DNA of 63,939 bases, counting the filler, from Collodictyon triciliatum (taxonomy: Eukaryota), in assembly GCA_043381765.1 (NCBI GenBank). It is 5 parts of 5 records of this genome, joined end to end, with 100 filler letters (N's around TTAATTAATTAA, not from the genome) between each part and the next. Parts side by side here need not be neighbours in the genome. Positions count along the whole stretch, not along the records: positions 45,617 to 60,721 come from JBHJMP010001720.1; 4 more parts are not named here. One strand, written 5' to 3'. Below the pieces are notes generated by a model. The model was not told the DNA's origin and made no database searches. It saw only the letters and a program-made list of their open reading frames with translations. A program made the position numbers and the translations under genes. Shown here piece after piece: positions 1 through 63,939 of the stretch; within the stretch, counting starts at the first letter, position 1; each line of letters begins with the position of its first letter.

Positions 1-196
1 TTTTCTCTCTTTTTTCTCTCTTTTTTCTCTCTTTTTTCTCTCTTTTTTCTCTCTTTTTTCTCTCTTTTTTCTCTCTTTTTTTCTCTCTTTTTTCTCTCTT
101 TTTTTCTCTCTTTTTTCTCTCTTTTCTCTCTCTTTTTTCTCTCTTTTTTCTCTCTTTTTTCTCCCTTTTTTCTCTCTTTTTTTTCTCTTTTTTCCT
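1..196. repeat. Pyrimidine low-complexity repeat (T6CTCTC)n, intronic
   Basis: Imperfect tandem ~11-12-mer ttttttctctc at the scaffold start, upstream of the acceptor at 275-277. Confidence 0.9.
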
Positions 197-277
197 TGGC
201 TGAATCAGTATTTATTTTTAATGCTATGCACAAGTCTATCGTTTGATTTCGCTTATTGATGACTCCTTGTACCGCAG

Positions 278-477
278 GTGCAGACCCCGACATCAAGGAC
301 AAACATGGAAAGACTGCTAGCTATTGGGCGAGAGAGTCAAACTGCCATATGCTCCTGCAGGCTCTGCCGCCCCCAAAGTTTGACTGGTTGGAGATGGTTG
401 GACCGATTCCTCCAGGGTTTGGCCTACCACCGAAGAAGGTGAAAAAGGCCACGAAAGGGAAGAAAGGGAAAAAGTAA
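278..477 (+). CDS. Last exon of an ankyrin-repeat protein (5' part outside window)
   Basis: Acceptor ccgcag|, then GADPDIKDKHGKTASYWARE (ankyrin GAD.n.kd..G.Tal..A pattern), a Lys-rich tail KKATKGKKGKK and TAA. Confidence 0.75.
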
Positions 478-1725
478 TCTATGTGTCTGTTACCGTCGAC
501 ATGTTTTGTAGGACTGGTAACTGTTTGCTCGGGATTCATCTGAATTGTTTTCCCTTCTGGTAAATAAGCCCTTCATTCTCGGTCCAGCTTGTATGGATAG
601 TCCGGAAGATTAGACATTCTAAAAAGAAAAAAAAGGCAAAGGTCGTGAAGGAGATGTAGCTATCAGCATTAATAAACGCGAAAAGAGACTAGAATATGTC
701 GATTTTACATGCATGTGTGCTGGATTTTTTTTTTTTTTTTGATAATCACGGTATATGCGCTTGTTAACCACACCGCATTACCGCTCTTTATAAAGTCTAC
801 ATCAATTTCATCATATCCGAACACTTATATGATTGTTTTTGTTGTCTGCCTGATGCCCAGTGTAGAGAAAGCCCGCCCAAAGCCACAGCCTTTCACACTT
901 TGATTAGAATGATCTCTGCGATGAAGAACGGCTTTGTCCAGAAAACAAGACAGTTTGCCACCCAAGACTCCAAACTTTTGTGCATTAAATCCTGAGCCGG
1001 CATTCACCTCTTGCATGTTCGCACATGGCGTTTTACATGGATTCAGAACACTGATATGGTGCCATGGTTACTTGTTTGCTTATGTATTTGCCCCAGTTTT
1101 GAAGAGAGGATTGTGGCATTTGCAACGTTAAAATACTGTGCGACCCATTTAACAACATTGTCTGTTTTGATTTGACTCTTTCTTTTCCTTTCTTTTCCTT
1201 TCTTTTCTTTTCTTTTCTTTTCTTTTCTTTTCTTTTCTTTTCTTTTCTTTTCTTTTCTTTTCTTTTCTTTTCTTTTCTTTTCTTTTCGTTATTTTTTATT
1301 TTTTTGTTTTTTCTTCTTCACAAAACTAACCCAAGAAGTGTGTATACGTGGTTGTGGTAGATCGGGTTGAAAAGTCCATAGCCACAATCAGTGCCGGTCA
1401 CTTTAGTTATGACTTGAAAAAAAAAAACAAGGACATCAACCTCGCAGTTGTATTTTTGTTTCGCTCTTTTATATATGTATTACTTTTAATTTGTGTATGG
1501 TTACTAATCTTGTTTTTTTCTTTCTTTCTAAACGAACACCTTCTCGCTTGCTTTCTCATTATGAGACCAAACATATTTTTATATTCATTTATTCTCCCTT
1601 TTAATTGTAATACCGACCCTGATAACGCTGCATTTACTTTCCATGAAATATATGTGCCTACCTGTACCCGATTGTGAATATAAATGAAGTAAAAAGTAAA
1701 GGATTAAAAAAAAAAACAGAGTAGA

Positions 1726-12606
<10,881 letters not shown>

Positions 12607-12929
12607 TGAGACAGACGAGACCCAATAAAGGACTGGCCAATAAAGATAAATAAAAATAATTAAGAGTAAAATATGTAATGCGTGGGCGAATGAACGAATA
12701 AATGATTATAAATATAAATACTTGTCGGGTTCAGATTCACCAAATAAAAAAAAAAGTATGTACCATTTAAACTTTAATTAGATCATTATTTCCAGTCTGA
12801 ATGGCGAGAGAAAAAGATACGAGAACAAAAGGCAGAGTGTTGTTAGTAGTGAAGCGAAATGAGATATAGCGAAGCGAAGCGACAGGCGCAGGAAAGATGA
12901 GAAGAACGGGTCGAGACGGCGAGAGCAGG

Positions 12930-13715
12930 TCAGTGGTTGAGGAGGAAGTGAATGTCCATCTTTGCGCTGGTGTGTAGCTGCGGGGAGACGCTTGTGGCGG
13001 GGCTGTCGCGCAATAAAGCGAGGGCGAGAGCATGCGTCTGACTGTGGTCGTGGCTGTGGCTGTGGTCGTGGCTGTGGCTGTGGTCGTGGCTGTGGCTGTG
13101 GTCGTGGCGAGCCTTCGTCTGATGCAGCAGCCAGCGGGAGCGGCACTGGACATCAGAGCGCGAGGCCACGGCCCTGCTGACGCGCATCCAGGAGGCGGTG
13201 CCGCAGTGGAGGACGGCGCGTGCCAGCGCAGCGTCCTCGTGGGGGAGCCACGCACCCTTGTGCAGGGCGGGGTTCAGGACCCGGTTCCAGCGCTGCGCAC
13301 ACTGCTTGGCGCTCTTGCCAGCCCCGCTCGCGCCGCGGCGACGATGCAGCTCCCCAATCTCTCGCGACACGCGCCTCCAGCCGCAGTGCCTGTCAATTCC
13401 ATTCTCATTCTCGTTGTCATTGTCATTGTCATTAGGATTATCGTGGTCTTGGTGATAATCATGGCGATAATCACTGTGGCTGGTGTTGACTCTGTCCGGG
13501 ATGTTGCCTTCGCTCCGGCTGTGGCAGGCTGCTCCCATCGCCCGCACAACCACTGCGTCTTCCTCCGCGTCCCACGCGTTGACGTGCTGCTTGAAGAGTC
13601 GCGTCTGCCGCACCCCTTCTGCTGGTCGGCTGCTCTCCGGCGTGAACAGTGATATCCGCAGCTCTCCGCCTTCACGTTGTCTCCGCACCCCTCTGCTATC
13701 TTGTGTGAAAAGCAT
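12930..13715 (-). CDS. Intronless R2R3-type Myb DNA-binding protein
   Basis: WDAEEDAVV...GWRRVS...KSAKQCAQRWNRVLNPALHKGAWLPHEDAALARAVLHCGTASWMRVSRAVASRSDVQCRSRW gives two Trp-cluster Myb repeats. First in-frame ATG is at 13715; the frame is open upstream to 13913 through an (AKE/TKE)n repeat. GC-rich. Confidence 0.88.
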   Translation of the reverse strand: MLFTQDSRGVRRQREGGELRISLFTPESSRPAEGVRQTRLFKQHVNAWDAEEDAVVVRAMGAACHSRSEGNIPDRVNTSHSDYRHDYHQDHDNPNDNDNDNENENGIDRHCGWRRVSREIGELHRRRGASGAGKSAKQCAQRWNRVLNPALHKGAWLPHEDAALARAVLHCGTASWMRVSRAVASRSDVQCRSRWLLHQTKARHDHSHSHDHSHSHDHSHSHDHSQTHALALALLRDSPATSVSPQLHTSAKMDIHFLLNH

Positions 13716-13767
13716 GTCTGCGTCTGCTGCCTGCGGTGGAAACAACCCCCTTCTGTTTGGTTTGGTT

Positions 13768-13866
13768 TCCTTGGTTTCCTTGGTTTCCTTGGTTTCTTTG
13801 GTTTCTTTGGCTTCTTTGGCTTCTTTGGCTTCTTTGGCTTCTTTGGCTTCTTTGGCTTCTTTGGCT
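13768..13866. repeat. 9-mer tandem repeat (ttggcttct/ttggtttcc)n upstream of Myb ATG
   Basis: Visible 9-mer array. Confidence 0.9.
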
Positions 13867-15111
13867 TTTCCTGGGGCTGCTAGGTGGATGCTGTGCGTGG
13901 GTCGTGCTTTCAGTCACTTTTCCATTTGATCCTCTCCCAAACACGAGCTTGCTCTTTTTCTATATGCGCGACGCGCACACATATTCACACCCCTGGTGCG
14001 CTCTCGCAGATATGTGAAATGAATCCTTTCAATCGCGCAAGAAAGCGCTTTATATTGCCTTCTTTCTTTCTCTCTTTCACTTTTTTTTTCAATTCTTTGG
14101 TTTGTTTTAGTTTTGTTAAGCAAAGTCGACACTAAGGGGGTTGAAGAAAATCAAAAGCCAAGCAGAGAAAAAAGGGTCTGTTCCTGAAGAGGCCGCGTTG
14201 GGTTGTGCCACGACACCCTTGCCGGATGAGGAAGAATATTCGATGAATGCATCAGCTTTGGGCACCTCGTCTTGCAATTTACTGTACCGGCATGCCCATA
14301 TTGGATAAACACAACAATTGATATCTGCACTATATTCGAAGTATCCTTCCTTTTATGAATTTTGTGGCTTTTCTTCGCCAAATTTCATTTCCATATCCAA
14401 TAAATTCTGGTGAATTTCCGACCCATTTCTGTATTTGGGCTGCGCATTGAATTTTTATTACCCATATATATCATTAATTCGTCACAGGTCGTGTAATGCG
14501 CTGGCATAACTGCAAATTTGGAATTTCATGAGCAGAACTTGCCGTCATCGTGCGTATGTTGGCTCAAATTAAGACAAATATGGCATTAAAAAACAGTATG
14601 GCTCGTGATTCAGAAATGAAGTTTATTCAAAGCCCGTTCTGATAATTTTCCAGAACTTGCATATACTATATTTATATGTATGTTATATATATGTAATTAT
14701 TATTTGCACTAAAGAGGATTATAAATACACTCGTAAGCTTTAAGTAGACAAATAATTTATTTTCCATTTTTGTAAAATCATTTCAACCCAGATTCTAGTA
14801 ATCCAAGTCCAAATACTTCGTTATCATATTTTTTTTGTGCGCTTGCTTGTCGTCTGGACAAAGGCCAACAAATCGAACTGTATACCGCTCGTTTGGGTGC
14901 CAATATCCATGCCGAAGCTGTTGCCAGACCGATCCCACTCGAGCCCTTTACCCATGGCGGTATTGGTTACGAGATAATTCTTTTCATCAATCATTTTCTC
15001 GATGCTGGTCAACTGCTTGCAGAAAGTCGAAGCCGAACCCTGTCCCTAGGGAAACCCTTCATATATACCACTATTAAACCCCCAAACCGCCCCCCCACCA
15101 ACTCCACCACC

Positions 15112-15211
15112 NNNNNNNNNNNNNNNNNNNNNNNNNNNNNNNNNNNNNNNNNNNNTTAATTAATTAANNNNNNNNNNNNNNNNNNNNNNNNNNNNNNNNN
15201 NNNNNNNNNNN
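15112..15211. other. Artificial scaffold linker (44N-TTAATTAATTAA-44N)
   Basis: 12-mer with stops in all six frames flanked by 44 N each side; an identical linker occurs four times. Confidence 0.97.
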
Positions 15212-15373
15212 ATTACCATCCTATTACCATCCTATTACCATCCTATTACCATCCTATTACCATCCTATTACCATCCTATTACCATCCTATTACCATCCTA
15301 TTACCATCCTATTACCATCCCATTACCATCTCATTATCATCTCATTACCATCTCATTATCATCTCATTATCAT
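15212..15373. repeat. 11-mer tandem repeat (ATTACCATCCT)n decaying to (ATTATCATCTC)n
   Basis: Visible array at the scaffold start. Confidence 0.9.
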
Positions 15374-15401
15374 CACACTGTTATTCGTATTGGGACATCA
15401 G

Positions 15402-16956
15402 ATTACATCTCCAAAGGGGCCTCTTCCACCACTCAAGAATGAAGGGAAGCCAACCAACAACCCACGGTCCACTTCAAAGTAGTGAACGCTAGCCTCTTGT
15501 CTTAACCTTCGAGCTTTCTTTCTCAACATAACAAATTATTCAGAGGCTCGAGCCGCCCGGCCCCCGTGTCAGTGCACGCAACAAACTCCGCCAACACATC
15601 AGGTTCAGATGCACATTCTCCGACAGGCAAGGCCGCTTCTTCCCGAGCTTCTTCTACGTATGTATCGTGATCTCCAACGCGCAAGATTGAATCAAACAGA
15701 ATACCAACGACTAACAGCAGTGTCGAATCGATTCCTTTCAAATACATTATCCATTAAGTAAAAATGACAAGCAATTCAAGAAATAAAATTGATTGGTCGT
15801 TCCGCATAATGCTGCAGTCGCAACGGAGATAAGCCCGCACGCTCACCTCCCAAACAGCATCCTGAAATGCGCTACTTCAATCCAGTCGACTACAGACACA
15901 CGCAAGGCAAAGGGCAGAAAGTGATTCTCCCACCCATATCAGCCAAGTAATTAACAATGAACATCAAACTGACATTCTATGTATAGTATCGTATGCTTCA
16001 TGGTTGAAGGTATTTTTCTTTTTGTTTGCGGATGTTACTCTTTGCGAAACTTTCCGGCTAAAAAAAAAAAAAAATTGAAAAAAAATTAAGGTCACCTACA
16101 CAGACCCCAGCTGAATACCAACATGTGAAGGCCAAGGTGGTCACTAGGTATATGCCTGCCACAACTCATCGCATCATAAGAAATGTCGAAAGTACGGTAT
16201 GTTGTTTCTAACATTTGCTGTCATGGACACCAGAAACTTTGAAGCACAGTCCCCTTCGAAGCAGCAACAGCAAGAAGAGCTTCCTCCCTTCCAAATGTCA
16301 GACGTCAAGATATTTGTGGAGCACTGGTAATCTTTTCTCACTCTATTCTTAGTATGTAAATAAGCGTAAGCATATTCACATCACGCAATTTAATAACTGT
16401 GCATAATTGACCACAACCGAAGCCACAACTGCAACGAGCACAAGATGTCTGTTCGTCATGACCCTGAGAAATATGAGAAGTATTCGAAGATAGGTAAGCA
16501 GTAGTTTTTGTATCCATATATTTATGTCCTTGTAATTAATGTAAATAAACTACAACGTGATAGTGATTGATGCAATCGATGGGTGCTATCCTGGTGTCAA
16601 CATCCTCGGTAAGATATTTCGAAAATCTGTCCTAGTACCAACATCGGGAAGATGGCGCATACCACTCATCGACTATGTCTCCATTAACCCATTTCTAGTG
16701 AATTCCGAGCTGGACCATCCGCCTCGCATTGGGTCCTTTGAAATCACCGTCCGCATCCCCCAGCGAAAGGACAAGGTTTCTTTGGGATTATGATGATGTA
16801 TATTATAATAGTAGAAGGGGTAGGAGAGTGTATACGTGTATGACCACTCACCGATGGTGATGGCAGGTTGTCCACTCCAAGCTCAACTCTTTGCATTGGC
16901 CCAACGCCGAGATTCTGCTCAAGAAGCTGGAGGGTGTCCTTGGAGCCCCTGCTTAA
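15402..16956 (+). CDS. Rdx-family (SelW/SelT/SelH thioredoxin-like fold) CxxC protein with disordered N-terminus; 5'-partial, 9 exons
   Basis: Spliced: ...DVKIFVEHC|HNCNEHKMSVRHDPEKYEKYSKI|VIDAIDGCYPGVNIL|VNSELDHPPRIGSFEITVRIPQRKDK|VVHSKLNSLHWPNAEILLKKL...PA*. The IEhCxxC, PRxGxFEI and HSKL...wP motifs are Rdx hallmarks. Confidence 0.7.
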
Positions 16957-17934
16957 GCGGGCCATAAGAACACCGAGGGAGGGAGTCCACTACCACCATT
17001 CCACTACTTTTTTTCCCCACTTTTTCTCTTCTATTTCTATTTCTCTTTCTCTTTCTCTTTTTAACCTCATTCAAAACACCACCACAACCTAGTCAGTCTG
17101 TATACCGTCTGTCACTGTCCTGCCCACCCACTCATCCGTCTCTTTTCTCGTTCCCTCTCCTCTCCTATAAACCCTCTCGACCGGGCCAATGCCAGCACCG
17201 GTGTCTACGCTGCCCGTTTGCCTGTGCCAAATAACAACCCGAACACATCTATGGCCACTGTAAGCGTAATCCCGCCTATGAATTCCCGCTGGCTGGAGCA
17301 GCGCTTCAGGGTCAATATAGATATTTTTTTCTCCTTCGTTGAGTAGAAATCGTAAAATTATCTATAATTTCCAGAAATGGTATGATACCACATGTCCAGC
17401 AAATATGTTCTGCTTTTTGTGAGTAGTATCAAAACCCAGACTAAAACAAAGAGAATCCTGCTTCCAGCAAGCAAACACACTTTGAGAAAGCTCAAAGGAC
17501 TCGTGCATCTTGAGGATGGATTCACTCAAAGGATCTCTTACCTTCTCTTTTGTACTTTATGAAGGCGTTTTGCAGAGGGCCTGCACTTAAACGTTATTTT
17601 CCGACACCACGGATCCGATCGAGCCGCGACCAGAAGAAGATTCCCAACCACCCCCCAAGCGGTTGCGATCGTCTGCCACGTCCAATCAAAAAGGTTCCCC
17701 CCCCCCCCCCCCCCTGAAAGGCTTTTCCTACGCAACGTCCAATAGTATAAGTTTTCCTATTGATGGTACATACCCTGGATTATTTAGACAAGACCCTGCT
17801 TCACTTCATTTATGTTGATGTTTTGCTTTGTTCATCATTATCTTTATCTTTATCTTTATCTTTATCTTTATCTTTATCTTTATCTTTATCTTTATCTTTA
17901 TCTTTATCTTAGTAGTATTATCTTTATTTTTATC

Positions 17935-17986
<52 letters not shown>

Positions 17987-18273
17987 CTTTTTGCTTGTTT
18001 GATTGGTTGTCGATCCTCAAACGGCTATACACCGTTTCCATTTTTTTGTTTGATTTTTTCCCTCTTTTTATTTCAGCCTGTCCGGAATATATATTGTTTT
18101 GTAACAGAAGGCAACTTAATCACAATATTTAATTCAAAGAATTCTAACTCCAGTCATTATCCTTTTTTTCTGGCAATCGCTGGAATTTTAATATCAACAT
18201 TCATATACTCTCGCGAATCGCATTGTAATATCTCTATTTTATCCAGATATTAACTTTTGTTTTCTTGACAGAT

Positions 18274-21200
18274 ATGGAAAACAGTGAAGCTTCTGCAATC
18301 GACAAACATGATGAAGGAAAAGATGAATCTTCGATATGGCCTGCTTTGTCGATACGAAAGAATCATAAGGATGAAATAGTAAGGCTAATGATGCAGGAAT
18401 TGAAGGCCATGGGATTTAGGTTGGTTTGTATATACATACACATTCAGTATGACTCAAATATACTCACACGCTTTAGTCGATTTTAATTTTATCCTCACTT
18501 TTTTTTTGAATTTGACATAAAATAAACACACCATAAAACGGGCATTCTAATGGTATACACTCAAGCAGAAGTTAAGAAAGTATTTATTCAAAAAACTGTA
18601 GCAATTCTGTCGAACAGTTAGAGAAGGAGTCGGGATTGCAGTTGCATGATTCATCGGTTGACGCATTTAGATTTTCTATATTATCTGGAGAATGGGATAA
18701 GGTGTTTCTCATCTCTATTCAACTTTATTGATGGGTTTCTCTTGCTTTTTTTTTTCACATGATTTTCCTATTTTCCTTAAAGTCCATGATAATTCAGAAG
18801 AATGAACGTTAATGGACGAGACAAAAAAATGAATTTAAAGCCACCGGTGTCACAAATTAGACATATTCTAAGTTTTATTTTCTTACTTATAGTCATTTGA
18901 AATCCTTCCTACTCTGTTACAAAAGCCTGACGAAGAAATTGAGGTGTTATCAGATCTTTTATGTGAAAGATATATAATGAAACACAATTAAAATTCCTTT
19001 TAACTACTATCTCTGAATTAAATTGCTACTTCTTTGCCGCATAAATGAACCAATAAATATCATTTTAGAAGGCTTCGCTGTTAATATACAAACAAAAATA
19101 CATGGAAATGCTGGAACAATCAAAATACACAGAGGCTTTGCTTTGTTTGAGAGGCGAAATATCAAAGTTGACTACTGACCACTCGTTTGTACAAAAAATT
19201 ACCAGGTTGATACCTTCAGTATATAAAATCAGACATACATTTTCAACTCCATTTTGTGTGAATGTCAATAATAAAATACATTTCAATATTTTTTTTCAAA
19301 TTATTAATCTACATTTAGCTACATGATGTGTGTCGGTGAAGATCTTTACAAAAGGACTGGTTGGGACGGAGCAAAAGGAAACTCGAGGAAGCAATTGCTT
19401 CAGGATTTAAATGGTCGTTTTTGTTTGATTTCTTTATACAGAACATAACATAGTCTAGTTGGACATATTTTAAATGAAAATGAGACATTAATCGCGGAGT
19501 AATAATACTTGGCATAACAATATTTAAATAAAAAGTTTATTATTTAAAAAATTACTCTTCTAAAATGTCCTTAGTGTGTTTCCTTTATGTAATACCTAGC
19601 CCGGATTGGCTATTACATCCCCTTCTTTATTCGATTCAAAAAATATTTATAGTAGTTTAAAATTGATTTAGATTTCTTGAAACCTTCATTGCTAATACCC
19701 GAAAGTCGTCTCCTCGGATTGCTTGACCAAGCCAGACAACATCAGTTCGACAATTGCCCCTATCATATCCAGAGACACGCCGAATTTTCGTTCCTAGTCA
19801 ATCATAAATGCCCCTCGTAAGAACATATTTATTTGTTATATATAAGATTGATTTTAAAGTAATTTTTGGACGATTGAATTAAAGAATGAATCAGTTCAGC
19901 GCCTGATTCACATAATATCTGACAAACAGAAATGCACTGCCATCCCAAACAATCAAGATTTTAACAGAGCACAAAGATGAAGTATAGTTATATTTGAATC
20001 ATATCAGGGCGATGCTTTTTTTTTTTATTAGTTTAATAATGAGCGTAAAGCTGTTTTTTCCTCTCTATCTCTGCCTCTATCATATCTTCTATCATTTCCT
20101 CTTTTTTTCTCTTGGGAAGGAGGTTTGATGTTGAGTATAATAAAAGTTCTTAACGGAACACAACTTGTGCAGGTATGGGTTGTTTGTTTTTCCAACAAAG
20201 GTGACCGCCTGGCATCTGGGTCCAAGGATAAGACAGTTATTATTTGGGACGTTCAAAACGTAAGTGTAACAAATGTAAAGGGAAAAGAAACACCGAGCAA
20301 GTTTTTTCCCCCAAAATTACACTATGAACGTTATCAAATTCATGACTATTCCGCCAAATTGAGACCCTGCCACCTCTATACATTCATTTAATCTACTCTT
20401 AGGATTATACCCCGCTTCTTACGCTGACGGCACACAAAAAGCCGATTTCGTGCATCTCGTGGAGCCCAGACGACAAGTTTATTATATCTACATCAGAAGA
20501 CCGGGATGTGCTCTTGTGGAATAGTGAGGTATATCTTTCAACTAATTTTTTTCTAAACAATATTACTGCTTCGATGATGCCATCCAGTATATGTTCTAGA
20601 AAAAGATGTGCGATGCGAGATGGCTCCATTCCTTATCTTATTAATGTATATTTTTCACCCCGATAGACTGGCGAGAAACTTGAAGAGTACAAAAGGCATT
20701 ATAACGATGTGACAAGTAAAAAAAATTGTTATATACATGACCATTCTATTTATTTATGTTACAGCAGTCGTATATATCTTCACTCTGAATTTTATTTTAC
20801 AGGCTGCGTTTGGCACCCAGATGGATCTCATTTCTACACAGGTGGGATGGACCAGCGCATCATTCGATGGGTAATACAGCACAGGAGCTGTTTTCAGCGA
20901 ACATGTTATCTTTTATTCTCCTTTTTTTTTCCTTCTTTTTTCATTTTTCTCTATATTTTCCATTTTATTTGCCACTTTTTCGAGTAGACCTTGACACCAA
21001 GTGCAACTCAACAAACTCGCTTATCAAATTCTGTATCTGCACACGGATAAAAGAGTATAGGGAACACACAACCAGAAATCATCGCTGCTCAGCGCGCTTA
21101 TTGTCTTTCCATTACACCTGATGGCAAGGCTATCATCGTGGTAGATGGGTGCAAAATCAGTGGCATATCAACAGAGGACAAAACTACATTATGGTACGGT

Positions 21201-22158
21201 TGTGTATGTGTGTATGCACAAGTAGGAATCACCCCACCACAAATTCATTCTCTTGATAAAGTTATACTTTAGTGTAAAAAATAATGATTAAAAAAATAAC
21301 ACAGTCTTTTTTTAATTGTAAGTATGGAAAGGTTTTGATTGCCTATTATTCATATGTGTATATACTCACCAGTGTCACATACTCATATATTCACGTAGGT
21401 CGATTACAGAGGTCGATGGTATGACATCTCTGAGTGTATCACAAGACGGACGATATGTCCTTGTCAGCGTTAAGATTGGGGTAACTGTGAAGCTGCCTTT
21501 TCGTTTTTCTTCCAACAGAATGCTCCCTTGTAACCATTTTCACCTATAAGGAGCTGCACATCTGGGACACGAAGGAGATGACGCTTGTTCGAAAATACCT
21601 CGTATGTATCTCTCCCACCACACTTTCATGCAACCATCGCCATCGCCATCACCATCAGCAACCAGCAAACGGGGCTGCCCTAGATCTAAATCGAAGTCGG
21701 CCGAGGCTCAAACACACATAAACACACCTATGCATATTTGCACACGGCTGCAGGGACACAAGCACGGACGCTGGATACTCAAGTCTGCCTTCGTCGGTGA
21801 GAACGAGGGATTCGTGGCCAGTGGAAGCGAAGGTTGGAGTCGCCTATCCCATTCATAACCACCCCAATCACCGCCGCAATCACCGCAACCCCACATAGAT
21901 AACAAGGTCTACATCTGGAACCGACGGCAGGGAGGCATCATCCAGGAACTCGAGGTATGCCCACGCCCAGCCCTCCTCTCTCTCCCACGCACCTGCCACA
22001 AGGAGCCCATCCCCTCAACAACGCCACAAACAAACGCGCAGGGGCACTCATCGACCGTCAACGCCATCGCGTGGTGCGCCCATCGCCCGAGCATCCTTGT
22101 CTCTGCCAGCGACGACCACACCATCCGCGTCTGGGGCCCGCCAGCACACAAGGAGTGA
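18274..22158 (+). CDS. WDR26: WD repeat protein 26 (GID7; CTLH/GID E3 ligase subunit), multi-exon
   Basis: LisH (DEIVRLMMQELKAMGF.NSVEQLEKESG), CTLH (FRFSILSGEWDK; LIYKQKYMEMLE), IPESRLLGLLDQA..Q...CPYH, [80 protein letters not shown]...SASDDHTIRVWG; TGA at 22156-22158. Confidence 0.92.
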
Positions 22159-22284
22159 GTCCGGCCATAAAGACCCGCCGTGGAGAAAGGCACGTTCTTG
22201 ACCGCCCAGTCGACAGGCGGCGCACACACCAGAGCACATACTTGCTCCTCTTTTTTAATGTACGGACCGGCAACACGGGCGGGC

Positions 22285-25200
22285 TTAGAAGAGACTGGCA
22301 GCCTTCTTGAGGTTGTCCTTCTTCCACTGGGGCAGCTTGGTGAACTCGTCGCGCTTGACCTTGAAGACCTTTTCAAACTCGGCGTCCTCCAGGTAGTCCT
22401 CCAGTCTGGTGGCGTTGACAGAGGCCGGGAAGTTGCGGCTCTTCAGCTGCTCGTAGGTGTACTTCTTGGAGTACTCTGCAAGTGCGGCGTTGGCTGTGAC
22501 CGGACCGGCCTGGGCAGAAGCCTTGGATACGCGGTGACAAGCGAGATTGAGTATGAGTGTGTGTGTAAATAGATATGGTTGATTGCCCAGCAGCAGCAGA
22601 ACAGAAAGCGGAGAGGGATATACCTCGCGAATCTTGCGCTGAAGAGGGTCTTCATTACTCTTGGCGAGGGCGACGTCCCATGCGTGGAACTGGTTTGTGT
22701 TGAGGAAGAAAACATAGTCTGTGTGAGGGCCCTGCTTCAACCAATTATGTGCTTTCGATTGATTCTGGACACGAACATGTAAAAGCGATGATGGATAGAA
22801 AGGTGGCAGAGAAGGAGGAGAGGACAAAGTAAAGGTCTCTTGCCTGGGCGGTGAAGTTCGGTGGCTCCGACCCGGCATTCACAACGTAGATGGGGGCGTC
22901 AGAGGAGCGTCCGTCCTTGGATTGCTTGACGTAGTCGACAGCAGTTTCCAGAGCCATCTTCTTCTCGGTCTCGTTGGCCTTGGAGCCAACCCACACAAAG
23001 ACCTCGTTGAAGCAGTCGAGAATCATGACGTCGTCGTTGACCAGGTCGTCCTGGCTGTGGGGATTATTGCACGCATGAGGAGGTGGTGATTCGTGAATCA
23101 AACATCAGGGATACTCTGCACCGTTGAATAGGGAAAAGATGCTAGGCGATGGGTACCTGAAGTTGAAAATCTCCTCCACGCGGAACGAGCCGGTGGCGTT
23201 GGAGCACTGGAAGAGACGAGGCTCGCGGGGGGCTTCCTGGAGCTCAGGGGCGTCGGCATACTCGGCCTTGCCGCCGAGGAAGCCCCAGAACTCCTCGCTT
23301 TCGGTTCCTTCATCGACCGGAACAACCTCGCGCTTGCCCTGGAGAAGGCGGGCGATGGACTGGGCGTAAGTGCGCTCCACAGAGCTGGATCCCTTTCCGA
23401 ACCAGATGAACTGCTTGGCAGGGGTCACGAGGATGAAGGCATCTCCAGAGTTGAGGGAGGCGGCAACCTCGTCGACTTGGATGGCTGTGGTATATCGGCA
23501 TAGGGCAGGTTTAGAATGTTGCCTGCTCGGCGATGGGATTTGCGGCTGCGATGAGAGGTCACGGGAATGCCTTTCCAGTGTATGGATGGGAGGTGGGAGA
23601 ATATCTTGCCTCGGGTATTGAGAGGGTTCGTGCCACGGACGTGGAAGAGTGAGACTCCGTCAACATCGTAGCTGTCACCCTCGCCAGCATTCTTGAATCC
23701 GCTGGCACGTCCACCCTATCGAATAAACTCTCGTGAGGAAATTAAAAAGATGAGACATAAAAGAAAAAGAACAGAAAACCGAGAGGCTTCATGACCACTT
23801 CTTTTTCCTCTTCTCGAATGCTTTTTACCTTGTGGACAATCATGCGACCCTTGAACAAAGTGAGGAAGTGGTTGGGCTCCTTGTTCTGGACGACACGGGC
23901 TTGGACAGCCTGGCCATTGAGGCGGTCGTCAATCTCCTTGGCGTGGAGGGCCGAAGCGCCTTTTTCGTCGGCTGTGGAATCGCGACCTTGCCAGAAGTAG
24001 ACAAGGTAGTTCTCCTTGGTCTGAACGGTGTATGTGTACAGAAGGACATAAGAGTCCCCGGAGTAGAATTGTCCGAACTGGTCCTTGGGCCAGGCAACGG
24101 GCTTGAAGTCTTCGATGCGCCAGATCTTTCAGACAGAAGAACATGCAGGAAAATGAAGATATGAGGAGATACTCAGTACAGAGGTAATTGAAACCAGGTA
24201 CATGTTGTCAGGGGCACTGTGTACATTCGATGCAATCACATTTAAAAATAAACAAAGGAGGGGAAAAAAAAAAAAAGAGAGAGCCATACTTCGAGTTTTC
24301 CAGTTCCATCGTCGACTGATTTGGTGTCTTCTTCGGCCTGCTTGGCGTGAAGCTTGGCAATGTCGATTTTCTCTTGTGAAACCTTATTTTTATTTTTGGT
24401 TTCAATAGAAAGAACTGTAAGTAACGATAAATTAAATGGTATAATGAGTCCGTCAAACTGGATATGAGGCCCCTCCACTTGCGAATAAAAAATTGATGGC
24501 CACCTTTGCAATGTTGGAAGAGGAGCCAGTGTGGACGAGGGTTCCGGGCCTAAAGACATCGCTCCAGTTGGAGAACTTAGCCTTGAAGAGAGGTGTTTCG
24601 GATGCTGAAATGGGGATAAATGACTATGCGAGTGAGCGAGTGAAATGGTTACAGGGCACTACAATGATAAAAACAGATAATAAGGATGAAATGAATGGGT
24701 TTGATAGGTCATGTATATTAAACAAGCAAGATTTCTGGGAACTGGATAATTGAAATATGGTTCTTTTATTAACAAAAATAACATTAAAAGGAGAGGGACA
24801 GACCTTCAGCAACACGGGAAATAGGGGTCCAGTTGGGGCGGTTAAACTTTGTGAGGAAGGCCTGTCCGTGCTTCATGGCTTCCTTGCGGAGCCCAGCAGA
24901 AGATGCCTTGCCGATCCAGATGTAGACCTCAGTCTCGCAGTCGAGGATATAAGCCTGCAATATCTGCGTTACAACCCGCCTTCATCCATACGATGCAGAA
25001 TATACCCTGAAGGAATGTATGAAAAGACAAAGAATAGACAAACCGAGCCAGTCTTGAGAAGCTCCTTGGTGAGCGGGGCATCGACGTGGTTGACGGATCC
25101 ATTCTCTTGGACCTGTGAGAGCAAGAGCGGATCAGCAATAGAACAATGAACAAAATATGACAGGGGCAGTGATATCTCGATTCATGCGCAGAGATAAGAA

Positions 25201-26761
25201 GAAATATGTGAGATGCAAAGCCCCAGGCGTACCTCAAACAGCTTCCCAGCAGAGCTCTTTTCAAAGGCCTCGTCATCTCCGGCAGAGCTCGCATCAGCAA
25301 CAGCCACGCGGCCGGATGTGCTGCCCAAGGCACTCCAGAACTCAGAGTCGTTGTCGTTGGTTCCGTCCTCAAGGACAACTATGGACGCCTTCCCGCCGCG
25401 CTCCTGGTTCTTGATGTTGGTGGCCACGTCAAAGCCCTTGGCCTTCTCCAGGCGATGCGCATCCTTGCCGTTCCACTGGTAGATCGTCAGACCCTTGTCC
25501 AGCACAAAGACGTCGCCGTGGTTCAGAGAGCTGACCTTGTTCTCCACCTGAACGCAAGGGCCCGCATGTGTGTTGTGATGTTAAACGTCAGCCTTGCCTC
25601 TGTGAGACACGGGTCTTTCTTTCCTTGCCCTTCATGACTATGGGACAGGAATTGTGATGCCAATAATGGTATGAGTGAGGAGAGACAAACGCGCTTGACG
25701 CGGGCGAAGCGGCGGCCCTTGACGTGCAGGAGGCGGGTCTCGTATTCATCGCGGACAACGTGGCGGAAGCCGCTGGCTACTCCGCCGGCAAGATACTGCA
25801 CGCCGCCCTTGAACAGCGACAGAAACAGCTGCGACTCGTGGTCTTGGACCTGGGCACAGAAGCCAGAGCCCGGTTAGAGGAAGTGTTTGTTTTTTCATTT
25901 TGTTATGTCATGCTTTTTGTTAATAAAAAAAAATTATATAAAAGGACATATTTCATAGCCTTCAGGAAAATAAAGTAGATGTAGGCCACGCCAAAGTGGT
26001 TATTAAAAAAGCGAAGAAAAGATGTGTATCATTATTTGCAAGTGCGTCTCCCAAGCAAGGTCGTGGATGACATGTGGAATATAGAAAGAACGGGCGCGAC
26101 AGGAAAGGTAATAAGATCGATTCCGCTTTTGGGTAAAGATCGTGGCAGGCGATGCTTACTTCGCGATGTTGGACGGGGCCGCCTCCGAGGGAATCGTCCA
26201 GCTCGACAGTCTTGTAGGCAGCGACACCAGCCTCGTCCTGAATAGCGTATTTCGGGGATTAGCGCACCGGCCATTTGTGGAAATGTGGATTCAGGGAGGG
26301 AGGAAGGGGGCTGGTGATTGTGGCGAGCGGCTTGCCTGGCTGGTCTCTGCGCCCAACCAGAAGTGGATGTCGTAGTCGAAGGAGGACTTTCCAGGTCTCT
26401 GCTTGGTCTGTTTAGGTGCGCTTTCGTTAGACTCAGTGTGAAGGGTTTCGGAGTATAAGAGGACAGCAGTTGGCAGGAAAAGTGTTGGGTAAGTTTTTTT
26501 CTTTTCATTCTTGTTACGTGAAGGACGATGTAGGAGTCGCCAGTGTAGAACTTTCCGTAGAGCTCCACAGGCACAGGGACGGGCTTCAGAGCCTCGATTC
26601 TCCAGATTTCGAGTCCACTGCAAGGGAAAGGGAAGGCGCAAATAGGGCACGTTATTATTCCTGTCACTATTCTACGAGTGATGGTTTGCAGTGGGAAAAA
26701 AAAAAACAGCTATTGTCTAGTGTTCTTACGGTTTCTTTCCGCAGCCGGCAAAGTCGCTCAT
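22285..26761 (-). CDS. Villin: six gelsolin repeats plus headpiece, 16 exons
   Basis: GLEIWRIE...[109 protein letters not shown]; headpiece [14 protein letters not shown]...[19 protein letters not shown]. High GC3. Confidence 0.96.
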
Positions 26762-27046
26762 GTTTACAGCTGGTGTGGTTGGGTGTTGCTTCGGGTGGGA
26801 CGAGAGGTCTGTTTGAAGAGGAAGAGGAAGAAGAAAACAAGAGTGAGAAGCTTCGGCCGTGATTGCGGCGATGTTGTCTTCTGATGGGATAAGTAGCAAA
26901 CTCTTGTTGTCAAGGGATCTATTGTGTTCTATTTTTTCTTTTGGTTTTTTTTGTTTTGTTTTGTAGAGAGTGGAAATTAAAAGTATGAAACTGTCTGCTG
27001 CACAGAGACCGCCCTTCGTGTTTGAATTCATATGTCTATCCTCCCA

Positions 27047-27273
27047 CAGAGACAGAGACAGAGACAGAGACAGAGACAGAGACAGAGACAGAGACAGAGA
27101 CAGAGACAGAGACAGACAGAGACAGAGACAGAGACAGAGACAGAGACAGAGACAGAAACAGAGACAGAAACAGAGACAGAGACAGAGACAGAGACAGAGA
27201 CAGAGACAGAGACAGAGACAGAGACATAGACATAGACAGAGACAGAGACAGAGACAGAGATAGAGACAGAGAC
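27047..27273. repeat. (GACAGA)n hexanucleotide microsatellite
   Basis: Long array upstream of villin. Confidence 0.95.
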
Positions 27274-28131
27274 AAATGGATTCTCCTTGCTGGGGTTTCG
27301 GGATGTTGATTGGTAGTGCAGGGGTTTGATCGCGTGGGACACTAAGAGTTTGGCAGCTGAATGGGAATGCGCAGCCCCCGACAATATATACAGCGATTGT
27401 GCCTTCGGTGATTATGAATTTGTTTTGATACAATTTTGCTTTGATTCACGAAACGAGCCCTTCGTTTTCCAGGAAAAAGAGCACTTCTGTATTGTGTCCC
27501 TTTCCGTAATCTTGTCTCTGCATTTTTCTGTCTCATTGCGATTACGTGCTTTTCATCTGTTGCTCTTTTTTCCATTTGTTCTTTCATGTACTTGGTGACG
27601 GAGCGAAAAATATTGGATGGGTGTTGTGTTGGCGTATTTATAGCTGCCGATTGACGGTAGAACATTCTAGAATAGACCTTTATTGGAATAAATCTGCATC
27701 GGTGAATTATACATTTCTGGAATATATGAGGATTTGGCAGAATGGTTAATATATTTCTCAAGCTGGTGCCCGCACGACCGCAGAAAGGAATGGTTGAATC
27801 CTCACACATAAGGGCGCGGAGCATCACAAAGCATAGGTGTTGCGCGGTGTTAATTTCTTCCAATCAAGAGGCAATCTACATATCCTGCTTTGCATAATAT
27901 TAGGCCGAAGGGATTCCTTAAATGTGTGTGTGTGTCGACTAGAATCAACAAGTTTTACTTCATTATCAACCACGCTGCTTTAACCAGACTTCTTGAGTGA
28001 TGAATTGTGAGAGCGTTTTTTTTTTGGACGGAGATAAAAACAATGCAGATGAATGAGCTGTATTGTCAGAGGTTTTGAAAAAGGATCGATAGGAAAATAA
28101 TTTCATGGCATATGAGGATAACTGAAAATTG

Positions 28132-30310
28132 CTACCAGTCGGGTGTCTGGGTTTCTGACGACTGGTAAGAAGCTGGTAGGCCATCTATGTTTTCCTGTTT
28201 CTTATTTATACTACCCAACAGAGCAACATATCTCTCTTCTATATCAACACGGGCTTTTCTCTCACGGTCACATTCCTGCTTCAGTTCTTCGATAAGTTTC
28301 GTCAGGTCTCCAATTAGTCCAGCCTTAGATTCCTGGTCTTGTGATTGTTGGCTCGAATGCGATTGCCCAATCGTGTTGCCCTGGTGAAAGGTGGGCATTT
28401 TCTCCAAGTGACTCGTCACAGTTGCATTGGGAACGAGCCTACAAAAATTATGCGAGGTTGTGCTGTGCGTGTTTTTTGAATTGCTCGGAGTCCCACCCAT
28501 GGATGTGTCATGAAGCGATATACTGCGCCGAACACCAATTTTGGGGGCTGAAGATTCGAGGAAACGAGAAGAAGCCGGGTTCTTCTCCTTTGAAGGACGT
28601 GCAGCCGGGTACGGGGACTGCAATTTACTCATATTTCTGGGTGATTTCCTTTCCAAATCGATTCCAAAGCCGGGTTGTCCAGCCTTATCATTTCAAAATA
28701 ATCCGATTTAGAATAAATATACCAAAAGGTGCGGTGTGGTGCTGCCTGCTCTGGTGTAAGTAAATCTTGGATGTCAAAATAGCATAAAAGCAATCCATGA
28801 AAAGATTGAACATGTTACAACCACTAACCTTGGAGTTTACACCATTGTCTGACTTCCTGAGAGTCGCTGATGCGTATGTAGTATTTGAAGGCACAGACCC
28901 TTGGTGTATCCTTGAAGACTCTATCGTCTCTTGTAGTGTTTGTGACCCGTTAAATGAGGCATATAGTGATGTGGACGACCTGACAGGATATATGACTCTT
29001 GATGAAAGGCTTCCCTGACTTTCGGCAAGCTAATCAAAAAATAGATTGTCATTATTTAGTTTTTTAATAAAAAAAAGTTTCATAATAAATTACGATGAAT
29101 TCCGTCTTAATAATACGTCACAGAAAGAAAAACAAAGTAAATTTGGGTTTATTGTATTCTACATTTAAGTTTGGGCAAATTTGTTTGTTTGTTTGTTTGT
29201 TTGTTTGTTTGTTTGTTTGTTTGTTTGTTTGTTTGTTTGTTTGTTTGTTTGTTTGTTTGTTTGTTTGTTTGTTTGTTTGTTTCGAGGGAGTAGGGACATA
29301 AAATCGATGAATGTTAACTACATCCTCTCTAAAGCTTTCTGAGGGTGATGCCATCGTCTCAGAGCGGCTTGTTAACATTCCATCAGAATATGTTGGCGAT
29401 AGATCGGACAAAGATGACGCCTACAAAGACGAGAAAAATCAAGGGTCTGCAATAAATTCCTTCAAAACAGAATCAAACAGTTGGTGTGTCTAAGAAAGAG
29501 GAGACATAGAAAGGGTGAGAGATGCAGTAAATAATTACGTAGCTGGTTGAAGAAGTGATGGCGGAGGATGCCTTGGCGTTGAACATATGTGCTTTCTGGT
29601 GGTGCTATTAGGGAGAAAAAAGTGTTTTCTACGCTAACTACCTCAAATATATAAGAGGAGAGTCGATTGTAAATTACGTTGAAGATGGCGTGGCTGTGAC
29701 TTATTATGTACTCAGTGATACTGATTCCATTCTGGGTCACAGGGCTCACACTAAAGATGAGTGGTGCAAAAACCTCTGCTAGCTTTGCAGAGGTCATGTG
29801 ATTTACATGGCTTTGTAGCGAAAGCTTCCTATGCGATTTATGTCAATTACATACTTGTAAACAGAACCGGACATAATATGTTTCAAGTTTTCTTTTCTTT
29901 TCTTATCTTGGAGGAAAGGTAAAAAAAAATTACAAATACCTTAGCAGGAGGCTAATAGCTTTTAAAACCGCTTTGTGATCTGTGTTCATTTTTTCTATTT
30001 TGGACAGGACAAATATGTGGTATTGCTCATCGTCGTATCCTATTGAAATCAAATATAATTAGATGATATTCAAAATTTGAGGATTTAAAAACTCAGGCTA
30101 TGGTCTACATAATCGTCTAATACTCATAGGTTTTCGAGTCTACTGCAATATGACATATTTCAAATAAAGCTATCACTCTAGTATGATTACTTGGTATGGC
30201 CTCATCACCGAAGTAGCACCATGGCAAAAGAGGCTCTGGAAGAAGACTGAGATACAACTTCAGTAAGGAGCTTACGACATGAGGGTCAGTGATTTTGGAT
30301 AAGAACGCAC
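28132..30310 (-). CDS. RhoGAP-domain protein, 5'-partial (cut by linker), with S-rich linker and C-terminal coiled coil
   Basis: DPHVVSSLLKLYLSLLPEPLLP ... HKAVLKAISLLLR|KLSLQSHVNHMTSAKLAEVFAPLIF matches the RhoGAP dph.va.lLK.ylreLPePL and N.M...nLa.vf.P motifs. Late exon IEELKQECDRERKARVDIEER. 3' end uncertain (28132, or a further small exon near 27966). Confidence 0.8.
29181..29282. repeat. (TTTG)n microsatellite, intronic
   Basis: Perfect array. Confidence 0.95.
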
Positions 30311-30410
30311 NNNNNNNNNNNNNNNNNNNNNNNNNNNNNNNNNNNNNNNNNNNNTTAATTAATTAANNNNNNNNNNNNNNNNNNNNNNNNNNNNNNNNNN
30401 NNNNNNNNNN
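30311..30410. other. Artificial scaffold linker
   Basis: 44N-TTAATTAATTAA-44N. Confidence 0.97.
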
Positions 30411-30437
30411 ACTTACCGCACAGTCTGATTTTGACAT

Positions 30438-30605
<168 letters not shown>

Positions 30606-30730
30606 GAACCTTTATTGTCAATTATTTATTACTCGAATGGAAACACAAAATGATATGCTAAAAATAAGAATCTCTCGTGGATAAGCCTACTCTTACATCA
30701 AGGTTACGTTTTTTTCATTTCTACATTCAG

Positions 30731-33700
30731 GTGGATGACATATCACGCCTCGTTGTTTCAGCTTTTGGCAAACAATCTGTGACTCTCGAAGAACTAAAAT
30801 CGTTATGCCATAAGCGAAAAATGAAATATACAGAAGATGAAATAACGCAGGTGTGCAGAAAAGTGCACAATTACTTATGCTTTTTTTTTTTTGTTAACTT
30901 TCAAGTTCCTATAATGAAATATAACTAAAAATATCAGCACGTCAAGAATATATATGAAACATATCTAAGTAGTCTCATTTTCGTTTTTGATATCAATATA
31001 TGACTATTTTTTCCACTCTAAACATCATTCCTTTAAAGTATTACTCTGGTCTAAATTTCAAAATATACCGGAAAATAGATGTTTTCTGAAGCAGATACTA
31101 GAAAAATGAAGCTATTGGACCCTCTCGATTTATTCCGTGCAGCATCTGAAAGGTAACCAAACCTCCCTTTTTTTTTTGATTTACTCCTTAGTGGCTATTG
31201 ATGTTATTGACATCAACGATTCTGTATCGCTTTCTCGTGGAAATTCGGGCCAATTACTGATGTATTCTGCAGATTTTCGCATAGAAAATACACAAAGAAG
31301 TGGGATGATTTACTCACTGCACTTGTTTTTGATCCCCGCCTTCGTGCTGCATTGGAAGAGTTTCGCTTGACAACGGAAAATGTAGCAGAATCATTGAAAA
31401 AACCGCACTATGATCGTGAAGTTGCCAGCGAAGTAATCGTGCGCGCGTTCATTGAAATCGACAAGGACAAAGATGATTTTGTAAATATATATCGACTTAT
31501 CTTTATTCCCATAGAGTCACACTTACCAAAAAAAAGAAAGAAGCTGTTTGAGTAAAAATTTGTATCCAATCAAATTATGTGAAACATTATGGTTGATACA
31601 GGATTATTCAGTCAATCATATCGATTTAGATAAATTTGGATGACATACTCTCTGTATGCGAAAAAAACCGAATACTAATCGGCAAAGAAACTCTAGAAAA
31701 CGTTTGTCTGATTTCGAATACAAACAAACAAATAACAAATGCATTCTGTCATGGTTTCACTCATTCAGTCCCCACGAAAGTGTCCATGGAACGTCTTTAA
31801 TCCACCATATTTATTAGATGTTTGATGAAGCAGATTACGACCACACAGGAAGTCTCAGCCCAAGCAAATTCAGCCATGCGTTGTGTACGAGGTAAATACA
31901 TCTTTAATCAAAGTTATAAATCAATATTCGAAAAGATTTTCCCCCTTGCATTCGTATCCAAGATAATCATTCAGGAAGACTTAATGAATATCTCTTTTCG
32001 TTAACAATCATACTAGTAGCAATAATAACAAACACCAATAAAAATCAATAGCAATAGCGGTAGTGTTTCAACATAAACCGACTTTATCTTCAACATCTAG
32101 ATTCAAATATCGAAAATTCACGGATGCATGGATATGCTTTGTACAGAAACTTCTTCAGACGGATAAGATATTTATCAATCGATTAAGCACAGCAGAGCAC
32201 GTCCCATCTCCTGCAGAACTGTTGAGTTATCATGAAAGAATGGAGAACCCGTTGTCTTTAAAGTAGTCTCTATATTCTCTTTTTTTTTTTCTCCCATCAA
32301 TATCACAAGCTAGCAATCCTTACAATCTATTCACAAATACAAAGTCAAACGCGAAAATGATGTTCATAGAATCATGTCTTTTCGTATGTGTCATACTTAT
32401 TGGGAACCATTCAACTCCCCAAAATAAAAATAAGGTCAACAAAACAACGATCAAAAAGCGCAACTCCGATGCAAACATTCCCACTTAAGGCCAGCAATGA
32501 CCTTCTTCTCAGTAAATTGAGGTGAAAATAACAGAGAGAATATATTTCGTCCTGTTGAATCCATTAATTTTTTTTAATTTTATACATCATCATACGATTC
32601 ATATCATCCTCCCTTTTTCTTTTTTCTTTTCTTTTTTTCATTTTCCACCCACAGAAATACCCAGGGAGGTGAGAGCAATATGTCTGGTACATCATTTCTT
32701 CGACATGAAAAAACATATTTCGAGTCCCTAGGAACAGACCCTAAGAGGGAAATCCCTATCTATGAGTCCACACCAGCAGCTCTTTCAAACACCTCCACTT
32801 TGTCATTTGTGCCTGGGTATTTGCAAGAAAGGCATATTAACGGACTTGTAAGCAGCAATTCAGCCACATCTCGACTTGTTTACCTTATTTGTTTTTAATT
32901 TTTATTAATTGGTTCAGTGATATCGCCTTTTGAATATTTGTTCACAGATGGTATCCTTGGGTTTCATGTTCCATATCTATCCATTTATTCTACAAGCTCA
33001 GTCTTATTGGTTGGACATTCTTCTTTTTTCAAACACATCGCTCATTTTAGATATATAAGAACAAGGACGACTATCAGCAACGTAGCAAATCAACAGACAT
33101 AACTACAGAACTTCCTCCTTCTCGCTTCTCTGAAACAGGCGGTGCATCATTTGTATTCAACCCTTCTAATGTAAGAAAGGGAGAAAAGGGAGAAAAAATC
33201 TCGTCCAAAATATGTTCGTTTTTTTAGTCGAATGAAGCAATATCTCCCCACATACTTTTAATAATAACCAATCAATATTCAGGATATTATGAACTCGACA
33301 AGCGAGACAGCACGCCCAATAATAAGCTTTCATGCACAATCCCGGTTTCATCAAGCTGTTAATGTAATAATGAGGCATATCGGAGTGAATTGTGTGATGA
33401 AAGAACCAGCGTGCATCGGGCTACATGACATTATCATCAATATTGCTATATCAATTATATGACCTCTCGATGTGCGTCCATATATTTTAACACAATTACA
33501 CTTTAGACAGAACTGTATCAGGTCGCCCAATCACGCTCTCGCTCCCGCCTCAGCTCCGAGTCTTTGAAGATTATTACTCCACTGACCGCAAAAGCGCTCA
33601 TGGACATGAAGGACAATCCATCAGGTAATACTTTCCAGTTGGTAATATTTTCTTCATCCAGCTATTTTTCCCCCAATTTTTGTTTTACACCTGCAGTAGT

Positions 33701-35083
33701 TTACAAAAGTCCATCTACTTATTGTTCTTGTAAAAATTTGTAAACCACCTTATAATAAACAGACATGTCCGACTCGCGCTTGCTGCCCGAAAAAGACCTT
33801 CCAAGAGGCCGAACAGAAACAAACATTTCGTTAGAGCGCAGGTCTTTGGACTCGACATTCCCACCTCTCTCATCTTCTGCAAGAGTAACGCTAGGCCCTG
33901 TGTCACCAGATAAAGTCGAAAGGGCCAATGCACTCCTAAAATCAATACATGTATTCATCGATAACTCTATCTTTTTCAATATGTCGCCAATATCATACAA
34001 GTCTATTTAGTTATCGATCGTTTCTTCTAAAGGGTTTTTTTTAAAAAAAAAAAATAATTAATTGATTGTGCCATGTTATATCAAATATATGTGCCATTTG
34101 TACTGAGCAGTGATGTATGAACATATTCTCCAGGAGTCTTCCGTAACAAAGGCCGAAACGGATTCTTCTCACTTCGTGGCTGCCTTTAATCCAGAAACTG
34201 CACAGGTGTCTATTCCTCTTTCCTTTGAATTGGAAATAAAACTACAATTGAAATTGAAAATCTAATCAAATTCATTCAGGATTTAAACATTCGCATTGTT
34301 CGTGAAAACGGAATGACTCACGGCGAATACCGAGACCCCAGCACATTTAAATACCGAGATGTGCTGATATTTACCCGAAAGACATATTAATTATATATTG
34401 TATGATAGCTTACTATTGTCTGAAAAGAAAAGGACTTCTTTCTACATGCTAAACTACTGATTCAACCTTGTAGGATTTTGATTACAAGGCTGCCAATAAA
34501 CCTCCATTTTATTTGTCTGTCCGAAGCAAGTTTCAAGTCCAAACAGAATTCATCAACGCGGGTGGCCAAGGTTTCCGTCTAATTCTCTTAGCCAATTGTA
34601 TTTTATTTAGAAGAAAAAAAAAAGAAAAAGGAATTAATAGAATCGGCCACGACATTTTTGTAAAAGCTTCTAAAGCAGAAGTGAATAATCATCTTAGCAC
34701 TGGTGACCATAAGACAATCCACCGTTTTTCATTCTTACCTTACCTATTATATCCACAGTGTCAACAGAACACGAATCAGCAAGCGAGTCCAACATCGCTC
34801 CGTTCCTCAGTCATTTTCGGCCCCTGCCAAAGTCCTCCAACCTTGACGGGTCGCCCACTCAGTTTCTGCCCAAGGAGGTAGTTTTCTTCGCCAGACGACA
34901 AACTTCAGTGCCCTTTTTTTTTCTTTTTTTTCTTTTCTTCTTTATGCGATTCAAGGACCTCCAGTGGATATTGATTTCTTTAATTAACACGAGTAGTGTC
35001 GCATATCAAGTCATTTACATCATTTTGATGACTTTCACTAGCCATACGCGCCCCAGAAAGGCCAGTTTCAAGTCCGATGGTAG
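30731..35083 (+). CDS. EF-hand protein with duplicated N-terminal module and long low-complexity C-terminus; 5'-partial, ~17 exons
   Basis: AFIEIDKDKDDF|INLDDI and MFDEADYDHTGSLSPSKF are EF-hand loops. Exons join in consistent phase to ...PYAPQKGQFQVRW* (TAG 35081-35083). Confidence 0.7.
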
Positions 35084-35480
35084 AAACTTTGCGCTATTGT
35101 CAAACATCGCACGACACAGCGTGTTGTTTTGTCTGTACTCTTTTATCAGTAATCTCACATACACACACACGAAAAAAAAAATAATTCTCCTCACTTCTGC
35201 CTCACTATCCACCATACAATCTACCATGAAAGTAAACCCAACACAAAAGAAAGATTGATGGATCGGATACGAATTCGACTTCAAAATGTGTATTTCTGCT
35301 TTATCTGTTGTTCTCTTTTGAGATGAGATGGAAATTGCCGTGTCTCCGGCGAAGCGAATGTGTCGGTTTGTATGAAATCCATGTTTATCTCAGGTTCCGA
35401 TGAAGATAGACAGAGTGGTACTTGTCAATTCTACCATCACAATATAAACCAAAGACACACTAGTTACTGATTTTTACAAC

Positions 35481-48256: not shown

Positions 48257-49643
48257 GGTCGTTGTCTTTGTTGTCGAACACTCTTCTTTTTTTTCTCCCT
48301 TTTTCTTTCTCTCTCTTTTCTTTCGGTTTGATTCTTGCAGCACTTTGCCTGGACTTCTTTGTCGTAGGAATCGGGAGACGGCTTTTCTTTTCGGGATGGA
48401 AGCAGGTGCTATCTGTGTGGCAACAGGGAATAGAAGCGAGAATGAGCAGGATAGTTAGTGGGTTTTTCCTGTGAAGGTATTTGGGCAACAAAGTACTTTG
48501 TAAGAGCGGATAGTTTGAGAGTTCTTTGAGAGAGTTGCGTAAAGCTTTAGCTAGTGGCAGAGTGGTTGTACGCTTTGTTGGTGTTTGTTTGTGTTTGTGT
48601 TTGTGTTTGTGTGGAAGGCAGAGATAGAGCCACGAGACTAGCAGAAGAGAGAATCTCTCCTCGGTGGTACGTGATTCAGTACCAGCGCTCAGCCTTTACT
48701 CTGGAGTTGTCGATGAAGTCTCCTTTTGTGATGGATGTGGCGATGTTTTTTTTGAAGTCTTCCTTCTTTTTTTTTGTTTGAACATTCTCCCCGATTATTT
48801 TGGTGGCGTAAGCAATCGCGTTTGATAAATACGGTTCTCTTGAACTTGATCCTTTTTCTCTTTTTTTTAATTTGATCAATGCGAGAGATTGCGTTGTTTT
48901 TCGAAAGAAGAAATAACCACGGGTGCGGTTGACTTCGGGCAGAAACGGAGCCGAATATATAGTGCGGGTCGTGAATTGACGAAATTGGATTATGGAAGTT
49001 CTCGTCCTTTTTTTTCTGGTTTGCGCCATTGCCGCCTTTTGCTATTCATCCAACCGTGTTGGTTTGATTCGGGCGCGCCAATGGAAAACAAGTGAATTTG
49101 TTTTTGTATCCGGCGGTTCCTAGCAGACGGGTCCTGCAGATTTCCATTTACAGATTTTGAATCATATATAGATTTTTGTGGTTTTAATAGAGGTCTTTTC
49201 CGTTACTTAATCCTGTTTTGGAAAATAATTTTTCTATATTTGTATTGTGGTCTTATTGTTTGTCCATATTTGTCTTCCCTTGAATGGCTTGTAACGGCCG
49301 CTAGACCACATCACCGGAATTTGAATGTTCAAATGGGCTCATCAAATACCTCATCACTAATTTAATGGAAAATATATGAAATAGTTGTATATAAATCCAT
49401 ATTGCGAAAAAATCCCATAATATACATAATACTATATCACATGAAAATTAGTTTCCACTTTTGATGAGAATGTTGCGTTCGTCTCGTCGGCGTTCGGTTG
49501 TTTGAGACTTTCTTTTGAATAAGCTGTTTTATTCGACAAGACAGATAACAAGACGAGGCGCAGGAGGGAGCAGCGCAGCATCTCCAACGAAAAGGACATG
49601 GCTGGTTGGGAATGTACAATCTAAATACAAGAGACATTTCGGA

Positions 49644-51467
49644 TTATTTCAGGGAGCTTCCGACCCGGAGCTCTGTATTATATGGCTGTAATCCAAGTCG
49701 ACTGCAAACTGAAGGGGATAAAAATACTGGGTTGCTGTCCTATATCGTGCAGTTAGGGTCACATTAAGAACTATCAATCAATATGAAACATTGTGATGTA
49801 TGGAAAATTTATCGATAGGATTTGATTCTTACACTGCACAGCTCGATGACTTTCTTTTCATTTATATTTGGGAGCTTTTCGGTTTGTTTTGACAGCCTCT
49901 CTGAGCAGTTTCTCTTCTGTTTTTGTTTTCCTACGCAAAACCAACAATAGAAAATATTTTATGTAAATATAAACGGCACCTTTCTTTCATTACACTTGAG
50001 TGAATACAATCTCATCAATAAGATCTCTTTTTCTTTGGTATGTATTAAATGAATATAGTACCATTATTCGCCATATTTTCTAGTTGCCGGGAATACGATT
50101 GGAATTGAGGGTCTTTTAATCTTACTGGGGGGTGTCTTTGACTCGCTTTCAAAACCCCGAGTCTCTCTGATGATACCCTTGAAGTATCGTGTTTATCTTG
50201 TATAGGAGATATAGGATTCATCGTGTTTGATGCCACAGTATTAATTGGGGTGACAGTGAGGTCTACATCAGGCTCTTTTATATAAATCCTAGGACGCTCG
50301 TCTTCGTCTTAGGGTTGAGCGAGGAGATTTAATTTATCATAAATAGCAGATATATGATTATAACCAATATGTATTTTTGATAATAAATGTGGGAATTAAC
50401 AAAAAAATAATAATAAATCAAACGGTAGATAGACCTGTTAAGCTATGATCATTATCATTATGGAGGACCGGAGATGGGGACAACGGGGCTGTGGAAGATT
50501 TATTTATTTTTTTTTAAAAAAAATAGAATTAAGTTTTGTGTTTTTCACTTCATCAAAACATGTATTCATAGCTTTGGCTTACAAATCATGCCAATTTTCT
50601 CCTCAGCCTCAATAATTTTGCGATAGTAAGACATTTCAGCATGAAAATCTGAAAAGAACTTAAATTAAGCGATATTGTGAATACTAATTATATCATATAT
50701 ATCTATACTTTGTTTTTATTTCTACAACACCCTAATATTAGACACTTATAATAATTGATGACTGAAAACCTTCGTGATTGTGTAACTTGTGAGTCAAAGG
50801 GGCAGGATGTGACTGTGGATTATGACCGTAATCTGAAATAATATAGATGAGCGTCATTATGAGTCTTCTCAATAAGGATGATGCAAGATCAAATGCATTC
50901 GACGAAATAGAAGGAAAAAAAAAAAAACAACCACCAGGAGTATTCAGATATTATAAAAAGAGGAGGTGATTATAAATAGTTGGTGGAAAGCATAACTTTG
51001 AGCATACTCTTATCATGGCCCATGCACATGTGCAAGTCTGTGGGGTGCTTCTGGGGCCACTCGTGAAGTTTGTTGGCGTGAATCCAGCTTGCCATGATGG
51101 GCTTTGATGATTTATCGAGCACGTAATCCCTTTCAGAGCAATTGCAAAGTTAAATATTTGATTCTCTAAGAATGGAGCCCATTGGTAAAAAAATAAATAA
51201 ATAAAACAAATAAACAAATAAACAAGTAAACAAGTAAACAAATAAACAAATAAACAAATGAATAAATAACACAGAATTCGTTCTTATAGACCGTATTTGT
51301 ATTGACTCTTACGGTGTGTCTTCCAACGCCAGCTTATGAGACTCCTTTCGAGTAAGATAGCGGGCCAGCGAGGACTGTGTGTTCAGCGGGGGAAGTGTGT
51401 TTGGAACGGCCTCAAAGAGCGGGTATTGACAAAACGAGAGAGGATAGTTTTCAGGATCGGAGCTCAT
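49644..51467 (-). CDS. Hypothetical multi-exon protein
   Basis: ATG 51467 (MSSDPENYPLSFCQYPLF...), then phase-consistent GT-AG exons (DYVLDKSSKPIMASWIHANKLHEWP; FHAEMSYYRKIIEAEEK; DEDERPRIYIKEPDV...). Last exon and stop uncertain. Confidence 0.55.
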
Positions 51468-51754
51468 CCCTGCGGCCCAGGCTCGGTACTTGTCTGTGGC
51501 CCTGCAGGTTTCGAGAGTTCATATCGCTGGCATTCTTTGGTGTTTCTTCGCGCGAAGTGTTGTTCTGTTGCTGCAGCCTTTGGCGTTATGTTGAGTGATC
51601 TTCTTTCTGCAAAGCAATATAAAGCGGGATTAAGACATGAAATCATACCATATTTAGTATGATAACTAATATTCTCTTATGGCATGATTACGCTAACACC
51701 CAAAAATGGAGTTCTCTTAAGGGCTTAGAAAAATTATGGTTTATCGCTTGAATC

Positions 51755-51863
<109 letters not shown>

Positions 51864-51921
51864 GAGGCCGAGAAGGACACGCTTCATAATGATTTTTATA
51901 CAATTATTTTTTTATATTTCA

Positions 51922-53990
51922 TTATTTTTGTCTTTTTCGAAACAAAAAGAATATGAAGAAAGCTGGCCGGGGGAATAAAAATGCATGTGCGTGAGTAAAT
52001 CTTCATCATCAACTAAATCTAACCACAAAATGAATCAATTCTTTTTTTAAAATATGAAAAATTGATTTAAATCTTACATATGGGATCCATATTCGATCTG
52101 ATGATGCGCCCTTCTTGATCAAAAAGTGCTGGTGCTAATTGCTTCAATGATTCGAGATAGGTTTTTCGGTGCTCCTCAACAAATTCGAGTCCATTCATCA
52201 TATCGACCATTTCAAGGCCAACCATATCAGCAACCCTAAGTATTCATAATCCCTAGCTGAGTATTACATATTATAAATTCATTCGGTTATTGAATTTCTT
52301 TGGTACGACTTCTATGAGCATCCAAACCCAAATATCTCATCTTACTTGATGAATTCTGCCATATTTACGAAGTAACCGCTATGCGGGTTTGCACCTTCAC
52401 AAGAAAATGAATAATGTGTGCCGAAGGTGCGAAAGTTCTCTGATTGAATCTCGAGTTTACATTGTTTCCCCTTGATTTTTCACCATTTATAGCAAATCAA
52501 GCAATACAAGTTTAGACATGTAAGCACAAATATGAATTATTCTCAATATATTAGTTTGATTTAGTTTAAAACAATTATAGTGTTGAAAATTAAGGTAATT
52601 TAACCTACGTGGATGACTATAGATTGATTTCCGTAGGTATCGGTTCGAATTGCTTCGTTTTGGGCTTTGGACCTTGAATAAATAAGAGTGTGAATGCGAT
52701 TTTACTATTTAGAGTATGTGCGACTAATTTTTGAATAATTTCATCTTTCGTTTAAAGTCACTTTAATATCGTTGGAAAAAAGATATTGAATAATATTTTT
52801 ATTTAAAAAAAAACCATGCGACAGAAGAGTCGAGCATAATGCCATAGAAAAGACCCGATGGCCTTTTTAAAGTCAAGCAATATTTAATTTTTGCATACTG
52901 TTAAATTTTAATGATATCTATAAATTGAATATAATAAAACAATGTGGATAGATAATATTAATATATAGCAACGAAATAAAAATGTAAGTAATGCTGAAAC
53001 GACTATATACTCAAGTGTGAACTATGAATAACTCGCTTTCTCAGATACTGGGTAATCTTATAAATTAGGGGACTATATTACTTCAACATCGAGGACGCAT
53101 TTTCTAATAGCACATGGAGGGCATTTTCTGTTGAAGCTGCCAGATTGATGCCTCCGTGGCAACGAACAATATCAAAAACTGGAGTGACATGTTCCAGATG
53201 CATTTGAACCTCCAGAAAATGATTCACAATCGACTTTGGCTACAAGTGGACAAAAAAATAGTTTTACATGCAGGTTTTCTGTGTATGATTACCATGCTTT
53301 GAAAAACAAGCAAATATCTAATAAAACCAACCCTATCTACTTCGAGTCTAATAAACTCAACCGGAATAGGGAATGAGGGGACCTGCTCCAGTCGACTTTT
53401 GCAAAAAGTAAGATAATCTGGCGAATTATCTACAATACGAACCATCCATGAGATTAAAATGCACAAAATACTAAATGACAGAAACCAAACGAGTTGTTCA
53501 TATGGTTTGGCATGCTAATAGCAAGATAAATAGCGGAAAAAGAGAGTGAGAGAAAAAGAAACCATTTATGGATGGCTATAATGTATATACGGACGAGTAC
53601 ACGAAAATAAAACTTTATTTCCTGCTTTCTACAGCCTAGCACAGAGAGAGAGAATAGAAAATAGGCAAACAAAACTATATCTTGAAATAAAGCGGCTACG
53701 AAAGTGTCAAGGCACTAGATACACAAAAGGCTGTCCCAATTATAATGATCATGTGGAAACAAATAACAAAGAACTATACAGCTGTCCCAGTCCATACCAA
53801 TTATTGTGAGCCTGCCTATCCTCGTGTTCTTGTACCGACTGAAGTCTACGTTGCCACTGAGAGATGCCGAGCCACTCAGCAAATCGGCAACGTGGAGGCC
53901 ACTTTTGCAAAGTATCGACATGAGCGTCACCTTTCCCCAAACTTCGACCTGACACGCCGCACTGACTTTCGGCTGCCGTGCGCTGCTCAT
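51922..53990 (-). CDS. mRNA cap guanine-N7 methyltransferase-like protein (RNMT/ABD1 family, divergent paralogue), 8 exons
   Basis: Spliced: WGKVTLMSILCKSGLHVADLLSG...IGRLTIID; FDIVRCHGGINLAASTENALHVLLENASSMLK|PSGLFYGIMLDSSVAW; FRTFGTHYSFSCEG...YFVNMAEFIK|VADMVGLEMVDMMNGLEF; SFFIFFLFRKRQK*. Motif order follows RNMT. Confidence 0.72.
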
Positions 53991-54163
53991 TTCTGGCTTT
54001 TTTTTTTTTTATTACTTTATGTTATTGAACATTCTTTTTTTTTTAAGCCTTCTTTCTTTATACTTATTCCTCCCATGCCTTTGTTTTTTTTTTCTTGCTC
54101 TGGCTGCCGTGACTCCTGAACACAGCACGCTTTAAACTGATCGAAACAGTTTGCAGTTCTAAA

Positions 54164-55860
54164 TTACTTTGAATAAACTCCGTGTAGCCGAAGGCGAAGC
54201 CACGCTACAATCACGGCAACGATGGCGATGACTGCGGCAATCTTAATCATGTTATACGGGCAACTAGCAGACCTCTCGCCAAGGGATGGCTTGACATTAC
54301 CAGCTGTGATATGTAGTCTATAAACATCAACATCAAAACTACCAGAACCTTTCTTTTTATGTGCCTCTTATGCCAAATACACGCCCCTTTTTTTTAATCC
54401 TACATGAGTCATGAGAAGACGCGAATTCCATGTGTGGTGGATTCTGAAACGAAACAAAAAATAATATATATTTAATCGAATGATTAACATGCTCTTCATG
54501 GTCTTTCTGCACATGAGGTCGCACGAAGTATATGTGCCTCACTAGATGAAAACAGTCTTTTGTGCTCAATGCAAAAGTTCTATCACCTTTCAACTATTTA
54601 CTTATATGCGCAATCACTGAAGGAATATAACGCCCGCGTTGCTTCTTTGTATATATTTCACTTTTGCCTGGTCAGAGGTTGTCCGACTTTTTGTTCTGCT
54701 TGTGGTATCCAATGACTTGATTTTGCAATGCATCCAGCTTGAGCACTAGATTCAGTGAGTTGTGTAGATTGGATTTCAGAGTATAATCCCTCTCTCACAA
54801 TCAGATGCCCAGAATAGCGCGCATTGGAAGCTCGCAGAGTGCAAATTGGACTTGGACTCCACATCGCACAATGATGGAATGTAAACAAAGTCGAAATAAT
54901 CGAAGCAGCAGATATCAAAAAAATGTGTGTTTTTTTTTTGTTTGAACCCTCGTCTGCAAAAACTATTCAAATGTTTGTAAGCTTCAATTCACTCAACTGT
55001 CTGTATATATCTGACACATCAAATCCACTCCGCATTTTAATGAATATAATGAAGATGAATCCCTAGAACAGCAATAAAATTCTGATGAGCCAACACCCGT
55101 TTATCATCATTTACGTTTATCCTCGAAGGATTAGGTATATTCACACTATTTTGCGCGCACCAGGGGGGCTGGGTACAAAAATTATAAATCAACCACCTTT
55201 CCCCCACAAATAATCACTTTCTTTACACATCTTTTGAACTTAAAAACACACCTATCTAACTTAATGAACAAATGTGCCAACATCTTCACCATCCTGCACA
55301 AAATTGAAAGGAAGAATAAAAAAAAAACTTAATGAACAAATGTACGGTTTTGTTGCGCAAATACATTCTTTGGATTCATTATCACCCAAAAAAATTTAAA
55401 TCAAATGATACGTTTACAATTATAAATCTATTCTTTTTTAAACAAAAGACCATCCTTCAATCGCCTTCATAATATAAGAGAAAAACACATAATCAGAGTT
55501 TAACAAAACATAGCTCCCAGTACTTTGAAAGGATGAAAATTACTGTACCAAAAGATTATATCTGGCAAAACCACAGGATACGGCGAAAATGGTGGTTTTC
55601 GAGAAATTAGCAACAATATGCTGCTGTGCGCTAGATACTATTTCTTGATAAAATGGCAGACAGGATGGAAGACTTTATATGATTTGAAATAGAGACAACT
55701 TGTGGTCAGCGAAAAATACGAAGTAGGTTAACATATATAAAAGGAAAAGGACCTTGTTGGCATCCGTGACTCATAATTTCCTTCGCGCAGGCACCGTTTG
55801 CCAAGTGATGAGTAGAATTCAGGAGAAATTCCAAGCATATTTTCCAAGCAAAATGATTTC
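54164..55860 (-). CDS. Probable multi-exon gene ending in a C-terminal transmembrane helix; upstream exons poorly resolved
   Basis: Last exons NPPHMEFASSHDS|SGNVKPSLGERSASCPYNMIKIAAVIAIVAVIVAWLRLRLHGVYSK* with canonical splice sites; 5' structure ambiguous. Confidence 0.35.
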
Positions 55861-56225
55861 CTAGATGGTGTTTTTCCTTTCGTTCTGGTCAAAAGATGAA
55901 ACTGCAAAGGAAGAAGCAACATACACAGTCATTTGCAATGTCGCTACGATTAATCGCACATAACATCATTTCCGACCTCAAGGGATTCGACACTTGCGCG
56001 CCGGAGGGGTTGAGACAAGTAAACTAGGACAAGGATGCTTTTGAGAAGAGGAAGCTAGTCTATATGTCGGTGTATAACCCGTCCGCCTATCACGTACGTA
56101 CAGAAAGTATCATGCAGAAATCGATATGGAGCATCAAACGTCGAGCGGATGCAAAATAATAGAAAACAAACGAGAGGTGAAAATGATGAAAATTAATACT
56201 ATAGTTTTCCAACCCCATCAAGTAG

Positions 56226-56297
56226 TCCGTTATGGTGTAGTCGGTAGCACGTATGGCTCTCACCCATACAACCCGGGTTCGATTCCCGGTAACGGAA
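56226..56297 (+). tRNA. tRNA-Glu (anticodon CTC)
   Basis: Acceptor stem TCCGTTA/TAACGGA + discriminator A; A-box TGGTGTAGTCGG; anticodon arm TATGG-CTCTCAC-CCATA; T-arm CCGGG-TTCGATT-CCCGG; followed by a TTTTT Pol III terminator. Confidence 0.96.
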
Positions 56298-57311
56298 TTT
56301 TTGCACCGTTTTTCTCTTCCCCGATTCCTTATCGTCTATTTTTTTTTTGGTTTTTTTTTGGTGTTGCCCATACCTGGTGCGTTGCCTTTGGCGGTAGATA
56401 CAAGGCGCGTGGACCCGACTATGACAACACCATTTCGGATGCTTAGATGCAAGGGCATGCGCTTGTTGTCATCGAATGACTCTTTTACTGCACCTTTGAC
56501 CTTATTCATTTCATTTCTTTTTCCCGTTCATTTTTTCTTTTCCTTTTCCTTTTCTCCTTTTTTCATTCGCCCGTTTCTTTTTTCTTTTTCTTTCTGTTTT
56601 TCTCTTCGGTCTCATCCAGCCTGTAAATGGATAAGCTTCATTGCTAAGGTTGTGACGAACTTGGTTTTATCCCTTTCAAGGCACAACACTTTTTATACAG
56701 CGAATGTGTACCTATATGTAGCAATTTATCGCACAGGCAACCACTGAATTAAATCTGGATTGACAAGAGCAGGAGCTTTGATGAATCCTAGAAACAACCT
56801 GAATAATACAATAGTATAATTAGTATATACAATAAGATTAAAAAATACTTAATATTAAGTATATATTGATGTCAATTTATATTTATTTTCTATTTATGTA
56901 ACAATTTTCATTAAAATCCAAAAATTACAAACAAGTCCTTGCCTTGGCTCAGACAGAACCCACCCCGTAAACCTGCCACCAAACATGCATTTCAAAGAAG
57001 TATACTATCCACACTTAGGGCGATAATCATGTTGTTTGAGGCTGATATGTTGACTTTCAATCGCAATGGCTACACGGCCGTCCTTTCGAACTCGCCGAAT
57101 CGGCTCTCAGCGTTTTGTCTCGAATCACTTATAAATTTTTTGTGTGTTTGTTTGCCACAATGCGCACATTTTGAGAGTCTCAGTAGATGCTTCATTTTAC
57201 ATAAATTGATTTTGTGCAGTTGTCATTATTAAATTGACTGATTGACTAAAGTTTTATTAAAATTGAAAGCTCAGTAGTTCTCTAAAGGAAAAGTAAAACA
57301 AAGACTTTCGC

Positions 57312-59155
57312 ATGAAGAAAAGAAAGCTTCTTGAGTCTGAGAATCTAAAGTCTGTAAAGCCAGACTATCGAAATGTGAAAACATCTCTAAAGTCGATTGT
57401 AAAGAATGCGGATGACTATTAAAAAAAAAATAAACAGTGCGATTTTATTGTGTCATAATTTGGTTACCAACACTTATCTGTTTGCAAGACGTTATATATT
57501 GAAATCACAACTAGTCCCAACAATCGATGAAATATGTTTTTTTGTTCACTTTAAAGACAGTCGGAGTAGTTTTACAAGATAGACCGGCAAGATTAAAAAT
57601 TACCAGATATGAGATATGGCATGATGACTTTTTATCTCTATGATTTCCGATTCCTTTTGTCCCGAGAAGAACGCTTTCCGTTTGTTGGATTGTCTCATGT
57701 ATTACCGTACTTGGCGGAGCAAATGTTAACAGCTTATCATAATAACATTAAGGAGCATTTTGTAAAGAGGTTACTGCGCTTTATAAATCAAACAGTCCCT
57801 AAAGATGAGAATATGACGAAACCTATTAAAAAAAAAAAGCAAAGTTACGAAAGTTAAAAAAAAGCCATCTTCAAGAAACTCGAAATACCAACAATACAAA
57901 GAATGGGCTAAAATACATTTGCATCATATGATTACCAGCGGCATTGTAAATGGTATCAAATATATCGTCAAAGTCAATCCAAATAAGTACATTCCATTTC
58001 TGATTTACATGAATCTCATTTTTGAGGACATTGGAACCAAACTGTTTCAACCAATCTCCAGAAGAACTACCAATATATCACGTCATATTACTCTAGCTAC
58101 TGCATTTTGATATATCTATTAGTATTATCTGTAAAAAATATCATTATTGAAGAATATATCAGGATGCAAAGAGACACTATGGGATAAGTTCTTTGAAATG
58201 AAGAAGAGGGTCTTTCATCAAAGAGACTAAAATTTCAAATATATGATACAAACAGACGGCTTGGTGGTGCTATTATTGTTTGAAAAAAAGTATTTCAAAT
58301 TCAAGATTCAAATATAATAAAAACCAAGAATATGTTTGTATAGATGAACTTTCCGTAGAGCAGTTATCATTATTAGCGACAAAAAAAATAGTTGGAGTGG
58401 ACGCAGGCAAGTTTAACTTGGTTTAGATGGCGGATGAGGCAGGTAAGAAATTACGTTACACGGCACACCAAACAAGACATGATAGCAAATATCTTAATCA
58501 CAAAATACTCTTGCGAGAGAAAAAAAGAAAAGAAAAAGGACGATGCTTCAGGGATATATGCATGGCAACATATCTACAAAGTGCTGTTTCTTTTGGTCAC
58601 ATGACTTTTGAAGAGAATCAGCAGTTTGAGACATCAAGAGCATCTTTAATCAATTTAGAGACAGAACTGAGTAAACATAATTCATGCACGGTTGATTATG
58701 AAAAATTTCTAGAATATGTATCTATGAAATCAAGATACCAGATATAATCATTCAGATTTTATGAACAAGTAACTTTTCGAAAGATGAGATGAAGACAGTA
58801 TGTTAATGCAAAAAGAAGTGAACAATTGTTAATGGACCGAATCGAAAAGACATCTGGCAAGGGTGTTGTAATGGCGTATGGAGACAGGAGCAGAAAATAT
58901 CCAATGAAACATTTTATGCAAACAATCGGAAGAGGATTACGAAAAATACTATCCAAACGTTTTGAAACAGTTAGTGCAGATGAATTTAGAACATCCAAGA
59001 TGTGTTGTAACTTCGAAAAAGAACTGGAATATATGAAACTGAGAGGAAATTCAATAAAGTTGTATAGATGTCTCATTTGTAAAGAATGCATATGTATATG
59101 TATCACCTTTTTAATTTTTTTTATTTCCAAACCTATTTCTTCCAATATTTTCTGA
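57312..59155 (+). pseudogene. Decayed Fanzor1 (eukaryotic TnpB-like RNA-guided RuvC nuclease), transposon/giant-virus type
   Basis: Across stops and frameshifts: YRNVKTSLKSIVK; HNLVTNTYLFAR; LPYLAEQMLTAYHNNIKEHFVKRLLRFIN; KLFQPISRRTT...HITL; YMIQTDGLVVLLLF; RuvC-I IVGVDAGK (Asp 58400-58402); LRYTAHQ; ETELSKHNSCTVDYEKF; FRKMR*RQY; MAYGDRS...MKHFMQT..RGLRK; RuvC-II ADEFRTSKMCC (Glu 58982-58984); Zn finger CLICKEC. No introns through the body. Confidence 0.88.
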
Positions 59156-59674
59156 CTTTTCATATTTGCGCTCGCCGGCCCGAACGAGAAATCAATGTAT
59201 CCAGGTTTGAGAGCCTCGTGCAATACGGCTTCCTGAACAGCCTGCTGAATCACGCTCGCATTCTTCGCTATTCTGACCGCAAGCGAAGAGAGATGTGGGA
59301 ATGTGTCGTGCGATATCTCCCACAGCATATCCAACCCCTGCTACCCACGCAACCAATCAACCAGTTGGGTCGCCCACCTGACCAACTCGCTATCACTGAT
59401 TTCTTGCCAGTGCTAGCACCTCCACGGTAGTGTCTTTCCCTACTCGCGTCTGCTCTCTATCATGCGCTCCCATCCCGCCCCTTTGTATGGCGTAACCTCG
59501 CTACACTTTGAATCGAATAAAGGAAAATTTTTTTTTTGCGCTCGCCGAATTCATGATTTCCAGCCACCACCCTCCCACACCCACCATTCCAACAGCAGTC
59601 GTCTATCAGCCAATATACTAGGAGAGGCGCAGATGGGGCCGATTTACCCATGCACAAAATCAACGTGGGCAAAC

Positions 59675-60050
<376 letters not shown>

Positions 60051-60721
60051 AGATGCATAGACGCACTATCTATTTGTAGAATAAAATCGATCATAGACTA
60101 CCTAATCACGAGTTGTTATACAACCTCTGAAAGTTCTCTTCTATATCCGACTGAAATATCGAGAGATATAATCGACCAGTAAGGGATACTCCCTACAGAA
60201 CACAGCAAATCATACAATCTGGACTCCCAAACATGGAGCAGAGTGGGAGCGGGGCTTTGACCTCAACGCAACACACTGCTCACACAGGAAGAGATTCTAC
60301 TACGAACCAGTCGCACGAATGAGTCTCCAAACTCCAAAGCTGGGCTGGCGTCATCAGACTCTGCCGAGGGACCTCGCCCAGAAACGACGGCTGCTTCTCC
60401 CGAATACACCCACATCCAAAGGGCGAAGAGCTCCTCTCACATATATCCTACGCAATCGCGATACTACTCGAGGTATACACACCTACTATCATGAAGGTTG
60501 TCTGCTTTTTGACACGTATATGTTTATTTTCATCCATTTTTTCTATAATTTTTAAACCTCTACCCTGTCCATATATCCCATAAATGCTTCAGAAAATAAC
60601 AGGAGTGTTTACTCTTTCCCTCGAGAAAAAAAAGAATGTTAAAAACAAAAACAAAAAACAAAAAACAAAAACAAAAACAAAAAACAAAAAACAAAAAACA
60701 AAAAACAAAAAACAAAAAACA

Positions 60722-60821
60722 NNNNNNNNNNNNNNNNNNNNNNNNNNNNNNNNNNNNNNNNNNNNTTAATTAATTAANNNNNNNNNNNNNNNNNNNNNNN
60801 NNNNNNNNNNNNNNNNNNNNN
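60722..60821. other. Artificial scaffold linker
   Basis: 44N-TTAATTAATTAA-44N. Confidence 0.97.
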
Positions 60822-60926
60822 AACCAGGTGACATCGGAACTGAAGGAACAATAACGCGCATGAGTGAACGAAGAAGCCAGTGGGAGTGGAGTGAAGGAGG
60901 TTTTATTTCTACTTTTACCTTTCCCC

Positions 60927-61032
<106 letters not shown>

Positions 61033-61200
61033 TAATATGCTTCTTTTTTCTCTTTTTTCTTTCTTTCCCGGTTTCCATATCCACATGCAACTTCAAATGC
61101 CCATTCTGGCGGCTGGTGTGACTGTTGTCTTTCTCTCCTCTTCTATTGTACAAGAATGAAGCAAACAATCACACAATATTCCATTAGCCGGAAGAAGCAG

Positions 61201-63409
61201 TCGCTACGGCAGCGGATCGGTTGCAGATTCTCCAGGAGCCCCACACAAGTCACGCAGCTCTAAGGCAGCGCACGCATATTCAAACGGCGATGATTTATCA
61301 GATGAAGTATCAGAAATGGAGGCGAAGTTTTCGTGAGCTTTCCCTTTATCATTTGTGTTTGTATTTGAGGCAACGTGGATTAGCATATTAAATGAAATCA
61401 ATTGGCTTATTGTGTTTGGTTGTTGAATCGTATCAATCCATTCTCAAAGTTTCGAATATTTGGAAGTTTGTTTGCCCTTTTCATTCAGGAATCTAATCAT
61501 ATTCCTCTATACATGTTTTTTCCTATGGATGTAGCGCCACAAAGCCCCTTTCTCGCTACTTAGAGCCAAACTTAGAAGAGCCTCAATGGTACGCCACTAT
61601 ATTTATATAAAAAAAAAACATACATATTCCTTTGCTCAATACGTTCTCATCCAGGCCACAAAAAATGATGGACCAAGCACTTCAGTATCGCCGTGAGCTA
61701 ACTGATGCTCAAATTGAAGTGAAGACTCTAAAGAAAGAAAATACTCGATTAGTGCAGCTTCTAGCCAAGTAATTACTCTCCCAACTTTTTAAGAAATCTA
61801 AGCTTTTTCTTTAGAAATTTAATGTGTCCTTAGTATTTTGTTTTATTGGTTATCATAGGTATTGTATCCCCTTTTCTTTTTCTTTCTTTTTTTGTTTATT
61901 CTTTAAAATAATAATTCAGGGAAATCGAGAAAGAGGAGCGGTTGTTAAAAGACATTGAAGTGTTTGAGGATAGAATGGAAAGATTGAAACTCGAACAGGA
62001 GAACAAAAACAAAAGCTGGCTTGAAAAAATGGATGCGTTAGTAAAATTACTGTAGATTAAATATATCTGGCGAGTGGTCGTTCTTCTCTATTTTCTCTAT
62101 GTTCATAAATATTCAATCGATACCCACAATTTCGATCTATGTGTAGATATCAGGGAATGCAAAATAAGGTCGTCGAGGTGGAGACATCGAACTCGAAACT
62201 TAAAATAGAGATTCAAGTGTTAGAGTATGAGTTTCATGAACTATATTTATTCAGAAGTAATTATATTTTTAAATGAAAATTGCTGGCGCTATAGTTTCAA
62301 TTTTTTATTCAATTTTGTTATATTTATGCATTAATCTTGAAGAGACCGTATCAAAGTCCTCGAGTCTGACAATCAAGACTTAAGAGCCACCCTCATATCC
62401 GTGCGCGGTGGAATGGACTTGAAGGTTCTTTGTCTTTGTCTTTGTCTTTGTCTTTGTCTTTGTCTTTGTCTTTGTCTTTGTCTTTGTCTTTGTCTTTGTC
62501 TTTGTCTTTGTCTTTGTCTTTGTCTTTGTCTTTGTCTTTGTATTTGTATTTGTATTTGTATTTGTATTTGTATTTGTATTTGTATTTGTATTTGTATTTG
62601 TATTTGATTTGTCTTTGTTTTTCTAAATATATATATATAAACTCGTCCAGTCCTTTTTTTCTATTCATTATGACTATGAAGCACCAGAAAGGAACATAGT
62701 CCCGAATGATTAATCTATTCTATAATTATTTTTGTAAGGACAGTCTGAGCAATTGGCTGGAGAAAAAGAACGTATTTCTGAGCTGGAGGCAATGGTGCAC
62801 GATTTAAGGAATGAATATAGGCAAAAGGTTCTTGTAATAAAAAAAAAAAGCGTTCAGCGTCGATGAAGATGCAAACGTTCTCGCATACCAGCTTGTTTAG
62901 TCCTCAGTGATTTCAAGAATTGTTTAATCCTTTATGCTCGCACGATAGGAGTCCACTTGGAAGCATATTGAGCTTGAGATGAATCGTGGGATGCAAGCAG
63001 TGCAAATCCAAGCAAATACCCACTTGGCCGCTCTGAATGAAGAGAGACAACATGTTTGTATTTGCTATTCCTTGCGTCTTATTTTCAAGCTCTTATCGTG
63101 GTTTACTCTTTGATTTTGCTGAGAAGTTTTACTTTTCTTTTATCTCATTACATATTGTTCATATCCAAGAATATGGCTCTTCGAACCGAACTTCAGGCCA
63201 TGGCTAGATTTCGAGAAGAGAATGCGATTTTGCTTAAGTAGGAAAGCGTGCATCGCTTCTTTTAAACGAATATATATCAAAAGTGATCGCCTAATTATGA
63301 TTTATGATTCGAAAAGACAGAGACAAGATGTCGAGAAACAACGGGACCAGCTTGATAGTGAGCTTTCGACGATGCGTTTTCAATTTGAGAAGTTGAAGTG
63401 CGGCTTTTT

Positions 63410-63493
<84 letters not shown>

Positions 63494-63821
63494 TTCAATC
63501 AGTCAAGTTTTAGTATGCACAAAACGATATAAACGTATATGCAGGATGGAAATTTTGATGGCACAGTCAGAAAGAGCACGAGAGATGCAAGCGCTGAGCC
63601 AATCCCTAGAGTAATATATTCGCTATGTTTGAACTAGAATGATAAATTTATTTTTTCCTTTCTCTTTTTTTTTTTTTTTGAAATTAAGGGTTTTCATAGG
63701 GAGTGGAAAAGGAAATATCAGGCTTTAGAAGACAATCTCAAGTCAAAAGAGCATCAAAACGCAGAGCTCATTAGATTATGTGACAACATGAAGAGAGACT
63801 TGGATTTCTTGCAAAGGGAGA
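61201..63821 (+). CDS. Coiled-coil protein, multi-exon, partial at both ends
   Basis: Heptad-rich exons: MMDQALQYRRELTDAQIEVKTLKKENTRLVQLLAK|EIEKEERLLKDIEVFEDRMERLKLEQE; EKERISELEAMVHDLRNEYRQK; MALRTELQAMARFREENAILL; EWKRKYQALEDNLKSKE. Confidence 0.7.
62428..62605. repeat. (TTTGTC)n-(TTTGTA)n hexanucleotide array, intronic
   Basis: Visible compound array. Confidence 0.95.
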
Positions 63822-63939
63822 GGTTTGCTGAATCTAGTTTATGAAATTCCTATTTTCCCGTTCTAATTTGCACTTTTGTTGTGTGTATGTATGTATGTAT
63901 GTATGTATGTATGTATGTATGTATGTATGTATGTATGTA

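What the first reader, a model, noticed from the sequence alone, without database searches (positions are those of the whole stretch)
57312..59155. Fanzor1 (TnpB-derived RNA-guided nuclease) relic in a protist nuclear genome
Seen: a ~1.8-kb intronless AT-rich reading split over frames that the ORF track shows only as fragments. It carries the ordered Fanzor1 motifs (KTSLKSI; NNIKEHF; TDG; RuvC-I VGVDAG; LRYT; YGD; DEFRTSK.CC; CxxC). From 58322 to 59155 it is one frame with three premature stops (58424, 58745, 58790). Known: Fanzors are eukaryotic OMEGA nucleases carried by DNA transposons and giant viruses; the catalytic Glu is shifted into the DEFRTS motif and the canonical position reads YGD, as here. 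Inference: this copy is dead, but it marks a Fanzor family in this lineage, and intact copies with omegaRNA may exist elsewhere in the genome. Lack of introns in an intron-dense genome suggests acquisition from a virus or transposon.
Basis: partly seen in the sequence, partly recalled or inferred. Interest (0 to 1): 0.85.

Follow-up and report, generated by a model that had tools for sequence, protein, structure and literature searches.

The report
Dead, truncated Fanzor1 nuclease gene copy
This stretch is a decayed and 3'-truncated copy of a Fanzor1 gene (a transposon-borne RNA-guided DNA cutter of eukaryotes and giant viruses) lying in a eukaryotic nuclear scaffold; it is a real but ordinary relic of a known gene family.

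Summary
Window 57312-59089 (+) is colinear, without intron-sized gaps, with residues 1-590 of an intact 648-aa metagenome protein, P0002 (346 of 582 aligned residues identical). A profile of P0002 and nine relatives hits only three solved structures, all Fanzor1 (E 1.6e-86, 4.6e-75, 1.2e-48).

The copy is dead:
- 7 frameshifts and 5 in-frame stops.
- A Cys-to-Phe change in the zinc finger.
- Homology ends at 59089, so the last 58 residues, with the RuvC-III "RD" motif, are missing.

Laying contigs of four public runs on it showed hundreds of short pieces 80-99% alike. Many of these read a sense codon or a frame-restoring indel at the window's lesions, and some run on past 59090 into the missing C-terminus. 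It is therefore one decayed member of a multicopy family.

In a quick unrooted tree the relic and P0002 fall inside a clade that holds all 20 giant-virus-collection rows. Two of the closest intact relatives sit in a 3.3-kb element with terminal inverted repeats and a DDE_3 transposase. The window has neither. I could not search the source genome.

Verdict: a new member of a known kind, of low to moderate interest.

The parts
57224..57311 (+). 5' leader upstream of the start codon, shared with other copies of the family. The left limit is approximate (57.22-57.27 kb).
   Evidence: contigs of runs X1-X4 still lie on 57224-57311. The number of contigs reporting a difference rises from 1-2 at 57224 to 5-8 at 57269 and 9-14 at 57326. 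X1 has a loose end before 57226.
57312..59089 (+). Fanzor1 pseudogene body, colinear with residues 1-590 of the 648-aa P0002 and with no intron-sized gap.
   Evidence: tblastn. Frameshift-aware alignment, 346/582 identical. Homologue search, E 1.7e-89. PDB hits are Fanzor1 only.
57420..58282 (+). Span holding the seven frameshifts: 57420, 57535, 57596, 57891, 58143 and 58282 (one base too many each) and 58105 (two bases too many). It also holds in-frame stops at 57855 (TAA) and 58228 (TAA).
   Evidence: Five of the seven sites lie in or beside homopolymer runs of 5 or more bases, and two do not. Other copies carry +GG behind 57889, +G behind 58105, -1 at 58133, and +G/+C behind 58286/58291.
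58400..58402 (+). RuvC-I catalytic Asp codon (GAC) in VGVDAGK. The motif reads DAG rather than DPG.
   Evidence: D364 is invariant in alignment A1. Three of the ten A1 members (P0006, P0007, P0009) also read DAG.
58424..58426 (+). In-frame TAG at an invariant Tyr position.
   Evidence: Other copies read TAC here: 58426 G>C in 13 contigs of X2, 10 of X4, 3 of X3 and 1 of X1.
58745..58747 (+). In-frame TAA.
58790..58792 (+). In-frame TGA where P0002, P0003 and P0004 have Trp.
   Evidence: Other copies read TGG: 58792 A>G in 5, 8, 1 and 12 contigs of X1-X4.
58877..58885 (+). YGD, at the canonical RuvC-II position. The Gly is invariant and the Asp nearly invariant in the family.
58979..59014 (+). 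DEFRTSKMCCNF. It holds the C-terminally shifted RuvC-II Glu (58982-58984) and the first zinc-finger pair. The second Cys of that pair is Phe (TTC, 59012-59014).
   Evidence: 59013 T>G (giving TGC, Cys) in 7, 14, 8 and 21 contigs of X1-X4, which is nearly all the depth there.
59078..59089 (+). Second zinc-finger pair CKEC. These are the last codons with homology.
59090..59091 (.). Truncation junction. The C-terminal 58 residues of the family, with RuvC-III RDxNxxxN, and whatever 3' end or guide-RNA region followed are missing.
   Evidence: alignment ends. (no RD.N...N[IML] motif in any frame of the window); depth of X2 and X4 falls to 0 after about 59142; a loose end in X1 behind 59090 reads on as ..RSESKQSIF, like P0002 KRSESNQTVF; one 151-nt X1 contig is identical to the window over 59026-59176.

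Best explanation
Window 57312-59089 is a pseudogene: one decayed, 3'-truncated copy of a multicopy, intronless Fanzor1 element. Intact Fanzor1 proteins are TnpB-derived nucleases. They bind a guide RNA (omegaRNA) made from the element's 3' end and cut matching double-stranded DNA with a RuvC site built from three residues: a RuvC-I Asp, a C-terminally shifted RuvC-II Glu next to a C4 zinc finger, and a RuvC-III Asp. That mechanism comes from the literature and was not tested here. This copy cannot do any of it. Its frame is broken 12 times, one zinc ligand is lost, and the RuvC-III segment and everything 3' of it, where the guide RNA and right end normally lie, are deleted. Shown here: the homology, the lesions, the truncation, and the existence of many related copies elsewhere. 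Inferred: that the family moved as a solo Fanzor element, or was mobilised in trans by a Tc1/mariner-type DDE transposase as in two of its closest intact relatives; and that it was exchanged with giant viruses.
For: Homology to P0002: E 1.7e-89 and 61% identity over the C-terminal half; 59% (346/582) over residues 1-590 with frameshifts allowed. Family profile A1 against the PDB: only three hits, all Fanzor1. The relic alone against the PDB: only two hits, both Fanzor1. Lesions: 7 frameshifts and 5 stops, Cys to Phe at 59012-59014, no RuvC-III motif in the window. Multicopy family: 144, 337, 67 and 320 contigs of runs X1-X4 lie on 57200-59200 at 80% likeness or more, with up to about 20 contigs at one place. 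They read TAC at 58424-6, TGG at 58790-2 and TGC at 59012-4. They carry indels of the frame-restoring size at or near four of the seven frameshift sites, and they run on into the missing C-terminus behind 59090. Standard genetic code in the host: a villin-headpiece ORF ends in TAA right after the domain, and a 699-codon host ORF with 166 Gln/Glu codons has no internal stop. The stops in the relic are therefore real stops. In the tree the relic's end branch is 0.59 against 0.26 for P0002, as expected for relaxed constraint. Nuclear context: the scaffold carries a villin-like gene in several ORF pieces (two Gelsolin repeats and a VHP domain, on the far side of an N gap at about 42.5-43 kb) and a Myb ORF. 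A partial kinase exon (43012-43245, below Pfam's cut-off) and the tRNA-Glu lie on the relic's side of that gap.
Against: Five of the seven frameshift sites lie in or beside homopolymer runs, so some could be assembly errors rather than mutations. No sequencing run holding half or more of the stretch's sampled words was listed to check this. The only contig identical across the truncation junction may come from the window's own source sample. Neither element end was found: no terminal inverted repeat, no target-site duplication, no transposase. 'Transposon copy' therefore rests on copy number in other runs, not on anatomy. For three stops (57855, 58228, 58745) and three frameshift sites (57420, 57535, 57596) the shown rows list no frame-restoring difference in other copies; 548 and 123 further rows were not shown. 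At 57422 other copies read C, which turns the TAA there into TAC.
Confidence: 0.9

Rival explanations
1. It is a leftover of a single integration of giant-virus DNA (a fragment of an endogenous viral element), not a copy of a host-resident transposon family.
For: The relic and P0002 lie inside a starred (98) clade of 26 rows that holds all 20 rows from the viral collection. 354 of 581 pattern matches in the viral collection encode relatives, and 34 of the 80 kept loci are on contigs named GVMAG. The neighbours of the two close relatives I examined are an mRNA capping enzyme, ribonucleotide reductase, HSP70 and a helicase. The gene is intronless.
Against: tblastx of window 43-64 kb against all 160 fetched loci gives real similarity only at 57250-59100, so nothing else virus-like lies beside it. 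That test sees only genes present in the fetched flanks. Hundreds of diverged contigs in runs labelled as two organisms point to a multicopy family. The relic's GC (0.33) is close to that of its surroundings (0.33-0.41 in the neighbouring 1-kb windows).
Confidence: 0.1
2. The gene is intact in the organism, and the lesions are assembly or sequencing errors or belong to a minor allele.
For: Five of the seven frameshift sites lie in or beside homopolymer runs. The scaffold has N gaps. No run holding the locus was available to check.
Against: Five substitution-type stops, a Cys to Phe substitution and the loss of 58 C-terminal residues are not homopolymer errors. At 58426, one of the two X1 contigs covering the place shows the window's own letter. 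A 151-nt X1 contig reproduces the truncation junction exactly, though it may come from the same source.
Confidence: 0.03
3. It derives from another TnpB-type family (Fanzor2, bacterial TnpB or a Cas12-like gene), or it is bacterial or viral contamination joined into the scaffold.
For: The relic's only Pfam hit is weak and generic: OrfB_IS605, E 0.0028, 18.3 bits against a cut-off of 30.5.
Against: The PDB search at E 0.01 or better returns no TnpB, Fanzor2 or Cas12 chain, only Fanzor1, and the alignment to SpuFz1 covers the long N-terminal part as well. The relic lies between N gaps, on the same side as the tRNA-Glu and a partial kinase exon.
Confidence: 0.02

Closest known systems
Fanzor1 RNA-guided endonucleases with solved structures (Parasitella parasitica PpFz1 9cf0, Spizellomyces punctatus SpuFz1 8gkh, Guillardia theta GtFz1 9cer)
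   Same: The family profile aligns to SpuFz1 over profile positions 14-632 of 652, at E 4.6e-75. The relic keeps the RuvC-I Asp, the YGD position, the shifted Glu in EFRTS six residues before the zinc finger, and three of four zinc ligands. These are the signatures given for Fanzors in bioRxiv 10.1101/2023.08.09.552727 and, for the extra conserved Gly and Glu of Fanzor1, in PMC3627910 (passages read).
   Different: The window copy is a pseudogene with 12 frame lesions. It reads DAG instead of DPG at RuvC-I. It has Phe for one zinc Cys. It lacks RuvC-III and any 3' guide-RNA region. Its closest relatives are metagenomic and giant-virus sequences, not these fungal and algal proteins.
Mariner/Tc1-type elements that carry Fanzor1 in giant viruses (PGv-1 and relatives, Bao and Jurka 2013, PMC3627910, passages read)
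   Same: In L002 and L082, among the closest intact relatives with DNA in hand, Fanzor1 lies beside a divergent 343- or 346-aa HTH + DDE_3 transposase. Both genes sit inside a 3.3-kb unit bounded by the same 32-33-nt terminal inverted repeats, with TA at both outer edges. 67 of 160 fetched loci hold a homologue of that transposase in their flanks.
   Different: The window has no trace of the transposase (best E 0.06, at 19.1 kb) and no trace of the repeat at 3 mismatches or fewer. The similarity of other copies seems to begin only about 50-90 nt before the start codon.
Spu-1 solo Fanzor elements of Spizellomyces punctatus, with full-length and partial Fanzor loci and ORF-less 'ghost' loci (PMC10432273, passages read)
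   Same: A roughly 2-kb single-ORF, intronless unit. The family appears multicopy with many diverged and partial copies.
   Different: No inverted repeats or guide RNA could be defined here. Copy number in the source genome could not be measured.
Bacterial TnpB (IS200/IS605, IS607) and Fanzor2
   Same: A distant common RuvC plus zinc-ribbon core: a weak OrfB_IS605 hit, and Cas12f1-like_TNB hits in five of six relatives scanned.
   Different: No TnpB, Fanzor2 or Cas12 chain reaches E 0.01 with the family profile. The family has the long N-terminal extension of Fanzor1.

Membership tests
Fanzor1 | Sequence homology along the whole protein, N-terminal part included, to proven Fanzor1 nucleases | tested here: met
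   Profile A1 against the PDB: PpFz1 1.6e-86, SpuFz1 4.6e-75 (profile positions 14-632), GtFz1 1.2e-48, and nothing else at E 0.01 or better. The relic is colinear with A1 member P0002 over residues 1-590.
Fanzor1 | RuvC-I Asp in a DPG motif | tested here: inconclusive
   The Asp is present (58400-58402), but the motif reads DAG. Three of the ten A1 members (P0006, P0007, P0009) also read DAG.
Fanzor1 | C-terminally shifted RuvC-II Glu six residues before the zinc finger, with Gly at the canonical position | tested here: met
   ADEFRTSKMC at 58976-59005 and YGD at 58877-58885. E555 and G521 are invariant in A1.
Fanzor1 | C4 zinc finger between RuvC-II and RuvC-III | tested here: not met
   Three of the four Cys are kept. 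The second Cys of the first pair is Phe (59012-59014), and other copies read Cys there.
Fanzor1 | RuvC-III Arg-Asp motif | tested here: not met
   Homology ends at 59089. No RD.N...N[IML] motif exists in any frame of the window.
Fanzor1 | Open reading frame that can make the protein | tested here: not met
   7 frameshifts and 5 in-frame stops. The host uses the standard stop codons.
Fanzor1 | Guide RNA (omegaRNA) encoded at the 3' end or right end of the element | not testable with these tools
   The 3' end is deleted in the window. Rfam finds only the tRNA. No RNA holder was listed among the runs.
Tc1/mariner (IS630-like) Fanzor1-carrying transposon | DDE transposase, terminal inverted repeats and a TA duplication around the unit | tested here: not met
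   None in the window. All are present in relatives L002 and L082.

The most novel reading that the evidence does not exclude
The relic is the fossil of a Fanzor1 family that is still multicopy, and perhaps still active, in a lineage of freshwater microbial eukaryotes. On this reading the family was exchanged fairly recently with giant viruses, in which its relatives travel inside a 3.3-kb Tc1/mariner-type element. Intact members would then be an uncharacterised compact (about 620-650 aa) RNA-guided nuclease subfamily with a DAG or DPG RuvC-I motif.
Probability: 0.35. Interest if true: 0.45.

Novelty: new member of a known kind. Interest (0 to 1): 0.25.

Why it matters
Fanzor1 genes are already known from fungi, protists, arthropods, plants and giant viruses (PMC10432273 and PMC3627910, passages read), and dead copies are expected wherever the family has lived. 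This copy has no function.

Its value is as a marker. It shows that this eukaryotic lineage hosted a Fanzor1 family whose nearest relatives with DNA in hand include sequences in giant-virus genomes. That adds a data point to the idea that viruses spread Fanzors. It also points to where intact, possibly usable nucleases with their guide RNAs might be found: other copies in the same genome, and the two coded organisms of runs X2 and X4.

Tried and rejected
- **Mimivirus-type early promoter:** the octamer AAAATTGA (motif recalled from memory) lies 46 nt before the start codon (57259-57266). The window holds 15 copies against 14.5 expected, and 0 of 74 viral relatives with 150 nt or more of upstream sequence have it there. 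Rejected.
- **Altered genetic code as the reason for the stops:** rejected. It could not explain the frameshifts in any case.
- **Missing C-terminus displaced downstream:** no tblastn hit at E 10 or better and no RuvC-III motif anywhere in the window.
- **DDE_3 transposase relic between the tRNA and the gene:** nothing better than E 26 in that stretch.
- **Terminal repeat of the viral elements:** absent from the window.
- **Repeats within the window:** self-BLASTN of 56300-60700 found none. The inverted and direct repeats near the relic are short, AT-rich or simple.
- **Other virus-like genes near the relic:** none by tblastx against the 160 loci.
- **Pfam on flanking ORFs:** no family above threshold, and no Med10.
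- **Closer relatives:** the metagenome scan with the relic's own half gave 0 relatives among 79 pattern matches. The scan with the profile gave nothing closer to P0002 than 47%. A near-length protein search gave one 223-aa fragment at 60% identity.
- **Sequencing runs:** no listed run holds half or more of the sampled words (best share 0.13), and no RNA holder is listed. This says nothing about expression. X2 and X4 are only guessed to be RNA.
- **PF26935.1:** this precomputed label on the relatives is not in the local Pfam copy, so I cannot name it.
- **Not done:** no structure prediction and no complex prediction were run.

Full report
**What is in the sequence.** The stretch 57.3-59.2 kb is AT-rich (GC 0.33) and has no long ORF. 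Frame 2 from 58247 to 59155 reads through with internal stops at exactly 58424 (TAG), 58745 (TAA) and 58790 (TGA).

**Homology.**
- The read-through C-terminal half (P0001, X at the stops) has one weak, sub-threshold Pfam hit: OrfB_IS605, E 0.0028.
- Against all PDB chains it hits only two sequences, both Fanzor1: Parasitella PpFz1 at 2.9e-6 and Spizellomyces SpuFz1 at 1.2e-3.
- Against 5.8 billion proteins it finds ten longer proteins of 563-671 aa. The best is P0002 (648 aa), at E 1.7e-89 and 61% identity.
- tblastn of P0002 on the window covers residues 1-590 between 57312 and 59089, in three frames.
- My frameshift-aware alignment gives 346 identities in 582 aligned pairs, with no intron-sized gap.

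**The lesions.**
- Seven frameshifts: 57420, 57535, 57596, 57891, 58105, 58143, 58282.
- Five in-frame stops: 57855, 58228, 58424, 58745, 58790.

**Family assignment.**
- An alignment of the ten relatives (A1) has these invariant positions: TDG, the RuvC-I Asp, Gly at the canonical RuvC-II place, EFRTS, three Cys of the zinc finger (the fourth falls outside the invariant list) and RDxN.
- A profile of A1 hits only three PDB sequences at E 0.01 or better, all Fanzor1: PpFz1 at 1.6e-86, SpuFz1 at 4.6e-75 (aligned over profile positions 14-632 of 652) and GtFz1 at 1.2e-48. No TnpB, Fanzor2 or Cas12 chain appears.
- A DPG motif at RuvC-I, and a RuvC-II Glu shifted to six residues before the zinc finger, are given as the Fanzor signature in bioRxiv 10.1101/2023.08.09.552727 (passages). 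An extra conserved Gly and Glu in Fanzor1 are noted in PMC3627910 (passages).
- The relic keeps the Asp (in DAG, as in three of the ten relatives), YGD, DEFRTSK and three of four zinc ligands.
- Its second Cys is Phe. Homology stops right after CKEC at 59089.
- The last 58 residues of P0002, with RuvC-III, have no counterpart anywhere in the window.

**Are the stops real?** The host reads the standard code. A villin-headpiece ORF ends in TAA directly after the domain, and a 699-codon host ORF with 166 Gln/Glu codons has no internal stop. Five of the seven frameshift sites lie in or beside homopolymer runs, so some might be assembly errors. The substitutions and the truncation cannot be.

**Other copies.**
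- No whole genome is held, and no listed run holds half or more of the stretch's sampled words (best share 0.13).
- Laying contigs of four runs on 57200-59200 at 80% likeness or more placed 144, 337, 67 and 320 short contigs. Two runs are freshwater metagenomes. Two are labelled as coded organisms A and B, from one study.
- Most contigs are 80-95% alike and some 99% or more, with up to about 20 contigs at one place. That is the picture of a diverged multicopy family.
- At the window's lesions these copies mostly read otherwise:
  - 58426 G>C gives TAC (Tyr).
  - 58792 A>G gives TGG (Trp).
  - 59013 T>G gives TGC (Cys).
  - 57422 A>C turns the TAA there into TAC.
  - +GG behind 57889, +G behind 58105, -1 at 58133, and +G/+C behind 58286/58291 are each the size that restores the frame at my frameshift sites.
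- Depth falls away after 59090. A loose end in X1 behind 59090 continues as ..RSESKQSIF, matching P0002 KRSESNQTVF.
- One 151-nt X1 contig is identical to the window across the junction (59026-59176). It may come from the window's own source sample.
- For the other three stops, and for the frameshift sites at 57535 and 57596, the shown rows list no difference. 548 and 123 further rows were not shown.

**Relatives and their setting.**
- In the viral collection, 354 of 581 pattern matches encode relatives. Of the 80 loci kept, 34 lie on contigs named GVMAG. That name stands for giant-virus metagenome-assembled genomes, according to the abstract listed for PMC13524828.
- In the metagenome collection, 468 of 597 matches encode relatives. 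Nothing there is closer to P0002 than 47%.
- A quick IQ-TREE was built from 59 rows: the relic, 10 database proteins and 48 loci. The 48 are what remained of the 153 full-length ORFs among the 160 loci after near-duplicates were dropped.
  - The relic joins P0002 (support 100).
  - The pair sits inside a clade of 26 rows (support 98) that holds all 20 viral-collection rows.
  - The relic's end branch is 0.59 against 0.26 for P0002.
  - The tree is unrooted and the origin of P0002 is unknown, so the direction of transfer is open.
- In L002 and L082, Fanzor1 lies next to a divergent HTH + DDE_3 transposase. The surrounding genes are an mRNA capping enzyme, ribonucleotide reductase, HSP70 and a helicase.
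- In both loci the two genes are enclosed by the same 32-33-nt terminal inverted repeats with TA at the outer edges. The unit is 3.3 kb. The repeat sequence also occurs in L001, L081 and L083.
- 67 of 160 loci hold a homologue of the transposase within their fetched flanks.
- This matches the Mariner elements carrying Fanzor1 described from giant viruses in PMC3627910 (passages).

**The window's own surroundings.**
- No transposase relic, no copy of that terminal repeat and no convincing inverted or direct repeats around the relic.
- No other similarity to the 160 loci outside 57250-59100.
- Rfam finds only the tRNA-Glu at 56226-56297.
- The scaffold is nuclear and eukaryotic. It carries a villin-like gene in several ORF pieces (Gelsolin repeats and a VHP domain), a Myb ORF, and a partial kinase exon at 43012-43245 on the relic's side of the N gap.

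**Verdict.** The finding is right in substance. It is a dead Fanzor1 copy, more damaged than described and lacking its catalytic C-terminus and 3' end. It belongs to a known family with a known distribution in protists and giant viruses (PMC10432273, passages). The new information is modest. The copy is one member of a multicopy family that is also seen in public runs. Among its nearest relatives are sequences in giant-virus genomes, two of which I examined and found inside a Tc1/mariner-type element. The guide RNA, the element ends and the copy number in the source genome remain untested.

Noticed in passing
L002:3627-6949 and L082:4637-7952 (also L001, L081, L083): A 3.3-kb mobile unit in giant-virus-like contigs. 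The same 32-33-nt terminal inverted repeats, with TA at the outer edges, enclose a divergent HTH + DDE_3 transposase and a Fanzor1 gene. The unit sits between different neighbours in the two contigs: a capping enzyme in one, ribonucleotide reductase and HSP70 in the other.
   Followed up: partly
L002:6668-6681/6736-6749 and L082:7671-7684/7739-7752: The same 14-nt inverted repeat, with arms 54 nt apart, lies inside the 3' part of the Fanzor1 ORF in both loci. It could be part of the guide-RNA scaffold or simply conserved coding sequence. Not tested for covariation.
   Followed up: no
160 fetched loci (L001-L160): 67 of 160 loci hold a homologue (E 1e-5 or better) of the DDE_3 transposase within the fetched flanks of their Fanzor1 gene. 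Some lie on the opposite strand and some on the same strand, at varying distance.
   Followed up: partly
window 59158-59177, 59528-59547 and 57084-57100: A GC-rich motif (TTTGCGCTCGCCG and a variant) recurs 370 nt apart just after the truncation point and once upstream of the relic. The segments 56915-57160 and 59165-59560 look GC-richer than the relic by eye. No family match was found and their nature is unexplained.
   Followed up: no
window 59574-60070, 56489-56613, 60626-60718: Dense simple repeats flank the locus: an 8-nt-period GATA/CATA-type array of about 0.5 kb, T/C-rich runs after the tRNA, and an (A5-6C)n array. N gaps lie at 60722-60821, at about 42.5-43.0 kb and at about 12.2 kb.
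   Followed up: no
window 57312-57326 and the N-termini of P0002-P0004 and the viral ORFs: All start with a basic cluster (MKKRK.., MPKKKPK.., MSKKKKLK..). This may be a nuclear localisation signal. It was seen only in the sequences and was not tested.
   Followed up: no
window 58759-59340 (-): A 193-aa open frame on the opposite strand overlaps the relic's 3' end and the flank. Only its flank part (59159-59340) was scanned, with no Pfam match. It is probably spurious.
   Followed up: partly
window 12930-13913 and 22285-26709 (-): The two GC-rich islands of the window (0.52-0.60) coincide with a Myb-domain ORF and with a villin-like gene in several ORF pieces (Gelsolin repeats plus a villin headpiece).
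   Followed up: partly
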